Of a DNA stretch of 64,000 nucleotides, positions 1 to 64,000 are shown piece by piece. Both the position numbers and the translations under genes were made by a program. Location: contig JAGVWX010000019.1 of the NCBI GenBank assembly GCA_018304105.1, forward strand, positions 65,411-129,410. The letters run 5' to 3'. Source of the DNA: Candidatus Pacearchaeota archaeon (GTDB lineage: Archaea > Nanobdellota > Nanobdellia > Pacearchaeales > GW2011-AR1). Positions within the stretch are counted from its first letter, which is position 1; each line of letters starts with the position of its first letter. Under the pieces are notes generated by a model. It made no database searches. It was not told the origin of the DNA and saw nothing but the letters and a program-made list of their open reading frames with translations.

Positions 1-730
1 TAAAAAGGACGAATCTGCCGTAATTGTTAGATGTCATGTGCTCAACGAAATCGAGAAGGCCGAACGCGCTTTTTTTGTTGTAGATATATTTTGGCTCGTA
101 TTTTTTTGTAAAGAGGTAAGCGGCGATTGCTCTGCCTAAGAAAGCTATTGCGAAGATTATGGTGAATCCTATGAAAATTTCACTGTTTTGGAAATGCTTT
201 AGGATGAACCCAGAGGTTAGAAGACTGATTAGGACGACTCCGGTTATTATTTCGTTTCTTCTTGAGAAGTATCTGCCGTTTTCTGAACTCAAAATGTCTT
301 TCATCCATGAGCTCCAGGCTGGGCTGCCGATTGCGCCGGCAAGAGCTATCAATGTGTAAATCGCTATTACTAAGAGAGAGGCATTTAGCGTGGTTAAAAT
401 GTTTGCAAAGTAGAGCCAGCCGACGAGGATAAGCGGGAGCCACATTAACGCTTGAAATATTGCGCTCATTATCATTATCTTCTTTCTAGAGACTTTTTTT
501 ATTAGGCTTAATGTGCCAAGTTGTGCAAAGTTGCCGAGAAGACTTGGAAGAGAAGTTAGGAGTGCAATTTGAGCGTTTGTTGCGCCGACAGCAAGAGCAT
601 ATGGTGTTATGTAACGGAAGCCAAAACCGTCCATCAAACTAGTGAACGAACCTTCCTTTACACTTATTTTTCTAGCTTGCTCTTTTTTTTGTTCTTCTGT
701 CAGAACTTCCGAAGCATCCCCTTTTTGCAT
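1..730 (-). CDS. MFS-type transporter, N-terminal 243 codons (gene continues past left edge)
   Basis: Not in ORF track (no stop in window). I checked all minus-frame triplets 2..730: open, ATG at 730. MQKGDASE...SFTSLMDGFGFRYITPYALAVGATNAQIALLTSLPSLLGNFAQL then repeated hydrophobic helices. Confidence 0.65.
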   Translation of the reverse strand, partial: MQKGDASEVLTEEQKKEQARKISVKEGSFTSLMDGFGFRYITPYALAVGATNAQIALLTSLPSLLGNFAQLGTLSLIKKVSRKKIMIMSAIFQALMWLPLILVGWLYFANILTTLNASLLVIAIYTLIALAGAIGSPAWSSWMKDILSSENGRYFSRRNEIITGVVLISLLTSGFILKHFQNSEIFIGFTIIFAIAFLGRAIAAYLFTKKYEPKYIYNKKSAFGLLDFVEHMTSNNYGRFVLF

Positions 731-776
731 GAATTAACGAGGACTTTTGGATTTTAAATCCTTTCTACATGATTGA

Positions 777-901
777 CTTTGTTGAAAATTTGTTTGTGAA
801 TTGTTTGCTACTCGTCCACCCCGCCGCCAAAAAGTTATCATCCAACCCCACCGACCGACTTGTGAATGGGACTAAGGTCGTTTATTTGACTTTTTCAACT
901 G
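777..901 (+). repeat. GC-core modular intergenic element, copy a
   Basis: Left arm ctttgttgaaaa (777-788), core ccaccccgcc (816-825), ccgaccgacttgtgaa, tttatttgactttttcaac (to 901); collinear with 40017-40236. Confidence 0.7.
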
Positions 902-1585
902 AACTCGATTATTTAATTTTCTTTTTTTCATTAGCCTGAACAGGACGTATAATATGAAAAGAAGGTATGCGATGCCGACCCAGACGAACAGGGCAAGGAG
1001 GAATGAATTTTCTTTTATGATGTCAGAGCCGAGGTAGGTCTGGGAAAAGACAAGAGGAGCGAGACCGAGGGTTGTGGCAATAACAAAACGGGAAAGCCGC
1101 ATTCTGCTTAAGCCGGCGAGGTAACTAATAAGGTCTGTTGACGTTAATGGATTAATTCTTAAGATGAATATTCCGAACGGGCCGTACTTTTCAGTTATGC
1201 GGCCAAACCGCTGACTGTTTTTTATTCCAATTTTCTTTTTTATGTAATTTTTGCCAATTGTTCTGGCAAGCATGAACGCAATAATCGCACCGACTATGTT
1301 TCCTGTAAGTATGACAACGCCTCCGAAAAATCCGCCGAGAACCAACCCCGCAGCGACGTAAAGTATCAATGGGGGAATTGGCGCGGCAATTACTTCAACC
1401 ACGACAAGAATGAAAAGCACGACCGCAGCCCAACTGCCGAGCGATTGGATGTCTTCAACTATCGAGCTAATATCGTTGGTAACAATATGATAAATTATGC
1501 CTTTGTTGATGTAAGAAAAGTATGACGCAATGGCTACCAATGCCACAGTCAGAATGAATAGTGTGAGAATTATTTTCTTTTTCAT
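872..1585 (-). CDS. TVP38/TMEM64 (DedA-superfamily) membrane protein
   Basis: 237 aa, multi-TM, VIAAPIPPLILYVAAGLVLGGFFGG and RINPLTSTDLISYLAGLSRM motifs typical of SNARE-associated/DedA family. Confidence 0.7.
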   Translation of the reverse strand: MKKKIILTLFILTVALVAIASYFSYINKGIIYHIVTNDISSIVEDIQSLGSWAAVVLFILVVVEVIAAPIPPLILYVAAGLVLGGFFGGVVILTGNIVGAIIAFMLARTIGKNYIKKKIGIKNSQRFGRITEKYGPFGIFILRINPLTSTDLISYLAGLSRMRLSRFVIATTLGLAPLVFSQTYLGSDIIKENSFLLALFVWVGIAYLLFILYVLFRLMKKRKLNNRVQLKKSNKRP

Positions 1586-1859
1586 CTGATGTTAACACAA
1601 GGAAGATTTATATTGTTTTGCAGTTAACTCTGTTTATGATTTTTCAAGATAGCTTCAATTTTTAGAGAATAAATATTATAATGAATTTATGATTGAGATG
1701 CAATGAAAAGTTTTAGCTGAGATTTAATTTTATAATTATCTTGATACTGAAAACTTCTGAGCTGTTCTTTATTATTTTTTATTTATAAATATTATAACAT
1801 CATCAGAACGTAGTCTTGTGGATTTCTATTTGTCTAAGAGAAAGACTATCGGTCTTAAG

Positions 1860-2795
1860 CTAGTTTTGTCTTACTTTAATTAGATTTTCTTTTAATTGTT
1901 TTGAGATTTCTTTCCATGTTAAGAGGCCGTTTTTTGCCCCTGGAATTTGGATTACGGACTCTGCGTTGAGAGAGCCGAGCTTTATGGCTACTTCAGGGTT
2001 GTTTGTTTTGATTATGCCTGTTACAAAGGCAGATGCGAATGCGTCGCCTGCGCCTGTTCTTTCTGCAACTTTTATCTTTCTTGGCAATGAAGTTAGAATG
2101 CGGGAGCCATCTGAAACTTTGTTTCCTTCTCCGCCGTAAGTTATGCAGACAATTTTTGGGCCTAAAGAATGAAGCCCTTGGAATAAGTCGCCTTCAGGAA
2201 TTAAATCTTTGGCTTCGTCGTTGTTTAAGATTAAGACGTCAACATGGTCGAGAATTTTTTTTATGTAACCAACTCCTTTTTTTGTGAGGTAACTTGAAGG
2301 ATTGTAGATTTTGTTTTTTGAGGCGTAAAGTGCTAGGGCTTTTTGCGTGTCGAGAGAGGTATTGTCTGTTGCCGAGAAGTAGAACCATTTAGTTTTAAGT
2401 TTTTTTAGAGGAACGTCTGAAAGTGAAATGTTGTTTGATTTTTCTTTGTATGTTAGGACTGTTCTGTCGTGTTCTTTACTGTCTAAAATTACTGAGAAAT
2501 CTGTTAAGCCTTGTTCTTGTTTTCCTAAGAATGAGACTTTTTCTTTTTTTAATTCATTAAGGATGAGCTGGGAGTTTTCGTCCTTGCCGATTTTGATGAT
2601 TGTTCCTGTCTTGAGGCCGAGCTTTGAGAAAGAAACGGAAGTGTTTGTGCCTCCGCCGCCGGTTGAGAACTGGAGCTTGTTGATTGCGATTTTTTCGCCA
2701 ACATTATAACACATTTTCTTGTGAACTTCATGGACGTTTGTGTAGACGAATGCGTCAACGACTGCTCCACCGAATGTTATTATGTCGAACTTCAT
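1860..2795 (-). CDS. PfkB-family carbohydrate/nucleoside kinase
   Basis: N-terminal GGGGTNTSVSFSKLG and C-terminal TGAGDAFASAFVTG (PfkB signatures). Confidence 0.85.
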   Translation of the reverse strand: MKFDIITFGGAVVDAFVYTNVHEVHKKMCYNVGEKIAINKLQFSTGGGGTNTSVSFSKLGLKTGTIIKIGKDENSQLILNELKKEKVSFLGKQEQGLTDFSVILDSKEHDRTVLTYKEKSNNISLSDVPLKKLKTKWFYFSATDNTSLDTQKALALYASKNKIYNPSSYLTKKGVGYIKKILDHVDVLILNNDEAKDLIPEGDLFQGLHSLGPKIVCITYGGEGNKVSDGSRILTSLPRKIKVAERTGAGDAFASAFVTGIIKTNNPEVAIKLGSLNAESVIQIPGAKNGLLTWKEISKQLKENLIKVRQN

Positions 2796-2804
2796 ATTGT
2801 TCCC

Positions 2805-3179
2805 TCAAAATATTTGTTGTTTAATCTTGGCTTCATTGACCGCGACGTCTTCACCATAATAATTGAAGCCATTTCGGATGACTCTGTACTTGTCGAATTT
2901 CTCGGAGATTTCTTTTTCATTTAAAATTTCTTTTAAGAAACACGTTATGCATTCATGGTTGTAAATTTTGTATCCTTTTTTTATTGCGAGCGCTTCAAGA
3001 GCAATTCTTACAGAATCATAAAGAAGAGACACTTTAGAAGAAGCTGTATCTTCGTTAATGGCTAATTGTTGGTGAGAAATTAATTTTTTCTTACTTGAAA
3101 TAAGAAGAGATTCTATTTTCTCTTTTTTAGGAATTTTCTCCCTTATAAAACCTCTCTTTTTACATTCTTCCCAATTCAT
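2805..3179 (-). CDS. HEPN-domain protein (partner of upstream nucleotidyltransferase)
   Basis: 124 aa helical protein, 4-nt overlap with MNT gene at 3176-3179; C-terminal YRVIRNGFNYYG HEPN-like region. Confidence 0.6.
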   Translation of the reverse strand: MNWEECKKRGFIREKIPKKEKIESLLISSKKKLISHQQLAINEDTASSKVSLLYDSVRIALEALAIKKGYKIYNHECITCFLKEILNEKEISEKFDKYRVIRNGFNYYGEDVAVNEAKIKQQIF

Positions 3180-3682
3180 CTTAACGTACCTTTTAGTATG
3201 TATCCGTTTGTAATGCCAACCCGCAATTCTTTATTAACCTTTTCTAACGATTCAAAAACGAAAAGTTGTATTTCTTTGCTGAGCGATTTTTCAAAATTTT
3301 TTAAGTCAATTTCTTTCTTGAACTTTGTGAATACCGCAATGTCTATGTCTGAGTTTTCGTTGACTTCGAGATTTATCAAGGAACCGAACAGGACAATTGC
3401 ATCAGAACGTAATTGCTTTTCTAAATAGCTGGTGAGCGATTTTAATTTTTCTTCCCAGTATATTTTTGATAGACTTCTCAAGATTTGGTTTTCTCGGTTT
3501 GCTTGAAAGAGAATGAAGCCGCGCTCTTCTCTCTTTTTTAATAGTCCTTGGGAAGCAAATTTCTTAAGAAGCTTGGAAGCGGTCGGGGGTGTGATCTTGG
3601 CGAGACGAGAGTATTCTCTTACAGAAATTTCTCTATAACAATTTTCAAAAAAAGGTTCAAGGTTGTTAATTATCTCTAACAT
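3176..3682 (-). CDS. Minimal nucleotidyltransferase (MNT) with N-terminal wHTH
   Basis: LFGSLINLEVNENSDIDIAVF = GSx(n)DxD Pol-beta NTase motif; N-terminal HTH (ISVREYSRLAKITPPTASKLLKKF). Confidence 0.75.
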   Translation of the reverse strand: MLEIINNLEPFFENCYREISVREYSRLAKITPPTASKLLKKFASQGLLKKREERGFILFQANRENQILRSLSKIYWEEKLKSLTSYLEKQLRSDAIVLFGSLINLEVNENSDIDIAVFTKFKKEIDLKNFEKSLSKEIQLFVFESLEKVNKELRVGITNGYILKGTLR

Positions 3683-3737
3683 GTGTAAAATATAATTTAC
3701 GGGTGTTTATATATTTTTCTGATTTGGGGGTTTGTTT

Positions 3738-4075
3738 TTATTCTATTGCTGAAAGAGTTTCCTTAAGGTTTCCATCTTCGTAGGCTTTTAGGATTCTCCT
3801 CGCAGATTCTGGAACATCTGAGCCACCGAAAGAGAAGTAATCGTCATGCCTTGGGGCGCCATTGCTGTTGACACATAAAAACCGGTGGTCGCGCTCACAA
3901 CCATGGAGATATAAATGGGGAACTTAGACAGTTGCTCTTTGAACTCTTTTTAATCCATCGAAATAAGGTATTTGCGCATAATATCTTGAAGAATTGTTTG
4001 TCGGGAGTCGTCTTTTACCTTTTTGCTCTTTAATAGTTAAGGAGCGATCAGGGACCTCCGTGAGGTTTATACATT
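3738..4075 (-). pseudogene. Gene remnant without start codon and with an in-frame TAA (3924-3926)
   Basis: Minus frame reads ...RYYAQIPYFDGLKRVQRATV*VPHLYLHGCERDHRFLCVNSNGAPRHDDYFSFGGSDVPESARRILKAYEDGNLKETLSAIE*; no ATG/GTG/TTG start found. Confidence 0.3.
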
Positions 4076-4081
4076 GCCAAA

Positions 4082-4558
4082 CTAGGCGTTTTCGGCAAAT
4101 TGGATAAATCTTTCTGCTGTCCTGATGCCTAATTTGACGTCTTCTTTAGTTATTCTCTTCCATTCATAAAAATCGTACTGACCGAGTTCTTTTAGTTGAA
4201 ATGTTAAATCGAAACCGAAGTCTGAAAGCCTCTTATGAATTTTTACTAATTTTTTGTAAAACTCTCCGCTTATTAGTTTATGGTGTTTTAAGGCAATTAA
4301 AAGGCAAGGATGATTTTTACAGAAAAAGCCTTTATTTTTTAGTAGTAAATAATTTCCTGCGTGAAATATTGAATAATCTGCTTTGATAATCGCCCAATCC
4401 CGACCATTGTTTTCAAATTCTTTCTTTGCTATCCTCAAGTCGTTTTTCGCTTTTCCCAGATGTTTGTTCGCATGTTTTCTTATGTCCTCAATAAATTTAT
4501 GTTTTCTTTCACAGTCTTCATACAATTCTTTTATTTTCTTCTTATTTGAGAGCTTCAT
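4082..4558 (-). CDS. HEPN-domain protein
   Basis: 158 aa helical; ATGA start/stop overlap with pgk (4555-4558), so co-transcribed. Confidence 0.5.
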   Translation of the reverse strand: MKLSNKKKIKELYEDCERKHKFIEDIRKHANKHLGKAKNDLRIAKKEFENNGRDWAIIKADYSIFHAGNYLLLKNKGFFCKNHPCLLIALKHHKLISGEFYKKLVKIHKRLSDFGFDLTFQLKELGQYDFYEWKRITKEDVKLGIRTAERFIQFAENA

Positions 4559-5679
4559 CTTCTCAGAACTTCCAAGCCGGGAAGCTTTTTGCCTGCAACA
4601 TACTCATCTAATGCTCCTCCTGAAAGCGAGATATAACCGAAACGCTTTTTGTTGATTTTTAGTTTTGCTATTGCTGCGGTTGTGTGACCACCGCCGACGA
4701 CGGAGAACGCTTTGCTTGATGCGATTGCTTTGAGGATTGCTTTTGTGCCTTCTTGAAATTGTCTTTCTTCACAGTAACCAGCGACACCTTTCATGAAGAT
4801 TGAACTGGCCTGCTTGATTTTTTTAACGTAAAACTTTTGTGTTTCTGGACCAATGTCAAATATTTCGTATTTGCTTGGAAACTCATTTAAAGAAAGGTCT
4901 TTTCGCTTGCCTTTAACTTTTACAGCAAAGTCTAATGGAGTTTGAATGCCTTTAACTAGGGGTTTTAGAATTGGTACGAACTCTGCTATTTCTTTTTTAA
5001 GGAATTTGTTTTGAGCTCCGAAGTTGTAGCCTTTTGCGATTGTGCATACTTGCCCGAAGATTCCACAAGTTAGGACGTTCTTGCTATTCTTTAGGACGTC
5101 AATGTTCTCTTTTGGCTTTGCTCCTCCTAAGATGAAGAGAGTATCTTTTAGATTAATCTTCTCGAGGCTTTTGATTTCGGATTCCATGACTCTGCCCATT
5201 CCATGAGGAAGGACTTTTGGGAAGCCAGTTACGGAAGTTTGTGCTCTATGGCTGACTGAGAACGCATCGTTTATGTAAATGTCGAATAACGGAGCTAGGG
5301 TTTTTACCAAAGCATTGTTTTCTGTTCCATCGAACTCTTCTTTTAGATTTCTTACGTTGTCAAGCAAGAGGACTTCTCCGGGTTTGAGAGATTTGATTGC
5401 ATTTAACGCAGGTTCTCCGACGATGTCTGGAACGAATTTTGCTTTGATTAATTTAGCATGCTGTTCTAATGATGTAAAATCTTTGTTGCCTGGGCGGCCT
5501 TGATGCGCGAGGATTACAGTTATTGCTTTTTTCTTTTTTAGTTCATCCAAGGTAATTTGGTGAGCTTTCATTCTTTCAGAAAGCTGTGCTTTTCCATCGA
5601 TAATTTCTGTGTTAATGTCTAATCTGAGAAGGACGCGTTTGTTCTTTAGGTTGAAGGATGATAGTGTGGGGATTTTCAT
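4555..5679 (-). CDS. pgk: Phosphoglycerate kinase
   Basis: RLDINT...AHQGRPG...GGGHT..A motifs; 374 aa. Confidence 0.9.
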   Translation of the reverse strand: MKIPTLSSFNLKNKRVLLRLDINTEIIDGKAQLSERMKAHQITLDELKKKKAITVILAHQGRPGNKDFTSLEQHAKLIKAKFVPDIVGEPALNAIKSLKPGEVLLLDNVRNLKEEFDGTENNALVKTLAPLFDIYINDAFSVSHRAQTSVTGFPKVLPHGMGRVMESEIKSLEKINLKDTLFILGGAKPKENIDVLKNSKNVLTCGIFGQVCTIAKGYNFGAQNKFLKKEIAEFVPILKPLVKGIQTPLDFAVKVKGKRKDLSLNEFPSKYEIFDIGPETQKFYVKKIKQASSIFMKGVAGYCEERQFQEGTKAILKAIASSKAFSVVGGGHTTAAIAKLKINKKRFGYISLSGGALDEYVAGKKLPGLEVLRR

Positions 5680-5776
5680 TGTGCCTCTTTTTCTATTTTA
5701 CTTAGGGAAATTAAGGTTTTAATTCTTACGATTATTCTTTAAGATTGCAAAAATTTAATAATTCTTATAATTTAAG

Positions 5777-6301
5777 ATGAATATGAAAAAAGGGTTTTAC
5801 AGCGTTCTTGGAATTTTATTGGTTGTGGCTGGGGCAGTCTTGCTGTTGAATTCTTTTTCAGGCTTGACTGGGTTTGTTGTTCTTGAAGATGTTAATAAGA
5901 ATGTGAGTGGGGTTTTGGGGATTGTTTTGGTTTTGGGTGGAATTGGGGTTTTGATGGCCAGAGCGCACCATAACAGATTTTATAGCGAGATTGCAGCAAG
6001 GATTTATGATGGGCTTGGAACGAGAAATGCATATGGACATAAGACCGAGCAGATATCTGTAACGGAGTCGAGAATTGCAGCACATGGGCCATTTCGCAAG
6101 GGTGATGTTGAGAATGTAATCTCTAAAGAGATAGAATCTGGGAGACTGGTGCTTGATAAATCAAGACAGGCCGTTTCCATTTCTACTAATCCGGAAAGAA
6201 TTGAAGAAATAGTGGATAATTACGGCGGAATGATGAAAGACACGGTTGTGGACAGGCTTAAGGAGCTGGAAGAAAGACGTTTGCCTGCGGGCGTTAGATA
6301 A
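5777..6301 (+). CDS. Membrane-anchored hypothetical protein
   Basis: Two N-terminal TM helices then soluble domain; no recognisable motif. Confidence 0.5.
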   Translation: MNMKKGFYSVLGILLVVAGAVLLLNSFSGLTGFVVLEDVNKNVSGVLGIVLVLGGIGVLMARAHHNRFYSEIAARIYDGLGTRNAYGHKTEQISVTESRIAAHGPFRKGDVENVISKEIESGRLVLDKSRQAVSISTNPERIEEIVDNYGGMMKDTVVDRLKELEERRLPAGVR

Positions 6302-6388
6302 TTGCTTGTAATTTCTAGAACGAAAAATAATAGCTTAAATTGGTAGGGCTCGTTTAAACTTGGTCAACTCCTTTCAGTCGTTGAGGCA

Positions 6389-6423
6389 CTGACGAAGTCA
6401 TTCGCTACGCTCATGAGGCAGCC
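6389..6423 (+). repeat. Hairpin module ctgacgaagtcattcgctacgctcatgaggcagcc
   Basis: Same module type as 40087-40120 and 40121-40155 (GACGARGTCA-hairpin-TGAGGCAGC) with compensatory stem changes. Confidence 0.6.
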
Positions 6424-6521
6424 AGCTCGCAAATTATTGCACGGTCCATTATGCTCATTGGGTTTCTGAGTTATGCAAAGATAATAGCAAAATTGTAGCG
6501 GAGTAGATAATTAGAATGTTA

Positions 6522-7511
6522 TTAAGCCCACTTGCCAACCATTTGGAGCACATCTACAACTCTGCAAGCATAGCCGTATTCATTGTCATACCAAGCGAGG
6601 ACTTTTATTAAATTGCCGTCGGCTTGTGTTGATAGCGAGTCGAACAATGCGGAATTGGGGTTCTTTATTACGTCGCTGGAGACGAGCTCTTCTTCGCTGT
6701 ATTCCAAGATTCCTTTGAGCTCTTTTTCGGATGCTTTTTTGAATGCTGCGTTTACTGAATTGACATCAAATGGTTTTTCTAATTCTGCGACTAGGTCTAC
6801 GAGGCTTCCGACCGGGACTGGGACACGGACTGCAAGGCCATTTACCTTGCCTTCAAGTTCAGGCATGACTGCTGAGACAGCTTCGGCTGCGCCTGTTGAG
6901 GTTGGAATTATATTCAATGCGCCAGCTCTGCCTCTGCGCCTCTTTTTGTGAGACTGATCATGAAGAACCTGGTCGTTTGTGTAAGCGTGGACTGTAGTCA
7001 TCAATGCGCGATTTATTTGGAAGTTGTCGTTTAAGACTTTTAGAACAGGAGTCAAGCAATTTGTTGTGCAGGACGCGACTGAGACTATTTTATGGGTTTT
7101 GTCAAGTTTCTTATGGTTTACGCCAGGAACAATTGTGATGTCCGGGTCTTTTGATGGCGCGGAGATTAAGACGTATTCGGCTCCTGCTTTTAAGTGTTTT
7201 GAAGCGTTTTCTCTGTCTGTGAATGCACCAGTGCTCTCAACAACGACATTCACTTTCAGGGCTTTCCAGTTTATTTTTTCTAATTCTCTTTCAGCAATGA
7301 CTTTTATTTTCTTGCCTGCGACTATTAAGAAATCTTTATCAATTTTTACATCTCTCTCGTATCTTCCGTAGACAGAGTCATGCTTTAGCAAGTAAGCTGC
7401 AGATTCAACACCGTGCGGGTCGTTTACGACTGTCACGTTTAATTTTCTGTCTAAACAAATCTTAAGAACAGCGATTCCAATTCTGCCGAAGCCGTTTATT
7501 GCGATATTCAT
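6522..7511 (-). CDS. gap: Glyceraldehyde-3-phosphate dehydrogenase, class I
   Basis: MNIAINGFGRIG start (ATG 7511; the track start 7556 lies inside a repeat element), active site SCTTNCLTP. Confidence 0.9.
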   Translation of the reverse strand: MNIAINGFGRIGIAVLKICLDRKLNVTVVNDPHGVESAAYLLKHDSVYGRYERDVKIDKDFLIVAGKKIKVIAERELEKINWKALKVNVVVESTGAFTDRENASKHLKAGAEYVLISAPSKDPDITIVPGVNHKKLDKTHKIVSVASCTTNCLTPVLKVLNDNFQINRALMTTVHAYTNDQVLHDQSHKKRRRGRAGALNIIPTSTGAAEAVSAVMPELEGKVNGLAVRVPVPVGSLVDLVAELEKPFDVNSVNAAFKKASEKELKGILEYSEEELVSSDVIKNPNSALFDSLSTQADGNLIKVLAWYDNEYGYACRVVDVLQMVGKWA

Positions 7512-7524
7512 TTTGCCCTTTTTG

Positions 7525-7960
7525 ATTTTTGAAAACTGTTTGCTACTCGCAGCCACGCTCGTGATTTGTCTGCCGGTTTACTCTCGCGTAACTGCTCGCC
7601 CACCCCCCACCCAGGTAGTCTTGATTTGCTGCTGCAAATTAAGTTAGTAATCGCAAACAATTTTATTTGTACATGTTTATATTCCAGAGAAGATTTAAAG
7701 GTTGCGGTTGTTACGATTTTATTGAAAATATTTTTTGGCAGGTTTAGGATTCCCACAAGGATTTCACTTTCAGTGAAAAACCCTACTCCGCAGCCACGCA
7801 TCTTAATAGTTTAATTACTGGTGATACGTAACTGCTCGCTCGCAGCCACGCTCGTAATTATTGACAAATTACTCTCGCGTAACACGCTCGCCCTTGCCAC
7901 CACTCCTACTTTCCCCCAAATCAAAATAGTAAACCTGCAATTAGACTTTTTCAACAAAAC
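7525..7960 (+). repeat. Expanded GC-core intergenic element with internal duplication
   Basis: ctcgcagccacgctcgt at 7546 and 7839; ttactctcgcgtaac..ctcgccc at 7578 and 7869; cccaccccccaccc core; ends ttagactttttcaacaaaa (7941-7958). Confidence 0.65.
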
Positions 7961-7966
7961 CAGTTG

Positions 7967-9547
7967 TTATTTCTTTGGTTTAGCAGAGTTCTTTTTCTTG
8001 ACTAACAAGAGAACTACTGCCACAACAACTACAATGATAACCAATATTATTATTCCCCAATTTATGCCTCCGCTACTTAAAGGAGATTGCTGAGGTTCGG
8101 GTTGTGTTTCTTCAGGCTGATCTGTTGCTTCGGGAGCAGTTTCTGCTGGAACGGCAGGTGATTGTTCATTAATTGATTTTAGAATCAATGTTGCTGCATT
8201 TCCAGATGTTGTTGACTGGACATAAACGCTTAAATCGTAGTATCCATCAGCATCAAGGTCGTATTTGCCGGTTTCACCTGCACTCAAAGAACCTTTCTGA
8301 GGAGTCGATAAGATTGTAATGGAAACTATGCCTGCGTTGATGCTGTTTATTGTCATGGAATGCCCGCCCTTGATTGGGAGATTGATTTTCCAGTTGCTCC
8401 TTGCTGTTATTTCATATCCTTCGGTAGAAGATAATCTAGTGGCTGCTGCGGTGTATGTTGGGAACCCACTACTCCCGCTTGAAGATTCGGTAGTAGCAGC
8501 AGCAGCGGCTGCTGCCGTGACTGTGAATGCTAGTTTGCTAGAGTTACCTACGTTGTTTGCGTAGTCTGTGCAGTTCACGCTCCAGTTATGCGAACCTACA
8601 GCTATGGATGAGTTGGATGCAGTATTGGTCGCTCCAGTTGAATCAACAACTGCGATAAAGTTTATTACTGAGTTATCGAGGATTAAACTACAGTTTTGGG
8701 CTCCCGTTCCGTCTGTGTCTGTAACATTGAATGAAAAGGTATATGTTGTTGCCGATGACGACACATTTGGTGAAATCAAGGCTACTGTAGGTGCAGTTGT
8801 ATCTACTCTGATTGTTATTGTACTGGCAGTGTTGTTATTGCCTCCTGTGTCGTTAACTGTAGCGTTAAAGTAGTAAACTCCTTGAGCCAATCCCGTGAAA
8901 TTAGCAAATAAAGATTTAGAGTTCGTAGCCAGGACTGAATTGGCGCTGTTGTTTATGAGTGCGCGTGATGAGTTGAAGAGAGATATATTAATCGTGTTTA
9001 TGACTCCGTTGTCTGTTACCGAGACGTTGATGGCAATGTTAGTTCTCGAGATATTTGCATTGCCCGTTTCACCTGGGGCCACATATTGCACTGTAGCTGG
9101 AGCGGTAGTGTCGTTTACAAGAATAGAAATATTGGATGAGAGTGATACTGTAGAGTTTGTAGTGGTTACAGTTATGTTGTAATATCCGGGAGTTGAAGCG
9201 GTTGCGTTAAACCAAAAGCTGTTTAGCGTTAAGTTCAAGACCAAGCTGGTAGTGTTTGCCCAACTTAATGTCTGTCCATTAATGGTTAAAGTTCCAAGTG
9301 CGTCAGTTCCGTTTGTTGATGCTGTTGCGGTAAAGCTAGAAGGCAAGGTAATATTTACTTGGGTAATATTTGCCGCTACCAAAGTATCAGAGTTATTTAT
9401 TGTTATATTATATAGCGTAGAAACATCTTCAACGACATTTTTTGAAGTTGGTGTCACGACGTGTGCAGCCAGAACGAAAAAAATTGATATTATGATAGTT
9501 AGCAATGAGAAAAGCAAATAGAAATTTGTTTTTGTTGAATTAACCAT
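7967..9547 (-). CDS. Cell-surface (S-layer-like) glycoprotein with C-terminal TM anchor
   Basis: Signal/TM at N-terminus, dozens of N-x-S/T sequons, Thr/Ser/Asn-rich, C-terminal TM + KKKNSAKPKK. Confidence 0.7.
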   Translation of the reverse strand: MVNSTKTNFYLLFSLLTIIISIFFVLAAHVVTPTSKNVVEDVSTLYNITINNSDTLVAANITQVNITLPSSFTATASTNGTDALGTLTINGQTLSWANTTSLVLNLTLNSFWFNATASTPGYYNITVTTTNSTVSLSSNISILVNDTTAPATVQYVAPGETGNANISRTNIAINVSVTDNGVINTINISLFNSSRALINNSANSVLATNSKSLFANFTGLAQGVYYFNATVNDTGGNNNTASTITIRVDTTAPTVALISPNVSSSATTYTFSFNVTDTDGTGAQNCSLILDNSVINFIAVVDSTGATNTASNSSIAVGSHNWSVNCTDYANNVGNSSKLAFTVTAAAAAAATTESSSGSSGFPTYTAAATRLSSTEGYEITARSNWKINLPIKGGHSMTINSINAGIVSITILSTPQKGSLSAGETGKYDLDADGYYDLSVYVQSTTSGNAATLILKSINEQSPAVPAETAPEATDQPEETQPEPQQSPLSSGGINWGIIILVIIVVVVAVVLLLVKKKNSAKPKK

Positions 9548-9648
9548 CTTTTCACTCTTTTGTAAATCTTAGTAGTAATAGTATATAAACATTTCTTTTT
9601 TTAACGGTGTTTAAAAAAGTTTATATAATCGGGTTCTTTTTGTCGTTG

Positions 9649-10059
9649 ATGAGCAAATTGATTGTTGTCGGGATAATCGTGCTGGCACTGATAGTTGGGA
9701 TTTTTTATTTTGCTTGGGGTCGTATGGGCGTTGAGGCGAATGCAATTAATTCTCCTGCCTCAGATAGTTCCGATGTGACATTTGTTTTGACTGGAGAAAA
9801 TTTTAAGTTTGTGATGAACGGAGTTGACAATCCAGATTTGGTAGTCAAGCAAGGAGATAGAGTGAAGATTGAATTTGCCAGCGTCGGAGGATTTCACGAT
9901 TGGGTAGTTGACGAGTTTGATGCAGCAACGGGGCGCGTTAATGATGGGGAAACTACGTCGGTGGAATTTATTGCTGACGAGAGAGGAACATTTGAATATT
10001 ATTGCAGCGTCGGGCAGCACAGGACGATGGGAATGAAAGGCAATCTGATTGTCGAGTAA
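9649..10059 (+). CDS. Membrane-anchored blue-copper (cupredoxin/plastocyanin-like) protein
   Basis: GGFHDW ... YYCSVGQHRTMGM = His/Cys/His/Met type-1 Cu ligands; TATA aagtttatataat precedes the ATG at 9649 (track GTG 9607 less likely). Confidence 0.8.
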   Translation: MSKLIVVGIIVLALIVGIFYFAWGRMGVEANAINSPASDSSDVTFVLTGENFKFVMNGVDNPDLVVKQGDRVKIEFASVGGFHDWVVDEFDAATGRVNDGETTSVEFIADERGTFEYYCSVGQHRTMGMKGNLIVE

Positions 10060-10116
10060 ATAATTTTTGAACAACATTTTTATACTCTGTCCTTGTTATT
10101 ATTCTAGAAAAGAGGC

Positions 10117-10947
10117 ATGATGAGAATTTTATCTTTGGATATTGGTGGGACGAACATACGGGGCGCAGTAGTTAACGGTGCGAAAGTGAGCGGTTACTTG
10201 AAGACACCGACGCCAAAGAAACAGAAAGAAACGATTGCAAAGATTTATGAGATTGTTGCGAGTTATGGAAAGTTTGATGTGCTCTGCGTTTCGACTGCGG
10301 GGTTTGAGAGGAATGGGAAGATTGTGAATTCTTTGAATAATGATATGGATGGGACGCCGTTGTCGAAACTTTTGAGGCAAAAGTTTAAGAAAAAAGTCTT
10401 TTTGGGAAATGACGCGAATTGTGCGACGCTGGCGGAGCTGCATTATGGAGTTGGCCGGGGGAAGCGTAATTTTGTTCTGTTGACTTTGGGGAGCGGGATT
10501 GGGGGCGGGGCGGTTTTGGATGGGAAATTGTATCTTGGGAACGGTGGAGCTCTTGAAGTTGGAAGCATGAGAATCCAGGATGAAGAAATTTACGAACATC
10601 TTGCCTCGGGAAAGGCTTCTGTTAGGATTGCGCATGAGATGGGAATGAAAGGAATCACGAGTTTGGAACTTGAGCATAGAGCAGACAAAGGAGACAAGAA
10701 GGCAAAAGAAGTTTATGATAAAATCGGGAGATATCTTGGAATTGGAATGGCTAATCTGGCTTATTTGTTTGACCCTGAGGTTATAATAATAGGGGGGGGA
10801 TTTTCTAGAGTCAAGTATATTTATCCAGCAATGGAGAAAACTCTTAAGGAATTGTACTATCTGGAACCAAAACCGAAAATTGTGAAGGCGAAGTTTGGGG
10901 ATGATGCTGGATTGATAGGGGCGGCTTTGCTGATGAAGATAAAGTAA
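10117..10947 (+). CDS. glk: ROK-family glucokinase
   Basis: LSLDIGGTNIRGAVV, GNDANCATLAE, GSGIGGG motifs. Confidence 0.8.
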   Translation: MMRILSLDIGGTNIRGAVVNGAKVSGYLKTPTPKKQKETIAKIYEIVASYGKFDVLCVSTAGFERNGKIVNSLNNDMDGTPLSKLLRQKFKKKVFLGNDANCATLAELHYGVGRGKRNFVLLTLGSGIGGGAVLDGKLYLGNGGALEVGSMRIQDEEIYEHLASGKASVRIAHEMGMKGITSLELEHRADKGDKKAKEVYDKIGRYLGIGMANLAYLFDPEVIIIGGGFSRVKYIYPAMEKTLKELYYLEPKPKIVKAKFGDDAGLIGAALLMKIK

Positions 10948-11141
10948 GATGAGTTCTGTTGAAGATATTTCTTGGAAGATTTATGATTTGTAGCACTCTA
11001 AAAAATTATTAAACCACCCCACCAAACCGGGAATTGTGAGTTATTAAGCAAGTATGCTGATAACGACTTATTAATTCATTTGACTTTTAATAAAACCAGC
11101 AGCATATAAAAATTATTAAAGGGCTTAATCTCTTCTTTTGA

Positions 11142-11447
11142 ATGGGTAACAATGGAAATGCTTTGCGACGTCTCGTGCTTTCGCGTGAGCAAAAGGATGT
11201 TTTGCGTAGAGTCGCTGTTGAAAAGTTTGGTACAAGGGAAAATTTTGCTCAAGCCTTAGAATCTGCTGCGGGTAGGAGGAGATATGGCAACTTATATTTA
11301 TTCTCAGTTAATTATGAACGTCATTTGCAAGGTCAACCTGTAACAAAAAGATTTGCCCAGATTTATCTTGATGCTCTTGGAGATGATTCGCGACTGGAAT
11401 TTTTGAGGCCAGTGGTTGGTAATGGGGTGAATGGGCTTTCTAATTAA
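11142..11447 (+). CDS. Hypothetical protein (orphan, R/G-rich)
   Basis: 101 aa ORF, composition unlike neighbouring K/I/N-rich genes. Confidence 0.4.
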   Translation: MGNNGNALRRLVLSREQKDVLRRVAVEKFGTRENFAQALESAAGRRRYGNLYLFSVNYERHLQGQPVTKRFAQIYLDALGDDSRLEFLRPVVGNGVNGLSN

Positions 11448-11465
11448 AAAATAGTTTCAATAATT

Positions 11466-11535
11466 TAGAGCGCCGAAGGCGCAATGCCTCGTTCGCCATT
11501 GGCAAACGAAGGCCCGACGCGCTCGGCATCTTTAG
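11466..11535. other. GC-rich nested hairpin
   Basis: gagcgc...gcgctc outer stem enclosing gcctcgttcgcca-tt-ggcaaacgaaggc (about 11 bp with one bulge). Confidence 0.5.
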
Positions 11536-11602
11536 GAAATTGTGAGTGAGAAGTGCGCATAATAATGATTTGGCGAATTATAGAAATTATTAAAAAGGTG
11601 AT

Positions 11603-11950
11603 GTGACTGTTATTTGTGTCATGGATGAAGCGGAAATCGCTCAGAAAATACAACGAGCAGAAGTTGAGGAGCTCTTGACTTTTGCTGCGACAACTCCTTT
11701 GAGGGAAGTGACTCTAACAAGTGTGAGGTCATTGGGATTGGTGCCTTCTTCTGAACCAAGAAATTTACGTCACGTGTATGATGGAAACGGTCATGTTGAT
11801 GAGGCGATGGAAATGGGATTGATTGCACGAGGAGCGCCAGATGGAACATGCGCGTATGTCAGGTCTAAGGACGAATTGGCTAAAGTGTTTGGAGAAAGCG
11901 CACGAGCGGAATCTTTTGCTGTGCAGTATTATGGGATGCCAGGAGGTTAG
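11603..11950 (+). CDS. Hypothetical protein (orphan)
   Basis: 115 aa ORF (GTG; alternative ATG at 11621). Confidence 0.4.
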   Translation: MTVICVMDEAEIAQKIQRAEVEELLTFAATTPLREVTLTSVRSLGLVPSSEPRNLRHVYDGNGHVDEAMEMGLIARGAPDGTCAYVRSKDELAKVFGESARAESFAVQYYGMPGG

Positions 11951-12106
11951 AAAGATTTTGCTTATGAGAAATATTTTGGGCCGGAGATTGTGCCTTGAAC
12001 GACGAAAAAATAGCTTAAGTTTTCTGGATTAATTATTATGACGGATTATGTGTGGTTGGATATTTGATATAGCCGAGCGAAGCGAGGCTGATGAGTGATT
12101 TACAAG

Positions 12107-12742
12107 TTAATACTTCAAAACAAAATCTTTGCCATTGCCGGATTTGTATTGGTCGTGGGCGGCGTCGATAATCTTAATGACTTCGTTGATTTTGTCGGCG
12201 TGGAAAAGAAGTTTTAAGTCGCGTTTGCTAAAGTAGCTGCGCCTTAGCGGTTCATCTCTCAGCCATTCCAGTAAACCAACCCATTGCTCGCCCATGAGGA
12301 TTATTGGGATGTTGTTGACGTTTTTTACCTGGAGAACCTGCCAGACGTAGCATAATTCGAGCAATGTGCCGACGCCGCCGTGGGCGACCACTATCGCATT
12401 TGAAAGAAGCATGAAGTTGTCAAGCCGCTGGGAGAATCTCTTAAATCTTTTTTCTACCTGAACACCCGGATTAAGTTTTTGCTCGTGGGGAAGGAAGATG
12501 TTAAGGCCGAAAGATTTCGCGTTTGTCTTTTTTGAACCTTCGTTATGACCGAGGTTAGCTGCTTCCATTATGCCTGGGCCGCCGCCGGTTATGACATCGA
12601 TGCCGCGCTCGCCGAGCATTTTTGCAAGAGCATGGACCTGCTTGTAAATAGGGTCTTTTCTTTTTATTCGAGAAGAACCAAAAATGCTAACTCTAAATCT
12701 GTTTCTTTTTAATTCTTCTTTGAAGTCGCCTCTTAATTTCAT
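12107..12742 (-). CDS. LOG-family (TIGR00730-type) nucleotide phosphoribohydrolase
   Basis: GGGPGIMEA and AHGGVGTLLEL (PGGxGTxxE-like) motifs. Confidence 0.8.
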   Translation of the reverse strand: MKLRGDFKEELKRNRFRVSIFGSSRIKRKDPIYKQVHALAKMLGERGIDVITGGGPGIMEAANLGHNEGSKKTNAKSFGLNIFLPHEQKLNPGVQVEKRFKRFSQRLDNFMLLSNAIVVAHGGVGTLLELCYVWQVLQVKNVNNIPIILMGEQWVGLLEWLRDEPLRRSYFSKRDLKLLFHADKINEVIKIIDAAHDQYKSGNGKDFVLKY

Positions 12743-12816
12743 AAACTAAATAAGTGGGGAGGGTTTTTAATTTCTTTGATGATAATATTTTTATAGGTAA
12801 CTGCTAGTCTGATTAA

Positions 12817-13110
12817 ATGGACAGTTTTGACTTTTATATTCCAGGAAAGTACAGGGGATGTTCTGTTTCTGTACCGAGAGGAACTAGAGAACCATTTGTT
12901 TTTACTATACCTAGAAACGCTTGGTATCTCACAGTTAATCCTTTGGAAGATGAAGAAGAATTTCTGGGATGTCAAGGTGATTCCGATAGGCAAGAGTTAA
13001 GCTTTTATGATGAAACTCAGTTTCCTGTGGATACTCAAGACGTAGAACATCAAATACTTACTTTTAGGTTAATGCGTTCTTTAGAAGCTTTTTTGGAGAA
13101 AATGTATTAG
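12817..13110 (+). CDS. Hypothetical acidic protein (orphan)
   Basis: 97 aa; TATA tttttatagg about 25 nt upstream of ATG. Confidence 0.45.
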   Translation: MDSFDFYIPGKYRGCSVSVPRGTREPFVFTIPRNAWYLTVNPLEDEEEFLGCQGDSDRQELSFYDETQFPVDTQDVEHQILTFRLMRSLEAFLEKMY

Positions 13111-13117
13111 CGCCGTA

Positions 13118-13756
13118 TTATATTTTGGCGAGACCTTTCAGAAAATCTTCTGCGTTTTTTGGCGAGGCTGTGGCAATTGCGCTTGCGATGAGAACGCCCT
13201 TGCAGCCCAACTTTTTGGCGGCTTTGACGTCCTCAACTTTGTTTATGCCTGCGCCGCACAACGGAATGATTTTTGTTTTCTTGAATAGCTGAGCGAATTT
13301 TTTTACTTCTTCTGTTCGGAATTCAGTTATTGATTTTCCGCTTCCGATTAGCTTAGGGTCTTCGTATGCAATTGCCCAGGGTTTTAATGGGATGAATTTT
13401 TTTGCTTCTTTTATCGAAGGCGCGCAGAGTACGACGCGGAGACCTGCTTTATGCGTTCTTTGAATTGTTTGTTTTAGAATCTTGAAAGGCAGTGGATGTT
13501 CTGAATGATTGAGAAGAGTTCCAGAAGCGCCGACGGATTTGGTTGTTTCAGGAAGGAGGAATCCTGTCGCTCTGCCTTTGATTGCATCAACATGCTGGGC
13601 GAAGACTCGAAGTTTTGTTTTCAAATGAATTTCTTCAATGTCAACTGAAGGAACTGCAACGATTGCATGCGGAAGATGTTTCTCAATTAGTTTTGCCAGC
13701 GTGAGGGCTTTCTTTCCTGCGACGCAGTTTTTGAAGTTTATTATTATCATTAACAA
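13118..13756 (-). CDS. tpiA: Triosephosphate isomerase (archaeal short type)
   Basis: INFKN, LLNHSEH, AYEDPKLIGSG, CGAGI motifs; about 210 aa. Confidence 0.85.
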   Translation of the reverse strand: MLMIIINFKNCVAGKKALTLAKLIEKHLPHAIVAVPSVDIEEIHLKTKLRVFAQHVDAIKGRATGFLLPETTKSVGASGTLLNHSEHPLPFKILKQTIQRTHKAGLRVVLCAPSIKEAKKFIPLKPWAIAYEDPKLIGSGKSITEFRTEEVKKFAQLFKKTKIIPLCGAGINKVEDVKAAKKLGCKGVLIASAIATASPKNAEDFLKGLAKI

Positions 13757-14145
13757 AGCCTTAGGTTTTTAATTCTTGAGAAGTGTTTTTTGTTGTTTGT
13801 TTTCAGTGGACAGCCTTCAATTAGCGCAATAGTTCCGATCAAGATATCTTCGTTTTCTAACGAATCTCCTTCTTTTCGCAATTGGGAATATTGCTGCGCG
13901 GCTTCAATGACTATTTCTTCAGACAGATTAAGAACTATTAAGCGTGATAAAAGTTTTTGAATGCTTCTTATTTTTTCTTCGGGATTTTGCGCTAAATATG
14001 CTCCGATATAAAGTTCAAAAACATTTATGATTGTTGTATAAATTGTTGTGTTCTTTTCTATTTCCTGCATCCAACCAACAATTTCTTTTTTGTTTCTTAA
14101 TATGTCTACCAAGGTATCTGTATCTAGACAGACGGAGCTTTCCAT
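13750..14145 (-). CDS. vapC: PIN-domain toxin (VapC-like)
   Basis: MESSVCLDTDTLVDIL... start at ATG 14145 (track start 14187 overlaps the antitoxin heavily); acidic PIN residues. Confidence 0.7.
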   Translation of the reverse strand: MESSVCLDTDTLVDILRNKKEIVGWMQEIEKNTTIYTTIINVFELYIGAYLAQNPEEKIRSIQKLLSRLIVLNLSEEIVIEAAQQYSQLRKEGDSLENEDILIGTIALIEGCPLKTNNKKHFSRIKNLRLC

Positions 14146-14378
14146 TTTTTCCACCCTCTTTTTATTTCGGTGCGGATTCGTTTCCATTCAGTATCAGACA
14201 TATCCGACCAGGCACCGGCCAAATCAGTTATTTTTTGTTTTTTTTGATGATTTTTTTTAAATTCTTCAAGAGTTTCGTCGAATGAAACAACCTTGCCTTG
14301 TTTTTTCTGCATATCTGCCGCTATGCCAAGCAACCAACGATAATTTTCTTCACTGATTTTGATTGTTTTTGATGCCAT
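14124..14378 (-). CDS. VapB-like antitoxin
   Basis: 84 aa, immediately upstream of and overlapping the PIN gene. Confidence 0.55.
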   Translation of the reverse strand: MASKTIKISEENYRWLLGIAADMQKKQGKVVSFDETLEEFKKNHQKKQKITDLAGAWSDMSDTEWKRIRTEIKRGWKKWKAPSV

Positions 14379-14518
14379 TTCTACTTAGTCACCTAGTGAC
14401 TTTGTGTATATAAATTTTTGGGATTTATAATTTTGTCGGGAATTTTGCAGTTTTTAATAATTTCAAAATAGCAAACTAATAATTAGATTTTTTCAACAGA
14501 GCTCAGTTTTTGATGTTT

Positions 14519-15145
14519 TTATTTATAGTACTGAGGATTTGATTCTCTATCTGCTCTGCCAGAATAAAGACTTTCTCTTCTACCTGTGATTGATGGTTGT
14601 AGAAGACCATACACGTCGTAAGGGTTACTAATATCCTTTAGAATGTCATACATTGTTCTTGTATTTATATTTTGATATTTCATTCCTCCAGCGCTGCCTC
14701 CTCCACCCGAATATGTTTGGGTTTTTCCGGTATCTATTTTTAAGTTTCCTGTTCCAAATATCTTTCCGATTAGTCCAACATCAACAACAATTCCATTCAT
14801 TTGTTCAAAATAAATCGATTTATAATCTGTTCCTATTAAACCAGATTTTATTATAACCCTTTTATTTGTTATAGCATATTCTACAACAAAATTAGAAAAA
14901 AAGTTCCAGAGCAAAAAGAATAAACCAATAGTTAGAATTCCCAAACCAATTAAGAATCCGTTAATTTGTTTTGGTTGCCCATTGGAAGTGTAATTTATAT
15001 TATTCTTAGAAAATAAAAAAGCAGAAGCACCAATAACAATTATTAAACCGATAATTAAACCAGTTATCATTACTTTTCTATTTATCTTGCCTTCCCACTT
15101 CTTTTGTTCGCTTGTTTCTAAAATGTTGTCTATGTGGTGGCTCAT
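14519..15145 (-). CDS. Membrane protein with bacterial PH (bPH_2/DUF304-like) domain
   Basis: Two TM helices then EYAITNKRVIIKSGLIGTDYKSIYFEQMNGIVVD. Confidence 0.6.
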   Translation of the reverse strand: MSHHIDNILETSEQKKWEGKINRKVMITGLIIGLIIVIGASAFLFSKNNINYTSNGQPKQINGFLIGLGILTIGLFFLLWNFFSNFVVEYAITNKRVIIKSGLIGTDYKSIYFEQMNGIVVDVGLIGKIFGTGNLKIDTGKTQTYSGGGGSAGGMKYQNINTRTMYDILKDISNPYDVYGLLQPSITGRRESLYSGRADRESNPQYYK

Positions 15146-15148
15146 TTT

Positions 15149-15745
15149 TTAAAGTTCAGATTCAAAATATCTCCCACTACAATCTACGCCTTCAAGGTCT
15201 TCTGTTGAAAAGTCTCCTTGCTGCCAACCCGTAAGCAAAGTTACGAGTCTTTGCGTTTCAATATTACAAGTTCCGTCTCTTCCTTTTAATTGATTTGCTA
15301 AGTTTTGAGACTCTTGTAATTGTTGGTTAATCTCTGTCTGCGAGGCTCCGCTAGTTTGCATTTGTTGAATTAACTCTTCACTAAACTGCAACTCGACATC
15401 CTCTGTTCTAATGTAAAACAAGCATTTGTCCGATTGGATACCCTTAAGTTCGTAATAGGAAGAAGTGGTTTGTTCAATGCCAAACAAATTTACAGTTCCA
15501 GTAAAAAGAGCCTTTGATTTTTGACAACTTTTTGCTGCGTCTATAAAACAAGCCATGTCTGTTTCGCAATCTTTTATTGTAGAACTTTGTGTTGTTCCTT
15601 GAGTACTTTTGGGATTTGTATTAGTTGAAATTGTTTTCTCCTCGGGTTTCTGAGAATTGTAAAAAACAAAGACCGATAATACAACCAAAATTACCAATAA
15701 CAAGGGCAATATAATCCATAAAAGGCTAAATCCTCGCTTGTTCAT
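15149..15745 (-). CDS. Secreted/anchored hypothetical protein
   Basis: N-terminal KRGFSLLWIILPLLLV hydrophobic segment, Cys-containing soluble domain. Confidence 0.5.
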   Translation of the reverse strand: MNKRGFSLLWIILPLLLVILVVLSVFVFYNSQKPEEKTISTNTNPKSTQGTTQSSTIKDCETDMACFIDAAKSCQKSKALFTGTVNLFGIEQTTSSYYELKGIQSDKCLFYIRTEDVELQFSEELIQQMQTSGASQTEINQQLQESQNLANQLKGRDGTCNIETQRLVTLLTGWQQGDFSTEDLEGVDCSGRYFESEL

Positions 15746-15873
15746 GTTTATATTGATGAAAGAGAGCTTAAAAATGTTTTGTCTAGGCTGATTGGTTATT
15801 AACCATTTTTAGATTTCTAATTTTTTAACGCTGAATTCGCAAGGCTTAAAACAGGCGTTATATTTTATTGAAA

Positions 15874-16677
15874 ATGGGTGAGAAAAATATTGTTGAAGTT
15901 AAGAACTTGGTCAGGAAGTTTAAGGCGTTAGTTGCGGTTGATAACGTTTCGTTTAGTGTCAAAGAGGGCGAGATGTTTGCGTTTCTTGGGCCGAATGGGG
16001 CGGGAAAGACGACGACAATCAGAATGCTGACGACTTTATTGAGCCCTACTTCGGGGAAGATTAGAGTGAATGGTTTTGATCCAACTAAAGATCAGCACGA
16101 TGTAAGGAAATCGTTTGGAATTGTTTTTCAGGACACGAGTCTGGATAATGAGCTCACCGCTTTTGAGAATTTAGATTTTCACGGGAACCTTTACGGAGTC
16201 GAGAAGAATCTTAGGAAGGAAAGAATTGATTATCTGCTGAAGTTTGTCGGGCTTTGGGAAAGGAAAGGCGATTATGTGAAGAATTTTTCAGGGGGAATGA
16301 AGAGAAGGCTTGAAATCGCGCGAGGCTTGATTCATCATCCGAAGCTTTTGTTTCTCGATGAGCCGACTCTTGGGTTGGACCCGCAGACGAGGAATCATAT
16401 GTGGGAATATGTAAAGAAGCTGAATAAGGATGAAAAGATGACTGTGTTTTTCACGACGCATTACATGCAGGAAGCAGAGCAGTACGCGGACAGAATTGCG
16501 ATTATTGACAACGGGAAAATCGTGGAGCAGGGAACTTTGAAAGAGCTGAAAGCAGCAACGAAGACTAAGAATTTGGAGGCGGCGTTTTTGAAAGTCACAG
16601 GAACGACGATAAGAGAAGAGCGCGGAGGCGCTAAGGATAGAATAAGGCTCGCGAGGCGGGCGTGGGGGGACAGATAA
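15874..16677 (+). CDS. ABC transporter ATP-binding protein (ABC-2/DrrA-like)
   Basis: Walker A GPNGAGKTT, signature FSGGMKRRL, Walker B LLFLDEPT. Confidence 0.9.
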   Translation: MGEKNIVEVKNLVRKFKALVAVDNVSFSVKEGEMFAFLGPNGAGKTTTIRMLTTLLSPTSGKIRVNGFDPTKDQHDVRKSFGIVFQDTSLDNELTAFENLDFHGNLYGVEKNLRKERIDYLLKFVGLWERKGDYVKNFSGGMKRRLEIARGLIHHPKLLFLDEPTLGLDPQTRNHMWEYVKKLNKDEKMTVFFTTHYMQEAEQYADRIAIIDNGKIVEQGTLKELKAATKTKNLEAAFLKVTGTTIREERGGAKDRIRLARRAWGDR

Positions 16678-16846
16678 TGGGAAAGGAAAATAAAAATTCG
16701 GAAAAAATAGCTGCAATAATAATCTTTTCAAATTATCATAATGGCTTTCTTGAGCCGAACTGTTATTATTGTGCTGGGTGGGGTGGGGTGAAAATGTTTT
16801 GGAATTTAACCGAAGGTAATTTACAAACTAAGGGGGCGAGTATCTA

Positions 16847-17590
16847 ATGGGTGCGGTTTATGTAATGTGGCTGAGACAGATTAAGAGATACTGGAGGTCG
16901 AGGGGAAGAATGATTGGAATGTTAGGGCAGCCGATTTTGTTTTTGTTTGCTTTGGGTTTTGGACTTGGGCCGATTTTTCAGAAAGCGGGACAAGGCGATT
17001 TTATTGCTTTCTTGTCTCCAGGAATTGTTGCGATGACAGTTTTGTTTGCGGCGATGTTTTCCGGAATTGAAGTAATATGGGACAAGCAGTTTGGGTTTTT
17101 GAAGGAGACGCTCGTTGCTCCGGTTTCAAGGGGAAAGATTATGCTTGGAAGAACTCTCGGGGGCGCGACAGTCGCAATGGCGCAGGGAATAATTGTCTTT
17201 CTGATTACTTTGATAGCAGGGTTTAGGCCTTCTTTGAGTTTGCTTGCGCTGGCATTCTTCTTTACGTTTACAATTGCGTTTTTGTTTACTTCAATAGGAA
17301 TTGCAATTGCTTCGAAACTTGAAGACATGCAGGCATTTCCCATAATTATGAACTTTTTGATTATGCCAATTTTCTTTTTGTCTGGTGCATTGTTTCCGCT
17401 AAATGATGCTCCGAGAGTTTTGGAAATAATCACGAGGTTTAATCCATTGACTTACGGAGTTGATGGGCTAAGGGGCGCTTTGACAGGATTTTCGCAATTA
17501 GGATTTGCGATAGACGGAGGAGTCATGGTTTTTCTAAGCGTTGTTGTTTTTATAATTGGAAGTTATTTGTTTTCTAAGATTGAGATTTGA
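16847..17590 (+). CDS. ABC-2 type transporter permease
   Basis: 247 aa, 6 TM, follows the ATPase gene. Confidence 0.8.
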   Translation: MGAVYVMWLRQIKRYWRSRGRMIGMLGQPILFLFALGFGLGPIFQKAGQGDFIAFLSPGIVAMTVLFAAMFSGIEVIWDKQFGFLKETLVAPVSRGKIMLGRTLGGATVAMAQGIIVFLITLIAGFRPSLSLLALAFFFTFTIAFLFTSIGIAIASKLEDMQAFPIIMNFLIMPIFFLSGALFPLNDAPRVLEIITRFNPLTYGVDGLRGALTGFSQLGFAIDGGVMVFLSVVVFIIGSYLFSKIEI

Positions 17591-17761
17591 TTTTGAAGAA
17601 ATTAGATAGCTTAAATTATTTGGCTCGCTTAATTATCTTACCCCCTAAGGCTTTTTGATGTTGGGAAGAAGGGTTTATGAATGGCCTTTGAAATAATATT
17701 TTAATTTGTTAATTGACAGTAATTTTAGTTCAGATAATTATTTAAACCTGGTAAGATTGAA

Positions 17762-18379
17762 TTGGTTATGGCAAGAAAGGGGTTGAGAGTTGTCTCGGGA
17801 GATGAAGGGGAAATCGGTAAGGAAGAACTTCAGGAATATCAAGAGGCGGCTTCTTCGGCAGTGAGTTCTGTAGAAAGTAAAGAGCAAAGGGCAAATCTTC
17901 AGAAAGTCTTTAATGAACCTGAAACTCTGCATCTTTACAGAGATTTGCGGAGCAATGGTTTTTCTGAGACGGAAGCTGCGGATTTGTTAAAATATGGGGC
18001 GGTTCATTATAATGTGGATGAAGAAGGGAGAAAAAGTATAGCGACTGTGAGGGCTGGCGTGTATCATGCAATCGGGGACGCGGTAAAAAGGGCGGGCGGG
18101 CATGAATCTGCTTTAAGGGCGATGAGAAAGGACGGATATATGAAAGAGCGCGAACATGAAGATTTTAGTGGGAGAATAAAAAGAAGGGTTGAAAATCATT
18201 TAGAGCATCTTGCTCGGGCAGCTGTCTGGCTGTTCATGGCGGTTGGAGCAATTTTGATGCTGGTCTCTGGGTATGCTTTCACTGCGGCTGTTGTCGGGTC
18301 GGCGTTCGAGGTGACTTCTCTTTTTGTTATCGGATTAATTTTGTTTGTTATGGGCATGATTTTGTGGGTTAAGAAATAG
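17762..18379 (+). CDS. Hypothetical protein with C-terminal TM helices (orphan)
   Basis: 205 aa, E/R/A-rich soluble part, two C-terminal TM helices. Confidence 0.45.
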   Translation: MVMARKGLRVVSGDEGEIGKEELQEYQEAASSAVSSVESKEQRANLQKVFNEPETLHLYRDLRSNGFSETEAADLLKYGAVHYNVDEEGRKSIATVRAGVYHAIGDAVKRAGGHESALRAMRKDGYMKEREHEDFSGRIKRRVENHLEHLARAAVWLFMAVGAILMLVSGYAFTAAVVGSAFEVTSLFVIGLILFVMGMILWVKK

Positions 18380-18412
18380 TCTTTCAAATACAATAATATT
18401 TAAAACGTTTTT

Positions 18413-18637
18413 ATGGGTGGGCAAGTTATGGTTGAAGGAGATTCTTTAACACTTTGTCAGTATATTGGACGCTTGGAGTTGCGCGCGCTTGAGCAACGAA
18501 GTCAATATGGTATGTATTCTGTTTTTAGAAGAGCGTTGGATGTTCTTTTCAGGGAGGGTTTGTCACAACAAGATGAGATGCTTGCCAGGAATTATCTTAA
18601 ATCTAGGACGAGACAAGTTAAACCATCTGACCGCTGA
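18413..18637 (+). CDS. Hypothetical small protein (orphan)
   Basis: 74 aa R/Q-rich ORF. Confidence 0.3.
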   Translation: MGGQVMVEGDSLTLCQYIGRLELRALEQRSQYGMYSVFRRALDVLFREGLSQQDEMLARNYLKSRTRQVKPSDR

Positions 18638-18667
18638 ATTGTTTTGACGAGAGACACTGATTGATTT

Positions 18668-19423
18668 TTAGTTCCAGATAATCTTTTTGAGTTTTTTTGT
18701 GAGTTCTAATGGACGATTGCTTTGCCAGATGTTTCTTCCGATGGCAAGACCTGTGCAGCCAGATTTCATTGCTTGTTTTGCTTCGGTAAGAAGAACGGAT
18801 TCTTTTGTTTTTGAGCCGCCGGCGATTACGACTTTTGCTTTGCCTGCTGCTTTGACTGCCCATGCGAGGTCTCTTTGGTCTTTGCCGTTCCAGTGAACCT
18901 TTACCATGTCTGCGCCTATTTCAAGACCAACGCGGCAGGAGTAAGCGAGGAGCTCTTTGTCTGATTTTCCTTTTGTGCCTTTGCCTCTCGGATAAATCCA
19001 GGCAATTACAGGAATGTTTTTTGCATGAGCTTCTCTTTCGATGTTTTCAAACTCTTTCAGCATTTTAGCTTCGTATTCAGAACCAATATAAACAGTGTAG
19101 CCAACTGCTGCTGCTTTCAACTTGAGAGCTTCTTTGACAGAACAAAGCTGCGTGGAAAACGGCTCGCCGTTTCTTAAACTTGTCTTGCCGTTTAACTTAA
19201 CGATTAATGGGATTTTTGATTTTCTTATTTCCTTACGATATTTTTCTGCGATGCCTTTTTGAAATATTACCGCGTTAAATTTTCCTTTTTCTGCGATTTG
19301 AATTATATATTTAGGGTTTACGTTTTTGTCGTTGAAGTCGACTGGACCATGCTCCAATCCCTGGTCGTATGCTAAGTAGAATGCTTTGCCTTTTGTGAGA
19401 ATTTTATTTAAGTTTATTTTCAT
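18668..19423 (-). CDS. fba: Class I fructose-bisphosphate aldolase (DhnA/FbaB type)
   Basis: 251 aa TIM-barrel; VKLNGKTS (Schiff-base Lys region), DMVKVHWNG, LAIGRNIWQ. Confidence 0.75.
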   Translation of the reverse strand: MKINLNKILTKGKAFYLAYDQGLEHGPVDFNDKNVNPKYIIQIAEKGKFNAVIFQKGIAEKYRKEIRKSKIPLIVKLNGKTSLRNGEPFSTQLCSVKEALKLKAAAVGYTVYIGSEYEAKMLKEFENIEREAHAKNIPVIAWIYPRGKGTKGKSDKELLAYSCRVGLEIGADMVKVHWNGKDQRDLAWAVKAAGKAKVVIAGGSKTKESVLLTEAKQAMKSGCTGLAIGRNIWQSNRPLELTKKLKKIIWN

Positions 19424-19671
19424 TTTTTTAATTTGCCTTCTTTTAAGTCGTTAACGAGGTTGATAAAACTTTTTGTTAGGCTTTTGAGTTCTGTTCCGAT
19501 TTGAACCACTTTAACTGTGAGTGTGAAAAGCACAGTTAGGCCGAATACTAATATCGCCTGCTCAAATGTTGGCGAGTTTCCGAAGATATACCAAAAAGCG
19601 ATTATTAGTGATAAGACGAACAAAATCCAAATAATAATTATTTTCCAATCAGAGTTATTTTTGTTTACCAT
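19420..19671 (-). CDS. Small membrane protein
   Basis: 83 aa, 2 TM, 4-nt overlap with the aldolase gene. Confidence 0.45.
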   Translation of the reverse strand: MVNKNNSDWKIIIIWILFVLSLIIAFWYIFGNSPTFEQAILVFGLTVLFTLTVKVVQIGTELKSLTKSFINLVNDLKEGKLKK

Positions 19672-19798
19672 CTTTTATGAGAATAAGTTGGAGAATTATA
19701 TAAATTTGCGCTTTGGTCAATTCTAAAATAGCTTCAATTTTCAGAGATATTAATATCATAACGAATTGGATTTAATTTGAGATGGCCACAATAAGAAT

Positions 19799-20542
19799 TT
19801 AGCTTTTCTTCTTCAACAGAGCGGCGGCCTTTTTATCCAAAAGGATTGTTACGTCGTCGTGATTTTGGAGCGCGGAAGCTGGGCATTTTGTGCTTGCTGG
19901 AGATTCAAGCATTTCTTTTACTGCTTTGGCTTTGTGGTTTCCTGTTGCAATCAAGATAATTTTCTTTGATTCTAAGATTGTTCCGATTCCGATTGTTAAA
20001 GCTCTTTTTGGAGATTTGAATAACGAAAATATTTTTCCAAAGTTTGAAGCTTTTGTTTGGTATGTCAAGATTACTTCTCTTGTGCGGCTGTCGAATGGCG
20101 AGCCGGGCTCGTTGAATGCAATGTGGCCGTTTACGCCGATGCCAAGAAACATCAAATCAATGCCGCCGGCTTTTTTTATTTTCTCTTCGTACTCTTCGCA
20201 TTCTCTTGTAATGTTTATTGCAGAACCTTTGAGAAAGTGAAGGTTTTTTTCTGGAATTTTTCCTCTTTTGAAAAGATTTTTGTTCAGGAAATATTCAAAA
20301 CTGTCCTTTTGCTCGGGACTTAACCCAATGTATTCGTCCAGGTCGAAGATTTTTGTTTTTGAGAAGTTTAGTTTTTTATCTTTGTAAACTCTTACTAACT
20401 CGTTGTAAACAGGGATGACTGTTTTTCCTGTGGGCAGTCCAATAGCAAGATTCGGTTTTTTGTTCAGCTCAGATTCTATCTGTTCTACTGCATATTTGGA
20501 AATTTCAGAAGGGTCTTCGAAAATTATTATTTTCGGTTTCAT
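19799..20542 (-). CDS. nagB: Glucosamine-6-phosphate deaminase / 6-phosphogluconolactonase family
   Basis: GLPTGKT, FDLDEYIGL, LGIGVNGHIAFNEPGS motifs. Confidence 0.8.
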   Translation of the reverse strand: MKPKIIIFEDPSEISKYAVEQIESELNKKPNLAIGLPTGKTVIPVYNELVRVYKDKKLNFSKTKIFDLDEYIGLSPEQKDSFEYFLNKNLFKRGKIPEKNLHFLKGSAINITRECEEYEEKIKKAGGIDLMFLGIGVNGHIAFNEPGSPFDSRTREVILTYQTKASNFGKIFSLFKSPKRALTIGIGTILESKKIILIATGNHKAKAVKEMLESPASTKCPASALQNHDDVTILLDKKAAALLKKKS

Positions 20543-20616
20543 GTTGCTTACCTTGAGTAATAACGAATTCGAGGTTTTTAAGGTTTTGTTAACGAAATAA
20601 TTATAAAACGTTCTTA

Positions 20617-21234
20617 ATGAAAAGAGTTATGACTCGGGAACTGGTAAAAGTTGGAATTGACATTGATGATGTTAAGGCGAAATTTATGGAAACGCTGCAG
20701 GGATGGCATAACCGCAGATATGGCACTAGCCTTGCAAGAGAAAATATTAGAGATTATGACTTTTGGAAAATTTGGGGATGCGATAAGGACGAAGGTTTGA
20801 GGAGGATGCGGGAGTTTTTTCAGAGCGCCGATTTTGAGGCAATCGAGCCGATTGAAGGTTCACAAGAAGGATGCCGCGAACTTGCAAGAGATTTTGATTT
20901 GGTTTCTATTACTTATCGACCAGTAAGTTCGGGGAAACAGACATTGCCCTGGATAAATAATTATTTTCATGGTCTTTTTTCTGCGGTTTATTTTGCAAAT
21001 CTATTTCCTCCTTATGGAACTATAAGAAAAAAAGTTGAAATTTGCAGAGAAGCTGGCGTCAGAGTAATGGTTGATGATTCTGCCGATGTAGCGGAAGAAT
21101 GTTACAGGGCAGGAATAGGCGTTGTCCTTTTGAATACTCCCTGGAATGAAAGCAGGGGTTTACCTTCGGGAATTTGCAGAGCTGACGACTGGAAAGGGGT
21201 TGTGCCGGCTGTTAGGAGATTAGTTAGCCTTTGA
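20617..21234 (+). CDS. HAD-superfamily 5'(3')-deoxyribonucleotidase-like phosphatase
   Basis: GIDIDDV (DxDxV) and MVDDS motifs. Confidence 0.6.
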   Translation: MKRVMTRELVKVGIDIDDVKAKFMETLQGWHNRRYGTSLARENIRDYDFWKIWGCDKDEGLRRMREFFQSADFEAIEPIEGSQEGCRELARDFDLVSITYRPVSSGKQTLPWINNYFHGLFSAVYFANLFPPYGTIRKKVEICREAGVRVMVDDSADVAEECYRAGIGVVLLNTPWNESRGLPSGICRADDWKGVVPAVRRLVSL

Positions 21235-22630
21235 TAACAGCTAACGGTTTTAGTTTGGCGACAATCTTTCCAATTCCTAATTCATCTGAAACTTTGACGA
21301 CTTCATCTACGTCTTTGTAAGCTTGCGGAGCTTCTTCGACGAGGCCGTTCAATGAGCCGGCTTTGATTGAAATGTTTTTTTGCTCGAGGTCTTTTTTTAC
21401 TTCTTCTGGAGTGAGAGTTTCTTTTGCTTTTGTTCTGCTCATGACTCTGCCTGCGCCGTGGGCAGTTGATGCGAATGAAATTTCTCTTGCTTTTTCTGTT
21501 CCCACTAAGACGTACGAAGAAGTTCCCATTGAGCCAGGAATTAAAACTGGCTGGCCGACTTCGCGGTAATCTTCTGGGAGCTCTTTTCTTCCTGGGCCGA
21601 AACTTCTCGTTGCGCCTTTTCTGTGAACGCAGAGAGTTTGCTTTTTGCCTTCGATGGTGAACTCTTCAAACTTTGCGATGTTGTGTGCGACGTCGTAGAC
21701 GATTTCTATTTTTATTTTTTCAAAGAATTTTTTGAAAGATTGCCTGACTTGATCGGTTATGATTTGGCGGTTTGCGAAAGCGAAGTTTGCTGCGGCAGCC
21801 ATCGCGGAAAGATATTCTTTTCCTAACTCGGATTCAATAGGGGCACAGGCGAGTTCTCTGTCTGGAAGGTTTGAAAAGCCATAGACTTTTTCCATTTTCT
21901 GGATGTAGTCTGATGCGGTTTGGTGTCCAAGACCGCGGGAGCCAGTGTGAATTAAGACGACGACTTGGTCTTTTTTGAGACCGAAAACTTTTGCTGTTTT
22001 TTCGTCGATTATAGATTCAACGAACTGGACTTCAATGAAATGATTTCCTGCGCCGATTGTTCCTAATTGGGATTTGCCTCTGGCCTTTGCTCTTTGCGAT
22101 AGTTTTTTTGGCTCTGCGTTTTTTATGCATCCTGAATCTTCCGTATGCAAGAGGTCTTTTTCTGTTGCGTATTTTTTTTCGAGGCACCATTGAGAACCTT
22201 TGAGAAGGACTTCGTCGAGTTCTTTTTCTGAGAGTTTTAGCTCTGAGCCGCGGCCGACGCCGGAAGGAATATTTTTGTCGAGTTCTTTCAAGACTTGCGC
22301 TCTCTTTATTAGGAATTCGTCTTTTGAAAGGTTTGTGCTTAGTAGACGGACGCCGCAATTAATATCATAACCTATTCCTCCTGGAGAGATAATTCCTTTC
22401 TTGAGGTCGAATGCTGCGACGCCACCGACAGGAAATCCATAGCCTTGGTGAGCGTCAGGCATCGCGATGGATTTTTCTACGATTCCAGGAAGGCATGCAA
22501 CATTCTTCACTTGTTCAAGAGTTTTGTCCTGGGAAATCTTTTCAAATAATTTTTGAGATGCGAATACAACTCCTGGAACGAGCATTTTGCCTTCTTTCTC
22601 AATGATTTGGATGTTTTGATTTTCTTGCAT
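21224..22630 (-). CDS. rtcB: RNA 3'-phosphate ligase RtcB
   Basis: 468 aa; PDAHQGYG, GYDINCG, HTGSRGLGHQ, AHGAGR motifs. Confidence 0.95.
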   Translation of the reverse strand: MQENQNIQIIEKEGKMLVPGVVFASQKLFEKISQDKTLEQVKNVACLPGIVEKSIAMPDAHQGYGFPVGGVAAFDLKKGIISPGGIGYDINCGVRLLSTNLSKDEFLIKRAQVLKELDKNIPSGVGRGSELKLSEKELDEVLLKGSQWCLEKKYATEKDLLHTEDSGCIKNAEPKKLSQRAKARGKSQLGTIGAGNHFIEVQFVESIIDEKTAKVFGLKKDQVVVLIHTGSRGLGHQTASDYIQKMEKVYGFSNLPDRELACAPIESELGKEYLSAMAAAANFAFANRQIITDQVRQSFKKFFEKIKIEIVYDVAHNIAKFEEFTIEGKKQTLCVHRKGATRSFGPGRKELPEDYREVGQPVLIPGSMGTSSYVLVGTEKAREISFASTAHGAGRVMSRTKAKETLTPEEVKKDLEQKNISIKAGSLNGLVEEAPQAYKDVDEVVKVSDELGIGKIVAKLKPLAVIKG

Positions 22631-22654
22631 GTTATATGTGAGGAAGAAGAAGTT

Positions 22655-22996
22655 TTAAGGGTTGCGATTGGGAGGACTGCTAACGCGGCGAACAAAAACA
22701 TCTGGAGCTAAATGACAAATCACACGAATGCGAGCGTTTCTTTCTGCATCTTTTTTTACATAAATTTGAATGCCTGTATCAATGTCAACTTCTTCGGAAG
22801 GGCTACTTAATGAATAAGTTACTGGCATCAGGTAATTTCTTCCGCCTTTTTCTAAGGCAAAAATTGCTAGGTAATTTTGATTATGGTTTGCCGTCCCGCA
22901 GAGAGTCATCTTAAATTCTCCTCCGCTATCTCGGATGAACATCAGACTATCTTCTCCCCTTAGAGCATGCGCGCAATATCTTTCTGTCCGGGTCAT
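22655..22996 (-). CDS. Hypothetical protein (orphan)
   Basis: 113 aa, no motif recognised. Confidence 0.4.
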   Translation of the reverse strand: MTRTERYCAHALRGEDSLMFIRDSGGEFKMTLCGTANHNQNYLAIFALEKGGRNYLMPVTYSLSSPSEEVDIDTGIQIYVKKDAERNARIRVICHLAPDVFVRRVSSPPNRNP

Positions 22997-23096
22997 ACAT
23001 CTTTTCTAAGATTGTGGTTTTTTAATGTTTCGGCTGGATTGACTTTTGATAAAAAAAGCATCTAAATGTTTAAAAGTTGGGAGATTTTTTAGGATT

Positions 23097-23594
23097 ATGC
23101 CAAACAAGGGAATAATCTTAAGGCCTAGGTTTGCAATAAAAGGCAGTGCGAGACGAGTTGATATTTTAAGCGGATTCGTAACCCGGATTTACCAGGGCGT
23201 TAATGATTCTGATCGAGTGAGGAGAGAAGGAGGAGATATTTCTTTTAATTATCCTGCCGCCAGTATTTTTGGGATAAACTTCGGATGGTCTTTTCAGTTT
23301 TGGGATCCGCGGCAACTTCCTGAAACTTTGGCCCCGGATTTTGGGAGCACGCGCTGTATTTGTGTTGTAGGCGAGCATTATGGATTTTATTTTTTACCCG
23401 GACCGCAACAACAAATTCAGGATGGAACTAATGTTGTAAGGGGCATACCTGTTTATACTTTTAAGAGGCCAGAAAGCCAGAAAGTCACAGAGGAGGGGTC
23501 GGGGTTGGTCTTTGGGTATAATGCAAGAACTAACGATGCGCAAAGAATTGCAAGAATCGAGGAAGAATTGCGTAAACGTGGCACTATTTTGTAG
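23097..23594 (+). CDS. Hypothetical protein (orphan)
   Basis: ATG 23097 is about 25-30 nt after TATA atgtttaaaagtt; 165 aa, G/R/F-rich. Confidence 0.45.
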   Translation: MPNKGIILRPRFAIKGSARRVDILSGFVTRIYQGVNDSDRVRREGGDISFNYPAASIFGINFGWSFQFWDPRQLPETLAPDFGSTRCICVVGEHYGFYFLPGPQQQIQDGTNVVRGIPVYTFKRPESQKVTEEGSGLVFGYNARTNDAQRIARIEEELRKRGTIL

Positions 23595-23612
23595 GAGTTT
23601 ATTCTTAAGACT

Positions 23613-24023
23613 CTAGACGTCCAGAACCATTTGGGCTTCCCAGATGTGAGACGAATTTTCTTTGAGCTGGATTTCTGAATATGTCGGGGCTTTGATTTCG
23701 TCGAGGCCTTTGTAGTTCTTGGCGTCGTCTCCATAGAATGTTACTTTGAGGTTGTTGCCTAACGCTTGGATTTCTGCTTTTGCTGTGACGAAGTTTTTTG
23801 TGTCTACCAAAGAGATTTGCTCTTCTATTAATCTGTAAAGAAGGTTTTCTTTGTCTAAACCATGAATGTCTGCAGCCACGGCTTTTTTTGGCTTTACTGA
23901 ATTGCCTTTTGCGATGAAAGATGCGACTGCCAGAACAGAGTTCTCAAGAACTTCGTTGAATGTTTTGCCATAAGCTTTGAATTTTGCCTCGGATGTGTGC
24001 GAGAGAAAGATGAATTTTTCCAT
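23613..24023 (-). CDS. Archease (RtcB activator)
   Basis: 136 aa, MEKFIFLSHTSEAKFKAYG start typical of archease. Confidence 0.8.
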   Translation of the reverse strand: MEKFIFLSHTSEAKFKAYGKTFNEVLENSVLAVASFIAKGNSVKPKKAVAADIHGLDKENLLYRLIEEQISLVDTKNFVTAKAEIQALGNNLKVTFYGDDAKNYKGLDEIKAPTYSEIQLKENSSHIWEAQMVLDV

Positions 24024-24074
24024 GCTTAATTAAGAAGTTGGTGATATAAATAATTAGCTAATTCTAATGTCTGA

Positions 24075-24275
24075 TTATTTTGTCTGATTCCAGAATCTTT
24101 TAAGGATAGGATTTAATATTCCTACGATAATAAAAAACATAAATAATCCTATAAGAACATGTAATGTTGAAGGGATATTTAGATTAGCAAGAAGAAAGTA
24201 ATGCACTGTTAAAACTAATGCTACTGTGATAAAAGCAGAGACTCCGTAATATCCGTCATCGTCTTTTTTTGGCAT
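24075..24275 (-). CDS. Small membrane protein
   Basis: 66 aa, 2 TM. Confidence 0.4.
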   Translation of the reverse strand: MPKKDDDGYYGVSAFITVALVLTVHYFLLANLNIPSTLHVLIGLFMFFIIVGILNPILKRFWNQTK

Positions 24276-24346
24276 TTAAATGATAGATTCTAATGATTTA
24301 AATATCTTTCTTAGATTAATTTTATGAGAATTGAACGCTGGTTTTT

Positions 24347-25324
24347 ATGAAAGTGTGTTCCAGAATCTTCCCACAGATTTATAAATTTGCTAGTTTTTTC
24401 TTGGGAATGAGGTTTTTGGATTTCGTGGTTCTGTTCATGCTGTTCGCTTTGCTAGTCGGGGGAATGTATCTGCTGTGGCTGAATTTTCCCTCTGAGCCAA
24501 CGGAGTTTGAGAAATATACTGCAAATTTGTCTTTTGACCTGCCGAGCAAGAGCTCACAGTTTCATCAGAACATGAGATATCCGGACAGGACGATTAGTTA
24601 TTTTATTTCAAAAAATTGCAGTACAAAGAAGACGAGCGATTTTCTCAAAGCAGCGAGTTTTCTTGAGGAGAAGACAATTTTGGATTTCAAGGAGTCGGTT
24701 AAGCCGGATATTTTGATAACTTGTTCGAATGTTGCGCCGGAGCCGAATGAGCAAGGGCATTTTGTTGCGGGAGAGGGAGGACCTTCGGTGATTGTTAACA
24801 CCACGAGGTTTGCGGTCATAATGCTTGGAAGAGTTGGGCTGTACAGGCCGGAGACTTGCGATACGCCGCAGGTTGCGACACATGAAATTTTGCATGCGCT
24901 CGGATTTGACCACAACGACAATTCTTCGAGCATCATGTATCCGATAACAAGCTGTGACCAGGTTTTGGATGATGATATCGTCGAAGAAATTGAAAAACTT
25001 TATTCTGTGCCGTCTGCAGGGGATCTTGTAATTGAAAGTGTGAAGGCAAACAAGACAGGAAGATACTTGGGTTTCGAAATTGTTATAGCAAATTATGGCT
25101 TGAAGGCAATCACTGAATCTAAATTGAAAGTGATGGTAGGAAATTCTGTTGCTAAAGAATTTGAGATGGGAACTTTGGATATCGGTTCCAAAAAAAGCCT
25201 GACTATTACCAATCTGAGAGTTTCCGGCGACACGAGCGAAATTTCTTTAGTTATTGAAACAGAAGAGAATGAAATTGACAAAGAAAATAATTATGCTGAG
25301 ATAAAAGTTGCTAGTGGGAGTTAG
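24347..25324 (+). CDS. Membrane-anchored metzincin (matrixin-like) Zn protease with C-terminal CARDB-like domain
   Basis: HEILHALGFDH (HExxHxxGxxH) + Met-turn SIMYP; the start may be ATG 24407 (MRFLDFVVLF...). Confidence 0.8.
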   Translation: MKVCSRIFPQIYKFASFFLGMRFLDFVVLFMLFALLVGGMYLLWLNFPSEPTEFEKYTANLSFDLPSKSSQFHQNMRYPDRTISYFISKNCSTKKTSDFLKAASFLEEKTILDFKESVKPDILITCSNVAPEPNEQGHFVAGEGGPSVIVNTTRFAVIMLGRVGLYRPETCDTPQVATHEILHALGFDHNDNSSSIMYPITSCDQVLDDDIVEEIEKLYSVPSAGDLVIESVKANKTGRYLGFEIVIANYGLKAITESKLKVMVGNSVAKEFEMGTLDIGSKKSLTITNLRVSGDTSEISLVIETEENEIDKENNYAEIKVASGS

Positions 25325-25539
25325 GATTTGCTGAGACTCCTAAAGAATTCTCAATTGTCCGCAATCCTTGAGGCTGCGGAAATTGTTTTGCAGCTTCGCT
25401 CCGCTCGCTGCTCACATTATCCAATCGTCATTTAATAAAATTGCACATATTCGGTCAAAAGGCCCTCAACGTTTATTTTTTAGTAAAACAAAAACTTAGG
25501 AATCTTTAAATATCAAATTGCCATCATATAATATAAAAG

Positions 25540-26040
25540 ATGGCTGAAAAAGATCAAATTTCGAAGGAGAAGCTGGAGCATACGGGGGTTTTTGACTTTA
25601 AGGCGATGTATTCTTATGCGCATTCGTGGTTTGCCGAGCAGGGATATGGCATAATAGAAGAAAGATATATCGAGAAAGCAAAAGGCGATTCCCGAGACAT
25701 TATGATAGAATGGAAAGCATCTAAGGACTTTTCAGATTATTTCAGGTTCGAATACAAAATCAAGTTTGAAATTGAAGGATTGACTGATGTGGAAGTTGAA
25801 ATTGAAGGGAAGAGAAGACAAATGAACAAGGGCAGAGTTGTAGTTGAAATTACGGCTATTCTTGTGACGGATAAGGACGGGAAGTGGGAAAGCTCGTCGT
25901 TCAGCCGGTTTATGAGAGACGTTTACAACAAGTACATTGTGCCGTCAAGAGTAGAAAGTATGAAGATACTGCTTCTTAGCAAATCTACTGGATTTAAAGA
26001 TGATTTAAAGACGTTTATGAATCTGACAGCGAGACGATGA
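25540..26040 (+). CDS. Hypothetical protein
   Basis: 166 aa soluble ORF, host-like composition. Confidence 0.5.
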   Translation: MAEKDQISKEKLEHTGVFDFKAMYSYAHSWFAEQGYGIIEERYIEKAKGDSRDIMIEWKASKDFSDYFRFEYKIKFEIEGLTDVEVEIEGKRRQMNKGRVVVEITAILVTDKDGKWESSSFSRFMRDVYNKYIVPSRVESMKILLLSKSTGFKDDLKTFMNLTARR

Positions 26041-26215
26041 TTTTTTACGATGCTGATTTAATTTGAAGAGCGTTAAAATAGCTTCAATTTTCAGAAGTAT
26101 TAATATTATAACGCATTAGGTTTAGCTTGAGGGATGAAAGCTGTGGGGCTGAGTTGTGTCTGGGGTATTTTTTGAATATGGAAATTGTTAAAAAGAGATT
26201 GAGATAAAAATTAAT

Positions 26216-26440
26216 ATGGCTTCAGATGTGGCTGCAGGGAGGACTGTGGAAGGAATTGTTGAAAGGGTCAGGTGGATATTTAGATATTTTTACGGTGATG
26301 GAAAAGAAGTAGACTTGGGACCGTATATGACATGGGGGACTGCGCGCGCCGCGAGGGATTATGTTGCAAATTCTGGAACGAGATGTTCTCCGCCAGTTAG
26401 GGTTTCGGAAAGTTATCAACTGAGAAGGGGCGAAGATTAG
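26216..26440 (+). CDS. Hypothetical small protein (orphan)
   Basis: 74 aa R/G/V-rich; lies between the ATAGCTTCAATT motif (26078) and the TTTCAACAAAG motif (26458). Confidence 0.35.
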   Translation: MASDVAAGRTVEGIVERVRWIFRYFYGDGKEVDLGPYMTWGTARAARDYVANSGTRCSPPVRVSESYQLRRGED

Positions 26441-26485
26441 TTGATGTTCTTTAATTTTTTCAACAAAGAAGACAGGATACAAATC

Positions 26486-26493
26486 TTTAAATA
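26486..26493 (+). promoter_or_regulatory. TATA box for 26515 gene
   Basis: tttaaata about 22 nt before the ATG; tttcaacaaag 17 nt further upstream. Confidence 0.5.
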
Positions 26494-26514
26494 ATTCGAG
26501 GAGAGTGAGTAATC

Positions 26515-27891
26515 ATGAAAATTTGGTGTTTACTGCTGTTGATAGGAATTTTTGCAGTTTTTGCATGTTCGACAGTTTTAGCAGAGACGGGACTGGAAGT
26601 TGAAGAAGTCAATAAGGAAAATGTTGTTGTTGCAGAAATTGGGAACTCTGCTTATTATGATTTAAAGATAAATAATCTGGATGGTGAAGACCAGTTCATG
26701 GTTTTTACTTTGGTTGGCGTGCAAATTGAGCCGAGAGACTATTTTAATTTGAGTTCTGGGAATACAACAGTGCCGATAAAAGCTACTATGAGCGAGAAAA
26801 TTCTCCGAGAAAGAAGGGATTTGCTTTTTTTCGAGTATCAAATAAAAGGAATGAACAGAGATATTTTCAAGAGCAAGCTGCTTGTTAATATTGTTTCGGT
26901 GAAAGATATTTTGGAAATTAATTATGGTTCTTTTCATCCAGACAATGATAAGATAGAAGTTTTTGTGAATAATAAGGAAGACGTTCGGCTTGAGAACCTG
27001 ACTTTGGTTCTTGAATCGGTTTTTTTCAGAGAGTCAACTCCTTTTAGTATTGGACCGCATGAAAACAAGACTTTTTTAATTTTGGTTAACAAGGAAGGGA
27101 CAGAAGACCTTGTTGCCGGGCCGTATATTTCGACGACGACTGTTGTGGTGAATGGGAAAGAAGTCAAACTTGAAGGAGTGGTTGATTTTCTTGAGAAAGA
27201 AGGAACTTCTGTTTCAGAGTCAACTGAAGGAATAATAATCAGGACGACTGTGATAAACAAAATAAATAAAGGCAACACTCCGGTTGCTGCAAGCGTGAGC
27301 ATGAAGAAAGACATTTTGTCGAGGCTGTTCACTAGTTTCACGCCAGAGCCGAGCCAGACGACCAGAGACGGTTTTTTTATTGAGTACACTTGGCAGAAAA
27401 ATTTGGCTCCGAGCGAGGAGTTGGCTGTTAAGGCAACCACAAACTATACAATTCCGTTTTTGATATTGGTTTTGATTGTTGCTGTCGGTGGTGTTGCGAG
27501 ATTTTATTATTTAAAGTCTGTTTCGATAAGCAAGAGAGTTTCTCTTGTCAGGACTAAGGGGGGGGAATTCGCGCTGAGAGTTGTATTGAGAGTGAGGGCG
27601 AGAAAGTCTGTGGAGAAACTTCAATTGACCGACTCTTTGCCCGGGATGACTAAGCTCTATGAAAATTTCGGAAAGCAGCCCGACATGATTGAGAAGGACA
27701 GCAGAAGATTGGCATGGAATGTCGGACATTTGGGAAGAGGAGAATCAAGAGTTTATTCTTATGTTATCTACTCAAAGCTGAATGTTGTCGGAAGATTTGA
27801 ACTGCCCCTGGCTCATGCACGATTTGAGAAAGACGGGAAAGTTGGAGAAGCGTATTCTAACAGAGCTTATCTGGCGATGGAGAAGAGCTAG
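26515..27891 (+). CDS. Secreted beta-sandwich-rich protein with a TM segment (DUF11/CARDB-like)
   Basis: Signal peptide, internal TM (IPFLILVLIVAVGGV), C-terminal LTDSLPG...VYSYVIYSK region. Confidence 0.5.
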   Translation: MKIWCLLLLIGIFAVFACSTVLAETGLEVEEVNKENVVVAEIGNSAYYDLKINNLDGEDQFMVFTLVGVQIEPRDYFNLSSGNTTVPIKATMSEKILRERRDLLFFEYQIKGMNRDIFKSKLLVNIVSVKDILEINYGSFHPDNDKIEVFVNNKEDVRLENLTLVLESVFFRESTPFSIGPHENKTFLILVNKEGTEDLVAGPYISTTTVVVNGKEVKLEGVVDFLEKEGTSVSESTEGIIIRTTVINKINKGNTPVAASVSMKKDILSRLFTSFTPEPSQTTRDGFFIEYTWQKNLAPSEELAVKATTNYTIPFLILVLIVAVGGVARFYYLKSVSISKRVSLVRTKGGEFALRVVLRVRARKSVEKLQLTDSLPGMTKLYENFGKQPDMIEKDSRRLAWNVGHLGRGESRVYSYVIYSKLNVVGRFELPLAHARFEKDGKVGEAYSNRAYLAMEKS

Positions 27892-27900
27892 GGTTTCTTA

Positions 27901-28179
27901 TTAACACATATCCCAAAAAGCATCTTCTGCAGATTGAAATATTTCTGGAGCTCTTTCAATATCTCTAGCAAGTTCACCATTTCTGACCAAGCTTCTCCAT
28001 TGTTCTGTGGTAATGTCTTCATATAAACAGATTGCTTCACTTCCATCATTATAGTGAAACGGCTCTTGTCCCAATTCAATATCGTAAAGTCCTCGCTGGT
28101 TTTTTGTTCGAATTATTGAGTATCTTGCTCGACCTTTTATGCATAATAGACCTTTAGTATGTGATACATTTCGGAGCAT
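27901..28179 (-). CDS. Hypothetical protein (orphan)
   Basis: 92 aa. Confidence 0.35.
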   Translation of the reverse strand: MLRNVSHTKGLLCIKGRARYSIIRTKNQRGLYDIELGQEPFHYNDGSEAICLYEDITTEQWRSLVRNGELARDIERAPEIFQSAEDAFWDMC

Positions 28180-28233
28180 AAAATAAATTAGTACATTTGT
28201 TAATAAATCTTTCTAACTTATCTTTTACAAAAT

Positions 28234-30522
28234 TTATCCAGTATACAACGGTCCGGCTTCTAGGCCTGCCTTTACGCGCTTGAGATAATAATCTTCTATT
28301 TTCTTGTAGCGCTGGGCAGTTTCCTGGGAGACTGAAGCCTTGACTCTTTTGAAGGCTTCATCGAAATCATCTTTTGTGACTTCCTTTGCTTCTTTGTTTT
28401 TTCTTAATGCGTTTATCGCGGCTTCTCTTACGAGAGCTTCGATGTCTGCGCCGACGTAACCGTCGGTTTGCTTGACCATGTCCATGATTTTGACATCCTT
28501 TGCTAAAGGCGTATTTTTTGTGTGGACTTTGAAGATTTCTAATCTTGATTCTTCATCCGGAACGTCAGCGAGAATTATTCTGTCGAATCTTCCTGGACGA
28601 AGCAGAGCAGGGTCTAACATATCTGGGCGATTTGTTGCACCGATTATTGTAACGTCTTTCAATCCTTCTAATCCGTCGATTTCTGCGAGCAATTGGTTTA
28701 GAACACGCTCTGTGACTTTTGTTCCTTGTTCAAGCCCGCGCTTTCCGGCTAATGAATCTATTTCGTCGAAGAAGACAACGCAAGGCGCGACTTGCCTTGC
28801 TCTTTCGAAAACTTTTCTTACTCCTTCTTCAGATTTTCCGACCCACATGCTTAGCAAACTTGGGCCTTTGACTTGGATGAAGTTTGCTTCTGATTCTTTA
28901 GCGACGGCTTTTGCGAGGAGAGTCTTGCCTGTTCCAGGAGGGCCGTAAAGCAAGATTCCCTTTGGAGCGCGGATTCCAAGCCGAGCGAATGCTTCGGGAT
29001 GATGAATTGGCCATTCGACCGCTTCTTTAAGTTCTTGTTTTGTTTTTTCCATGCCGCCGATGTCATTCCAGCCGATGTTTGGAGCTTCGACGAAAACTTC
29101 CCTCATGGCGCTTGGCCTGACAACTTTAAGTGCATCTTCAAAATCTTCTAACTTAATTATTGCTTTGTCGAGAACTTCAGGAGGAATTGGCTCTTCTTCT
29201 TCGAGTTTTAATGCGGGAAGCATTTTTCTTAAGACGTTCATTGCAGCTTCTTTTGTAAGAGCAGAAAGATCCGCGCCGACAAAACCATGAGTTCTGGCTG
29301 CGAGATCCTCGAGATTTACGTTTCTTGCGAGAGGCATGTTTCTTGTGTGAATTTTTAAAATATTCAATCGGCCCTTTTTATCCGGGACGGAGATTTCAAT
29401 TTCTCTGTCGAATCTGCCCGGGCGCCTTAACGCGGGATCGAGGGAGTTTACCCTGTTGGTTGCCCCGATGACGATGACTTTTCCCCTGGATTTTAAACCG
29501 TCCATCATTGTAAGCAACTGGGAAACAACTCTTCTTTCAACTTCGCCCTGGACTTCTTCTCTTTTTGGAGCGATTGCGTCGATTTCATCGAAGAAGATAA
29601 TTGACGGCGCGTTTTTTTCAGCGTCTTCGAAGATGTCCCTGATTTTTTTCTCAGACTCTCCGTAGAATTTTGACATGACTTCTGGGCCGTTCAGTAAAAT
29701 GAAATTTGCCTCGGTTTCATTGGCAACTGCTTTTGCCAAAAGAGTTTTACCAGCCCCTGGAGGACCATGAAGAAGAACTCCTTTTGGAGGATCGATTCCA
29801 AGTTTTTGGAAAATTTCAGGATGTTTCAATGGAAGCTCGACCATCTCCCGGATTTTTTTGATTTCTTCTTCCATGCCGCCAACGTCTTCGTATGCAATGT
29901 CCGAAATTAATTCTTCTGAAACTTCGACTGCTTTTGGATTAAGCAGTATTTCTGTGTCTTCGTTGATGAAGCAAGGCTGTGCAGGAACGGTGTTTACTAC
30001 CATGAATCTTATCTGCTGAAAACTGCCAGGAAATCCTTGATTAAAGAGGTCTTGTAAATCACCAAATATATCGGGAAAGTTTTCACCACTCATGTCTCTG
30101 CGCCTTTGGACTCCGCCGAGAGAAATTATGTCTCCTTTCATTAAAGGCCTGCCAAGAAGCCCGTTGCGAAGCATTTCTGGGTCTGCTTGAACTGTGATTC
30201 CCTGCTGAGCTGGGGCGATTGTAACTTTTGCTGCGGGCCTGACTGCTATTTTTCTTACTTCAACTTGTTCGCCTACGCTGACTCTGGCATTTTTTCTGAT
30301 TAAGCCGTCTATTCTGATTATGTTTTCGCCAACGTCTGCAGGATAAGCGCGGTCCACAATCGCAAGAGTTTCTCTTCCGCCCTTGATGAAAATTATATCT
30401 CCTCTTGCGAGACCCATCTCTCTCATTAACTGGGGATCAATTCTGGCTACGCCTTTGTAAACGTCGTCTTGAAGTGATTCTACAACCTTTAGCCTTATTT
30501 GAGGCACATTTTGTTTTACCAT
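28234..30522 (-). CDS. cdc48: Cdc48/VCP-like AAA+ ATPase (N domain + D1 + D2)
   Basis: 762 aa; two Walker [17 protein letters not shown], two Walker B FFDEID, RPGRFDR second-region-of-homology motifs. Confidence 0.95.
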
Positions 30523-30887
30523 TTTTCTCTCCTTTCTTGATTATTAAAAGATAAACTGACCCTGCCGAAATCTTCGAGGCAGAGTTTTACCATATCATTC
30601 ATGCGATAGGACATATTTTTATTCATTTCGTTAATGAAGTCGACAATTTCTTTTGGGATGCTTATTGCATGACTGTTACCAACGACTCTCAATTTGACAT
30701 TATAAGTCTTTTGTTTAAGGCTGTTAAAGCTTTCGAATTTGTGGATGTCTGTTGGGTGGATTATTTTATTTTTGCATTGAGGACATTGAATTGCGCGAAG
30801 CCTGAAACCCTGCTTGAATACCTCGGAAGGCTGCATCTCAACATTGCAGTGTTTACAGAAAATCTTAGCGTCAAATATATCTTGCAT
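30516..30887 (-). CDS. Zn-ribbon + AbrB/SpoVT-like small protein
   Basis: ATG 30887 follows TATA catttatatag; CKHC...CPQC ribbon; VVGNSHAISIPKEIVDF; overlaps the cdc48 start by 7 nt. Confidence 0.55.
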   Translation of the reverse strand: MQDIFDAKIFCKHCNVEMQPSEVFKQGFRLRAIQCPQCKNKIIHPTDIHKFESFNSLKQKTYNVKLRVVGNSHAISIPKEIVDFINEMNKNMSYRMNDMVKLCLEDFGRVSLSFNNQERREKW

Positions 30888-30930
30888 GTGTATACGAGAA
30901 GTGTATACTATATAAATGTTTTGGGAAGTT

Positions 30931-31430
30931 TTATCTACTGGCTCGATAAGCTTCCAGCATTTCAGGAAAGACTTGGTTGTTTGAAACTGCAATGATTCTT
31001 CTAGCGGTTTCATCGGTTGTTACTCCTATTTCATAGCCTAACGCGAGACAAACTGCTTCATCAACTTCTTCGAGGAGGCCAGAAAAAGATATTACATAAG
31101 GCGATTCGCCGGGGATAGGAAACAATACAGCACCGCCATATCTTTCTGTTTGTGCGTCTCTTGTTTGCCAGCTCGAGAATGTTCCTAAAGGGTTTCTGAA
31201 CCATCAGCCATAACTCTGAAAGCTTTTTCCTGAGAGAGACGGAGATATTTATCTGCTTTAATTGAATCTGGAATTTCTCCAGCAGAGATGAGCTCTCTAG
31301 TTCGAAACCAATCTGTTCCTACTGTGAGAACTCCTCCAGCGCGATGCTGCTCCCAATTGGAAGGCAAGGTTCTGGAGAGCGCGACCAGGTGAGATGCAGT
31401 TGAGCGAATCCGTTCCGAGTTCAATATCAT
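30931..31430 (-). pseudogene. Orphan gene split by a frameshift (31185-31430 plus 30931-about 31205)
   Basis: Frame A ends ...MADGSETL*; the overlapping frame reads WFRNPLGTFSSWQTRDAQTERYGGAVLFPIPGESPYV... with no ATG of its own. Confidence 0.45.
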
Positions 31431-31564
31431 TACTTGTCGATGTTGCTTGACTTTTTAAAAATTATTGTGATTTATTCTTTAGTGTTTTTGAGAAAATTAT
31501 CTCGATTTAGAGATAGACTCTGAATATTAGAAATGTTTAAATAGAATTTCAAATCATCAAATTT

Positions 31565-32059
31565 ATGAGAAAAACAATAATTTCAAAAGTTGCAGGTTTT
31601 GCAGGAGGTCTTGCGGCATCTGTGCTTGGAGCAGGCGCAGATGGATGCGATAGAAGTCATCAAACTCCAACTAGTCAACCGAGCGGTTATGCAACTACAA
31701 CTGCGCCTGTTCAAACAGTGAGAGAGGACGATCCGAAAACTTGGCCAGCACATATCGATCCGAATTGGGGGGCTGTAAAATCATATTGGGGTGAAGGAGA
31801 AGTTGAACATTTGGTCGGTGACGTTAGACTTAGGGGCTTTTATGATGATGGCGGCCAGTATGGCGAGGGGCATTGGAGATTCTTATACGCTCGAACCCTT
31901 GATGGTCAGGTGCTGCCGCTTAATTCAAGCACGCAACCTTCTGGAGCAAGGTTGGAACAGTATAAGGCGCTTGAAAGAGAATTCTCTGAAGTCAACGGAT
32001 ACGATTTAAATCGGAGAGTTTACGAAGCGATAGATTCTTTAAGAAATAAGGGACGTTGA
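31565..32059 (+). CDS. Secreted lipoprotein-like hypothetical protein
   Basis: Signal peptide ending LGAGADGC (lipobox-like); G/Y/W-rich. Confidence 0.45.
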   Translation: MRKTIISKVAGFAGGLAASVLGAGADGCDRSHQTPTSQPSGYATTTAPVQTVREDDPKTWPAHIDPNWGAVKSYWGEGEVEHLVGDVRLRGFYDDGGQYGEGHWRFLYARTLDGQVLPLNSSTQPSGARLEQYKALEREFSEVNGYDLNRRVYEAIDSLRNKGR

Positions 32060-32071
32060 TTTTGTAAGAGA

Positions 32072-32878
32072 TTATTTAGCGAAAATTGTAAATCCAAAAT
32101 CTTGAGCTAAGATTGAATTGAGATTCAGTAAATTGTCGCTTGCGCCGATTGAATACATTTTTTTTAGACTGTGCTGTTTTAGTAATTTGTCAAGGTCTGC
32201 TTCGGTGAAACTGCAAACTTTGTTGCAAGCGCTGCCGCAATCAATTCCCTGCTCTCCGGGATCTTGAATTGAATTGCCGCATAAATCTTGGGCGGAACAT
32301 CTGAAGTCTAATGTGGAACAATCGAAATCGCAATTTCCAGTCTTGCCTATTACGCATGCGCCGTCCAAACCACTTGCGGGGCAATCACTCGGGCATGAAA
32401 GGCGGTCTTCGCCGGATTCGCATTTCGTGTTTGAATTACAAAGTCTGTTTGGCAAAATGAAAGAATCCTTTAGGGTGTTATTGTAATAGATTTCTATTTT
32501 TATTACATTCTTTGAAGGGGCAACGAATACAATGTCTTTTGTTTTGTTTTTGATGTCTTCTTCAGGATTAAGCACGGGGACGTAGCCAACGAAAGCGGTT
32601 CCTTGCCTGCCAATGCCTTTCACGACGATAAAATAGGACAAATCGCGTTGGAATGAATTGTCTAAATTAATATCGCTTATTCCGAGGTTTGTCCTTTGGA
32701 AAGTTCTGCCTTGAATGTTCATATTTAATGGGACGTCGTAATAAACTGGATAACCAGAGTATGGCACTGAAGAAACTGTCACATCTGATTTAATGCTTAT
32801 CTTTATGTTTGCGCTTTCGGCAGCACTAGCTAAAGAGATTAAAAGAATTCCGAGCACTAATAGAATTATTTTTTTCAT
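32072..32878 (-). CDS. Secreted protein with Cys-rich C-terminal region (disintegrin-like CGNxxxDxGExGxDCG motif)
   Basis: Start MKKIILLVLGILLISLASA at 32878, ATGA overlap with the upstream gene; CGNSIQDPGEQGIDCGSAC. Confidence 0.65.
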   Translation of the reverse strand: MKKIILLVLGILLISLASAAESANIKISIKSDVTVSSVPYSGYPVYYDVPLNMNIQGRTFQRTNLGISDINLDNSFQRDLSYFIVVKGIGRQGTAFVGYVPVLNPEEDIKNKTKDIVFVAPSKNVIKIEIYYNNTLKDSFILPNRLCNSNTKCESGEDRLSCPSDCPASGLDGACVIGKTGNCDFDCSTLDFRCSAQDLCGNSIQDPGEQGIDCGSACNKVCSFTEADLDKLLKQHSLKKMYSIGASDNLLNLNSILAQDFGFTIFAK

Positions 32879-35634
32879 TTTGGACTCTCCAACTGGCATT
32901 TGTCCCAGTTTGCTGAACGCAGTTGACAGTACGAGCTTCGCGATGTGAGAGTTGGATAGATGTATATTTTGCTGACGCAAGGATTATTTAATTGAGAGTC
33001 GCCCATTATTGATAACGCTACGCAGGTGTTTGCCGTGTACGTGGCGTATCCTGGAAGAGTGTTTGCGTTTGGGTCTGGAGTATTAAAATTTGGATAGTAG
33101 GGCATTCCAGGGCAATTGTAACTTAGGGTCTGATCATTTTTGCAATACTCTGGAAATGGGTTTGGGCAGCCACCACTTTGAGTGGCATTTTGCAATCCCC
33201 ACCTTCCTAAATTATATTCGTCGCACAATGATGCATCAGAATGACCTTTTTCATGGGCAAATGTAGAACTTTTTCTCGCAGTGGCTTGTAAAATATACGC
33301 TTTGTCTATAAGGATTATTGGTGTTTCGGCAACGGAAAAAGAGTTATGAATACCCATAATAGTAACATCCACACTATCCAAGACCTTTATAATTGTCGTC
33401 GCATTCACATTAACTGACGAATTTGTAACTTTCAATTTATTGGGATTAAACAGGTCATTGGGCTTTAACACATCCATGTTAGTCCAGCTTACCTGCCTGT
33501 CTTTGGAAGAGTCAAATGAAATCCAATCGGACAAGTCCATCAAATTCATGGCGATTGATCCGTCTGGATTGGTGGGTTCAAAAGATGGCCCGTCATTTGG
33601 ATCATAAACTATTCTATCGATATAATAAATATTGGGATCGAAAGAATTTGACGCGAAAGCTAAAACTGGTTTTATGTCAGTTTCAAGTGCATGCTGTTTG
33701 GAAGTAAATGTACTGTTCATGAAAATTTGCTTGTCATACCATTGGATTGCTGACAATGTGTCACTAACTTGGTTATAGAACGATACTTGAGCAAATACGT
33801 TTGCGTCTATCTCGGGCGCATCCCAATTTACCGTGGCGGCTGCTCCAAACGGATTGTAAAGAACATTTGGAAAGCTTGGGTCTACTAATTGAAGACTGAA
33901 TGCGGGAAGTTTTCCTGTGACATTTCTTGGAATCCATACGGAGACTCTTTCCGCAACACCGATGGGGTCAGAAAATTGCGCTTTTTGCCTGAAATATATT
34001 GATTTTTCTTGTTTTGGATTGTCCATAAATGGATACGCCGCGCACATTACCCATTTTCCACGCCAGCCAGACGGAACTGTAAATTTCTTTGAACAACTAA
34101 ACTTCTTATGTCTAAGATTTTCCGGCAGTCCTTCGTCTCCAGAAATATATCCTTTGTCTTCGCAAGTTATTCCCCCATCGCCTTCTGATGGCATCAATGG
34201 TTTAGTTACACTTTGAGGTTGAGGCGCCAACCATTCAAATACTGAAGCATAACCGCCGCTTGTAAATCTTCCTTGTATTTCTGGGTTTGAAGTTGAAGGT
34301 TTCACAAAAGGATTTTTATAAAGTTCTTTTACAGTCTGCAAGAAGGATGGATTCTTCTCGGCATAAATCTCAAACCTCACAAATTGCTTGTCAAAACCAG
34401 CATTCCAAAACAAAGGTTCAGCCACAATATCAACATCGCATTGCAATTCAGAACCATCGACTGCTGTAAGAGTTCCAACATAATCTCCATTTTTTTCAAC
34501 TTCCAAAGGATATTGAATTGCGTTTAAGTTGGGGATACTTTCACAGTTCGGTTGATCTAAAGCAGAATAACCATCTCCATTTGAATCGTTATTGCTTTTA
34601 TCACAAACTTCTTTTTTCCCAATCACTTCTCTTTCTAAAAATTTATCATCTATGACACCATTGTCTTTTAATGCCCTTAGATAATCGCCGCTAAAATTAA
34701 TTTTTACATTTGATGCTTGCATTTTGCATCCTTTCCAAACTTGTTTAGATATTTCTCTTGCACGCACATCGTCTGAATTATTAATTCCGTTTTCATCTTT
34801 CCTAATGACTTCCGGCCCATCATAACAATCTCCATTTTCAAATGAGCCGCAAATGTATTTGCTATTGCTATTAGTTCCATATGATTCCGGCAATAACGGC
34901 GGCCCCCATTTGTATTCTTGCTTTTGATGTTGGTCTCCATCTAAATCCGCGCAGCAAGGCACGCCCCAATTATTTACTTTTGTAGTAGTATTTATTGGCC
35001 CTAAGTCTCCTGGCGTTTCTGATTGGGTTTGTGAAGTTTCTTTGATGAAGGAACAAATTGAACTTCTAACAGAACATGGCTGCACAGTTCTCCATTCCGG
35101 AGTATTACCAGCAAGCTGGCCATTTAAAATAGTGAACCATTCATTCTTTGCACATTCTCCTAACGTTCTCACTTCTATGTCTGTTTGAGTTTCGCCATTA
35201 TCGTATAAAATATATGGCGGTCTGCATTTTGCGTCTATGCCCCCATTGCCAAATACAAGCGAACGAATATTATCATCTTCTCCAGGCTGACAGACATCGC
35301 ACTTTGAACTATCTCCAACGTTATTATTATCTATATTTGTCGTTATAAAATATTTGTCAGTTCCAGGAGAACCAGTTGTAATTTCTTTGTTATATGAACA
35401 TTGTGTATAATTAAATGTGTCCGTCTGTCCGGCACTATCACATTTACAGTTTGTTATTTTAACAAAATTTATTCCATTGATACTAACATTGTAATCTTGA
35501 CTGCTAGAATAACATCTTACTGGTGCATTATACTCGAGGTTATCATGCCAAAAATAGCAGTCCTCCGCTTTCACATTCCCAATTAAAAAAATTGCGACGA
35601 ATAAAATTGCCAAAACAAAAACGAATCTTCTCAT
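32875..35634 (-). CDS. Giant secreted Cys-rich protein with C-terminal HExxH...DEY Zn-protease motif
   Basis: 919 aa, signal peptide, >40 Cys, FAHEKGHSDASLCDEY near the C-terminus. Confidence 0.7.
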   Translation of the reverse strand: MRRFVFVLAILFVAIFLIGNVKAEDCYFWHDNLEYNAPVRCYSSSQDYNVSINGINFVKITNCKCDSAGQTDTFNYTQCSYNKEITTGSPGTDKYFITTNIDNNNVGDSSKCDVCQPGEDDNIRSLVFGNGGIDAKCRPPYILYDNGETQTDIEVRTLGECAKNEWFTILNGQLAGNTPEWRTVQPCSVRSSICSFIKETSQTQSETPGDLGPINTTTKVNNWGVPCCADLDGDQHQKQEYKWGPPLLPESYGTNSNSKYICGSFENGDCYDGPEVIRKDENGINNSDDVRAREISKQVWKGCKMQASNVKINFSGDYLRALKDNGVIDDKFLEREVIGKKEVCDKSNNDSNGDGYSALDQPNCESIPNLNAIQYPLEVEKNGDYVGTLTAVDGSELQCDVDIVAEPLFWNAGFDKQFVRFEIYAEKNPSFLQTVKELYKNPFVKPSTSNPEIQGRFTSGGYASVFEWLAPQPQSVTKPLMPSEGDGGITCEDKGYISGDEGLPENLRHKKFSCSKKFTVPSGWRGKWVMCAAYPFMDNPKQEKSIYFRQKAQFSDPIGVAERVSVWIPRNVTGKLPAFSLQLVDPSFPNVLYNPFGAAATVNWDAPEIDANVFAQVSFYNQVSDTLSAIQWYDKQIFMNSTFTSKQHALETDIKPVLAFASNSFDPNIYYIDRIVYDPNDGPSFEPTNPDGSIAMNLMDLSDWISFDSSKDRQVSWTNMDVLKPNDLFNPNKLKVTNSSVNVNATTIIKVLDSVDVTIMGIHNSFSVAETPIILIDKAYILQATARKSSTFAHEKGHSDASLCDEYNLGRWGLQNATQSGGCPNPFPEYCKNDQTLSYNCPGMPYYPNFNTPDPNANTLPGYATYTANTCVALSIMGDSQLNNPCVSKIYIYPTLTSRSSYCQLRSANWDKCQLESPK

Positions 35635-36122
35635 GGTAACGGCTCCGGGCCTATAAATCCAAAAATTGGTTCGGCGATTGTTCCATTCTGCGAGGTTGAG
35701 GGAATTCTCCAGCTTCCTGAAAATCTTGGCAGAGTTGTTACTTGCCTAACAACATAAGTAGCTTTGATTGTGCTGTTTGGTGCTGCGTCGAATGGGGACA
35801 AGAGAACAATTTGAACATGGGTTGAATCGCTTCTGGCGAATGTCTGATAATTTTTGAAATTGGTGAAGCTTATGGAATTTTGGTCAATTACACCACCAGA
35901 AACAGAGTCAGAAATGACTATATCGTCTGTTGCGGCTGTTGGCGTTATAGCTAATGTGACTTTGTAAGAGCCGCCGTCAAATTCAACTGTTCGCGTGACA
36001 GAAAATTGATTTTGTGTTGGAAGTTGAGTTAGACCTTCGCTAAAGAAACCGAATGCTGTGATAATCAAGGTGATAAGCACTACGACAAAGATAAGTCTGA
36101 GCCTGTTGCTGCCTTTCTTCAT
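35631..36122 (-). CDS. Secreted/anchored protein, first gene of three-gene operon
   Basis: 163 aa, N-terminal TM; ATGA overlap with the 919-aa gene. Confidence 0.55.
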   Translation of the reverse strand: MKKGSNRLRLIFVVVLITLIITAFGFFSEGLTQLPTQNQFSVTRTVEFDGGSYKVTLAITPTAATDDIVISDSVSGGVIDQNSISFTNFKNYQTFARSDSTHVQIVLLSPFDAAPNSTIKATYVVRQVTTLPRFSGSWRIPSTSQNGTIAEPIFGFIGPEPLP

Positions 36123-36295
36123 GAAATCTCCATAAGGCTGGGGTTTAAATATTTAATTAGTCTGGAAAATCATTCCGATTTAGGAAAAATTCTAATATTT
36201 TATCGAATACAAGAGTTTAAATGGACACAAGTCTAATATTTACTGGAAAGAAATTTTTGCGAAACGTTTAAAAAAAGGCGGTTCGTGAGGAAAAA

Positions 36296-37036
36296 ATGTT
36301 TTTCGATAGAAAGGATGATAAAAAAATGAGAAAGTGCGAAGAATGTGGGGGTCGTAGTGAAGACAAGTTTAGTTTCTGCCCATTTTGCGGGAATAGTTTT
36401 GTAGATTCGAGAAAAGAGCGAGATGATTTTGGAATGCTCGGGAGAAATGATTTCATGGACAGTGAAGAAGAAACGTCTCCGCAGAATTTTGGGATGATGG
36501 ACAAGCTAGTTAATTCTATGATTAACAGCATGATGAAAAATCTTGACAAACAATTTAAGGATCAGTTTAAGGATATTGAGAGGGACCTTGATAAAACAGA
36601 AGTTAAAACTTTCCCCAATGGAATCCGAATTAAAATTTCCGGGCCATTTGGTGCGACGCAGAGACCGGGAATTAAAGTAAGGCCGAGAAAATCTGTAAGG
36701 GCTGAGAAACGGGAAATTAATGAATCGCAGTTGAAAAAGATGGGAAGCTTGCCTCGAGCCAAGGCGAAAACCTCTATGAAAAGATTTGGAAATAAAGTTG
36801 TTTATGAGCTGTCTACTCCGGGAGTTCTTTCTGCAGAAGATGTTTTTGTTTCAAAGCTTGAGAGCGGTTATGAAATCAAAGCAATCGGCGATAAGAAAAT
36901 TTATGTCAATTCTGTTCCAATTAATTTGCCTTTGAAGAAGTATTCTATTTTGAATAATAAACTGCTTATTGAATTTTTTGCGGAGAATCCGCAGCAGGAA
37001 CTTGATGTTTTTGTTTTTTCAAAAGCCATTGCATGA
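36296..37036 (+). CDS. Zn-ribbon protein with C-terminal Hsp20/ACD-like domain
   Basis: CEECGG...CPFCG; C-terminal VVYELSTPGV...YEIKAIGDKKIYVNSVPINLPL. Confidence 0.45.
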   Translation: MFFDRKDDKKMRKCEECGGRSEDKFSFCPFCGNSFVDSRKERDDFGMLGRNDFMDSEEETSPQNFGMMDKLVNSMINSMMKNLDKQFKDQFKDIERDLDKTEVKTFPNGIRIKISGPFGATQRPGIKVRPRKSVRAEKREINESQLKKMGSLPRAKAKTSMKRFGNKVVYELSTPGVLSAEDVFVSKLESGYEIKAIGDKKIYVNSVPINLPLKKYSILNNKLLIEFFAENPQQELDVFVFSKAIA

Positions 37037-37108
37037 GCAAATACAGCAGAACCGAGATTATAATTCCTGTTGCTATGGGTATTCTCCTAGTGTATAAAAC
37101 AGTTGAAT

Positions 37109-37294
37109 TCATTTTTTCAGTTTCCAAATTTTATAAGGAATAAAAATATAAATAAAAACAATCATCAAACCTGTTATAACTCCAAGGGCATAAGAATCCG
37201 GAAGTAAATCAACGACACTAAAAATTAAAGGAAGCAGTAATGTAAACACGATTAGAAATAATACAATTAACAATACTTTGACATGCGCTTTCAT
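37109..37294 (-). CDS. Small membrane protein
   Basis: 61 aa, 2 TM. Confidence 0.4.
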   Translation of the reverse strand: MKAHVKVLLIVLFLIVFTLLLPLIFSVVDLLPDSYALGVITGLMIVFIYIFIPYKIWKLKK

Positions 37295-37295
37295 T

Positions 37296-37637
37296 TTATG
37301 CGTAAATCTGTTCTGCTGATTCCTGCTCGGCTTCTGGCAGGATATTTCTTTTTGTTAAACTCCAGTCAAGTTTAATTAGATTTTTGACAAAAGGATTTTT
37401 CAGATTGAATTTGTAATAATCAGATTTTCCAATTCTCCTAGTTTTGTAAACAATTCCTACCTTTATGAAATTAGGAAAGAAAACTTTGAGAGAATTATAG
37501 CTCACGTTGCTCTCTCTTGCTATTTCAGTGAGGGGAAAATCAAAAAAATGATTATCTATAAGAAAGTCTAGGACTCTCAATTGAGGCGTATCCCCAAACT
37601 GCTCCAAAAATAAACTTTTATTTTCTTTAGCTTTCAT
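37296..37637 (-). CDS. Winged-helix DNA-binding protein
   Basis: 113 aa; FPLTEIARESNVSYNSLKVFFPNFIKVGIVYKTRRIGKSDYY. Confidence 0.55.
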   Translation of the reverse strand: MKAKENKSLFLEQFGDTPQLRVLDFLIDNHFFDFPLTEIARESNVSYNSLKVFFPNFIKVGIVYKTRRIGKSDYYKFNLKNPFVKNLIKLDWSLTKRNILPEAEQESAEQIYA

Positions 37638-37757
37638 TGTTTAAACTCCCGTCATTACGTATGTAATGACGTGTAATTGTTTATTTAAATGTTTCTCTTA
37701 ATAGGGTTTATCTTTCATTTATGGAAACATTTAAAAGTAAATGGGATTTATAGACTT

Positions 37758-38018
37758 ATGCTGACTGACGAAGAGAAAGCGCAGATAATGTTTAAATTGG
37801 CTCGTAAAGATAATCGGGGTGCTAAGTATGATAGGACAGAACATTTCAAAAGATTTCAGAGTCTTGATAGGGCAATTAAAGAACTTTCTAATTTAGGATG
37901 GCTGCTTGTTCATAAAAAATCTAAGTTTGTTGGCTTGTCTTTAAACACAGAACATAAAAGGGAGATTGTCGAGTTTATCGAGAAGAATATGTCTTATGTG
38001 AAGGGAATGATTAAGTGA
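37758..38018 (+). CDS. Hypothetical small protein
   Basis: ATG 37758 is about 25 nt after TATA catttaaaagtaa. Confidence 0.4.
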   Translation: MLTDEEKAQIMFKLARKDNRGAKYDRTEHFKRFQSLDRAIKELSNLGWLLVHKKSKFVGLSLNTEHKREIVEFIEKNMSYVKGMIK

Positions 38019-38047
38019 TTATCTTAAAAAATTTCTGCTGAGATAAA

Positions 38048-38450
38048 ATGATCCCGCTGGCTTCGAATCAAAGATTCTCGCTCGTTCGTCTGCTTACACA
38101 TCCAAACGAGGGATCTGAAGCCTAAACTTTTTAGAAAAAAGTTTTGGCGCATCAAAAACTATAATTGGATTTGCTTCGCAAATCTTGGTTTCCGTAGGAA
38201 CAAACAGCAGGATTATAATATTTCGCTTTGCTCAATATTATTAATGATCCCGCTAAGCAAAATTGCTTAGCAATTTTCCATTCGTTCGTCTGCTAAAGCA
38301 TCCAAACGAGGGATTTGAAATACAAACCCCTTTAGAAAAGGTGTTTCTATGAGTTCCCCAAACTACAATAGTCCGACAGGCTTGTCGGAAGTTCACAAGT
38401 CGCTCAGCGACTTAGTTGGGATTCTACGAATCCCAATATGATCCCGCTGG
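38048..38450 (-). repeat. Three direct copies of tRNA-Ile 3' terminus (atgatcccgct[gg]) at 38048, 38244, 38438
   Basis: Spacing 196 and 194 bp. The two non-tRNA units share the core tcgttcgtctgct....catccaaacgagggatytgaa (38083-38119, 38281-38320). Region packed with perfect 7-9 bp hairpins. Confidence 0.8.
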
Positions 38451-38513
38451 GATTTGAACCCAGGACCTCCGCCTTATCAGAGCGGCGCTCTAACCAGACT
38501 GAGCTACGGAATC
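38439..38513 (-). tRNA. tRNA-Ile (anticodon GAT)
   Basis: GATTCCG TA GCTC AGTCTGGTTA GAGC G CCGCT CTGATAA GGCGG AGGTC CTGGG TTCAAAT CCCAG CGGGATC A; full cloverleaf, no CCA. Confidence 0.95.
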
Positions 38514-38579
38514 GTTTAGCAAAGTGTGGTTAGCAAGACTCTTTCAAGAGCGCACTTAACCAGACTGAGCTATGGAATC
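38514..38579 (-). other. tRNA-Ile 5'-half-like leader element
   Basis: GATTCCATAGCTCAGTCTGGTTA (22/23 identical to the tRNA 5' end) + AGTGCG CTCT-TGAA-AGAG TCTTGCTAACCACAC TTTGCTAAAC. Confidence 0.85.
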
Positions 38580-38602
38580 ATGTTAATGAAAAAAGATAAG
38601 GC

Positions 38603-38610
38603 TTTTATAA
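38603..38610 (-). promoter_or_regulatory. TATA box (TTTATAAAA on minus strand)
   Basis: 24-31 nt upstream of the first nt of the leader copy (38579). Confidence 0.6.
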
Positions 38611-38630
38611 ACGTTTTCCTAAGGTAAAAA

Positions 38631-39068
38631 ATGGAAAATCGGCAATGGGTTATGAATGTTTTGGTTTTATTGACGGTAATTGAAGTTGTACTTATTGGTT
38701 TTTCATCTTATAAAACTGCCACTTCGACAGAAGGTTTTTGCGTTGTTGGCCAGGCAAATGGGGGATGCGATTCTGTGCAAAGTTCAGTTTATAGCGCTTT
38801 TCTTGGCGTGAAATTAAGTTATATGGGATTATTTTCTTTTTTAGTTTTGCTTGTTGTTTTAATTCGAGATATTAGAAAGAAAAGAATTTCTGATTTGTTT
38901 GTTGGTTTTGCTTTGGTTGGATTTTTGTTCTCTTCGTATCTGATTTACATTCAGCTTTTTGTGCTGAAGCAGATTTGCACGACGTGCATGATGGCTGATG
39001 GAATCGCAATATTAATTTTCTTTGTGAGTTTAATTGCGAGGAAGAAAGCGCCGTTGGTCTATCGGTAA
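38631..39068 (+). CDS. VKOR-family (vitamin K epoxide reductase-like) membrane thiol oxidoreductase
   Basis: 4 TM, loop Cys pair (CVVGQANGGC) and CTTC (CxxC) in a TM helix; last 21 nt overlap tRNA-Gly. Confidence 0.6.
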   Translation: MENRQWVMNVLVLLTVIEVVLIGFSSYKTATSTEGFCVVGQANGGCDSVQSSVYSAFLGVKLSYMGLFSFLVLLVVLIRDIRKKRISDLFVGFALVGFLFSSYLIYIQLFVLKQICTTCMMADGIAILIFFVSLIARKKAPLVYR

Positions 39069-39118
39069 GATTCGAGCTTCCCAAGCTCGCGTGGCGGGTT
39101 CGATTCCCGCACGGCGCA
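39048..39118 (+). tRNA. tRNA-Gly (anticodon CCC)
   Basis: GCGCCGT TG GTCT ATCGGTA AGAT T CGAGC TTCCCAA GCTCG CGTG GCGGG TTCGATT CCCGC ACGGCGC A. Confidence 0.9.
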
Positions 39119-39140
39119 TCCCAAAATTTAAATAGTTGTT

Positions 39141-39434
39141 ATGCATGAAGTTCATATGGTAAAAGTGGTGAAAAAGGGCGGGAAGAAAGAGGCGTTCGTT
39201 CCTAAGAAAATAAGGACTTCTGTTCAAATGGCTGCGAAAGAAGCGGGAATGGCTCCGAGACAGATTGGGGATTTGATAGAAGATGTGGCTGAGCCCGTGA
39301 TTAAACTTTATAGCAAGAGAAGAGTTGTTAAGACTGCGGATTTGAGAAGGTCGCTTCTTGGAAGGCTTGACAGAAAGGCGAAGAAAGTTTCTGCGGCTTG
39401 GAGAAGGCATGAACGGAAGAGAAAGAAGAAATAA
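39141..39434 (+). CDS. ATP-cone domain protein
   Basis: VVKKGGKKEAFVPKKIRTSVQMAAKEAG ... ATP-cone pattern, basic tail. Confidence 0.6.
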   Translation: MHEVHMVKVVKKGGKKEAFVPKKIRTSVQMAAKEAGMAPRQIGDLIEDVAEPVIKLYSKRRVVKTADLRRSLLGRLDRKAKKVSAAWRRHERKRKKK

Positions 39435-39553
39435 TTTGTTAGGTAAAAATGCCGAGTTTATATATCTGGGAATTTTTGGACCGTAATCTAAATTGTATTT
39501 ATCTTTCAACAGAAATGAATTACCTAAAAGATTAAATATGATTTTCTCTTGAT

Positions 39554-40000
39554 GTGATGATGAATAAAAAAGGGATGAGCATGATTGTTGTAGGTGTTTT
39601 GGTATTTTTTCTGGCCGTTATTTTGGCGATGGTCATTTATTGGAATATGAAGCAGGCGGTTCTTTATTTGGCCCCAGAGCCGGATGTCGATTGCTACGGG
39701 CTGGATTTTAATGCAAGTATTGTTCGCGGGCCTGGAGTGGATTATTTTGAAGTTGCCAATTTAGGGAATTTGCAAATTGTGGGATTTTATATAAAGCGTT
39801 TTGGAGATGGGGAGTTGTATACTTATGAAGAGATTGCTAAAATAATAGGGTCTGGAAAAGAAGATAGAATTGTATTGGAAAAAGATTATGGGCCTGGAAA
39901 ATATCTAATTGTTCCGAGAGTCGAGGGAGAGGATTTAGATGGACAGACATATCTTAGACCGTGCAAGGAAATTTATGGCTTGGGGATAGACCTTGAATAG
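39554..40000 (+). CDS. Secreted protein with pilin-like N-terminus
   Basis: MMNKKGMSMIVVGVLVFFLAVILAMV. Confidence 0.45.
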   Translation: MMMNKKGMSMIVVGVLVFFLAVILAMVIYWNMKQAVLYLAPEPDVDCYGLDFNASIVRGPGVDYFEVANLGNLQIVGFYIKRFGDGELYTYEEIAKIIGSGKEDRIVLEKDYGPGKYLIVPRVEGEDLDGQTYLRPCKEIYGLGIDLE

Positions 40001-40016
40001 AATTGTGGAGTTAAAT

Positions 40017-40236
40017 TTTGTTGAAAATCTTTTCTGGCAGTTTGTTATTTGCCCGCCACCCCGCCAATAATTATCATACCACCACACTGACGAGGTCATT
40101 CACTTCGTTCATGAGGCAGCAAGAGACGAGGTCAATGCTTACGCATTGAGGCAGCCGACCGACTTGTGAACAGATTCTTTTTACAGATAAATATAATGTT
40201 TTGTTAAATCGTATTTATTTGACTTTTTCAACAGAG
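40017..40236 (+). repeat. GC-core modular intergenic element, copy b (with two inserted hairpin modules)
   Basis: tttgttgaaaa (40017) ... ccaccccgcc (40056) ... modules 40087-40120 and 40121-40155 ... ccgaccgacttgtgaa ... tttatttgactttttcaacagag (to 40236). Confidence 0.75.
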
Positions 40237-40282
40237 CCTGTGAGTTAGAAAAATTTATAAATCTCCTGAATTGAGAAGTACC

Positions 40283-40774
40283 ATGAAAAAGATTTTTTTG
40301 ATTGGAGCGGCCATTGTTGTGCTGTTAGCGGTAATCTCTTTTGGGGGTTACGCGGTTGGGCATTTCATTTCTAATGGAATTGATGAAACCGAGTATGACT
40401 CGTTAGTGCAGGAAAAGTCGGTCCTGGAAGGCAAGGTCACCGAGTTGACTACCTTAAGTTCTGATGTGAGCCAGCAGATGGTTTCTTTGAGGTCAGAGAA
40501 CAATAAATTGAAAAATCAGTTGCAGCAGCTGCAGGATGACATAGATAATTCTCAAGACGAATGCAACGATTTACAGAATGAGAAAGATGATTTTGAAACT
40601 GAAATAGAAGACCTTGAAACTGAAATAAGCGACCTGGAGCAAGAAATAGAAGATGCCAATGAAGATGAGGTTCAGGATTTGGAAGACGAACTTCAGGAAA
40701 AGCAGGATGATTTAGACCAGCTAAATGAAGATCTTGACGATAATGAAAATGAGTTGGACGATTTGAATTGCTAG
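40283..40774 (+). CDS. Membrane-anchored, extremely acidic coiled-coil protein
   Basis: MKKIFLIGAAIVV TM, then heptad-like DLETEIEDLETEISDLEQEIED repeats. Confidence 0.55.
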   Translation: MKKIFLIGAAIVVLLAVISFGGYAVGHFISNGIDETEYDSLVQEKSVLEGKVTELTTLSSDVSQQMVSLRSENNKLKNQLQQLQDDIDNSQDECNDLQNEKDDFETEIEDLETEISDLEQEIEDANEDEVQDLEDELQEKQDDLDQLNEDLDDNENELDDLNC

Positions 40775-40898
40775 ACTTTTAGTTGCCTGTCGATGTTTTT
40801 TTCTGTTGTATTTTTAGCGTGTTAAAAATAGCTTAAATTTGCACGAATGCTAATTAATAACCGAAGGAACCCGAAGAGAGGACAGTATTTTGACTGGC

Positions 40899-41068
40899 CC
40901 ATAAGATTTAGAATGAATCATTATAGTCCATAGGAATCTGAATGAATCATTATAGTCCATAGGAATCTGAATGAATCATTATAGTCCATAGGAATCTGAA
41001 TGAATCATTTGAATGAATCATTATAGTCCATAGGAATCTGAATGAATCATCATAATCCATAAGATTCT
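40899..41068. repeat. Tandem array of 29-bp unit gaatgaatcattatagtccataggaatct
   Basis: Perfect units at 40911, 40940, 40969, 41011; 12-nt partial at 40998; degenerate units at 40899 and 41040-41068, the latter encoding the last codons and stop of the wHTH gene. Confidence 0.9.
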
Positions 41069-41319
41069 GAAAGAATTATAATCTTGTTGTATTCCTGGAG
41101 AAATTCTTCGCCTTTTTTTGTGATTATAAAATATTTTTTGCCGGCTTCCTCTTTTGATTCCATGAGTTTGTTGTTTATGAGTTCCTCTAGGTAAGGCTTG
41201 ATGCTGTTATTGGAAAGATTTGCTTTGTATATCAGATGAGTTATCTTCGCCTGCTTACCTTTCTTTAGAACTTCTAGGAGGTCTTTGATTACCTCTAACT
41301 TGGTTCTTTTCTTTGCCAT
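41050..41319 (-). CDS. Small winged-helix DNA-binding protein
   Basis: 89 aa; KITHLIYKANLSNNSIKPYLEELINNKLMES...KYFIITKKGEEFL. Confidence 0.6.
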   Translation of the reverse strand: MAKKRTKLEVIKDLLEVLKKGKQAKITHLIYKANLSNNSIKPYLEELINNKLMESKEEAGKKYFIITKKGEEFLQEYNKIIILSESYGL

Positions 41320-41986
41320 TTTTTATTTTCGTGTGATTAACGAGAAGGATTAGGAAGCCGATGAAGACGAAAATTTCTCCGAGCAAGTAAACGAAGACGT
41401 GCAAGCCGTAAAATAAGTCAATGGCGTGACTAATAAGAATGAAAAGGAAGGCGAGGTAAACTTTGTAGCTGTTCTGCGAGTTTGTTCTTTTGTAATTCTT
41501 GTAGAAAAATATTGTAAGGGCTGTGAGGATAACTATTAGTGTAATGTGAAAAATGAAGTTGAAATAAATGCTGAATAAGACAGTGATGACAGCGAAGTAA
41601 GAATAGAGAACTATGTCTTCTTTCTTGTTTGTCCTCGTGGTAATCAGAAACAGGATTAAGAATCCGACTAGGAGAAATATTTTATAAAACGTGAAACCGA
41701 AAAAGTTGATAAGCTGCATTTCCTGAAGTTCACGCGTTATTGAAATTATAAAATTAGCGCGCTCGAAGATAACTTCGTGGACTATCGTTAGGTTTGCGAT
41801 TATTTTTGAGAGGAATGCAATGCCGATGGACAAAAATGCCCATGAAAAGAATTTGTAATTTTTTTCGTTGATTAGCTTGTAAACCCTGCTACTTTGGTAT
41901 GCGATGAGAAATGCGACAAGCGCTATAAGAAAATCCAAGGCGGAATCTATTCCGTAAAAAGAGCCGAGGGAAAAGTTGAGAGCCAT
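41255..41986 (-). CDS. Polytopic membrane protein
   Basis: 243 aa, about 7 TM; 3' end overlaps the wHTH gene by 65 nt. Confidence 0.55.
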   Translation of the reverse strand: MALNFSLGSFYGIDSALDFLIALVAFLIAYQSSRVYKLINEKNYKFFSWAFLSIGIAFLSKIIANLTIVHEVIFERANFIISITRELQEMQLINFFGFTFYKIFLLVGFLILFLITTRTNKKEDIVLYSYFAVITVLFSIYFNFIFHITLIVILTALTIFFYKNYKRTNSQNSYKVYLAFLFILISHAIDLFYGLHVFVYLLGEIFVFIGFLILLVNHTKIKNGKEKNQVRGNQRPPRSSKER

Positions 41987-42093
41987 GCTAATTTAATCTG
42001 ATTTTCATTTAAAAACTTTGTGAATTTGTATTCTGTATCCTTCCTTCCTATTTGATTTAAATATTCTTTCTTTAATTTTTTGAGGAGGCAATA

Positions 42094-42267
42094 ATGGCGA
42101 ACAAAACACAACAGGTCCTTGAAGAAGACGAATTGAGTCTTTTGAGAAAGCAGACGCTTAGCCAGGAAGAATTGTTCCTGCTGCAATATTTGAAGAACAC
42201 GAACAGAACTGCATCTCGAAGGCTCCAGGAAGTTTACGAATTGGACTTTGATTTATTGGATGAATAA
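42094..42267 (+). CDS. Small acidic protein (57 aa, below track cutoff)
   Basis: Strong RBS gaggagg 7 nt upstream of ATG; MANKTQQVLEEDELSLLRKQTLSQEELFLLQYLKNTNRTASRRLQEVYELDFDLLDE*. Confidence 0.5.
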   Translation: MANKTQQVLEEDELSLLRKQTLSQEELFLLQYLKNTNRTASRRLQEVYELDFDLLDE

Positions 42268-42723
42268 TTTTCTTTTTCTTTTTCGTTCTATTAAAATAGC
42301 CAGATAGTTAATGTGAATGTGGTCATATTAATGAGACCTTACGACATAAGATATCACCCAGCCCAATGCTAAGGGGTTGTGAACTTGCCTATTGCTTGTT
42401 TTAAGTGTGGGCTGCCTTCGGTTTTTCGGTTATTATTGTATGTTACAGACAGATAAAAAATTAGGTGATTAGGTATTTAACGGACCAATTTTAAACAATA
42501 TAATGACGATAAAATATCTGAAAATGTGTCTAGACAACAGAAATGCGAACATTAAAGTAATGAACCTTAAGATAGATATTAATTATCTAAGGTTTATCGA
42601 CGCTATTTGATAATTATTGAAATGAATCTAACAGTCATGTGGGCTTATTTGTATATTACTTAGTCCGTATTTGCACTAATCACCAAAAATTATTTTGGCT
42701 AGTTTGTGAATGGGATTTTTCTT

Positions 42724-42915
42724 TTAATAAACTAATACCGAGATTAGAAGGATTAATCCGATAAGGGCTTCAATCATTCCGATGAACTTTAGGTTGGATT
42801 CTTTCCTGATGAGTTTCTTGATTGCTTTTGTGGTTTGTTTTGGAAGTGTAAGGAAGAGCATTCCTTCTAGAAGCAGAATTGCTGCGAATACAATTACGAG
42901 TGTTTGCCACACCAT
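42724..42915 (-). CDS. Small 2-TM membrane protein (DUF2065-like)
   Basis: 63 aa. Confidence 0.4.
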   Translation of the reverse strand: MVWQTLVIVFAAILLLEGMLFLTLPKQTTKAIKKLIRKESNLKFIGMIEALIGLILLISVLVY

Positions 42916-43033
42916 GTTTTTTGAAAACTTGGGGAATATAAAAATGTTTGCAGATGATAGTGACTTTAATTATTGATTAGAATTTCAACAGAGATGATGA
43001 TAGTTTTAAAAACATCTTTTTCTATTTTTTCCG

Positions 43034-43675
43034 ATGAATGCACCAGAATATCATTCTAACAAACCGAAAAGCAAAAACGTTATTATTAATTTTTGGAGAT
43101 TTTTGCAGGAAGACAGCTGGCAGTCGTGGCTGGTTTCTTTGGTCTTGCTTGTTGTTTTGATTAGGTTTGTTTTTTTTCCGCTACTGAGTTTAGTTACGGG
43201 AAGTTCGCTGCCGTTAGTTGTTATTGAATCATGTTCGATGTATCACGAGTCGAGCTTTGATAGTTGGTGGAATGAGCATTCAGAATGGTACGAAGCAAAC
43301 GGAATAGAAAAAACAGATTTTGAAAAGTTTCCTTTCAGGAACGGCTTGAATAAAGGAGATATTATTTTTGTTTGGGGATATTCGAACTATAAATCTGGAG
43401 ATATTATTATTTTTGAGCCGAATCTGGGGTCGAGCGCGCTGCATCCAATAATTCACAGAGTTGTTGCAGAAGGGCCCTATCAGACTAAGGGAGACCACAA
43501 TTTTGCACAGCTTGTTGGAGGAGATCCGGCAAACTCGCAGAATATTGATGAAACTAATATTGACAAAGAGCAGATAATCGGGAAGTCTGTTTTCAGGATT
43601 CCTTATCTTGGATGGATTAAGCTTGTTTTCTTTGAGCCTTTTAGATTGAGCGGAGATAGGGGATTGTGTAGTTAG
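43034..43675 (+). CDS. Signal peptidase I, archaeal/ER type (S26B)
   Basis: ESCSM (Ser), GDIIIF, IIHRVV (His), KGDHN motifs. Confidence 0.8.
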   Translation: MNAPEYHSNKPKSKNVIINFWRFLQEDSWQSWLVSLVLLVVLIRFVFFPLLSLVTGSSLPLVVIESCSMYHESSFDSWWNEHSEWYEANGIEKTDFEKFPFRNGLNKGDIIFVWGYSNYKSGDIIIFEPNLGSSALHPIIHRVVAEGPYQTKGDHNFAQLVGGDPANSQNIDETNIDKEQIIGKSVFRIPYLGWIKLVFFEPFRLSGDRGLCS

Positions 43676-43716
43676 TTACTTTCAAGTAATACTAAGATTA
43701 TATATAGAAGTGCTGC

Positions 43717-44001
43717 TTGAGTGGTGGAATGGTGTTGGAGTTTAATCCTAACGGCAGCATAAAAATGCCGCAAAGGGGTAGGAAGCTGGTGGTTTCTGAG
43801 AAGGTTGGGAAGAGCGAGGGAGTGGCTGTTGTTAGGGGCAGTAGTGAAGATGAAGTGCATCCCGTGATTGAGATTAAATGCCCGAAATGCAAAAATATGA
43901 AATCTTATTTCTGGACGATGCAAACTCGCGCGAGTGATGAATCAGAGACGAAATTTTACAAGTGCATCAAGTGCAAGCACACTTGGAGAGTTTATAGATA
44001 A
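43717..44001 (+). CDS. TFIIS-type C-terminal Zn-ribbon protein (TFS/RpoM-like paralog)
   Basis: CPKCKNMKSYFWTMQTRASDESETKFYKCIKCKHTWR; no N-terminal Cys ribbon. Confidence 0.75.
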   Translation: MSGGMVLEFNPNGSIKMPQRGRKLVVSEKVGKSEGVAVVRGSSEDEVHPVIEIKCPKCKNMKSYFWTMQTRASDESETKFYKCIKCKHTWRVYR

Positions 44002-44164
44002 TTTTTGGTAAGAAAGAAAAAATAAAAAATCAAATAATCTTATTTGTTTAGAACGAGCTAGTTGAAAGAAACCCTAAGTGGTTTTAACCCGAAGATTGAA
44101 TTTCAACAGCGACAAAAGCGAGTCCGTAATATTTTTCTTTTGAAATAAATAAGCCCACCGCATC

Positions 44165-44725
44165 CTCTGATGTAGTAGCTACTATTCGGTTCTAATTAAA
44201 TTTTACGGGAGGTGAAAATGGAAAAGGAACTGATAGTTAGCAGTGGTGCCGTCGGAGAAAGTAACTTTCACATTCAGCTGACACCAGCTTACCGAAGACC
44301 AATTTTTGAAAATGAGCAAACAGCTGAGTTGACGTTTGGTTACATTCTGGAAAAATTGTCTGAGCTAAAAGTTGTAATTGTCGCTTACAATTATGGGCCA
44401 GATCATTTGCATTTGTTTGTTGCAAATGTGAGATTTGTCAGCGAAGTAGAACTTGTCAGACAAATCAAAGGTTACAGCTCTTTCAAGATGCGAAGGCACT
44501 TTAGTTATCTTTTCGAAGATAAACTTTGGGGAGATAAGTTTTGGAGTGAGGGGCATTTCTATCGCAGCGTCGGTGCTGTGAACAAAGAGACGATGAAGCA
44601 CTACATCGAAGATTGTCAGGACAAGCATTGGGAAAAAATTGAAAGGCCAAAGTTTGTCGACTTATCTCAAAAGAGACTTGTTGATTTTTCGTCCTAAAAC
44701 GCTCGGGGCTTTAGCCCCGAGTAGT
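44165..44725 (+). mobile_element. IS200-like element or domesticated Y1 transposase locus (boundaries approximate)
   Basis: Perfect palindrome tagtagctacta (44173-44184) upstream and hairpin ctcggggc-ttta-gccccgag (44702-44721) downstream of tnpA. Confidence 0.55.
44212..44697 (+). CDS. tnpA: IS200/IS605-family Y1 (HUH) transposase TnpA
   Basis: DHLHLFV (HUH), IKGYSSFKMRRHF, FWSEGHFYRSVG...ETMKHYIE; probable ATG 44218 after RBS gggaggtg. Confidence 0.8.
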   Translation: MKMEKELIVSSGAVGESNFHIQLTPAYRRPIFENEQTAELTFGYILEKLSELKVVIVAYNYGPDHLHLFVANVRFVSEVELVRQIKGYSSFKMRRHFSYLFEDKLWGDKFWSEGHFYRSVGAVNKETMKHYIEDCQDKHWEKIERPKFVDLSQKRLVDFSS

Positions 44726-44968
44726 TTACACTTGTATGTTCATGGTCGTTTTGGTTTTAAATTGACTCCAAATAGAAATTATAATTATTTGGGTATTGAT
44801 GCTATGCTTGGAGTTCGTATGATGGATAATATTGACCCGGCCAAAGATAGTCGCTCTAGTTCTAGATATGGTGCATTTGTAAGTGAGCTCAATGCTGCTT
44901 TGAGTTAGTTATTATCTAAAAGTAGTTACATTCGTAAGGTTTAAAAATAGCTTCTAGTTTTCTTTTCT

Positions 44969-45517
44969 ATGATAAATTGGCACGAAATAGACAGAGAATT
45001 AATTGGAAGGGGCGTTGATGTTAATCGTATTGCTGATGCTTTAGGAAAACCTCTTGAACCAAGAATCAAACCTCTTGTTATGGCTTTGAATTATCGAGGT
45101 TATCATACTTGCGGGTCGTGTGAAGGCCATACTCTTGCCGAAAAAGAAAAAAGAATGGCTGACAAGGTTGCTTCTGGCGAGGCAAAACTTGTTTTTAGAG
45201 CGCCACGCGGTTTAACATACGAAAGGAAAACGCAAGGCGGAATAGTTTATCATGATACTTTTCATGAAAGCCCCTGGGCAGATTTTGATGTAATTAGCGA
45301 ATCGCAAGTAAGAAGATTTACAAGAGCATTGAATATACATAATGAAATTGATGAAGTCCAATGGAGTCATCATTTGTATAATCGTGGTAAAGAAATAAGT
45401 GCGAATCTCGTTAGCCCTGGTGAAGTGGTTCGCATGGAAACAGTCCCGAGATATTCTTTGTCAGTTATGCAAGCAAGTATCCCCCGATTTGCTGAGAATG
45501 TGATTAGGTTTGGTTAG
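44969..45517 (+). CDS. Hypothetical protein (orphan)
   Basis: 182 aa; CGSCEGH motif; converges on and overlaps the GGDEF gene by 4 nt. Confidence 0.45.
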   Translation: MINWHEIDRELIGRGVDVNRIADALGKPLEPRIKPLVMALNYRGYHTCGSCEGHTLAEKEKRMADKVASGEAKLVFRAPRGLTYERKTQGGIVYHDTFHESPWADFDVISESQVRRFTRALNIHNEIDEVQWSHHLYNRGKEISANLVSPGEVVRMETVPRYSLSVMQASIPRFAENVIRFG

Positions 45518-46059
45518 GTAATTTTCACGCAATTTCTTCCAGCCTTTTTTGCCTGATAAAGCGCGGCATCTGCACGCTTTGACATTCTTTCTAAATTGTC
45601 TTTTGGCTTGTATTCTGTGACGCCTAGCGAGATTGTAATCTTATATTTTTTGAGATAGCTTTCTGATAGGACAGATTTTCTCAGGCGCTCTGCGATGAGT
45701 CTTGCTCTTTGAGTTTTTGTGTTTGGAAGCATAATCAAGAATTCTTCGCCTCCAAATCTTGCGACTACGTCGTATTTTCTTACTTGGTGTTGGAGAAGCT
45801 GCGCGAGCTTGAGAAGTATTTTGTCGGCTTGCAAGTGACCGAAAGAGTCGTTTATTTTCTTGAAGAAGTCTATGTCAATAACAATAAGGGAGAGAGGTTT
45901 GCCTCTTCTGGCTTTGTCAAGTTCAAATGAGAAAACGTCTTTGAAGAATGAATGGTTGTATAAGCTGGTTTTCTCGTCGTGGGTTGCGATGTGATAGAGC
46001 TTGCTGACGTCTAAATTAATTTTGTCTAAAAGAGATTTTAAGGACGCTTCTTTTTTCAT
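45514..46059 (-). CDS. Stand-alone GGDEF-domain diguanylate cyclase
   Basis: TSLYNH.F, IDIDFFKKINDSFGH, RKYD (RxxD I-site) five residues before RFGGEEF, ADAALYQAKKAGRN. Confidence 0.85.
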   Translation of the reverse strand: MKKEASLKSLLDKINLDVSKLYHIATHDEKTSLYNHSFFKDVFSFELDKARRGKPLSLIVIDIDFFKKINDSFGHLQADKILLKLAQLLQHQVRKYDVVARFGGEEFLIMLPNTKTQRARLIAERLRKSVLSESYLKKYKITISLGVTEYKPKDNLERMSKRADAALYQAKKAGRNCVKIT

Positions 46060-46103
46060 GGTTTTAATTAGGTAACTTGGTTAATAAGTTTTTGGTAGGT
46101 AAT

Positions 46104-46111
46104 TTTAAAAA
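46104..46111 (+). promoter_or_regulatory. TATA box (TTTTAAAA)
   Basis: 24-31 nt upstream of the first nt of the leader copy (46135). Confidence 0.6.
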
Positions 46112-46134
46112 CACCTTTCTTGTTTTCTAAGTAT

Positions 46135-46212
46135 GGCCCCGTAGCTCAGTCTGGTTAAGTCCGCTCTCGGCAGAGAGTCTTGGAAACCACACCTCGCTAG
46201 GAATGCCATGAA
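46135..46212 (+). other. tRNA-Lys 5'-half-like leader element
   Basis: GGCCCCGTAGCTCAGTCTGGTTA (22/23 identical to the tRNA 5' end) + AGTCCG CTCTC-GGCA-GAGAG TCTTGGAAACCACAC CTCGCTAGGAATGCCATGAA. Confidence 0.85.
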
Positions 46213-46287
46213 GGCCCCGTAGCTCAGCCTGGTTAGAGCACTGGACTCTTAATCCAGGTGTCGCGGGTTCAATTCCCGTCGGGGCCG
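46213..46287 (+). tRNA. tRNA-Lys (anticodon CTT)
   Basis: GGCCCCG TA GCTC AGCCTGGTTA GAGC A CTGGA CTCTTAA TCCAG GTGTC GCGGG TTCAATT CCCGT CGGGGCC G. Confidence 0.95.
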
Positions 46288-46342
46288 TAAACTGAGAATG
46301 GAACGAGAGTTAAAACTTGGGAAGACGTTTTGAGGGAAGTTA

Positions 46343-46726
46343 ATGAAATCAAATCCTAATTTGAGAAAAGAAATAGAAAAGTTCAAAGAATGCGTGATTT
46401 TGGTTGAAGGAAAGAATGACATTAAATCTTTGAAGAGTGCTGGTTTTGAAAAGGTTTATGCGATTCATGTTCCTGGAGTTGGGCTGAGAGAAAGAATTGA
46501 GCAGATTGTTTCGGAAGTTGGAACGAAAGAAACATTTTGTGTTTTGATGGACTTGGACAAATCTGGAAAGAAATTTTATACTTTGATTAAGCCGATTTTG
46601 CAGGAGCTTGGAGTTAGAGTTGATACTAAATTCAGGGGGCTTTTGAGCAGAGAAAATGTGTCGCATCTTGAGGGATTTGGGAAGGTTGTTGAAAGTTTAG
46701 ACAGCAACCTGACCGCTTCTTTGTAA
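46343..46726 (+). CDS. Small Toprim-domain protein
   Basis: VILVEGKNDIKSL (Glu) and LMDLDKSGKKF (DxD). Confidence 0.65.
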   Translation: MKSNPNLRKEIEKFKECVILVEGKNDIKSLKSAGFEKVYAIHVPGVGLRERIEQIVSEVGTKETFCVLMDLDKSGKKFYTLIKPILQELGVRVDTKFRGLLSRENVSHLEGFGKVVESLDSNLTASL

Positions 46727-47023
46727 TTCTTCTATGGGCTGAAGTCTGCGATTTCCGGAGAGAAATAGTGTGTCTGTGGTATAAAATCTAGGATTTGTTG
46801 TTTGTCTTATTTCTGCTAGTAAATTTGGGTTAATGCCTTGTAGTTGTATGGCGTCTGCTTTTGGTCTAACGCCGACGTATTCACCGCCAGGCCCTCGATA
46901 GTCACCGTTACAAACTTGTCTGAAATCTCTTTTTAGCATTAATGCTCTCAACGATTCAGTTTCTTCATCCGAAAACCTTGTCCAACTTCCGTTCTTTGTT
47001 CCTTTAACTAAATAAATAGCCAT
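46697..47023 (-). CDS. Hypothetical protein (orphan)
   Basis: 108 aa R/G-rich. Confidence 0.4.
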   Translation of the reverse strand: MAIYLVKGTKNGSWTRFSDEETESLRALMLKRDFRQVCNGDYRGPGGEYVGVRPKADAIQLQGINPNLLAEIRQTTNPRFYTTDTLFLSGNRRLQPIEELQRSGQVAV

Positions 47024-47101
47024 ATTCTTTTGTAGATTTATTATTTTTAAACCTATTGCTAAGTAAAATAATAAAAACAGAAATAAAAATAACGATTAAA
47101 A

Positions 47102-47368
47102 TTAACCGATTAGTCTTTTGATGTTTTCGATGTTTTCTGCGACTTCAGCGCCTTTTTTTGTAAGCTTTATCAGCTTTATTCTGCCTTTTTTCTCGAAAAC
47201 AACGAGGCCTAATCTTTCTAAGCCTTGCAAGATTTTGACGGCGTGGCTATATGTGCAATCTACCTCTTTTGCAAGAATGCTGCCATACCTGACTCTTGCA
47301 ACTCTCTTTAAGGCGACCAGCATCAAAGCCGGTTTCCTTCGGAAAAAGATATCAAAGTTGTCTTTCAT
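47102..47368 (-). CDS. Small winged-helix transcription regulator
   Basis: 88 aa; SILAKEVDCTYSHAVKILQGLERLGLVVFEKKGRIKLIKLTKKG. Confidence 0.6.
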   Translation of the reverse strand: MKDNFDIFFRRKPALMLVALKRVARVRYGSILAKEVDCTYSHAVKILQGLERLGLVVFEKKGRIKLIKLTKKGAEVAENIENIKRLIG

Positions 47369-47475
47369 TTTACTGTGATTAAAACGTGTTGTTTTAATCT
47401 ATATATTCCACACCATATTTCACTTTTAAATCTTTCTGCTTCTTTGTTATCCAAATCAGTAACAAAAGGGAATTA

Positions 47476-48096
47476 CTACGACGGAATGAGATTTCTTCTT
47501 CTGGCGTTAAATGCTCTGATTTTTAAGAGAAAAAGATTGACTAACAGAATCATAGCGGCTGCCGAGATGAACCATACAAGAATGTAGTAATTTGGGACTA
47601 TGTCAAATGGCAAACAACTTTTGAAAACGCAGTTGATATTCGTTGAAGGGTCTGAAAAGAGTCTTGTTAGGATGAAGAAAACTACAACTTGGGCAAGGCT
47701 TAGAATCCAGAAATCTTTTCTTTTGAATTTAATGAAGTACAAGGAAATAAACGCTATGGGGATTATGAAAAGGTGCTGGACCGTTATGAATTGGGAAAGG
47801 AAAGACCTTGTTGTGAAAACGTAAGTTGATATGCCCCAGAGATTCTTACGGAAAACTAAAAGATAAAGAAAGTCAATTGACCAAAGGATGTATGGGATGA
47901 AGGCAATGTTGAACTGGCTTCCGAGAAGGTAAGAATTTCTGAATAAAATTCCTAAACCAATAAGAAAGAAGATTGTGTATGAAAGCCACAACACGAAAGA
48001 CCAGCCAATGTTCGTGATTGAGTTGTAGAAAGCTAAGAGACTAACGAGTATGTAAAACGTGCCGAAAAAGTTCAGGAAAATGTCTTTGAAATTCAT
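47476..48096 (-). CDS. Polytopic membrane protein
   Basis: 206 aa, 6-7 TM. Confidence 0.55.
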   Translation of the reverse strand: MNFKDIFLNFFGTFYILVSLLAFYNSITNIGWSFVLWLSYTIFFLIGLGILFRNSYLLGSQFNIAFIPYILWSIDFLYLLVFRKNLWGISTYVFTTRSFLSQFITVQHLFIIPIAFISLYFIKFKRKDFWILSLAQVVVFFILTRLFSDPSTNINCVFKSCLPFDIVPNYYILVWFISAAAMILLVNLFLLKIRAFNARRRNLIPS

Positions 48097-48189
48097 GTTC
48101 GTTTACGGAAAGTGAAATATATAAATGAGTGTTGGCCGATTTTTTTAATAGAAACATATTTTTATTAAAGTTGTTTCATTCAAAATAAG

Positions 48190-48504
48190 ATGATTGAATC
48201 CCTTGACGAATTGAAAGAAGCAATTAAACAAAGGCTAAGCAAAATTATTTTCGATTCCCATTTTTACGATAGCATGAAAAAGAGACCTTATTTGAGCGAG
48301 GGTTTAGTTATTTCTATGTTAAAAGAATTTGAAAGATATCTTGGTTTTCAAACGCATGAAGTAAGAGAAAGCATCAGATACAGGGTCGGAATAAGCTTAA
48401 GCAGAAAATATACATTGGTTGTTGTAGTCGAGGTTAACGAAAGTTTAAATATCAAAACATCCTGGAAGACAAGTAGAAAATGGCAAAAGGCAATACAGAA
48501 ATAA
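48190..48504 (+). CDS. DUF4258-like putative toxin
   Basis: 104 aa; paired with and overlapping the downstream DUF2283-like gene. Confidence 0.4.
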   Translation: MIESLDELKEAIKQRLSKIIFDSHFYDSMKKRPYLSEGLVISMLKEFERYLGFQTHEVRESIRYRVGISLSRKYTLVVVVEVNESLNIKTSWKTSRKWQKAIQK

Positions 48505-48833
48505 AATATGACGGAAGCGAAGACATACTTTCATTTTGGAAGGGCGAGCCCTCGCAAGCATCTATTGAAATAGGGGACTTTATAGTAGACATTGGCAGCA
48601 GAGGCTATGTCGTTGGTTTTGAGATAATAAACGCAAGCGAAAACTTAGATGTTAATCCGGAATTTTTAGAGAACATTGAAGAAGCTTCGATGTCAGTTGT
48701 TTACAAACCAAACTATGTTTACATTACATTAAAGGTTAAACTAAAAGGACAAGACAAGGATGTTTCAATTCCTTTAACAGTTGACCTCGGGCACAAAAAA
48801 GTCGAGAAGGAAATGATTGTTTTTAACGGATAG
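48480..48833 (+). CDS. DUF2283-like putative antitoxin
   Basis: YDGSEDILSFWKG...GYVVGFEIINASE pattern. Confidence 0.5.
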   Translation: MAKGNTEIKYDGSEDILSFWKGEPSQASIEIGDFIVDIGSRGYVVGFEIINASENLDVNPEFLENIEEASMSVVYKPNYVYITLKVKLKGQDKDVSIPLTVDLGHKKVEKEMIVFNG

Positions 48834-48886
48834 ATAAAATTAGCTTCGTTGAAAAAATATATTATTGAGTTGTTTTTCTCTTTGGT

Positions 48887-49250
48887 CAAGACGATTTAGA
48901 AAACTTTCTAGCTAAGACAATAATTGATTTTAAGACCAAAAAGTAAAAGACCCAAATAAAAAATGTTGAAAAGTAGATTATTGTAATTTGAGGTTGATAA
49001 ATCGCTTTGAGGTTTATCGAGTTCAAAATCGGATTTAAAATTGGGAGTGTCGGACCGACTAAAAATATGGTGCTGATATAATGGATTTTTGCGAGGGCTG
49101 GATGGGCAAGAGGTCTCTCTGGAATACATATTCCTTCATAAGGAATAATCTTCAGGGTATAGAAAGAAATAGCCCAAGTATCTATGTAGATAATTGATAA
49201 TATCAGTATTATGAGAAACAGCGTTTTCCATTTTATAGTTTCATTGAATT
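48887..49250 (-). CDS. Possible membrane protein lacking a canonical start codon
   Basis: About 120 open codons (..ETIKWKTLFLIILILSIIYIDTWAISFYTL...IIYFSTFFIWVFYFLVLKSIIVLARKFSKSS*) with no ATG/GTG/TTG; the nearby ATG (MKL*) is in the +1 frame. Confidence 0.3.
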
Positions 49251-49362
49251 GTATATCTTTAAAGAATCTTTGATAACTTCAATTTGATTCGAACAAATGA
49301 CTTTTTGACACCAAATCCAAAGCTTTTTAATATTAGATTTTGCTGAATTAGTTGGAGAAAGA

Positions 49363-49962
49363 ATGAGAATACTTGCGGCAAGCGACATTCATGGAGACTC
49401 GAGGAAGTTCAAGAAATTAGCTGAGCAAGCTGAACGGGAGAACGTTGACCTCGTGATTTTGTGCGGGGATAATCTTGGGTGGTTTGAGACGAAGGATGTT
49501 ATTAAGCCGTTTAAGGACAAGAATAAAAGGGTTTTGCTTGTGCCCGGGAATTGGGATTCTTTTGCGGCTATGGATTTTGTGGCACAGGTTTATGGAGTTA
49601 GAAATATTCATGGATACAGCGTAAAGTACGATGGAGTTGGGTTTTTTGGGGCGGGCGGAGCGCCAGGCTCTCCAGGAGAAGGAAAGATAACGGAAACTGA
49701 ATTGATGGATGCATTGGAGAGAGCGCATAAAGGATTGAATGGAATTGAAAAGAAAGTTATGATAACTCACATGCATCCGAAGGGAAGCAAGTCGGAATTT
49801 TCGGGATGGGACGGAAGCGAAGCAGTGAGAAAAGCGATTGAAAAATTCAAGCCGGATGTTTTGCTTCATGGGCATATTCATGAAGCTAGCGGGATGGAAG
49901 AAAGGATTGGAAAGACCAAGGTTATTAATGTTGCCCGTGCGGGGAAAGTGATTGAGATTTAG
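49363..49962 (+). CDS. Calcineurin-like metallophosphoesterase (MJ0936/YfcE type)
   Basis: SDIHGD, CGDN, GNWD, THMHP, GHIHE motifs. Confidence 0.85.
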   Translation: MRILAASDIHGDSRKFKKLAEQAERENVDLVILCGDNLGWFETKDVIKPFKDKNKRVLLVPGNWDSFAAMDFVAQVYGVRNIHGYSVKYDGVGFFGAGGAPGSPGEGKITETELMDALERAHKGLNGIEKKVMITHMHPKGSKSEFSGWDGSEAVRKAIEKFKPDVLLHGHIHEASGMEERIGKTKVINVARAGKVIEI

Positions 49963-50812
49963 CTGCGAGCCACTCCTGGTAACGAATATTCGGTTGATAA
50001 ATTACTTGTGCGGAATTGCTTGGCGGTTGATAATTAACTGAAGGTGTAATCTGTGAAATTTTATGGGCTAAATGAATTGCTGTCGGGTCTTCAACAATTT
50101 CTCTTAATTGCTGTTGCTTGCCATTGAGTTGAAAACTATCTTTAATTTCTCCTGAATCGAGATGTCTTAATAAATCAAAGGCTACGCCGTGGCCGAATCG
50201 CATAATTGCTGCATATTGCTGTGCTGAAGGCATGGCCATAAAGCCAGGGTTTAAAATAGAACATTCTCTTGGCAGTTCTTCAAGAAATAGGTTTCCGAAA
50301 TGCCAATCTGGTGAATCTGTTTTTGGAAATGCTTCTACGACTTTTACTTTTTCTCTGTTATCAAATGGTTTGGCATGAACTGTAGTTATTCTTCCAGCTT
50401 CATCGAAATCCCACCAGAGAATTATTTGCCTGCTGTACATTCTTGAGATTATTAGAGAATCTTTTTCCAAAACGAAATGAACCTTTGTGTTGCCGGACAT
50501 ACCGACATAATCTCTTCTTGGAAGAGTGAAATCCGGAGCGGGGAGTTCTATCTGTGGGGCTCTTGGAAGCTCTACGGCCGATTCTTGTTGTGGTGTCAGC
50601 GATCTTTCTGAAATGTATCCATTTACTGCTCGCTGTAATGCTAGGAAATCTAAAAATAAATTTCCGGCCAGATTAGCGCCTGCAACCTGAAGCTTTCCTT
50701 CGATAATAGATAATCTTGTTCTGAGGGTTTCTGAAGTTTCATGAGCTAGGTCGAGACTTTCTATTTGAGCCATGGCATCTCTTATATCATGCCTTTGTTG
50801 TCTGGTTGGCAT
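49925..50812 (-). CDS. Hypothetical protein (orphan, Q/R-rich)
   Basis: 295 aa; 3' end overlaps the phosphoesterase gene by 38 nt. Confidence 0.45.
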   Translation of the reverse strand: MPTRQQRHDIRDAMAQIESLDLAHETSETLRTRLSIIEGKLQVAGANLAGNLFLDFLALQRAVNGYISERSLTPQQESAVELPRAPQIELPAPDFTLPRRDYVGMSGNTKVHFVLEKDSLIISRMYSRQIILWWDFDEAGRITTVHAKPFDNREKVKVVEAFPKTDSPDWHFGNLFLEELPRECSILNPGFMAMPSAQQYAAIMRFGHGVAFDLLRHLDSGEIKDSFQLNGKQQQLREIVEDPTAIHLAHKISQITPSVNYQPPSNSAQVIYQPNIRYQEWLAAKSQSLSPHGQH

Positions 50813-50855
50813 GAAAAAACTTCTAAATGGATGGTTAAATAGTTTTTGTTAGTGT

Positions 50856-51272
50856 TTATGCCTTAGCCGAAATATCAATCATCCAGGAAATTCCAAATTT
50901 GTCTGTGAACATGCCGAAAGTGTCGCCCCCAAATTCTTTCTTGAGGGGCATGTGGACTTTGCCGTCTTCTGATAGCTTATTGAAAATCTCCGTTAGTTTT
51001 TCTTCGTCTGAACCGAAAATGCTCATCTGGACATTGTTGCCGGGTTTTACCTTGTGGTCTGGGGCGTCGTCGGAAGCCATGAAAGTGAGAGTGTCGTTCA
51101 TTAATGACGCGTGGATGATTTTATCTTCTGTCTCTTTGTGCTTCGACATTTTTGCCTCGCTGTAAGTCTGCATTTTTAGTTCTCCTCCTAAAACAGACTG
51201 ATAGAACTGCATTGCTTCCCGGCAGGTTCCGCCGAAAATTATGTAGGGGTTAAGCGTTGGTTTCATTAACAT
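50856..51272 (-). CDS. VOC/glyoxalase-fold protein (PhnB-like)
   Basis: PYIIFGGTCREAMQFYQSVLGG ... FGDTFGMFTDKFGISWMI. Confidence 0.7.
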   Translation of the reverse strand: MLMKPTLNPYIIFGGTCREAMQFYQSVLGGELKMQTYSEAKMSKHKETEDKIIHASLMNDTLTFMASDDAPDHKVKPGNNVQMSIFGSDEEKLTEIFNKLSEDGKVHMPLKKEFGGDTFGMFTDKFGISWMIDISAKA

Positions 51273-51404
51273 CTGAAGAGCTTGAAGTATTTATATTTTT
51301 GAAAACGTTGTTAATTTAAGCGAAGATAAATTGATATATTAAGTTTATTAAAATCCTCAAACTAGTACTTAAATACTTACATTTCTTACAATTAAGAGGT
51401 TAAA

Positions 51405-51660
51405 ATGCAAGAAGAAATAAAAGACATTAGAACAGTAAAGATAACAAGTAAGGGGCAGATAAGCATTCCTTCAGCAGTTAGAACTATGGCGGGTTTTGAA
51501 GAGGGCGAAAGTAAACGTTATTGCTTATAATGATAGGGTAGAATTAAGACCGATGAAAGATAAATTAAGTGAATCTATGATGTGTTACATAATGTCAGAA
51601 GAAGCTTTGGCAAAAAATTGGGACACTCCCGAAGAGGATGAAGCGTGGAAAGATTTGTGA
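51405..51660 (+). pseudogene. AbrB/SpoVT-type (MazE-like) antitoxin with frameshift
   Basis: MQEEIKDIRTVKITSKGQISIPSAVRTMAGFEEGE.. stops; continues in another frame as AKVNVIAYNDRVELRPMKDK...EEDEAWKDL*. Confidence 0.7.
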
Positions 51661-51977
51661 AAGGAGACATTGTTGTTTTAGAGTTTCCATATACAGATTT
51701 ATCAAAAACTAAGAAAAGACCAAGCCTTATTGTTGCCAATTTGAGAGGAGATAATCTAATTCTTTGTCAAATTACTGGACAACCAAGACCAGACCCAGAT
51801 TTGATAAATCTTAAAAGAGAAGATTTCTAAACTGGTGGTTTGCATAGAGAGAGCTTTATCCTGCCTTCTTTTGTCTTCACAATCCATAAATCAAAAATCA
51901 ATTATTCAGCTGGAAAAATCAAGCAAGAAAAAATAAAAGAAGTTGAAAAGAAACTTTGCGAGATTTTTACAAGATAA
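51645..51977 (+). pseudogene. MazF/PemK-like toxin with in-frame TAA at 51828-51830
   Basis: KGDIVVLEFPYTDLSKTKKRPSLIVA...LKREDF*TGGLHRESFILPSFVFTIHKSKINYSAGKIKQEKIKEVEKKLCEIFTR*. Confidence 0.7.
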
Positions 51978-52250
51978 ATTTTTCGCCGAAAGCGAGACTA
52001 TTTGTGGCGTTAGCCTCTGCAAGCCGACTAGTATATATTTTTGCAGGCATTTCGTTGAACATCGGGCTTAAGGAAAGTTTTGACCCCTCGAAAAAAATCC
52101 CCTCATGAAACAGAGCTGAGAATTTTTTTCAGAGCTGGGGCAAAATTTGGGAAAAATGCGAGCCGAGCATTTTTCCGTTAAATTCCTGTTATGTCTCCCG
52201 ACGACTGGAAGGAGGAGAGCGCAGCGGGGCAAAATCCGAAGGATTTTGAG

Positions 52251-52744
52251 TTCAGAATTCGGGCGTTATCAATATTAACTTTAGAGTAGTAAAATAACCG
52301 AAAGATTTATAAATATACTATTGCTTTTTGTTATTATGAAATCAATTAATAGAACATTAGGGATTGGAGCATTGGTATTAGCTTTGAGTGGTTGTGGAAA
52401 TAACCAATGTGGTAATCAACAAAACAAGAATCAATACCAAACAATTAGGGGTGCTCCAATTAGTGTTGCTGAAAGTTATGCTCGTATGAGTGGCAGTTTG
52501 GCTACAGTTTTAGATGTAGAAGGAAAGCATGTTTTAGCATATACATCTAATGGGAATACCAGAAGCAATGCAGAAGCAACAGCATTAATCCAATCTGAAA
52601 TTTCAGATGGGGATGAAGAACCTATTGAATTAATGGGAAATTATGATGGAAATAGGTTCGTAATCAAGAGAGTTAATGCTAATGGATATCAAGTAGAGTT
52701 CTAAGTAAATCTTTCGGTTTCTATCTTTTAGCCCGAATTCTGAA
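52251..52744. repeat. Perfect 14-bp inverted repeat pair (ttcagaattcgggc / gcccgaattctgaa) flanking a lipoprotein gene
   Basis: 52251-52264 and 52731-52744; second inverted pair gttatgtct (52188-52196) / agacataac (52747-52755). Confidence 0.9.
52336..52704 (+). CDS. Small lipoprotein-like secreted protein
   Basis: MKSINRTLGIGALVLALSGC lipobox. Confidence 0.55.
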   Translation: MKSINRTLGIGALVLALSGCGNNQCGNQQNKNQYQTIRGAPISVAESYARMSGSLATVLDVEGKHVLAYTSNGNTRSNAEATALIQSEISDGDEEPIELMGNYDGNRFVIKRVNANGYQVEF

Positions 52745-52833
52745 TTAGACATAACATAATCATATCAAAACTTTGGTTTGGATATGAACCTTTTGAGGAG
52801 GGTTATCATAACTTTTATAAATTGTGACTGTTT

Positions 52834-52935
52834 ATGTTTTTTACGGATGGTTTGAAGGATGGTTTGATTGAAAAATTGAATAAGGAATTAGAGATACGCA
52901 ATTTTTCGAGAAAGACAGTAAAATCTTATTCGATT
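52834..52935 (+). pseudogene. N-terminal fragment of a tyrosine recombinase/integrase
   Basis: LIEKLNKELEIRNFSRKTVKSYS matches the SAM-like N-terminal domain pattern (ELxxRNYSxxTxKxY); no catalytic domain follows. Confidence 0.5.
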
Positions 52936-53243
52936 TTGTATGCTTCTTTCATTACAGCAACCATTTCGTCAACAACAAGTCCATGGTCAATACCGGTTCC
53001 AGATGCTATATCTACACGAAAAATTGGATAGAAAGAAAGTCTAAATTTTTCTCCTTGTCTTTGTCCATCGTAGACTATGGCCCCATGACATCCATTAAAT
53101 TGTGGTTCTGGTCTGCCTTCAAGAATTCTACCATCTGGACTCACAGCAATTGCATCAAGCGGTATAAAGAGCCCTCCGAAAAGAACCCCCTGGGCAAGGA
53201 TATTTTTCTTTGGCTGTGCCATTGACAGCCATAACAATTGCAT
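52926..53243 (-). CDS. Hypothetical protein (possibly frameshifted; a 58-codon ORF upstream lies in another frame)
   Basis: MAQPKKNILAQGVLFGGLFIPLDAIAVSPDGRILEGRPEPQFNGCHGAIVYDGQ... Confidence 0.35.
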   Translation of the reverse strand: MQLLWLSMAQPKKNILAQGVLFGGLFIPLDAIAVSPDGRILEGRPEPQFNGCHGAIVYDGQRQGEKFRLSFYPIFRVDIASGTGIDHGLVVDEMVAVMKEAYKIE

Positions 53244-53474
53244 GATTAGGTAATAAGAATTCTAATGTGGAAACTTGTCTTCCATCCTGAACAGATGACC
53301 TTCGTTCTCTTACTAGATTGACATCTCCCATAAAATCGAGAAATAGAAACTCTATTTAAACTTTCTGGTGATGACATTATTATTTGTTATGCGCAGATTG
53401 AGTATAATATTTTATGTTCTTCAGATATTCCGAAGTTATATAAGTTTTAAATACCTTTGATTTTTGGTTTGAAT

Positions 53475-55856
53475 ATGGCAGTTGGAGATTTTATTCCTCT
53501 GATGGATGCGAAGCAGACGTTTGAGAAGATTGAGAAAGAAAAGCCTTCGCTAGCGGAGAGAACTACGATTGAGCAGCCGGGGAATTTGGTTCCGGCGGAT
53601 TCGCTTAATGGCGGGGAAAAAGTCAAGAAGAAAATCCAGAGGAAAAAAACCGGAAAGAAAGAGCCGAGCAAGATTGAACGAGCGGGAAAGTATATTTTTA
53701 TCATAACGGAAAAACCGCAGGCGGCGATGAAGATTGCATCGGCTTTGGGGAACGCAAAGAAATACAGCGATGGGGGAGTTTCGTATTATGAAGTTCAACA
53801 CGATGGAAAAGAAATTGTTGTCGCCTCAGCGGTTGGACATCTTTACAATTTAGAGTATAAAGCCGGACAGAAAGGGTGGCCGATTTTCGAGCTTGAATGG
53901 AGACCTTCTTATGAAAGGAAAAACTCAGGGTTTACCAAAAAATATTTCTCATTGCTTAAGAAATTAGCCAAGGGCGCCGGCGATATTTTTGTTGCGACAG
54001 ACTATGACGTTGAAGGAGAAGTTATCGGATGGAATGTCTTGAGATTTATTTGCAATAGAGACACGGCGAAGAGAATGAAATATTCTACGCTGACGAAAGA
54101 TGAACTTGTTGAAAGTTATGAAAAGCCGATGGAGGAACTTGACTGGGGACAGGCGTATGCAGGAGAGACTAGACACATCTTAGACTGGTTGTACGGAATT
54201 AATTTGTCGAGGGCTTTGATGAGCGCGATTAAGACGACTGGAAGTTTCAAACTTCTTTCTATTGGAAGAGTTCAAGGACCTGCGCTGAAAATAATTGTTG
54301 ACAGGGAAAGAGAAATCGAAGCGTTCAAGTCCGAGCCGTTTTGGAATGTCCACGCAATAGTTGACGGTTTTGCTTACAAGCATCCGACAGATATTTTTGA
54401 CGAGAAAGAGCTTGATAAATTTAAAGATATAAAAGAAGGTAATGCTGAGACGAAAGAAAAGGAAGAGAAAGTCCAGCCTGGAGTGCCGTTCGACCTTACC
54501 ACGTTACAGAGAGAAGCTTATAGAGTTCATAGGCTTGGGCCGAGCAGGACATTGCAGATTGCGCAGAAGCTTTATCTTGATGGATTGATTTCTTATCCTA
54601 GAACTTCATCGCAGAAAATTCCTGATTTGATTCAACCTAAAAAAATTCTGAAAGCGCTGGAGAAACATTTTCCTGAGGCGAAAAAAGCGACGAGAAAGAA
54701 ACCGTTTGAAGGAAATAAGTCAGATCCGGCGCACCCTTCAATTTATCCAACTGGAGAATACGGAAAGATGAATGAGGATGATGAGAAACTTTACAATTTG
54801 ATTGCGAGAAGATTCATCGCTGTTTTTTCAAACGATGCGGTTACATTGAACAAGAGAGTTGTTATAAAAGCCAAGGATGATGAGAAGATAACTTTCACCG
54901 CTTCGGGGTTGAAGATTTTGGATAAGGGGTGGACTGCGGTTTATCCTGCGATTTTGGAAGAGAAAGATGTTCCGACGCTGAACGGAAAGGTTAAGATTGA
55001 TGAAATAAAGTTTGAAGAAAAAGAGACGCAGCCGCCAAAGCGCTTTACACCGACTTCGCTTGTAACTATTTTGGAAAAGAAGAATCTTGGAACGAAAGCG
55101 ACGCGTTCTACGATAGTAGATATATTGTTTCAAAGAGGTTATCTCGACGGGAAAAGCATTCAGGCAACTCCGCTTGGAATGAAATTGATTAAAGCGCTTG
55201 AAGATTATTCTTCTATAATTATTGATGAAAATTTGACTCGGACTTTGGAAGATGAAATGGAAACGATTCAATCTGGAAAGAACAGAGTTGAGCTTGAAGC
55301 GATGGAAAAGAAAGTTGTGAAGGAAGCAGAGAAAATAATTGAAGATATTTCTAAGGAGTTCAAGGCGAAGGAGAAAGAAATCGGGAAGGGAATTATGGAA
55401 GGGGTTACTGAGTTGAGGGAGCAGCAGAATGAGCAGAACACTTTGATGAAGTGTCCGAAGTGCGGGAAGGGCGATTTGAGAATTATGTATTCGAGGAAGA
55501 CGCGGAGCCAGTTTGTTGCATGCTCGGCGTATCCTGAATGCAGGAACACCTACAATGTGCCTCCGAATTCTTACATAAAGAAGGCAGACAAGACGTGCCC
55601 TGATTGCGGATTTCCATTATTGATTTCTTTGAAGAAGGGAAAGAGGCCGTGGGAATTTTGCATCAATCCAGAATGTCCAGACAACAAGAAAAGAAGAGAA
55701 GAGTGGGAAAGGAAGAACGGAAGGAAAATAGGACAAGGGGTTGTTGTTGAGGGGGGAAGCGAGGAAGAAAGCAAAGAGAAGATTGGTTCCAGGGTTGTTG
55801 AAGGAGATAGTGAAGAAGGAGAGAAGAAGGAAGAGAGTGATGAAAGCGGGAAATGA
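53475..55856 (+). CDS. topA: Type IA DNA topoisomerase with C-terminal Zn ribbons
   Basis: Toprim YIFIITEKP...DYDVEGE, ISYPRTSS active-site Tyr region, CPKCGKG...CSAYPEC and CPDCG...CINPEC ribbons. Confidence 0.9.
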   Translation: MAVGDFIPLMDAKQTFEKIEKEKPSLAERTTIEQPGNLVPADSLNGGEKVKKKIQRKKTGKKEPSKIERAGKYIFIITEKPQAAMKIASALGNAKKYSDGGVSYYEVQHDGKEIVVASAVGHLYNLEYKAGQKGWPIFELEWRPSYERKNSGFTKKYFSLLKKLAKGAGDIFVATDYDVEGEVIGWNVLRFICNRDTAKRMKYSTLTKDELVESYEKPMEELDWGQAYAGETRHILDWLYGINLSRALMSAIKTTGSFKLLSIGRVQGPALKIIVDREREIEAFKSEPFWNVHAIVDGFAYKHPTDIFDEKELDKFKDIKEGNAETKEKEEKVQPGVPFDLTTLQREAYRVHRLGPSRTLQIAQKLYLDGLISYPRTSSQKIPDLIQPKKILKALEKHFPEAKKATRKKPFEGNKSDPAHPSIYPTGEYGKMNEDDEKLYNLIARRFIAVFSNDAVTLNKRVVIKAKDDEKITFTASGLKILDKGWTAVYPAILEEKDVPTLNGKVKIDEIKFEEKETQPPKRFTPTSLVTILEKKNLGTKATRSTIVDILFQRGYLDGKSIQATPLGMKLIKALEDYSSIIIDENLTRTLEDEMETIQSGKNRVELEAMEKKVVKEAEKIIEDISKEFKAKEKEIGKGIMEGVTELREQQNEQNTLMKCPKCGKGDLRIMYSRKTRSQFVACSAYPECRNTYNVPPNSYIKKADKTCPDCGFPLLISLKKGKRPWEFCINPECPDNKKRREEWERKNGRKIGQGVVVEGGSEEESKEKIGSRVVEGDSEEGEKKEESDESGK

Positions 55857-56800
55857 AGAGAATGGACAGAGTAAAAATTAAACAATTTGAGTCTGCAATA
55901 ACTAATTCTTACAAGAACGGACTTGCGGCTAAAAAAATCATTGAAAGATATCCTATTGGAAATACGACCTTATTTAGAATATTGAAAAGAAATGGAATCG
56001 AGACAAAGCTTTCAATTAATCAATATAAAAATGACGCTGTTTTAAAAAAGTATTGTAAAAATTGTAATAAAATTATCTTGAAGAAATCTAGAGAATCATG
56101 GAAACAGTTTTCTCAAAAAAAGTTTTGTAGCAGAAAATGTTTCAGTTTGGCAAACACAGGCATTAAAACTGGAAGAGTTCCAAGAAGTGCTTTTCAAAAA
56201 GGAAATATTCCTTTTAATAAAGGAAAAAACCATCTTGCAGGTGAGAAAAATCCAAATTGGAAACCTAAGGTAATTCGATATTGTAAGACTTGCGGCAAGA
56301 AAATTGAATTGCATCCCTATCGCGTGAAAAATGTAAAAGCAAATTATTGTTCAACAAGATGCAGTGTTCTATCTCAAGAGATGCCACAGCATAATACTGT
56401 GCCAGAAAGAATTTTTAAGAAACTGTTAATTAACATGGGTTTAAGCGAAGGCAAAGATTTTACACATCAATTTATTTTCAACAATAAATTCAAATGTGAT
56501 TTTGCATTTCCAGATAAAAAGATAATAATTGAAATCTTTGGAGATTATTATCATGCGAATCCCTTAGAACATAGTTATAATCCGGAGACTTTTGTTATGG
56601 CTAATGGCAAAAAACTTTCTCCCTATAGGCAAATTAAAAATATCAAGAATGATAAGGCAAAACAAGCATACATAACTAAATGCGGATGGAAGTTTTTGTT
56701 TTTTTGGGCTAGCGATTTAGAAAAGAATGAAAAAAATGTTATAGAAACAGTTAAACAGAGTTTAGGAACTAACAAGAAAGAAACAGTTGATGAAAGTTAA
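55853..56800 (+). CDS. HTH + NUMOD-like + Vsr/DUF559-fold endonuclease (homing-endonuclease-like)
   Basis: ATGA overlap with topA; IGNTTLFRILKRNGI HTH; GNIPFNKGKNH/GEKNPNWK; C-terminal PERIF..LGL...CDFAFPDKKIIIEIFGDYYH. Confidence 0.55.
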   Translation: MKRMDRVKIKQFESAITNSYKNGLAAKKIIERYPIGNTTLFRILKRNGIETKLSINQYKNDAVLKKYCKNCNKIILKKSRESWKQFSQKKFCSRKCFSLANTGIKTGRVPRSAFQKGNIPFNKGKNHLAGEKNPNWKPKVIRYCKTCGKKIELHPYRVKNVKANYCSTRCSVLSQEMPQHNTVPERIFKKLLINMGLSEGKDFTHQFIFNNKFKCDFAFPDKKIIIEIFGDYYHANPLEHSYNPETFVMANGKKLSPYRQIKNIKNDKAKQAYITKCGWKFLFFWASDLEKNEKNVIETVKQSLGTNKKETVDES

Positions 56801-56830
56801 GTTTATTAACTAAAAATATCTTTGAAAACT

Positions 56831-57052
56831 ATGGAACAAAAACAAGCCACTTTAGAGATGATTTATGAAATGCTGAAGAAGATTGAGATGGAAGTTGAAA
56901 TGATAAATAGTAGACTGAATTGGGAAGGTGAATTTGACGAAGAAGAGAATGCCGAGTTTGCTGAAGGGACGAAGAGAGCATGGGAAGAAATAGACGAAGG
57001 AAAGTATGCGAAATATAATTCTCCTGAAGAATTTTTAGATTCTTTCAAGTAA
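56831..57052 (+). CDS. Antitoxin partner of RelE/ParE-like toxin
   Basis: 73 aa acidic, 1-nt gap to the toxin gene. Confidence 0.5.
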   Translation: MEQKQATLEMIYEMLKKIEMEVEMINSRLNWEGEFDEEENAEFAEGTKRAWEEIDEGKYAKYNSPEEFLDSFK

Positions 57053-57053
57053 A

Positions 57054-57299
57054 ATGCCAAGAATAATAGAAACGGACAGTTTCAAGAAAGTTAAGTCTGG
57101 GCTAGACAAAAGTTTTTTGTTAAGGCTTGAAAAGCTGGTGCAAAAGATTGTTGAAAATCCTGAAATCGGGAAGCCGATGAAATATGAACGCAAAGGGACG
57201 CGGGAAGTTTATCTTAAACCTTTTAGAGTCTCATATTCCTATGAACCTAACCAAGGCACTTTAATTTTTCTGAACGTTTATCATAAGAAGAGGCAATAA
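57054..57299 (+). CDS. RelE/ParE-family toxin
   Basis: 81 aa; ..NPEIGKPMKYERKGTREVYLKPFRVSYSYEPNQGTLIFLNVYHKK. Confidence 0.65.
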   Translation: MPRIIETDSFKKVKSGLDKSFLLRLEKLVQKIVENPEIGKPMKYERKGTREVYLKPFRVSYSYEPNQGTLIFLNVYHKKRQ

Positions 57300-57317
57300 T
57301 TCTTGATTGTATAAGAA

Positions 57318-57812
57318 TTAGCAATTTCCAATTTTCTTTTCGTCAATCTTGCAGGTGCCGAGATAAACTTCTAACTTTTTGTCTAGAGGATTTTGGTTTG
57401 GTGTGAAGTGGTATATCTTTGATGTTCCTTTGTTTAGGACTTCGCAGGCGCTGCCGCAAGTATTTTGAGAGCATGTCCAGGTTTCATCTTCTAGGACGAA
57501 AGATAGTGAGTTGATACTCAATTCTTCTGAACTTCTTTGAATAAGGGCTTCAACTTTGCCTTCCGAGTTAATGCACGCCTTTGTTATCTGAACGGGAAGA
57601 GTTAATCTTGTTGTTAAGTCCAAGCAGTTGTAAGTCGGGGAAGATTGAATGTCTCCGAGAGCTAAGAGGTTCATAACGCTGTAACCAGCGAAGCCAACTG
57701 ATGCGAGGGCTAAGATGATTAGGACGGAAGTTGAGACTATGTCTGACATTGCTCTTTTGTTATTAGCGCAGTTTGCACCCAGCCCTATTCGCAACCTGTC
57801 TCGTAATGACAT
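57318..57812 (-). CDS. Archaeal type IV pilin-like secreted protein (start ambiguous: 57812 or ATG 57749)
   Basis: ..NNKRA MSDIVSTSVLIILALASVGFAGYSV class III signal-like N-terminus. Confidence 0.55.
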   Translation of the reverse strand: MSLRDRLRIGLGANCANNKRAMSDIVSTSVLIILALASVGFAGYSVMNLLALGDIQSSPTYNCLDLTTRLTLPVQITKACINSEGKVEALIQRSSEELSINSLSFVLEDETWTCSQNTCGSACEVLNKGTSKIYHFTPNQNPLDKKLEVYLGTCKIDEKKIGNC

Positions 57813-57935
57813 TATCCTGTCCTCCCGATAATACTCTCGTCAGGTTGCTCACCCGCCCAGAGAGTCATGATTTTCTTCGTGTTGCTCAGAAAATCCTGCA
57901 AATAATTCGCAAACTGCTGATTATCTTGCATTGCT

Positions 57936-58006
57936 CTTTTGTTGAAATTGGACGCTTGGCGTCTTATTTGCTGAACTCGCTCCGCTCGTTGTTCCCCACC
58001 CGCCCC
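57936..58006 (+). repeat. GC-core element, left-half copy
   Basis: cttttgttgaaa, hairpin gacgc-ttg-gcgtc, cgctccgctcg, ccccacccgcccc; explains the spurious ORF 57812..58042. Confidence 0.6.
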
Positions 58007-58118
58007 TAAATTAATATAACGCGAGAATTTATTGTTTGTCATATTATCTTCCTCCGAGTGATTTGCTGAAAATAATTATTAGTGACTTCTGATTGTCTTG
58101 TTTTTATTTGGTATCTTT

Positions 58119-59261
58119 TTAGTTCTTGCATGGAGTGGCTCCTACTTCCGCCAGGGAAGTCTGATACAATGTGTTTCCATCTGCGTTGACTAACTTACAA
58201 GAGTTTTCTTTGCCTGTTGCCGGAATTGTGAACATTATTGGAGTGTCGATTATTTGTGGGACTGCAGTAATCTGGCCGTTAAGTTCCGGATTGTAATCTG
58301 TTGTGAAGAGTATGTCTGAGTGGACAGAGGTTTCTACTACTGTGTTGCCTGATGCGTCCTTGACTTGAAATGTTGAATCGCCGAATGTTCTTGCTCCGTT
58401 TGGACAGCCGGTTTCGAGAGTTGTCACAAAGCCCTTTTCTGTTTGTTCTACGAGGTAATACTGTTGATTTGCGCAGTCTTCAGCTGTTGAAATAGCTTTT
58501 CCGGTGATTGCATTTCCGTCGCTTTTACCGCGATATTGATTTAAGATTTTTTCATTTAGAAGATTTTCATCGAGGCCGCCATAGCGGTTGGCGTTGAGTG
58601 AGCGCATGAAACCGTTTTCAAATTCACGGTAATAATCTGCGTTTGTGCATTCTTTGAAACAGCCATAATTTTCTGTGTTTTCTGGGAATTTTTTGAAGTC
58701 AGAACATTTTTTTTGGCAATTTTCTGATTCTCTTGGGATGCTTGCGCCTGGAGAGCTGTACTCCTCTGCGAAGTTGTCGAAGACATGGGCGAATTCGTGA
58801 GCGAAAACGGTCAAAGGATGATTAATGTTTAAGCTCATAACTCCTTTGAATGCAGAGCTGCGAATCGAACTTGGCTCTTCGCCCAGGACAATAATATAAT
58901 CGTTTGGACAGGCAGAGGCAGCTTTTGTTAATGCAGAAGACTGGCAGAGTATTGCGATGCCTTGATAGATTTCACAAGCTGGACTGAACTGGCCGGGAGT
59001 TATGTAATAAAAGCTGAATTTGTCCTTATGATTGGCGAAAGGCTCGACAGTAAGAATATAATTCGAATATTTCTTTGCCTGTTCTTCTGCTGCAAAAAAA
59101 ACAAGATTTATTCCTCCTGAATTTTCCTGAATGACTTTGCAGGCTATTGAACTATTTGCTGGAGGAGAATTGTTTGCGTTTTTTGCGAGCAACAGCGCGC
59201 TTACGGAAACGATTAATGAGATGGCTATAATTGAAACCAGGAGAACGAACCTTTTCTTCAT
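58119..59261 (-). CDS. Secreted Zn metalloprotease (HExxH...EEY)
   Basis: Signal peptide; FAHEFAHVFDNFAEEY, same spacing as FAHEKGHSDASLCDEY in the 919-aa protein. Confidence 0.7.
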   Translation of the reverse strand: MKKRFVLLVSIIAISLIVSVSALLLAKNANNSPPANSSIACKVIQENSGGINLVFFAAEEQAKKYSNYILTVEPFANHKDKFSFYYITPGQFSPACEIYQGIAILCQSSALTKAASACPNDYIIVLGEEPSSIRSSAFKGVMSLNINHPLTVFAHEFAHVFDNFAEEYSSPGASIPRESENCQKKCSDFKKFPENTENYGCFKECTNADYYREFENGFMRSLNANRYGGLDENLLNEKILNQYRGKSDGNAITGKAISTAEDCANQQYYLVEQTEKGFVTTLETGCPNGARTFGDSTFQVKDASGNTVVETSVHSDILFTTDYNPELNGQITAVPQIIDTPIMFTIPATGKENSCKLVNADGNTLYQTSLAEVGATPCKN

Positions 59262-59312
59262 GGTTATATTAAGACAGAGAAGTTTTAAATATTTGTTTTT
59301 GTCTCTGATACC

Positions 59313-61334
59313 ATGAAAAAAGAGATGGCTTTTTTATTTAGCGTGTGCTTTTTATTTTGCTTAATTGGTTTAATTGAGTTTGCTGCTGCCGACAGTGTGA
59401 CCGGAGAAGTTATTACAGGAGATACTGTAACCGGAAAGGCAACACAAGGAATAGCCAATGCTTCTATTACTATATACGATATCGTTAATTTTACGATTGA
59501 TTCCCCGCAAAATACGACTTATGTATCCAATACGTCTGGAAGCTTTGCACTCAACCTGAATGTAAGCTGGAATATAGGAACGCCAAGCAATTGGAGATTT
59601 ACTCTTGTTGATTTGTGGCTGAATGTGACAATAAATTCCAGCACGGCTTTCACGCCAAATACTACGATTTATTCCCACACAAAATCTCATAACCTTACAG
59701 TAACTGTTGAAAATGAAATAGGGGCGGTTTCTTCAAGGAGTGTTGTATTTTATGTGAATGCTAATAACACAGTTCCAGTCATAGACATTCCGGAAAACGA
59801 ATTGTTTGTCTGTGAAGATAATCCTTTGGATTATTCTTTCAATGTAACTGACGCAGAGGACGGCGGCATAAATGTTGGACTTTCAGATATAGATCCATTT
59901 TTTATCAGCCCGCAATTTTTTACTGGTTATTCTAATGAGACAAATCTTTATTCTACTAAACTGAATGCAAATTTTCTTGGAACCAGAGAATTGACAATTT
60001 CTGCAGCAGACGAAGAATCTTCCGACTCTAAAACATTGAATGTGACTGTGATTGAGACGAATGCTTATCCAGATGTTGAAAACCTGAGCGTTGCGACTGT
60101 CTGGGCGATAGGAGAGAATAATTATTATAATGAGGTCGCAGTTTATGACACGGAATGCAGTTGCAGCCAGAGTTCTGGTAATTTTACTTTCAACCTGACT
60201 TATACAAACGGGTCTGAACCATTCTTTGATATTTCGCAATATGGTATTATGGACTTTGATGCGAATGTATCGCTTCTCGGCCCGAATAATGCGAGTGTCG
60301 TTTACAATCTTAGCTTGTGCGTTACGGACCAAGGACTGAGCGATCCTCATCAGAACATTAGTCTATGTGAGCAAGACGGCTCGAATTTGACAACTTGCAG
60401 AAATTTTAGCATCACGGTAACTATGGAAAACAGAGCGCCAAATATAACTAACTACTATCCTACCTCTTTGCTGTTTACTGCTTCTGGAACCCAGGCATTG
60501 CAGTTCAATGTTTCTGAAGTTGACTTGGACGGCACGCTGCCTGATACTTATTGGTATGTTGACGGAGCATTTGCCGAGTATGATTCAGGTTCGAATTTTG
60601 ATGAATTTATGTATACTTTTGGGTGCGGAGTTTCCGGGCTGCACAATGTTGCTGTTGAGATAACAGACGGAGCGAGTTCTTGCTATGGGGGCGGGAGCTG
60701 CAATGATTCCTTGCAATGGATTGTTTTGGTGGAAGGGGTTGCTTGTTCTGTTTCAGACGCAGGAGGCGGGGGCGGCGGTGGCGGGGGAGGGGGCGGAGCA
60801 AGTTGTGTTGAATCATGGGCCTGTGATTCATGGCAAAATTGTGAGGATGCGGCAGATGCTCTTTCCTCCGGAGGATTGAGCGGAGAAGATTACAGAAAGA
60901 TTACAGAAGGTTGTACAATACAGGGATTGGATGAGAAAACATGCGGATACCAAACGAGGAGATGCATGGACATAAATTCATGCGGGACAAAAGCAACAAT
61001 ACCCTTTAAGATGCAGTCTTGTTATTTTGTTTTGAATCCAAGCTGTTCCGACGGAGTAAAAAATTGTCACGACGAAAGCTGCGAATTTATGGTTGATTGT
61101 GGAGGGTCTTGTGAGCCATGCCCGACTTGTTCTGATGGGAAGCAAAATCAGGCAGAAAATGGGGTTGATTGCGGAGGCCCTTGCCCATACGTATGCCAAA
61201 CGGAAATTCCAGCCCAATCAGCAAGGGTTAAGTTCGTTTACATTTCTATTGCCATTATCCTATTAGCAATTCTTGCGATAAAGATTTATCAAATGATTAA
61301 GTTGAGTAGGATTTTGTCGAAGAGCAAGATGTAA
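59313..61334 (+). CDS. Large surface protein: N-glycosylation-rich, Gly11 run, Cys-rich stalk, C-terminal TM
   Basis: 673 aa; WACDSWQNC, CSDGKQNQAENGVDCGGPC modules; C-terminal TM + basic tail. Confidence 0.7.
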   Translation: MKKEMAFLFSVCFLFCLIGLIEFAAADSVTGEVITGDTVTGKATQGIANASITIYDIVNFTIDSPQNTTYVSNTSGSFALNLNVSWNIGTPSNWRFTLVDLWLNVTINSSTAFTPNTTIYSHTKSHNLTVTVENEIGAVSSRSVVFYVNANNTVPVIDIPENELFVCEDNPLDYSFNVTDAEDGGINVGLSDIDPFFISPQFFTGYSNETNLYSTKLNANFLGTRELTISAADEESSDSKTLNVTVIETNAYPDVENLSVATVWAIGENNYYNEVAVYDTECSCSQSSGNFTFNLTYTNGSEPFFDISQYGIMDFDANVSLLGPNNASVVYNLSLCVTDQGLSDPHQNISLCEQDGSNLTTCRNFSITVTMENRAPNITNYYPTSLLFTASGTQALQFNVSEVDLDGTLPDTYWYVDGAFAEYDSGSNFDEFMYTFGCGVSGLHNVAVEITDGASSCYGGGSCNDSLQWIVLVEGVACSVSDAGGGGGGGGGGGGASCVESWACDSWQNCEDAADALSSGGLSGEDYRKITEGCTIQGLDEKTCGYQTRRCMDINSCGTKATIPFKMQSCYFVLNPSCSDGVKNCHDESCEFMVDCGGSCEPCPTCSDGKQNQAENGVDCGGPCPYVCQTEIPAQSARVKFVYISIAIILLAILAIKIYQMIKLSRILSKSKM

Positions 61335-61373
61335 AATGAAAAGGATTAAAAACTAGTTTAAAGGTTTTTAATT

Positions 61374-61844
61374 ATGGCTGCTCATGGAATTTTGAAGATA
61401 TTGTACGTTCTTTTGATTTTTTCTGTCGGTTTTTTAGTCGGGCAAGTTTGGGATTCATTTTATTACGGGGGCGTTACGGGAAAGGCTGTAGAAGCGCCTT
61501 CTGACTTTGTTGGAAATAATAATATAACTGTTTACGAAGACAGAGTGGTAATTGAAGTTAAAGGGGCGAAGATTAGCACTTATGAATCTACTGGAAGCAT
61601 GCTGCCGACACTTGGAGAGGGTGTGAATGGAATAAGCGTTGCACCAAATTCTCCTGACGAGATAAATGTCGGAGATATTATTAGTTTTAGAAAAGGGGAG
61701 CAATTAATCGTTCATAGAGTTGTGGAAAAAGGAACTGATGCCAACGGGTTGTTCTTTGTTACAAAAGGGGATAATTCTCTGGCAGATGACGGGAAAATAA
61801 GGTTTGAAGAAATCGAAAGGGTTCTTATTGCGCTGGTTTATTGA
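61374..61844 (+). CDS. Signal peptidase I, archaeal/ER (SipW-like) type
   Basis: TGSMLPTL (Ser), GDIISF, IVHRVV (His), KGDNS. Confidence 0.8.
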   Translation: MAAHGILKILYVLLIFSVGFLVGQVWDSFYYGGVTGKAVEAPSDFVGNNNITVYEDRVVIEVKGAKISTYESTGSMLPTLGEGVNGISVAPNSPDEINVGDIISFRKGEQLIVHRVVEKGTDANGLFFVTKGDNSLADDGKIRFEEIERVLIALVY

Positions 61845-61984
61845 TTGAGAATTAATATTCTATTTTTCAGGGACGACTTGTGAATTTATTATTTGTTCAA
61901 CTTTTCAACAAAGCCGGACAAATAATTAACCTTATAAACTATAAGACATTGTTTTCGCTGTAAAAAGAGCCGGTGACTGATAGT

Positions 61985-62908
61985 ATGAGCCTGAGAAAAA
62001 AGAAGGGGATTGTATTTGTTCCGTTGCTAGCTGTGGGCTTTATTCTTTTTGTTTCTTTGGCTTCAGCGGGCAATGTTACGAGGTCTTTTAGTTCTTCAAG
62101 TGTTAGCGCTGGAACTCAAGTAAACGTAAGCTTGATTGTAGATATTGATGAAGGGAATCCTAATGAAAGTTATTATTACATTCAAGAAGAAGTTCCTGCC
62201 GGATGGACTATTTTGGATAACGCAAGCGCTTTAGAGGTAGATGGGCGGAATATTACGTGGGCTTATGGACCGAGCCCCGCCGATACGACTCTTGTTTATG
62301 TTGTTCAGGCGCCTTCATCTTCGGGGAGCTATTCTTTTTATGGAAGTTATGCGATAGGAAGCCCGATTGTTTTTTCAGTTTTGGGGGGGGACACCGTAAG
62401 CGTAGCTTCGAATGGCATTATTGATTCGGGGAATCCCGGCGGGGGTGGTGGCGGAGGGACTCCAAAATTTCAGTGCAATGATAAATTAGACAATGATAAA
62501 GATGGTTTGATAGATTATCCTAATGACCCACAATGCAATTCCACTGCAGATAACAGCGAATTTTCGTTTGAACAACCTGTTGGGCCGTCGGGGTGCGAAG
62601 AACAATGGACTTGCGCAGATTGGGGCGCATGCAATGAAGAGAATGTAAAAGTTAGAACTTGTACGGAAGAGAACGCATGCGGGACAGAAATATTTAAGCC
62701 ACAGACTGAAGGCCTTTGCGAGTCGCCGACTATGCTTCTTGTCGGGGGCGTAAGATTGGACATAATTTTTGCAGTAGTGGTTATAGTTTTGTCTCTTGCA
62801 ACAGCTATTATTGGCTTAACTTTCTGGATTAAAGGAAGAGATGCGCGAAATGAAATGCTTGAAAAGAGAAAAGCGCTGATGAATGCAGTTAGAGAAAATG
62901 TTGTTTAA
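61985..62908 (+). CDS. Surface protein with Gly7 run, CxDxxDNDxDG metal-binding-like motif, WxCxxWxxC module, C-terminal TM
   Basis: CNDKLDNDKDGLIDYPNDPQC; CEEQWTCADWGAC; TM IFAVVVIVLSLATAIIGL. Confidence 0.7.
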   Translation: MSLRKKKGIVFVPLLAVGFILFVSLASAGNVTRSFSSSSVSAGTQVNVSLIVDIDEGNPNESYYYIQEEVPAGWTILDNASALEVDGRNITWAYGPSPADTTLVYVVQAPSSSGSYSFYGSYAIGSPIVFSVLGGDTVSVASNGIIDSGNPGGGGGGGTPKFQCNDKLDNDKDGLIDYPNDPQCNSTADNSEFSFEQPVGPSGCEEQWTCADWGACNEENVKVRTCTEENACGTEIFKPQTEGLCESPTMLLVGGVRLDIIFAVVVIVLSLATAIIGLTFWIKGRDARNEMLEKRKALMNAVRENVV

Positions 62909-62922
62909 GCTTTGGTGACATC

Positions 62923-63081
62923 ATGGTAAAATTAAAATTTGGAACAAACTTTGCGATATTCATTTTATTTTTTGGTGTTGCGGTTGTAGAAACGGTACAA
63001 ACTAAGAATTGGATTAAAGTAAGCTTTTGGATAGCCATATCGCTTGTGTTTCTTTTAGCGGATAACTTTAAGGGGAAGTAA
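62923..63081 (+). CDS. Small 2-TM membrane protein (52 aa, below track cutoff)
   Basis: MVKLKFGTNFAIFILFFGVAVVETVQTKNWIKVSFWIAISLVFLLADNFKGK*. Confidence 0.35.
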   Translation: MVKLKFGTNFAIFILFFGVAVVETVQTKNWIKVSFWIAISLVFLLADNFKGK

Positions 63082-63297
63082 ACTAGTGTGATTATACAAT
63101 AGTCACACCAAAAATAGCTAAATTAATTGTAATAACGACGACAAATAATAAATCTTTATTAGATTCTATTTGTAATCTGAATTACTGTTTACGAATATTC
63201 TAAAACTTATGCCCGTATAAATTCAAGATGTTAACTCAAAATTTAGCTAATTTCCAAGAGCCTCTTTGTGGCTGGGACGATATGCTCATACTTTTAA

Positions 63298-64000
63298 TCA
63301 AGCGACTGGCTTTTTCTTAATTACTTTTACAGCGACGTTCTTCCCAAATCTTGCAAGATTCATGCTTTTCCTAATCAGAAGCTCATAAATCGCAAAGAAC
63401 GCGAGAATCGAGCCCGCGATTGCCGAGAAAATAATTGCATAATCCTTAATTTTGTTTATGGTCGGAACAGGCCTTGCTGTGTCTGTTTTGTTTTTCTGAT
63501 AATTATACTCTTCTTCTGCCAGCCTTAGGTTTGAGATTGCGCCGTTTAGGTTTTTGCTAAAGACGCTTGTTTCAGCATCTCTCAAAAACTTCTTCAGATC
63601 GTCTAATTTTATGCTTGAAACATCATAGTCTTGGTCTTTTTTCTCAGATATTTCTAATTCTAACGAAGCATATTCTGTTTTTAATTCTTCGATTTGCTGA
63701 GAAATGTTCTCTAGTTTTTTCTGTTCTTCTTCTGCATTGCTTAACACTCTTTCATTCGGGTCTGTTACTGTTATATTTTTGTAGAATATTTTTCTGTCTA
63801 TTCTTAACGTTAACGTTATGTTCCCGCTTTCTCTCAGGTTTCCATAGGCAATTATGTAAGACCTTTCTCCAGGTGAAAGCGAATCTATTGGAACGATGTC
63901 ATAACTTGAGAATCCTCTTCCTGAAACGAGTGCGATTATATTATTTATTGTTTCATTTCCTTCATTCTTTATTTGTATGCTGAATTGCACGTCTCCAACT
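63298..64000 (-). CDS. Coiled-coil protein with C-terminal TM anchor (5' end probably beyond right edge)
   Basis: Frame still open at 64000; beta-rich N part, EEQKKLENISQQIEELKTEYASLELEISEK coiled coil, TM AIIFSAIAGSILAFFAIYELL. Confidence 0.55.
   Translation of the reverse strand, partial: VGDVQFSIQIKNEGNETINNIIALVSGRGFSSYDIVPIDSLSPGERSYIIAYGNLRESGNITLTLRIDRKIFYKNITVTDPNERVLSNAEEEQKKLENISQQIEELKTEYASLELEISEKKDQDYDVSSIKLDDLKKFLRDAETSVFSKNLNGAISNLRLAEEEYNYQKNKTDTARPVPTINKIKDYAIIFSAIAGSILAFFAIYELLIRKSMNLARFGKNVAVKVIKKKPVA

What the first reader, a model, noticed from the sequence alone, without database searches (positions are those of the whole stretch)
40017..40236. Modular, TIR-bounded GC-core intergenic element (MITE-like) with insertable hairpin modules
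40017-40236 and 777-901 are collinear, with this layout: cTTTGTTGAAAA, about 28 nt, CCACCCCGCC, ..ttatcat.., CCGACCGACTTGTGAA, variable segment, TTTATTTGACTTTTTCAAC(A/T)G. The termini are inverted (CTTTGTTGAAAA / TTTTCAACAGAG). Copy b carries two extra modules of the form GACGAGGTCA-hairpin-TGAGGCAGC (40087-40120 and 40121-40155, the latter a perfect TCAATGC-TTAC-GCATTGA). The same module type occurs alone at 6389-6423 with compensatory stem changes. Partial or degenerate copies lie at 7525-7960, 10995-11100, 16740-16800 and 57936-58006. These GC-rich islands in an AT-rich genome have no obvious coding role.
Basis: seen in the sequence. Interest (0 to 1): 0.65.

Follow-up and report, generated by a model that had tools for sequence, protein, structure and literature searches.

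The report
Mosaic promoter-side insert with hairpin modules
Two intergenic stretches of a tiny groundwater archaeon are lineage-specific insertions built from shared blocks: outward-facing promoter-type boxes at both ends, a C-rich core, and small multi-copy hairpin modules. Both landed right next to an existing promoter, so they resemble bacterial BOX, REP and Correia repeats more than a classic transposon-derived MITE.

Summary
777-901 and 40017-40236 share four collinear exact blocks (12, 10, 16, 19 nt), and copy b carries two extra 35-36-nt hairpin modules. A third module lies at 6391-6422.

Both copies are insertions. In relatives, the two genes flanking copy a are 3 nt apart, and the codons displaced by the insert survive beside it in the window. 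At copy b's site, relatives carry a tRNA-Pro gene.

It is not a unitary MITE:
- No convincing target duplication was found.
- The "TIR" is an 8-11-nt box, TTTCAACA(A/G)A. In this genome it sits about 20 nt upstream of TATA boxes (10 of 26 boxes against a 1% background, p = 3e-14).
- Copies a and b are each single-copy as wholes. Their sub-blocks recur in other combinations, which makes the family a mosaic.

The hairpin modules are an independent repeat at several-fold the single-copy depth. They occur singly or in tandem, show compensatory stem changes, and differ in number (1 versus 2) between two assemblies at one locus.

In both copies, homology with the relatives resumes at the upstream edge of a pre-existing BRE/TATA, which puts a box at about -50.

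The closest analogues are pneumococcal BOX, REP/BIME and Correia elements.

The parts
40017..40236 (+). Copy b: left box, C-rich core, two hairpin modules, CCGACCGACTTGTGAA block, AT-rich stretch, right box. The spacer is 100% identical in three other assemblies of the same strain.
40017..40028 (-). Left arm of b. It is a TTTTCAACAAA box read outward on the minus strand, 17 nt after the stop of the pilin-like gene. No gene and no TATA lie beyond it.
40056..40065 (+). C-block CCACCCCGCC, shared exactly with copy a.
40089..40120 (+). Hairpin module M1: GACGAGG, stem TCATTCAC/GTTCATGA with a conserved 2x2 internal mismatch, then GGCAGC.
40125..40155 (+). Hairpin module M2 with a perfect 7-bp stem, TCAATGC-TTAC-GCATTGA. 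Summed unitig depth over 40116-40159 is about 40-54x against 4-5x in flanking unique sequence. Assemblies break here.
40155..40170 (+). Block CCGACCGACTTGTGAA, shared exactly with copy a. Its core CGACTTGTGAA also occurs at 61874 (+) and 38392 (-).
40214..40236 (+). Right arm of b, TTTATTTGACTTTTTCAACAGAG. The box ends 20 nt upstream of TATA 40254-40261, and the ATG is at 40283.
40245..40285 (+). Pre-existing BRE/TATA promoter and start of the 163-aa gene. It is conserved in relative L193, which has no box upstream of it.
768..904 (+). Copy a as an inserted segment of about 137 nt. The arms lie at 777-789 and 881-899. It has no hairpin modules and is single-copy as a whole.
733..767 (-). Remnant of the original last codons of the VTT/DedA gene (RKDLKSKSPR*). 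It is now non-coding and still carries the TATA box (751-758) of the downstream MFS gene.
872..907 (-). New C-terminus of the VTT/DedA gene (RVQLKKSNKRP*), encoded by the right arm of copy a.
6391..6422 (+). Solitary M1-type module between the converging 3' ends of gene 5777-6301 and GAPDH. L180 holds the homologous locus with two copies.
7716..7958 (+). Copy c, a full-length member of the sister sub-family: left box, GGATTCCCACAAGGATTT, small hairpin H1, C-rich modules, AAAATAGTAAACC, right box.
7530..7615 (+). Unit B: an a-type left end (TGTTTGCTACTCG) split from CCCACCCC by a roughly 50-nt module. A homologous block lies upstream of GAPDH in relative L124.
57938..58010 (+). Partial copy: left box plus C-block (CCCCACCCGCCCC).
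14463..14502 (+). Solo right body plus right box, 83% identical to 7921-7956. A TATA-like box lies 22 nt beyond it.
61874..61911 (+). CGACTTGTGAA followed by the box TTTTCAACAAAG, upstream of TATA and gene 61985.
11014..11090 (+). Degenerate a/b-type copy upstream of gene 11142: CCACCCCACC, AATTGTGAG, ATTTGACTTTT.

Best explanation
Copies a and b belong to a lineage-specific family of small, non-coding, mosaic insertion repeats in a Pacearchaeota-type (DPANN) archaeon.

A unit consists of two outward-facing copies of a box, TTTCAACA(A/G)A, around a C-rich interior. The interior is assembled from a pool of short blocks: the C-block, TTATCAT, CCGACCGACTTGTGAA, left and right bodies, and others.

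Within that interior, 35-36-nt hairpin modules behave as a second, independent repeat. Each has a conserved GAC(G/A)AGG flank, a variable stem and a GGCA(G/C)C flank. They are dispersed at several-fold the single-copy depth, occur singly or in tandem, and probably expand and contract by slippage or unequal exchange.

Shown: copy a was inserted into the last codons of a gene, and copy b replaced the content of a spacer that holds tRNA-Pro in relatives. In both, homology with the relatives resumes directly upstream of a pre-existing BRE/TATA, leaving a box about 20 nt upstream of the TATA box.

Inferred: units spread either by a trans-acting recombinase or transposase that recognises the box ends, or by exchange between promoter regions. 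The box then acts as an upstream promoter element for the neighbouring gene. The hairpins act at the level of folded nucleic acid, for example as protection or termination signals at transcript 3' ends, or as recombinase sites.
For: Collinearity and non-randomness.

Insertion of copy a. Relatives L196 and L197 have the VTT and MFS genes 3 nt apart, with the MFS TATA inside the last VTT codons. The window keeps those codons as a remnant at 767-733 (38/52 and 37/52 identical), and about 137 nt between the flanks is new.

Copy b site. L193 and L194 carry tRNA-Pro(CGG) at the orthologous site. Only the downstream promoter aligns with the window (score 34 against a null maximum of 25), and L193 has no box there.

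GAPDH-upstream spacer. It is 455 nt in the window against 27 nt in orthologous L126.

Box geometry. 10 of 26 boxes have a TATA-like box at +19 to +22 against a 1% background, p = 3e-14.

Box enrichment. There are 9 strict boxes in 96.5 kb of this genome. Relatives have 0, 0, 1, 0 and 1 per locus set.

Five box-bounded C-rich copies share one polarity, and similarity stops at the arm edges.

Mosaic. Copy a is single-copy, but 775-814 recurs twice at genome depth joined to a different module. Sub-blocks also recur at 7537 and at L191 18745.

Modules. Contigs break at them, depth rises several-fold, and five or more distinct flanks are seen. Real copies lie in L148, L180 and L185. A clean 35-nt indel separates L148 (two modules) from L191 (one) at the same locus. 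Six compensatory stem changes occur with no broken pairs.
Against: - No target-site duplication beyond a possible 2-3 nt was found.
- No cognate transposase was identified.
- The a/b-type core has only two full copies, plus a third seen only as a loose end of an assembly.
- The inverted repeat is short, and at copy a's left end it lies about 10 nt inside the terminus.
- The box also occurs without an element at several promoters and sporadically in relatives. It could therefore be an ordinary factor-binding site.
- The 1-versus-2 module difference could be an assembler collapse.
- No transcript data exist, so every functional statement is inference.
Confidence: 0.55

Rival explanations
1. Classic MITE. 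A unitary non-autonomous transposon with terminal inverted repeats is mobilised by an insertion-sequence transposase of the same genome. The modules are secondary insertions.
For: The inserts are discrete, with empty sites in relatives. Inverted termini are present in all five full copies, and the arms pair in predicted folds. Copies b, c and d fold better than shuffles, z -3.2 to -5.2. An automated survey reports high MITE densities in some DPANN genomes (PMC11602168).
Against: There is no clear target duplication. The inverted repeat is only 8-11 nt and is identical to a promoter-associated box. Copies a and b are single-copy as wholes, and their interiors share only about 57 nt of exact blocks. 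Copy a does not fold better than shuffles. At copy a's left end the repeat is not terminal.
Confidence: 0.15
2. Not mobile at all. The boxes are binding sites of a lineage-specific transcription factor at about -50. The GC-rich interiors are spacer DNA that grew in place by duplication, slippage and gene conversion between promoter regions.
For: The box-to-TATA spacing is strict, and solo boxes occur at seven or more promoters with no element beside them. Isolated boxes occur in two relatives. Blocks are shuffled in a mosaic fashion. Upstream promoter motifs are known in archaea (PMC5817253, listed; I did not read the paper).
Against: Copy a interrupts a reading frame with sharp junctions, and the displaced codons survive beside it. 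That is an insertion event and not gradual growth. The box is absent from the orthologous promoters in L193, L196 and L197. The same composite is found between unrelated genes.
Confidence: 0.2
3. A family of small structured RNA genes. The left arm would be the promoter, the C-rich or G-rich body with hairpins the RNA, and the T-run in the right arm the terminator.
For: Hairpin stems show compensatory changes. A cUUCGg-type loop occurs in hairpin H1 of copies d and e, and GNRA-type loops (GUAA, GCAA) occur on the opposite strand of M2. The G-rich strand of copies b, c and d folds better than shuffles. T-runs follow the core.
Against: No Rfam family matches even at permissive thresholds. No TATA-like box is placed to start a transcript into the body. 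The loop types point to opposite strands in different modules. Copies a and b would be read through from neighbouring genes in opposite senses. Copy a shows no fold signal. There is no RNA evidence.
Confidence: 0.08

Closest known systems
BOX elements of Streptococcus pneumoniae and S. suis (boxA-boxB(n)-boxC; Croucher et al. 2011, PMC3049150)
   Same: Both are composite intergenic repeats with two different end modules around a variable number (0 to n) of a short tandem middle module that folds on its own. Module number differs between copies and strains. S. suis has sub-families with different end modules around the same middle module. Both lie near promoters, and no clear target duplication has been identified.
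   Different: No sequence relation is expected across domains of life, and none was tested. Here the end modules carry an archaeal promoter-upstream box at a fixed distance from TATA. The interior is C-rich and more heavily mosaic. The middle modules also occur alone, without the end modules (6391-6422, L148).
REP sequences and BIMEs (bacterial interspersed mosaic elements) of enterobacteria and pseudomonads (reviewed in Delihas 2011, PMC3184786)
   Same: Both have GC-rich imperfect palindromes of about 35 nt in extragenic DNA, often at 3' ends or between converging genes. They occur singly or in clusters combined with other short conserved motifs, which is a mosaic. Stems are conserved as structures.
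   Different: No REP-associated tyrosine transposase could be sought. Estimated copy number is in the tens, not hundreds. The modules here repeat head to tail, not in alternating orientation. The host is an archaeon.
Correia elements (CREE/NEMIS) of Neisseria (PMC3184786; Siddique et al. 2011, PMC3024310, cited there)
   Same: Both are inserts of about 100-160 bp bounded by inverted repeats whose ends carry promoter elements that can drive or alter expression of the adjacent gene. Both are often found on the 5' side of genes.
   Different: Correia elements have 26-bp inverted repeats, a TA target duplication and hundreds of near-identical copies. Here the repeat is 8-11 nt, no duplication is seen, and the copies are mosaic. 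Promoter activity of the box is inferred and not shown.
Prokaryotic MITEs found by automated surveys, including in DPANN genomes (PMC11602168)
   Same: Both are small non-coding inserts with inverted ends in intergenic DNA. That survey reports DPANN genomes among the archaea with the highest MITE densities.
   Different: Such surveys require inverted repeats plus target duplications and near-identical copies, and these units fail those criteria. I found no description of a box-bounded, promoter-adjacent, modular family.

Membership tests
MITE | Small (under about 600 bp), non-coding, no transposase | tested here: met
   Units are 121-243 nt with no open reading frame of their own.
MITE | Terminal inverted repeats | tested here: inconclusive
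   An imperfect YYTGTTGAAAA repeat of 8-11 nt is present at both ends of five copies. At copy a's left end it lies about 10 nt inside the terminus, and it is identical to a promoter-associated box.
MITE | Target-site duplication flanking the insert | tested here: not met
   No direct repeats flank any of the five copies. At the one junction that can be reconstructed, only CGA and AGA (2-3 nt) could be a duplication.
MITE | Many near-identical dispersed copies of the whole unit | tested here: not met
   Copies a and b are each single-copy in four to eight assemblies, even at 80% identity. Only sub-blocks and modules are multi-copy. A whole-genome census was not possible.
MITE | Empty sites in related genomes | tested here: met
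   VTT-MFS junction: 3 nt in L196 and L197 against 141 nt in the window. GAPDH upstream: 27 nt in L126 against 455 nt. Copy b site: holds tRNA-Pro in L193 and L194.
MITE | A parent insertion sequence with matching ends in the same genome | not testable with these tools
No transposase domain appears among the called genes of L191 and L192.
BOX-type composite repeat | Two distinct end modules around a variable number of a tandem middle module | tested here: met
   Copy a has 0 modules and copy b has 2. L148 has 2 where L191 has 1 at the same locus.
BOX-type composite repeat | Sequence homology to boxA, boxB or boxC | not tested
   No reference sequences were compared. Homology across domains is not expected, so the relation claimed is one of architecture only.
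REP/BIME | GC-rich imperfect palindrome of about 20-40 nt, extragenic, with stems conserved as structure | tested here: met
   Module stems are 7-8 bp. Six double changes occur with no broken pairs. All copies seen lie between genes.
REP/BIME | Associated REP-type tyrosine transposase (RAYT) | not testable with these tools
Known RNA family (Rfam) | Match to a curated covariance model | tested here: not met
   The window yields only three tRNAs at gathering score. Nothing credible appears at E <= 10 for 39950-40300 or at E <= 1 for 7500-7980.
tRNA gene or fragment | Cloverleaf, or similarity to the tRNA-Pro found at the orthologous site | tested here: not met
   ARAGORN finds no tRNA in copy b. 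Local alignment of copy b to the tRNA-bearing spacers of L193-L195 does not exceed shuffles except at the downstream promoter.

The most novel reading that the evidence does not exclude
The units integrate by targeting promoters. Both junctions that can be reconstructed lie at the upstream edge of a pre-existing BRE/TATA, and each leaves a box about 20 nt upstream of the TATA box. This would fit an integration machinery that reads the TBP/TFB-bound promoter or the box itself, comparable in logic to yeast Ty3 targeting TFIIIB. It would thereby distribute a portable upstream promoter element through the genome of a DPANN archaeon. The hairpin modules would be a second, REP-like parasite or a recombination site riding inside these units.
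Probability: 0.15. Interest if true: 0.8.

Novelty: new variant of a known kind. Interest (0 to 1): 0.55.

Why it matters
Small interspersed repeats that rewire promoters are well studied in a few bacteria (BOX, Correia, REP/BIME). In archaea they are barely described beyond classic MITEs, and I found no such description for DPANN lineages.

This locus gives a concrete and datable example. An insert of about 137 nt split a tightly coupled gene pair and rewrote the last 11 codons of one gene. It also placed a conserved box at a fixed distance from the other gene's pre-existing TATA box. At a second locus a similar insert sits where relatives have a tRNA gene.

If the box is a working upstream element, these repeats are a way for a minimal genome to spread regulatory sites. 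If the insertions are promoter-targeted, that would be a new integration specificity in archaea.

In practice, these modules break short-read assemblies of such genomes. Their number may also serve as a strain marker.

Tried and rejected
1. A scan of genome contigs with the 16-mer CCGACCGACTTGTGAA returned 118+ chance hits in unrelated GC-rich bacteria. The pattern was too short for 596 Gb, and the scan was wasted.
2. The first metagenome scan, with both 3' blocks, found nothing although the pattern works on the window. That collection lacks this locus.
3. A scan of viral contigs for the module found nothing.
4. Of 64 metagenome hits to the module pattern, only L148, L180 and L185 are real. 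The rest lie in GC-rich bacterial genes without hairpins.
5. Metatranscriptomes from the same studies have zero coverage of the organism over 8 kb, so they are uninformative.
6. Rfam and tRNA searches found nothing.
7. Three other assemblies of copy b are 100% identical, so they carry no polymorphism information.
8. Ideas examined by eye and dropped:
   - Hammerhead or K-turn/C-D box motifs in the modules: the core motifs are incomplete.
   - A short peptide encoded by the 36-nt period: stop codons lie just upstream and there is no start codon.
   - Archaeal origin-recognition boxes: the spacing is wrong and there are too many copies.
   - G-quadruplex or i-motif tracts as the selected feature: a canonical G4 is seen only in copy e and unit B.
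   - A bacterial DnaA-box reading of TTTCAACA from other notes of this scan: irrelevant in an archaeon.
9. The minus-strand fold of copy b, in which module flanks pair with the G-blocks (z = -2.8), is not general, because copy a shows no fold signal.

Full report
ORGANISM AND CONTEXT. The window is about 39% GC. It encodes archaeal markers: CDC48, RtcB, an HTH_45 winged-helix protein and a DeoC/LacD-type aldolase. Sources label the closest GAPDH homologues Pacearchaeota or Nanoarchaeota, and earlier scan notes call this genome a Pacearchaeota (DPANN) from groundwater. The same strain is present in at least 19 groundwater and soil DNA runs. I therefore built a sample of about 96.5 kb from this genome: the window, 8.9 kb beyond its right end (L192), L191 (21 kb) and L180. 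L148 and L191 are assigned to the same genome because their unique parts occur in the same four runs, at the same depth as the window and with no differences. That assignment is an inference.

THE OBSERVATION. It is correct. 777-901 (copy a) and 40017-40236 (copy b) share four collinear exact blocks of 12, 10, 16 and 19 nt. A pattern made of two of the blocks matches only these two sites and none of 100 shuffles. Copy b carries two extra units of 35-36 nt, and a third unit lies at 6391-6422. Between the blocks, a and b are poorly conserved.

THE ARMS ARE A PROMOTER-TYPE BOX. TTTCAACA(A/G)A lies 45-59 nt upstream of start codons and about 20 nt upstream of a TATA-like box. This holds at the genes starting at 730(-), 26515, 39557, 40283, 43034 and 15145(-), and more loosely at 61985. 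Over the 96.5-kb sample, 10 of 26 boxes have a TATA-like box at +19 to +22 against a 1% background (p = 3e-14), with offsets peaking at 19-21. The right arm of copy b is the box of gene 40283, and the left arm of copy a, read on the minus strand, is the box of gene 730->2. The other arm of each copy faces outward towards the 3' end of a neighbouring gene. The "terminal inverted repeat" is therefore two outward-facing boxes. Strict boxes number 9 in 96.5 kb of this genome, against 0, 0, 1, 0 and 1 in the loci of five relatives.

A FAMILY WITH TWO SUB-FAMILIES. Pairing outward-facing boxes and asking for a C-rich interior gives five units, all with the same internal polarity: a, b, c (window 7716-7958), d (L191 6111-6295, which is L148 3330-3515) and e (L191 14634-14761). 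In the alignment, similarity stops at the outer edges of the arms. Copies c, d and e share a left body (GGATTCCCACAAGGATTT), a small hairpin H1, a C-rich tract and a right body (AAAATAGTAAACC...ATTAGAC). Copies a and b share the C-block, TTATCAT and CCGACCGACTTGTGAA. The genes flanking the L148, L180 and L185 copies have no homologues in the window or in syntenic relatives, so the copies are dispersed. In copy e the left arm sits 19-20 nt upstream of the TATA box of a leftward GTPase gene.

MOSAIC, NOT UNITARY. One contig spans copy a in every assembly, so it is single-copy as a whole. Only 775-814 has two further copies at genome depth, and there it continues into a different module, CGACCACACTCGCGAATTAATT. 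The same join is seen at 7537-7549 and at L191 18745. Apart from its modules, copy b's body is at single-copy depth. A third a/b-type core is visible only as a loose end of assemblies: CCGCCACCAGAAAGTTATCACACTAACACT followed by a module.

THE HAIRPIN MODULES ARE A SEPARATE REPEAT. Short-read unitigs break at the modules. Summed depth over them rises from about 4-5x to 40-54x, and individual unitigs run 2-4x the unique depth. Five or more distinct flanks enter and leave them. A metagenome scan with the module pattern gave 64 hits, of which only L148 (three copies, two in tandem), L180 (two) and L185 are real. At one locus L148 has two tandem modules where L191, from another sample, has one. The flanks are identical and the indel is a clean 35 nt. 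This is either real variation or an assembler collapse. Stems covary: six positions change on both sides with no broken pair, and the M1 type keeps the same 2x2 internal mismatch in all three versions. Loop types do not settle the strand. H1 of copies d and e reads C-UUCG-G on the plus strand, while M2 reads GUAA or GCAA on the minus strand. Three of the four module loci with known context lie after gene 3' ends, and one lies between diverging genes.

THE UNITS ARE INSERTIONS.
(1) Copy a. In relatives L196 (70% identity) and L197 (62%) the VTT/DedA gene is followed by the MFS gene after 3 nt, and the MFS TATA box lies inside the last VTT codons (...RKDLKSEKRH*). In the window those codons survive as a non-coding remnant at 767-733 (RKDLKSKSPR*), directly followed by the MFS start (38/52 and 37/52 identical). 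The upstream flank aligns down to about 917-920. About 137 nt (768-904) is new, and VTT now ends in 11 codons read from the element's right arm. Only CGA and AGA at the two junctions could be a duplication.
(2) Copy b. The synteny tRNA-Ile / VKOR / tRNA-Gly / ATP-cone / pilin-like gene / X / 163-aa gene is conserved. X is tRNA-Pro(CGG) in L193 and L194 and a decayed remnant in L195 (the remnant was judged by eye), and it is copy b in the window. Only the promoter TAGAAAArTTTATAAAT...TTGAGAA aligns between L193 and the window, and L193 has no box upstream of it.
(3) GAPDH upstream. The window has 455 nt, holding unit B and copy c, where orthologous L126 has 27 nt. L124 has 244 nt containing a block homologous to unit B.
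In cases (1) and (2), homology with the relatives resumes at the upstream edge of the BRE/TATA, about 9-13 nt beyond the box.

STRUCTURE AND RNA. Copies b, c and d fold better than shuffles (z -3.2 to -5.2, best on the G-rich strand), copy e is marginal and copy a is not different from shuffles. No Rfam family matches. The only metatranscriptomes from these studies contain nothing from this organism.

INTERPRETATION. The best-supported reading is a lineage-specific family of mosaic, box-bounded insertion repeats that lie beside promoters, with an independent hairpin-module repeat nested in them. The insertions, the box geometry, the mosaicism and the structural selection on the hairpins are shown. 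The mobilising enzyme, the activity of the box and the role of the hairpins are inferred. Three rivals remain, each with specific evidence against it as listed: a classic MITE, in-place growth around a transcription-factor site, and a small-RNA gene.

COMPARISON WITH KNOWN SYSTEMS. The architecture matches BOX elements, which have end modules around a variable tandem middle module (PMC3049150). The modules resemble REP units within BIME mosaics, and promoter elements in the ends recall Correia elements (PMC3184786). An automated survey reports high MITE densities in some DPANN genomes (PMC11602168). I found no description of a promoter-adjacent, box-bounded, modular family in archaea.

Noticed in passing
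window 40001-40282; L193 2207-2282; L194 4488-4563: Relatives carry tRNA-Pro(CGG) between the pilin-like gene and the 163-aa gene, but the window has none there. Whether this genome has that tRNA elsewhere is unknown. In L193 the tRNA is preceded by a duplicate of its promoter and first bases, and followed by a duplicate of its last ~40 nt around a 21-nt insert.
   Followed up: partly
window 872-907 (-): The VTT/DedA-like protein ends in 11 residues (RVQLKKSNKRP*) translated from the right arm of copy a. These replace the ancestral C-terminus, which survives as a non-coding remnant at 733-767.
   Followed up: yes
window 40911-41076: There is a tandem array of about 5.7 copies of a 29-nt unit (GAATGAATCATTATAGTCCATAGGAATCT), the first 3.4 of them perfect. 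It lies between gene 40283-40774 and the 3' end of the HTH_45 gene and runs into that gene's last codons.
   Followed up: no
window 1649-1687, 19724-19781, 26074-26131 (partial at 12006, 40822, 44941; also L191 14772): A second, unrelated intergenic repeat family reads TAAAATAGCTTCAATTTTyAGAGAwAT..., with copies 86-88% alike. In L191 it directly follows a right-arm box, so it may be a promoter or TATA-region motif.
   Followed up: no
L124 9757-10000 vs window 7530-7615 and 7796-7894: A relative with 83% GAPDH identity has a homologous GC-rich block (GGGCGAGCGTGTTACGC...GCGTGACCGCGAGTAG) at the same place upstream of GAPDH. Three other relatives have only 27-58 nt there. The block is either a conserved leader or upstream element of GAPDH, or an older member of the repeat family.
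   Followed up: partly
L148 4461-4488, L148 5303-5372, L191 18833-18868, window 38366-38403: Another hairpin type with GACTTG.../...CAAGTC stems recurs next to the modules, and once encloses a module in its loop. The block CGACTTGTGAA of copies a and b looks like one half of such a stem.
   Followed up: no
window 14188-14371 (-): A likely unannotated small gene (MASKTIKISEENYRWLLGIAADMQKK...) has its own TATA box. It diverges from the solo right-arm box at 14463-14502.
   Followed up: no
window 777-901, 7716-7958, 40017-40236; L191 6111-6295, 14634-14761: All copies have their C-rich strand on the same strand of their contig (3 of 3 in the window, 2 of 2 in L191). That is opposite to the window's overall G-over-C skew. 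It could be chance or an orientation bias relative to replication.
   Followed up: no
window 39435-39556: Relatives have a 65-75-aa ORF between the ATP-cone gene and the pilin-like gene, with the latter starting 6-24 nt after the preceding ORF. The window lacks that ORF and has a 122-nt spacer with a solo box and TATA instead.
   Followed up: partly

Follow-up and report, generated by a model that had tools for sequence, protein, structure and literature searches.

An intact, sensor-less GGDEF cyclase gene in a Pacearchaeota archaeon, predicted to encode a feedback-limited c-di-GMP synthase

The 64-kb stretch of DNA analysed here (the window) carries, as read from its sequence, an intact GGDEF cyclase gene without a sensor domain, which belongs to a tiny DPANN archaeon and codes for a predicted enzyme of 181 amino acids. 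Taken as a whole, the observations are best explained if this Pacearchaeota (DPANN) archaeon has, as a native gene product, a catalytically competent diguanylate cyclase, a reading given a probability of about 0.75. Judged from its residues and its modelled fold, the protein is most likely a stalk-dimerised, feedback-limited c-di-GMP synthase. In the mechanism envisaged, a 24-residue amphipathic N-terminal helix would pair two chains as a parallel coiled-coil stalk, and two GGDEF domains, each holding one GTP-Mg, would stand face to face and condense 2 GTP to c-di-GMP. With no sensor domain present, it is transcription, driven by a TATA-type promoter belonging to the gene itself, that would govern output, and binding of the product at the RxxD I-site, a role suggested by the full conservation of this site, would cap that output by non-competitive feedback. 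The cyclase gene would go back to the common ancestor of a large DPANN group, with vertical inheritance since then, and the IS200 element and the ORFan beside it probably represent later insertions.

Domain architecture and functional residues

45514..46059, (-) strand: 181-aa predicted diguanylate cyclase gene, stalk plus GGDEF domain (ORF; PF00990; TIGR00254; AF2 model; Foldseek)
45982..46053, (-) strand: N-terminal amphipathic helix, aa 3-26, putative coiled-coil dimerisation stalk (AF2 model)
45823..45876, (-) strand: substrate- and metal-binding segment DIDFFKKINDSFGHLQAD, aa 62-79 (ungapped PleD alignment)
45769..45780, (-) strand: primary I-site RKYD, aa 94-97, PleD R359-D362 (read from sequence)
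45739..45753, (-) strand: active-site hairpin GGEEF, aa 103-107, PleD 368-372 (reverse complement GGA GGC GAA GAA TTC)
46081..46087, (-) strand: TATA-like box TTATTAA, 22-28 nt before the ATG (upstream alignment)

The 181-aa protein consists of one GGDEF domain behind the 24-residue N-terminal helix and was matched by PF00990 (Pfam GGDEF) with 152.4 bits (E 1.2e-44, cutoff 23.8) and by TIGR00254 with 163.3 bits (cutoff 37.4). Just residues 1-26 stand before the domain, and these form a single helix in the AF2 model, in agreement with the first-pass annotation, which had reported that a sensor domain was missing. The model (pLDDT 92.7) displayed the palm-type GGDEF fold and, when used as a Foldseek query, its top 50 PDB matches were all GGDEF-domain structures, nearly all of them diguanylate cyclases, with a probability of 1.00 to cyclase structures and TMq values of 0.76-0.94. 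Other identities were considered and rejected. The SiaD equivalog model NF038266 scored 163 bits, well short of its cutoff of 290, and was matched at model positions 88-252 only, which ruled out SiaD identity. Similarity to the Cas10 palm of type III CRISPR systems was marginal (PF22335, 28.4 bits against 27; PADLOC Cas10, E 2e-5 over ~75 residues), and no cas genes were found in the window. Membership in a defence system was likewise rejected, PADLOC having yielded just this weak Cas10 palm similarity.

The hallmarks of an active cyclase listed at first reading were all found in the sequence, namely GGEEF, RKYD exactly five residues (VVARF) ahead of it, DIDFFKKIND (aa 62-71) and YQAKKAGRN (aa 168-176). 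The alignment with PleD is ungapped, with an offset of 265, and all the catalytic, guanine-binding, phosphate-binding and I-site residues of PleD are present. D62, K67, N70 and D79 correspond to PleD D327, K332, N335 and D344, whereas R94, D97, G103-F107 and R125 map to R359, D362, 368-372 and R390, and the phosphate-binding K171 and R175 to K442 and R446, respectively. Conservation was counted over 117 relatives, down to ~50% identity. D62, D64, N70, G74, H75 and D79 were invariant, as were the GGEEF motif, R94 and D97 of the I-site, and K171; K67 and R175 were each retained in 116 of the 117 sequences, and R125 of the secondary I-site was Arg in 113. PleD of Caulobacter (1w25, 2v0n, 2wb4) shares the primary and secondary I-site and the active-site residues with the 181-aa protein, at 36-39% identity over the domain, but its dimerisation is governed by phosphorylation through two receiver domains, of which the 181-aa protein has none. 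The family itself bears a signature, K30 in the DxLT motif, found in 45/45 members, where Leu occupies the position in 82 of 84 bacterial sequences; this Leu-to-Lys change is invariant in the family and lies in the turn that links stalk and domain.

The first-pass annotation had suggested that a different cyclic dinucleotide might be made. Such a product, whether 3'3'-cGAMP as in the Hypr GGDEFs, c-di-AMP or linear pppGpG, would accord with the invariant Lys in the DxLT turn, with the Ala, not Gly, that precedes the base-binding Asp in 70/117 family members, and with the lack of canonical c-di-GMP partners nearby. It is nevertheless unlikely, since the guanine-specifying N70 and D79 (PleD N335 and D344) are invariant, as is the c-di-GMP-binding I-site. 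The Hypr cGAMP synthases (GacA/GSU1658, MXAN_2643) have the same fold and GGDEF motif, but carry Ser for the base-binding Asp (Hallberg et al. 2019, as cited in PMC13725321). This Asp-to-Ser mark is absent here, the family keeping Asp at the position of PleD D344 (D79, 117/117 relatives). Nor did any of the 20 archaeal proteins inspected by Sidorov, Li, ... Romling (Mol Microbiol 2026 (Sept), PMC13725321) carry the cGAMP-marking Ser, and related DPANN proteins switched the c-di-GMP-specific Vc2 riboswitch in that study. In the same work, several archaeal GGDEF proteins produced phenotypes in Salmonella that were independent of the catalytic motif, an observation that, together with the perfect conservation of the I-site, could be taken to mean that the 181-aa protein serves chiefly to bind c-di-GMP or nucleotides, as a scaffold or receptor, and not to catalyse a reaction. 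In receptor-type GGDEFs, however, the GGDEF motif and the metal ligands have as a rule been lost, whereas the catalytic residues here are invariant in 117 sequences, and nothing else in the region is an evident source of c-di-GMP, so that a receptor role is quite improbable and a catalytic one is preferred.

The helix of aa 3-26 putatively pairs the chains, dimerisation being suggested by a monomer model together with the hydrophobic positions 7, 11, 14, 18, 21 and 25, which are conserved at 3-4 heptad spacing in the 117 relatives. The best full-length structural matches were stalk-plus-GGDEF enzymes, with IsPadC (5llx) at TMq 0.94 followed, in full-length superpositions, by DgcB (6ttr), SiaD (7e6g) and GCN4-WspR (3i5c) at 0.89, 0.88 and 0.80, respectively. 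Caulobacter DgcB, P. aeruginosa SiaD and WspR (stalk-GGDEF construct 3bre, GCN4 fusion 3i5c) resemble the 181-aa protein in an N-terminal helix that is continuous with the GGDEF domain and in the RxxD I-site, and SiaD was the second-best NCBIfam model. The 181-aa protein is, however, just 29-34% identical to these enzymes, has a much shorter stalk (~three heptads) and a Lys instead of Leu in the DxLT turn, lacks a REC or other input domain, and has no SiaC-like gene nearby. Upstream of the gene, TTATTAA stands unchanged amid variable flanking bases in four orthologs (protein identity 70-83%), and this box is putatively the archaeal promoter of a leaderless mRNA, a function proposed from position and conservation. 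None of the gene's words occurred in the RNA runs of the same studies, which were tiny.

Genomic setting and origin

43717..44001, (+) strand: transcription factor S (TFS), syntenic anchor on one side (Zn_ribbon_TFIIS, E 2e-18)
44212..44697, (+) strand: IS200-type tnpA, species-specific insertion in a variable slot (Y1_Tnp, E 1.4e-22; phrog_2577 transposase)
44969..45517, (+) strand: 182-aa ORFan, species-specific, convergent, with a 4-nt overlap with the cyclase gene (ORF)
46213..46287, (+) strand: tRNA-Lys(CTT), beside the cyclase gene (ARAGORN, Rfam)
47102..47368, (-) strand: 88-aa winged-helix protein, syntenic anchor on the other side (HTH_27)
49363..49962, (+) strand: YfcE/MJ0936-type metallophosphoesterase (Metallophos, E 1.2e-18)

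The archaeal context described at first reading was borne out by the markers on the contig (TFS, CDC48/VAT, RtcB, archease, Rpb7, Spt4, S24e and eIF2-gamma), and archaeal genes stand on both sides of the cyclase within 2 kb. The cyclase gene and its neighbours recur in 24 contigs from independent samples (groundwater assemblies), and at least 18 DNA runs, drawn from several studies, contain the locus. In four loci, each from a sample assembled separately, the gene was identical to the last nucleotide and had identical neighbours. An assembly chimera or bacterial contamination of an archaeal bin, which the first-pass annotation had allowed for, is contradicted by these independent assemblies and flanking genes, and its probability is negligible. 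Two family members do bear bacterial labels publicly, a Bacillota MAG and a 'Pacebacteria' MAG, as such a chimera might lead one to expect, but both records themselves lie in archaeal gene context (DTD2, RNase HII and SMC ordered as in the archaeal locus L008; TFS adjoining the gene).

The position of the gene is fixed in the core genome, being the same in Pacearchaeota relatives whose cyclases are 83, 77 and 70% identical. The order Metallophos, HTH, tRNA-Lys, GGDEF, TFS, signal peptidase is kept in relatives down to 70% identity, and in both synteny types the cyclase lies among housekeeping genes. TFS adjoins the cyclase gene in loci L005, L006, L013 and L173; the 88-aa winged-helix protein is 89-92% identical and occupies the same relative position in L006 and L013, where a tRNA-like sequence was also seen, by eye in the alignment, just upstream of the cyclase. 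As a separate observation, the ORFs of 210-215 aa that lie upstream in L006 and L008 are not homologous.

The two genes between TFS and the cyclase do not share this constancy. The IS200-type tnpA and the convergent 182-aa ORF with its 4-nt overlap are as the first-pass annotation had described them, but the syntenic loci L005, L006 and L013 lack the tnpA, and the ORFan is missing from all related loci. The ORFan matched itself alone among 5.8 billion protein clusters, had no match in Pfam, NCBIfam, PHROG or PADLOC, and has a GC3 of 0.27 against ~0.40 in core genes. As a partner of the cyclase it was rejected, having no family in these four libraries and no counterpart in related loci. Since both genes are missing from the relatives, it is these insertions that are species-specific, and not the cyclase gene.

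The horizontal acquisition proposed at first reading is not upheld by these results. In its recent form, with the cyclase as bacterial cargo that arrived together with the IS200 element and orphan genes, it could draw on the tnpA 0.8 kb off, on the ORFan abutting the gene, and on the overwhelmingly bacterial distribution of GGDEF domains. It is very improbable, since the cyclase lies between tRNA-Lys/HTH88 and TFS/signal peptidase also in relatives without IS200 and ORFan, and its GC and GC3 match those of host core genes, in contrast to the low GC3 of the ORFan. Comparison with the L013 ortholog gave a dN of 0.14 against a dS of ~1.8 (dN/dS ~0.08), that is, strong purifying selection. No bacterial match exceeds 47% identity, whereas dozens of DPANN homologs are 49-83% identical, and the relatives of ~180-200 aa form a single, deep clade (SH-aLRT 99, stem 0.57) with the private K30 signature, which is archaeal wherever label or gene context was checked. 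A scan of metagenome contigs with the family alignment proved useless for neighbourhood statistics, 79 of 80 loci being 36-46% identical and one 51%, because the patterns [AS]RFGGEEF and FK[KR]xND..GH are common to bacterial cyclases.

The short DPANN cyclase is thus an old, vertically inherited gene of a core neighbourhood and not the cargo of a mobile element. A transfer much further back, at the root of the clade, may have taken place, as the tree leaves the sister group unsettled. The further case raised in the first-pass annotation, closest homologs common in this archaeal clade and with a known function, held for the first part only.

Partners and target of the signal

No EAL, HD-GYP, PilZ or DHH gene was found among the Pfam matches in ~84 kb around the cyclase (the window plus ~10 kb beyond each end), which extends to the flanks the absence of the first three noted earlier for the window, and no c-di-GMP riboswitch was found in the 64-kb window even at E <= 1. 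Several leads for a phosphodiesterase were followed and rejected. The metallophosphoesterase scored 51.4 bits for the YfcE subfamily, under the cutoff of 56.25. In the window, in L006 and L013 and on the P0015 contig, all of the near subclade, ~1.5-5 kb separate it from the cyclase gene. It is missing near the cyclase in all more distant relatives, so that this linkage is ordinary synteny and not functional linkage, and a role as dedicated phosphodiesterase is unsupported. The HD protein near L009 has a plain HD domain with no match to the HD-GYP model, and DHH/DHHA1 turned up once only, in L007, at a distance of 5.5 kb.

The genomes of DPANN archaea are reduced, and many of these organisms are attached to hosts. 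Together with the lack of a receptor or phosphodiesterase gene in the ~84 kb, and of a riboswitch in the 64-kb window, this way of life would suit an active enzyme whose c-di-GMP is aimed at the host of a presumed episymbiont, where it would act on biofilm or motility, instead of at receptors of its own. This reading, already touched on in the first-pass annotation and a matter of pure inference, is improbable: no export or transfer machinery is linked to the cyclase gene, the setting is one of housekeeping genes in both synteny types, and the I-site implies that the intracellular level of the product matters.

Relation to described archaeal cyclases and significance

The first-pass annotation had regarded c-di-GMP signalling as essentially non-archaeal, a view overtaken by the partial in-vivo evidence for cyclase activity in PMC13725321. 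The archaeal GGDEF proteins described there include short GGDEF-only proteins from DPANN MAGs, which gave a catalysis-dependent signal in a c-di-GMP riboswitch reporter, although no MAG protein was consistent across all three in-vivo assays. In its abstract, c-di-GMP is given as so far undetected in any archaeal cell, and the origin of the archaeal GGDEF genes, the receptors and the phosphodiesterases are left open by that study. The DPANN GGDEF-only proteins (e.g. KHO53289.1 and KHO53915.1) resemble the protein analysed here in having a GGDEF domain with a short N-terminal extension, the GGEEF motif, the signature residues, and flanking genes that are archaeal (DPANN). The structures closest to them, 3IGN and PleD 2WB4, were also among the top matches here. 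A look-up of protein clusters gave other accessions and no KHO accession. The 181-aa cyclase accordingly adds one more member to a kind of protein that was described, and in part tested, in that work. The analysis here contributes synteny, clade structure, K30 signature and stalk heptads, which the paper does not cover.

By itself the locus leaves existing knowledge unchanged. For one family, evidence is added on the question of origin, in the form of vertical inheritance, invariant functional residues and a private signature. The locus also supplies a clean, small (181 aa) and monocistronic test protein from an organism that is abundant in well-sampled groundwater. On a broader scale, it is possible, though on balance doubtful, that this DPANN branch (Pacearchaeota- and Woesearchaeota-type Nanoarchaeota) runs an ancestral c-di-GMP system, in which one minimal, sensor-less, feedback-limited cyclase would be kept in sub-megabase genomes and would work with effectors and turnover enzymes unrelated to PilZ, EAL and HD-GYP. 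If true, such an ancestral DPANN system would be relevant to the question of whether c-di-GMP is older than the divergence of Bacteria and Archaea.

The cyclase gene and its catalytic residues

The 181-aa cyclase was recognised by the Pfam GGDEF profile with 152.4 bits (E 1.2e-44; cutoff 23.8) and by TIGR00254 with 163.3 bits. All the motifs named in the first-pass annotation, including the I-site, were found at the spacing claimed, and its description of an intact cyclase without a sensor domain was upheld, only a 24-residue helix being present N-terminal of the GGDEF domain.

Cyclase ORF and motifs
45514–46059, minus strand: 181-aa cyclase ORF
45739–45753 (aa 103–107): GGEEF, reverse complement GGA GGC GAA GAA TTC
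aa 94–97: RKYD, five residues ahead of GGEEF
aa 62–71: DIDFFKKIND
aa 168–176: YQAKKAGRN

The phmmer alignment of the cyclase with PleD ran without gaps from residue 62 to 125 at an offset of 265. The PleD-equivalent residues were invariant or almost so in the cyclase family (n = 117 members), with R125 present as R in 113/117 and K67 and R175 each kept in 116/117.

Cyclase residues, PleD equivalents in the alignment and the roles established for them in PleD
D62: PleD D327, metal binding
K67: PleD K332, active site
N70, D79: PleD N335, D344, guanine binding
R94, D97: PleD R359, D362, primary I-site
G103–F107: PleD 368–372, active-site hairpin
R125: PleD R390, secondary I-site
K171, R175: PleD K442, R446, phosphate binding

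An antisense ORF at 45709–45930 (+) within the cyclase gene, a "family" of which recurs in nine loci, was rejected as a gene, since this recurrence is a mere by-product of the conservation of the cyclase sense strand.

Archaeal context and family

The archaeal context proposed for the gene was confirmed by transcription factor S (TFS) and an archaeal-type signal peptidase within 2 kb, and by CDC48/VAT, RtcB, archease, Rpb7, Spt4, S24e and eIF2-gamma encoded in the window and its extensions. Samples assembled separately yielded 24 contigs with the same gene and identical neighbours, the cyclase gene showing zero nucleotide differences among the four loci compared. At least 18 DNA runs, drawn from several studies of groundwater and soil, contain the locus; a chimera or contamination is excluded by these separate assemblies and runs with their identical neighbours.

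Among 1871 relatives of similar length, the best 120 were 51–100% identical and 106–215 aa long (174–215 aa in all but four), with GGDEF as the sole substantive domain match; where names were given in these 120, they were Nanoarchaeota, Pacearchaeota or plain archaeon, with "Pacebacteria" as the one exception. The best of the named relatives are in line with a Pacearchaeota genome. In the GTDB species genomes, matches of at least 49% identity belonged to Pacearchaeota, Woesearchaeota, Nanoarchaeota and one "Bacillota" MAG contig, with one more Woesearchaeota match at 45%, and bacterial matches reached at most 47%. A maximum-likelihood tree built from 129 sequences grouped the short proteins into one clade (45 rows, SH-aLRT 99, stem length 0.57) that takes in all labelled archaea of the tree, and the sister group was not resolved. 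A lone ancient transfer may have occurred at the base of this clade.

Two contigs carrying the cyclase under bacterial labels appear, from their gene context, to be DPANN archaeal DNA that received its bacterial bin or label in error. The first, DATKUW010000087.1 (L018, "Bacillota bacterium SMAG_U14117"), has the order DTD2, cyclase, RNase HII, SMC, the same as in L008, a locus whose remaining genes, IleRS and a diphthine-synthase-type methylase among them, mark it as archaeal. In the second, JAQTRG010000035.1 (L173, "Candidatus Pacebacteria"), the cyclase adjoins TFS. About 1.1 kb from the GGDEF–TFS pair, L173 also has a gene (2210–2845, minus strand) for a class III nucleotidyl cyclase of 211 aa (PF00211), which may give this DPANN genome a second enzyme for nucleotide messengers.

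Conserved neighbourhoods and the variable slot

Two synteny types were found, both of them housekeeping neighbourhoods. The near subclade, that of the window's cyclase with relatives at 83, 77 and 70% identity, has the order metallophosphoesterase, 88-aa HTH, tRNA-Lys, cyclase, TFS, signal peptidase, and a second, more distant subclade has IleRS, diphthine-synthase-type methylase, 80-aa protein, DTD2, cyclase, RNase HII, SMC. No neighbour besides the cyclase itself was common to both, the metallophosphoesterase being linked to it in the near subclade only. In the Woesearchaeota-like subclade (L008, L014–L018, L020 and L093), DTD2 (PF04414) lies upstream on the same strand, sometimes at a gap of just 27–45 nt (L015, L014), and this arrangement suggests possible co-transcription of the cyclase with this housekeeping gene; in L019, DTD2 is about 3.5 kb away. 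The most conserved gene of the near-subclade neighbourhood is that of the 88-aa winged-helix protein (47102–47368, minus strand), 89–92% identical where the cyclase is only 70–77% identical. Right before tRNA-Lys(CTT) (46213–46287), positions 46137–46212 (+) hold a copy of the first ~23 bases of the tRNA followed by a hairpin-like spacer; in L013, the locus of the 77%-identical ortholog, the tRNA adjoins the cyclase gene without this leader copy.

The interval from TFS to the cyclase (44002–45513) is a hypervariable slot, with other genes in every relative.

Slot contents
Window: IS200 tnpA and 182-aa ORFan
L005: 119-aa and 237-aa genes
L006: 107-aa EamA-like gene
L013: about 530 nt, no ORF of at least 60 aa in common with other loci

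Orphan ORFs without a family match
44969–45517, plus strand: 182 aa
46697–47023, minus strand: 108 aa
49925–50812, minus strand: 295 aa

The 182-aa protein matched only itself among 5.8 billion clusters. Its GC3 is 0.27, and the three orphan ORFs together range from 0.27 to 0.29, compared with 0.38–0.45 in core genes; they may be young or foreign. The first-pass annotation had read horizontal acquisition of the cyclase from its IS200 and orphan neighbours. This part of it was wrong, whereas the enzyme and its archaeal context stood: the IS200 tnpA and the 182-aa ORF are confined to the window's species, and the cyclase gene is syntenic, resembles core genes (GC 0.396, GC3 0.44) and belongs to the single clade described above. 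The cyclase gene is the old resident, and the mobile element and ORFan are the newcomers. Against the 77%-identical ortholog, dN was 0.14 and dS about 1.8 (near saturation), a ratio of about 0.08 or lower that shows strong purifying selection. Four orthologs share, amid variable bases, an unchanged TTATTAA box 22–28 nt ahead of the ATG, and its spacing would fit an archaeal TATA box with a leaderless mRNA, making it a putative promoter.

Stalk, product and significance

The AF2 model of the cyclase was confident (pLDDT 92.7), and its best full-length structural matches were enzymes with a stalk and a GGDEF domain, the closest being IsPadC 5llx (TMq 0.94, rmsd 1.4 over 178 columns), followed by the DgcB coiled coil and GGDEF 6ttr, SiaD 7e6g and the GCN4–WspR fusion 3i5c. 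In the model, residues 3–26 form a single helix, whose hydrophobic positions 7, 11, 14, 18, 21 and 25 are conserved and heptad-spaced in the family alignment. GGDEF cyclases need dimerisation to join two GTP, and the short stalk would provide a parallel dimer, either constitutive or modulated by a partner; the level of expression would then govern output, and c-di-GMP bound at the I-site would limit it. At the DxLT turn, which links the stalk to the domain, Lys was found in 45/45 family members versus Leu in 82/84 bacterial sequences, and this replacement of a near-universal Leu is, on the sequences compared, a family-specific feature. The invariance of N70 and D79, together with the absence of the Ser carried by Hypr GGDEF enzymes, argues for c-di-GMP rather than cGAMP as the probable product, and a perfectly conserved I-site argues for c-di-GMP building up to meaningful levels in these archaeal cells.

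As had been noted for the window, EAL, HD-GYP and PilZ were absent, as were MshEN and DHH, from the Pfam matches recorded over about 84 kb around the cyclase; near distant relatives, an HD protein was seen once and a DHH/DHHA1 gene once. No c-di-GMP riboswitch was found in the 64-kb window with Rfam, even at E <= 1, and PADLOC found no defence system.

A single archaeal GGDEF was known to Galperin et al. 2018 (PMC5847659), who doubted the others, and Romling 2022 (PMC10086821) asked for such genes to be confirmed on archaeal contigs. Sidorov et al. (Mol Microbiol, September 2026; PMC13725321) described GGDEF proteins in archaeal isolates and 20 MAG proteins, mostly DPANN, including GGDEF-only proteins with very short extensions, which they noted as rare in Bacteria; some gave catalysis-dependent Vc2 riboswitch reporter signals, none consistently across all assays, and origin, phosphodiesterases and receptors were left open. 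The present cyclase is the same kind of object as those DPANN GGDEF-only proteins. New here for its family are the evidence of vertical inheritance, the conservation of both housekeeping neighbourhoods, the stalk with its heptad spacing and the K30 signature (the Lys of the DxLT turn); two mislabelled public contigs are corrected as well. The class has been published already and recurs widely, and the cyclase is a good test object for the question of whether archaea use c-di-GMP.

Follow-up and report, generated by a model that had tools for sequence, protein, structure and literature searches.

A tRNA leader cassette with a predicted bulge-helix-bulge hairpin in a DPANN archaeon

Two tRNA genes of a small DPANN archaeon, Candidatus Pacearchaeota archaeon (contig JAGVWX010000019.1 of assembly GCA_018304105.1), are preceded by a leader that begins with a dead copy of the tRNA's own first 23 bases. 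The copy is predicted to fold against an antisense box into a hairpin shaped like an archaeal intron-splicing signal. Relatives gain and lose this insert, and full-text literature searches returned no description of the arrangement. We studied a 64,000-nt stretch of the contig (the window), together with related loci designated below by L numbers. Our tentative reading, to which we give a probability of about 0.45, is an intron-like, probably selfish cassette.

Duplicated 5' halves upstream of tRNA-Lys and tRNA-Ile

The arrangement described in the initial annotation is real, and every element it listed is present. tRNA-Lys(CTT) and tRNA-Ile(GAT) are each preceded by a copy of their own nt 1–23, identical at 22 of 23 positions, then by a conserved hairpin and an AACCACAC box. 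At tRNA-Lys the copy is followed by AGTCCG-CTCTC-GGCA-GAGAG-TCTTGGAAACCACAC, and GTCTGGTT of the copy pairs 7/8 with AACCACAC. The features of the tRNA-Lys unit are as follows.

46103–46111 (+), TATA-like box TTTTAAAAA, 23 nt upstream of the copy
46135–46157 (+), pseudo 5' half GGCCCCGTAGCTCAGTCTGGTTA, a copy of tRNA-Lys nt 1–23 (T46150 versus C46228 in the tRNA) and the inferred start of the transcript
46149–46155 (+), 5' strand of outer helix h (GUCUGGU, the D-loop of the pseudo-half), pairing 6/7 with 46186–46192
46156–46185 (+), candidate bulge-helix-bulge (BHB) core: H UAAG (46156–59), bulge 1 UCC (46160–62), h' GCUCUC (46163–68), loop GGCA (46169–72), h' GAGAGU (46173–78), H CUUG (46179–82), bulge 2 GAA (46183–85)
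46162–46184 (+), predicted 23-nt mini-intron, assuming cuts after the second nucleotide of each bulge (46161|46162 and 46184|46185)
46186–46199 (+), antisense box: ACCACAC pairs with the pseudo D-loop and, after a 3x3 internal loop, GCUA (46196–99) pairs with UAGC (46142–45)
46200–46212 (+), variable spacer GGAATGCCATGAA, part of which can pair with the pseudo-acceptor strand
46213–46287 (+), tRNA-Lys(CTT), the functional gene (ARAGORN; Rfam tRNA model, 70.3 bits)

The tRNA-Ile unit has the same design on the opposite strand.

38603–38611 (-), TATA box TTTATAAAA
38557–38579 (-), pseudo 5' half of tRNA-Ile, 22/23 identical, with A7 instead of G7
38531–38558 (-), candidate BHB core: H UAAG, bulge 1 UGC, h' GCUCU, loop UGAA, h' AGAGU, H CUUG, bulge 2 CUA, with a predicted 21-nt mini-intron at 38552–38532
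38514–38530 (-), antisense box ACCACAC (38530–38524), UUU, GCUA (38520–38517) and a 3-nt spacer AAC
38439–38513 (-), tRNA-Ile(GAT), the functional gene

A third tRNA gene, tRNA-Gly(CCC) at 39048–39118, served as control and has no such leader. The sequence AGAGTCTTGNNAACCACAC occurs twice in the window against 0.10 expected, and 0 of 100 shuffles reached two. The 16-mer TAGCTCAGTCTGGTTA with up to three mismatches occurs five times against 0.36 expected; in these searches the plus-strand hit at 38517–38532 is the tRNA-Ile antisense box. An assembly artefact is excluded, because the same arrangement is present in independent ENA and JGI assemblies of the same organism. Groundwater and sediment samples carry this organism, for example ENA ERZ27254845, JGI 3300002502 and JGI 3300025121. 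In Rfam searches only the three tRNAs matched, and a permissive scan of 37950–38650 gave nothing credible.

Related cassettes and empty sites

Four more cassettes occur in Woesearchaeota-type contigs, at tRNA-Ile of L019 and at tRNA-Tyr of L001, L012 and L020. The six thus share one architecture at three isoacceptors in at least five genomes. The repeats are 21–23 nt with their boundary fixed at A21|G22 in all six, the interval between them is 43–55 nt, and the spacer, 3–20 nt long, is not conserved. The antisense box changes with each D-loop (ACCACAC, CCAGAC, ACCCCUG, AUCGUGAGC), with several two-sided changes. The GTCTGGTT/AACCACAC pairing is real and co-varies with the D-loop across loci, and this is not a generic dispersed repeat, as the initial annotation had argued.

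Orthologous genes in relatives lack the cassette. Cassette-free tRNA-Ile genes in L029, L030, L055 and L059 carry the identical promoter GTTTATAAAAGCCTTATCTTTTT directly in front of the tRNA, with tRNA +1 exactly where the copy sits in the window; the cassette is therefore an insertion that duplicated nt 1–21/23. tRNA-Lys in L019 and tRNA-Tyr in L033, L035, L037, L040, L043 and L049 also lack it. In a tree of the VKOR-family (vitamin K epoxide reductase) protein encoded between tRNA-Ile and tRNA-Gly, the window falls inside the cassette-free group, although this rests on one small protein.

The promoter geometry supports the earlier proposal that the primary transcript begins with the pseudo 5' half, as an inference. 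The gap from TATA to the copy is 22–23 nt in five of the six cassettes (L001 is less clear), the same as that from TATA to tRNA +1 in cassette-free genes, which is 22–25 nt in relatives. There is no TATA before the real start; at tRNA-Lys no TATA-like motif lies 15–35 nt upstream of it.

In the similarity searches, 8 of 9 genome hits and 8 of 11 metagenome hits were chance matches, as were pattern hits in IMG/VR. No similarity to phage or plasmid records was found, nor any copy away from a tRNA gene. L031/L032 tRNA-Tyr has a different 43-nt leader starting CCCCTCTAAC, in which we found no BHB. Pseudo-copies of tRNA 3' and 5' ends, 40–130 nt from tRNA genes, are frequent in this lineage.

Fit of the hairpin to a splicing-endonuclease substrate

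What the initial annotation missed is that the small hairpin plus the enclosing pairing has the geometry of a BHB splicing motif, the substrate of the splicing endonuclease EndA. The hairpin fits the canonical hBHBh' form, with the copy's D-loop and the antisense box making the outer helix. All six cassettes have a 4-bp central helix H (UAAG/CUUG) between two 3-nt bulges on opposite strands (UCC, UGC or UUC, and GAA or CUA), a helix h' of 5–6 bp, and a helix h with 5–7 of its first 8 positions paired. The strand order h-H-B1-h' is that of the canonical introns of L012 tRNA-Tyr and L019 tRNA-Lys, from which the predicted cut positions were inferred. Our strict hBHBh' scanner found both window copies independently. 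Such hairpins arise by chance about 10 times per 128 kb of strand, giving a probability of roughly 0.4% for one to fall in a 55-nt leader.

The BHB conformer is 2.6 kcal/mol above the minimum free energy (MFE) at tRNA-Lys and 0.7–3.4 above it across the cassettes, whereas genuine canonical introns of the lineage are 1.3–1.8 above theirs. Two other registers have similar predicted energy. One, pairing UCC with GGA, is the predicted MFE and carries the only two-sided change in the core, C-G to G-C; the other, with a 3-bp central helix, is isoenergetic with the canonical one. Helix h co-varies with the D-loop and bulge and loop bases vary, but H and h' are invariant among the six, partly because our search patterns fixed those bases, so covariation says nothing about them and does not single out the BHB register. 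The lineage has splicing machinery, with canonical BHB introns in many tRNAs and an Archease gene in L029.

The copy is not an exon

The initial annotation's interpretation was only partly supported. Its intron model, in which the promoter-proximal copy is the real exon 1 and the 66–78 nt up to the second GGTTA form a D-loop intron, is very unlikely. In its favour, the copy sits where the tRNA starts in cassette-free orthologues, and deleting one repeat unit gives an intact tRNA sequence in four of the six cassettes. However, no BHB places its bulges at splice sites one repeat unit apart, which would join the copy to G22. Such sites would need a self-complementary 4-mer inside the repeat; only GGCC (1–4) and AGCU (9–12) qualify, and the flanking helices do not form. 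The only BHB-like motif would remove 21–23 nt within the leader, with the predicted junction UAAGUC|AACCACAC also inside it, so that no two exons are joined into a complete tRNA. In L012 the copy matches its own tRNA at only 11/21 positions and would give an acceptor helix of three Watson-Crick pairs, three G-U pairs and one mismatch, against 7/7 for the downstream half. In L020 the match is 17/21, and in the window's tRNA-Ile A7 would form an A-C mismatch with C66. By contrast the downstream 5' half in L012 and L020 pairs perfectly with the 3' acceptor strand, and the downstream half co-varies with that strand.

Further structural readings were rejected. Removal of the mini-intron does not create a second BHB, which rules out nested two-step splicing. 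There is no leader/trailer complementarity that would make a BHB at the acceptor stem, as in permuted tRNAs. The hairpin has no boxes and no tandem G-A pairs, against C/D box, H/ACA or K-turn readings. A degenerate second tRNA was discounted because a covariance model built from the cassettes matches real tRNAs only weakly, and only through nt 8–21. Simple tandem duplication does not apply, since the insert is unrelated to the upstream flank; L059 tRNA-Pro is different and is such a case. Ectopic CRISPR-like spacer insertion is contradicted by the same 'spacer' occurring at six loci with lengths varying from 43 to 55 nt.

A leader acting as a decoy, also proposed in the initial annotation, could work as a regulatory or chaperoning leader, in which the pseudo-acceptor strand competes with the real 5' strand for the 3' acceptor strand, giving two precursor folds and making maturation depend on EndA cleavage or on conditions. 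The two global folds are within about 1 kcal/mol of each other in three cassettes, and at tRNA-Ile copy and tRNA evolve in concert, with GATTCC(A/G) in the window and GATCGCG in L019 in both copy and tRNA. We consider this improbable, because identity is lost in L012 and L020 without loss of the cassette, A7 weakens the competing helix in the window's tRNA-Ile, and most orthologues do without the leader.

A mobile passenger, a scar or a small RNA

In our preferred reading, the feature is a 43–55 nt intron-like cassette in the 5' leader of certain tRNA genes of Woesearchaeota-type DPANN archaea. Transcription would still start from the original promoter at the original +1, now the first base of the pseudo 5' half. 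The D-loop part of the pseudo-half would pair with the cassette-borne antisense box, making an hBHBh' motif together with the conserved UAAG/CUUG and GCUCU/AGAGU helices and the two bulges. EndA would cut after the second base of each bulge and release 21–23 nt, an RtcB-type ligase would rejoin the flanks, and RNase P would cut at the real +1 and discard the rest of the leader. The downstream 5' half is the one under tRNA-type selection. Pseudo-acceptor and real-acceptor folds of young cassettes are within about 1 kcal/mol, so the copy is a real competitor, and the older copies (L012, L020) have lost acceptor complementarity; in this view, locking the pseudo-half into its own hairpin keeps it and the antisense box from interfering with folding of the real tRNA. 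We thus read the cassette as a mobile or formerly mobile passenger that RNA processing would make harmless. The duplicated halves, the empty sites, the tracking of each D-loop by its antisense box and the disqualification of the copy as an exon come directly from the sequences, whereas the start site, EndA cleavage, ligation and RNase P cleavage are all inferred, without transcript data.

Several findings sit poorly with this reading. Splicing would not restore any known RNA, and so has no obvious benefit if RNase P removes the leader anyway. No transposition or integration mechanism explains a fixed 21–23 nt target duplication together with a tRNA-specific antisense box. L030 tRNA-Ser has the same pseudo-end plus antisense design without a BHB core, so the BHB may not be the essential part. 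L012 and L020 share 53/56 leader bases, including loop, bulges and the pseudo-acceptor strand, although spacer, promoter flank and real tRNA 5' parts (16/25) have diverged and flanking proteins are 63% identical; this fits a sequence-specific function, or recent transfer, better than a decaying passenger.

That last comparison favours an unlikely but possible alternative, a dedicated small-RNA gene riding on a tRNA promoter. The product would be the 27-nt pseudo 5' half ending in a 2',3'-cyclic phosphate, the excised 21–23 nt hairpin, possibly circular, or the spliced leader hairpin with its 7-nt loop UAAGUNA; RNase P would define the 3' end. The most conserved bases lie in the piece that EndA would release, and the leader tends to fold as a closed, independent domain. 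Against this, the distribution is patchy, the cassette being absent from most orthologous loci and from the nearest relatives; we found no target, partner protein or Rfam family; the conservation of H and h' is partly an ascertainment effect; and L012 and L020 are a single comparison that could reflect lateral transfer. More speculatively, the cassette could be a genetically hard-wired small-RNA generator, whereby the cell would use EndA at the start of a strongly expressed tRNA transcript to release a tRNA-5'-fragment-like 27-mer, the hairpin RNA, or both, with a function of their own. The broader pattern of pseudo-ends plus antisense boxes at both ends of tRNA genes in these archaea might then reflect a still undescribed RNA-based or recombination-based system.

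The initial annotation's other suggestion, the scar of a tRNA-targeting element, is partly supported but as a full explanation remains doubtful. In this view an integrative element using the tRNA 5' end through the D-loop as attachment site left a direct repeat plus its terminal sequences, the hairpin and inverted repeat are recombinase-site remnants, and the BHB-like shape is coincidental. Direct repeats of a tRNA end flanking an insert, with empty sites in relatives, are the classic signature described for the Caldiarchaeum tRNA-Thr fragment and for SSV1/pNOB8 att sites (PMC3293823); the fixed repeat boundary and the frequent pseudo-copies of tRNA ends are also consistent. But the interval between the repeats is a conserved unit with no ORF, integrase or element genes, the same junctions occur at all six loci, which random decay of a large element would not give, the antisense box tracks each D-loop, no similarity to phage, plasmid or IMG/VR sequences was found, and exact BHB geometry by chance has a probability of about 0.004. 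An IS200/IS605 or REP-type hairpin element, of which many dispersed copies mobilised by a Y1 (single-tyrosine HUH-type) transposase and no long target duplication would be expected, was rejected: a Y1_Tnp ORF lies 1.4 kb away, yet the cassette occurs only twice in 64 kb, both times at tRNA genes, and nowhere else in 320 kb of related DNA, and it has 21–23 nt target repeats.

Comparison with known systems

Archaeal BHB introns and processing sites cut by EndA (tRNA introns, rRNA processing stems, permuted RNAs) share the two 3-nt bulges on opposite strands, 4 bp apart and flanked by helices, and the predicted excised piece is the size of small tRNA introns (15–18 nt in relatives). DPANN EndAs are reported to accompany many disrupted tRNA genes. 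Here, however, the motif lies in the 5' leader, its outer helix is built from a pseudo D-loop plus an antisense box rather than from a tRNA stem, and the predicted splicing would not create a functional RNA junction.

tRNA fragments left as direct repeats by integrative elements likewise place a promoter-side fragment of the tRNA 5' end in direct repeat with the intact gene and vary in presence among close relatives, and such events have been linked to intron gain (PMC3293823). Known cases have a kb-sized element with a recombinase gene between the repeats, whereas here the short interval is conserved across three tRNA species and contains an antisense box and a BHB-like hairpin. Transposed non-canonical tRNA introns of Thermoproteales (Fujishima et al. 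2010) reportedly show near-identical intron-like sequence at different tRNA genes with sporadic distribution, and in the present lineage canonical introns of tRNA-Tyr and tRNA-Asp also share modules. The Thermoproteales introns interrupt the tRNA body, must be spliced for function and are not known to be accompanied by exon duplication.

In split and permuted tRNA genes (Nanoarchaeum equitans, Caldivirga, Thermofilum; PMC3218864), a separate tRNA 5' piece is followed by sequence that pairs to build a BHB, also in a DPANN or otherwise disrupted-tRNA context. Here a complete, colinear tRNA follows each cassette, the BHB is closed in cis by a hairpin loop, and the 5' piece is redundant. In the near-leaderless tRNA transcription of N. 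equitans promoter spacing is fixed; the tRNA genes here also have their own TATA box 22–25 nt from +1, which is why the copy inherits the start site, but cassette-bearing genes have 66–78 nt leaders and would need a 5' processing activity.

Such leaders can mislead tRNA gene finders and automatic annotation of DPANN genomes, for which incomplete tRNA sets have been reported. If the motif is cleaved, this would be, to our knowledge, the first BHB 'intron' that lies in a tRNA leader and is built on a duplicated tRNA 5' end, extending the known substrates of the archaeal splicing endonuclease. The cassette also captures tRNA-gene disruption in progress, with filled and empty sites in related genomes and copies ranging from young (identical to the tRNA) to old (diverged), which bears on how tRNA introns, split tRNAs and tRNA fragments arise.

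Duplicated tRNA 5' ends upstream of two tRNA genes

The features on which the analysis rests are as follows.

38439-38513, minus strand: tRNA-Ile(GAT)
38557-38579, minus strand: copy of the tRNA-Ile 5' end, 22/23 identical, with A7 for G7
38603-38611, minus strand: TATA-like box of tRNA-Ile
39048-39118, plus strand: tRNA-Gly(CCC)
46103-46111, plus strand: TATA-like box of tRNA-Lys
46135-46157, plus strand: copy of the tRNA-Lys 5' end, repeating 22 of its first 23 nt
46213-46287, plus strand: tRNA-Lys(CTT)

The window has these three tRNA genes. The tRNA-Lys copy is followed by AGTCCGCTCTCGGCAGAGAGTCTTGGAAACCACAC, then CTCGCTA, then a 13-nt spacer. The tRNA-Ile gene has the same layout on the other strand, with the acceptor bases switched to its own sequence, while tRNA-Gly has nothing of the kind. 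The shared box and the shared 16-mer are far above chance, and the same arrangement appears in independent assemblies of the same organism. The initial annotation, which had described a copy of the tRNA's own 5' half fused to a conserved hairpin and box, was thus correct in what it observed. One plus-strand match to the shared 16-mer showed that the AACCACAC box, together with the following YTYGCTA, is an imperfect reverse complement of TAGCTCAGTCTGGTTA; the leader is therefore one long hairpin.

Two neighboring genes were noted at the tRNA-Lys locus. An ORF with a Y1 transposase domain (Pfam Y1_Tnp; IS200/IS605 TnpA type) at 44212-44697 (plus strand) lies 1.4 kb upstream of the cassette, and is absent from the corresponding region of the related contig L029. 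A 181-aa GGDEF-domain protein with a weak Cas10 palm-like hit, encoded at 45514-46059 (minus strand), lies directly upstream of the tRNA-Lys promoter; this is an unusual gene for a small DPANN genome.

Inferred start of transcription

At both window loci the TATA-like box ends 23 nt before the copy. Across related contigs (denoted by L numbers) the gap is 22-23 nt to the copy in cassette-bearing genes (five of six; L001 is less clear) and mostly 22-25 nt to tRNA +1 in cassette-free genes, and no TATA-like motif precedes the real tRNA start when a cassette is present. Cassette-free orthologs of tRNA-Ile (in L029, L030, L055 and L059) carry the identical promoter GTTTATAAAAGCCTTATCTTTTT, and their tRNA +1 sits exactly where the copy sits in the window. 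The copy therefore occupies the ancestral tRNA start, and the transcript should begin with it, an inference made from sequence alone.

A family of cassettes

We searched for more examples with one pattern scan of representative genomes and one of metagenomes. These gave four more true members: L001 (a Woesearchaeota MAG, tRNA-Tyr), L012 and L020 (both tRNA-Tyr), and L019 (tRNA-Ile, syntenic with the window). The other hits were chance. All six cassettes share one layout, running from a pseudo 5' half (nt 1-21/23) through AGUNCGCUCU-loop-AGAGUCUUGNN, an antisense box and a variable 3-20 nt spacer to the complete tRNA. The search patterns fixed the two inner helices, so that diverged members would have been missed and the invariance of those helices is uninformative. 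A covariance model built from the six found no further copy in 320 kb of window and related DNA.

The hairpin fits bulge-helix-bulge geometry

Reading outward from the loop, the hairpin in this conformation consists of helix h' (GCUCU/AGAGU, 5-6 bp), a 3-nt bulge on the 5' strand (UCC, UGC or UUC), helix H (UAAG/CUUG, 4 bp), a 3-nt bulge on the 3' strand (GAA or CUA), and helix h, in which the pseudo D-loop pairs with the antisense box. The strand order is that of canonical pre-tRNA introns. We checked this on the canonical introns of L012 tRNA-Tyr and L019 tRNA-Lys, where the anticodon stem is h, nt 32-35 form H, and nt 36, 37 plus the first intron base form bulge 1. Cuts after the second base of each bulge would remove 46162-46184 (23 nt) at tRNA-Lys and 38552-38532 (21 nt) at tRNA-Ile, and would leave a hairpin with a 7-nt loop, UAAGUNA. 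A strict hBHBh' scanner picked up both window copies. It finds about 10 such motifs per 128 kb of strand, in real and in shuffled sequence alike, and the chance of one falling in a given 55-nt leader is therefore about 0.4%.

The outer helix h co-varies with the D-loop, and several of the changes are two-sided.

Pairing of the pseudo D-loop with the antisense box (locus; D-loop strand; antisense box)
Window Lys and Ile; GUCUGGU; ACCACAC
L019 Ile; GUCCGG; CCAGAC
L012, L020 Tyr; CAGUGGU; ACCCCUG
L001 Tyr; GCUCA(A)CGGU; AUCGUGAGC

Several points limit the BHB reading. H and h' do not vary among the six. The predicted MFE uses a different register, in which UCC pairs with GGA, and that register carries the only two-sided change in the core. 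A register with a 3-bp central helix is isoenergetic with the canonical one. The BHB conformer lies 0.7-3.4 kcal/mol above the MFE, but genuine canonical introns of the lineage lie 1.3-1.8 above theirs, so this gap does not disqualify it.

The copy is not an exon

In four cassettes the copy is identical or nearly identical to the tRNA (21/21, 22/22, 22/23 and 22/23), but in L012 it is only 11/21 identical and in L020 17/21. The L012 copy would form an acceptor helix of 3 Watson-Crick pairs, 3 G-U pairs and 1 mismatch, whereas the downstream half pairs 7/7. In the window's Ile the copy's A7 faces C66. No BHB has its bulges one repeat unit apart. The downstream half is therefore the functional one, and a 5' processing activity, presumably RNase P, must act at the real +1. 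The interpretation in the initial annotation is thus only partly supported: a transcript beginning with the copy is favored, though inferred, but the suggestion of a D-loop intron with a second exon-1 copy is not supported.

In young cassettes the predicted fold with the copy in the acceptor stem and that with the real 5' strand differ by only about 1 kcal/mol, making the copy a real competitor. Decay of acceptor complementarity in L012, L020 and the window's Ile fits selection against that competition. Two further differences point the same way. The window's Lys copy has U16 where the tRNA has C16, which improves pairing with the antisense box, and the real tRNA of L012 can no longer pair with the box (-1.4 against -9.3 kcal/mol for the copy).

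Gain and loss

Distribution of the cassette among the loci compared (tRNA; present; absent)
Ile; window, L019; L029, L030, L055, L059
Lys; window; L019 (has a canonical intron instead)
Tyr; L001, L012, L020; L033, L035, L037/38, L040, L043, L049

The tRNA-Tyr of L031 and L032 has a different 43-nt leader (L031:12264-12307), which starts with CCCCTCTAAC, resembling the acceptor strand, and contains CCACAC and a CAGAG box antisense to the acceptor; it may be a degenerate or unrelated cassette.

A tree of the VKOR-family (vitamin K epoxide reductase) protein encoded between tRNA-Ile and tRNA-Gly places the window inside the cassette-free group, with L019 outside. This is weak evidence, from one small protein, but implies at least two gains or several losses. 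Recombination between the direct repeats would restore an intact gene under the same promoter, so loss should be easy. L012 and L020 are sisters, at 63% identity over two flanking proteins. They share 53/56 leader bases, while spacer, promoter flank and tRNA 5' part (16/25) have diverged. This means either strong constraint or lateral transfer.

Interpretation and relation to known systems

Our preferred explanation, held tentatively (probability about 0.45), is an intron-like cassette, polymorphic for gain and loss, that duplicated the tRNA start, is transcribed as the leader, folds into an EndA-type motif, and would be removed by EndA and RNase P. The analysis itself establishes the anatomy, the empty sites, the promoter spacing and the non-exon status of the copy, whereas the start site, both processing steps, mobility and harmlessness are inferred. 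The main rival explanations are a small-RNA precursor, a pure recombination scar and a folding decoy.

Rfam has no matching family, and searches of phage, plasmid and IMG/VR collections found nothing similar. The closest published cases are BHB introns and processing sites, and tRNA 5' fragments left by integrative elements with linked intron gain (PMC3293823). Split and permuted tRNAs are also close (PMC3218864), as is the link between DPANN EndA variants and disrupted tRNA genes (PMC5829648). None of these describes a BHB borne in a leader and built on a duplicated 5' end, nor did full-text literature searches find one.

Pseudo-copies of tRNA ends and shared intron modules in the lineage

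Pseudo-copies of tRNA ends are common in this lineage. Many of its tRNA genes are followed 40-130 nt downstream by a copy of their own last 17-23 nt. In five cases there is at most 1 mismatch in the 17 nt compared; the sixth, L033 Gly(GCC), has 3.

L019:11553-11620: 3'-end repeat
L055, downstream of 2481, minus strand: 3'-end repeat
L059, downstream of 354, minus strand: 3'-end repeat
L059, downstream of 2282, plus strand: 3'-end repeat
L029, downstream of 10486: 3'-end repeat
L033, downstream of 1483: 3'-end repeat with 3 mismatches

The trailer of L019 tRNA-Ile also carries GGATTTGAACC, antisense to the T-loop, which mirrors the 5' cassette design. In the window, the 420-nt region downstream of tRNA-Ile (38438-38270, minus strand) holds three consecutive hairpins and then a degenerate T-loop-like TTTCAAATCCC, followed by the motif TTTGGATGCTTTAGCAGACGAACGA, which recurs in the trailers of L055 tRNA-Ile and L030 tRNA-Ser; the region has no Rfam match.

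Repeats of 5' ends were found beyond the six cassettes. In L030:7510-7669, tRNA-Ser(GGA) has a TATA box, then about 22 nt later a 14-nt copy of its own 5' end, then a 30-nt insert with an antisense box (GCACCACG, pairing 7/8 with CGTGGCGC), and then the real tRNA. This is the same design without a BHB core. In L059:2098-2216, tRNA-Pro(CGG) is preceded by a 28-nt repeat (27/28 identical) made of upstream flank plus tRNA nt 1-9, with the TATA box between the two copies and a third partial 5'-end-like fragment (CGGGATCGTGTAG). In L029:17100-17325, tRNA-Lys is inverted at the contig end and a fragment of its 3' end (GGCCCCGAC) lies about 190 nt away, suggesting rearrangement or integration at this tRNA.

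Long canonical introns of tRNA-Tyr and tRNA-Asp share a module, ATGTAAGGAACCAAGGTTCCTTGACA...CCTCCTTT, across isoacceptors (L035:13087-13298, L031:17769-17905 and L033:18602-18765; also Tyr introns of L001, L020, L031, L037, L040 and L043), and the Tyr introns also share GGTGGAGATTC...ATGAAAC. This suggests intron exchange between tRNA genes and possibly an intron-encoded small RNA. An Archease gene is present in L029. The lineage therefore has active tRNA-end rearrangement and the splicing/ligation machinery, together with what appears to be intron exchange.
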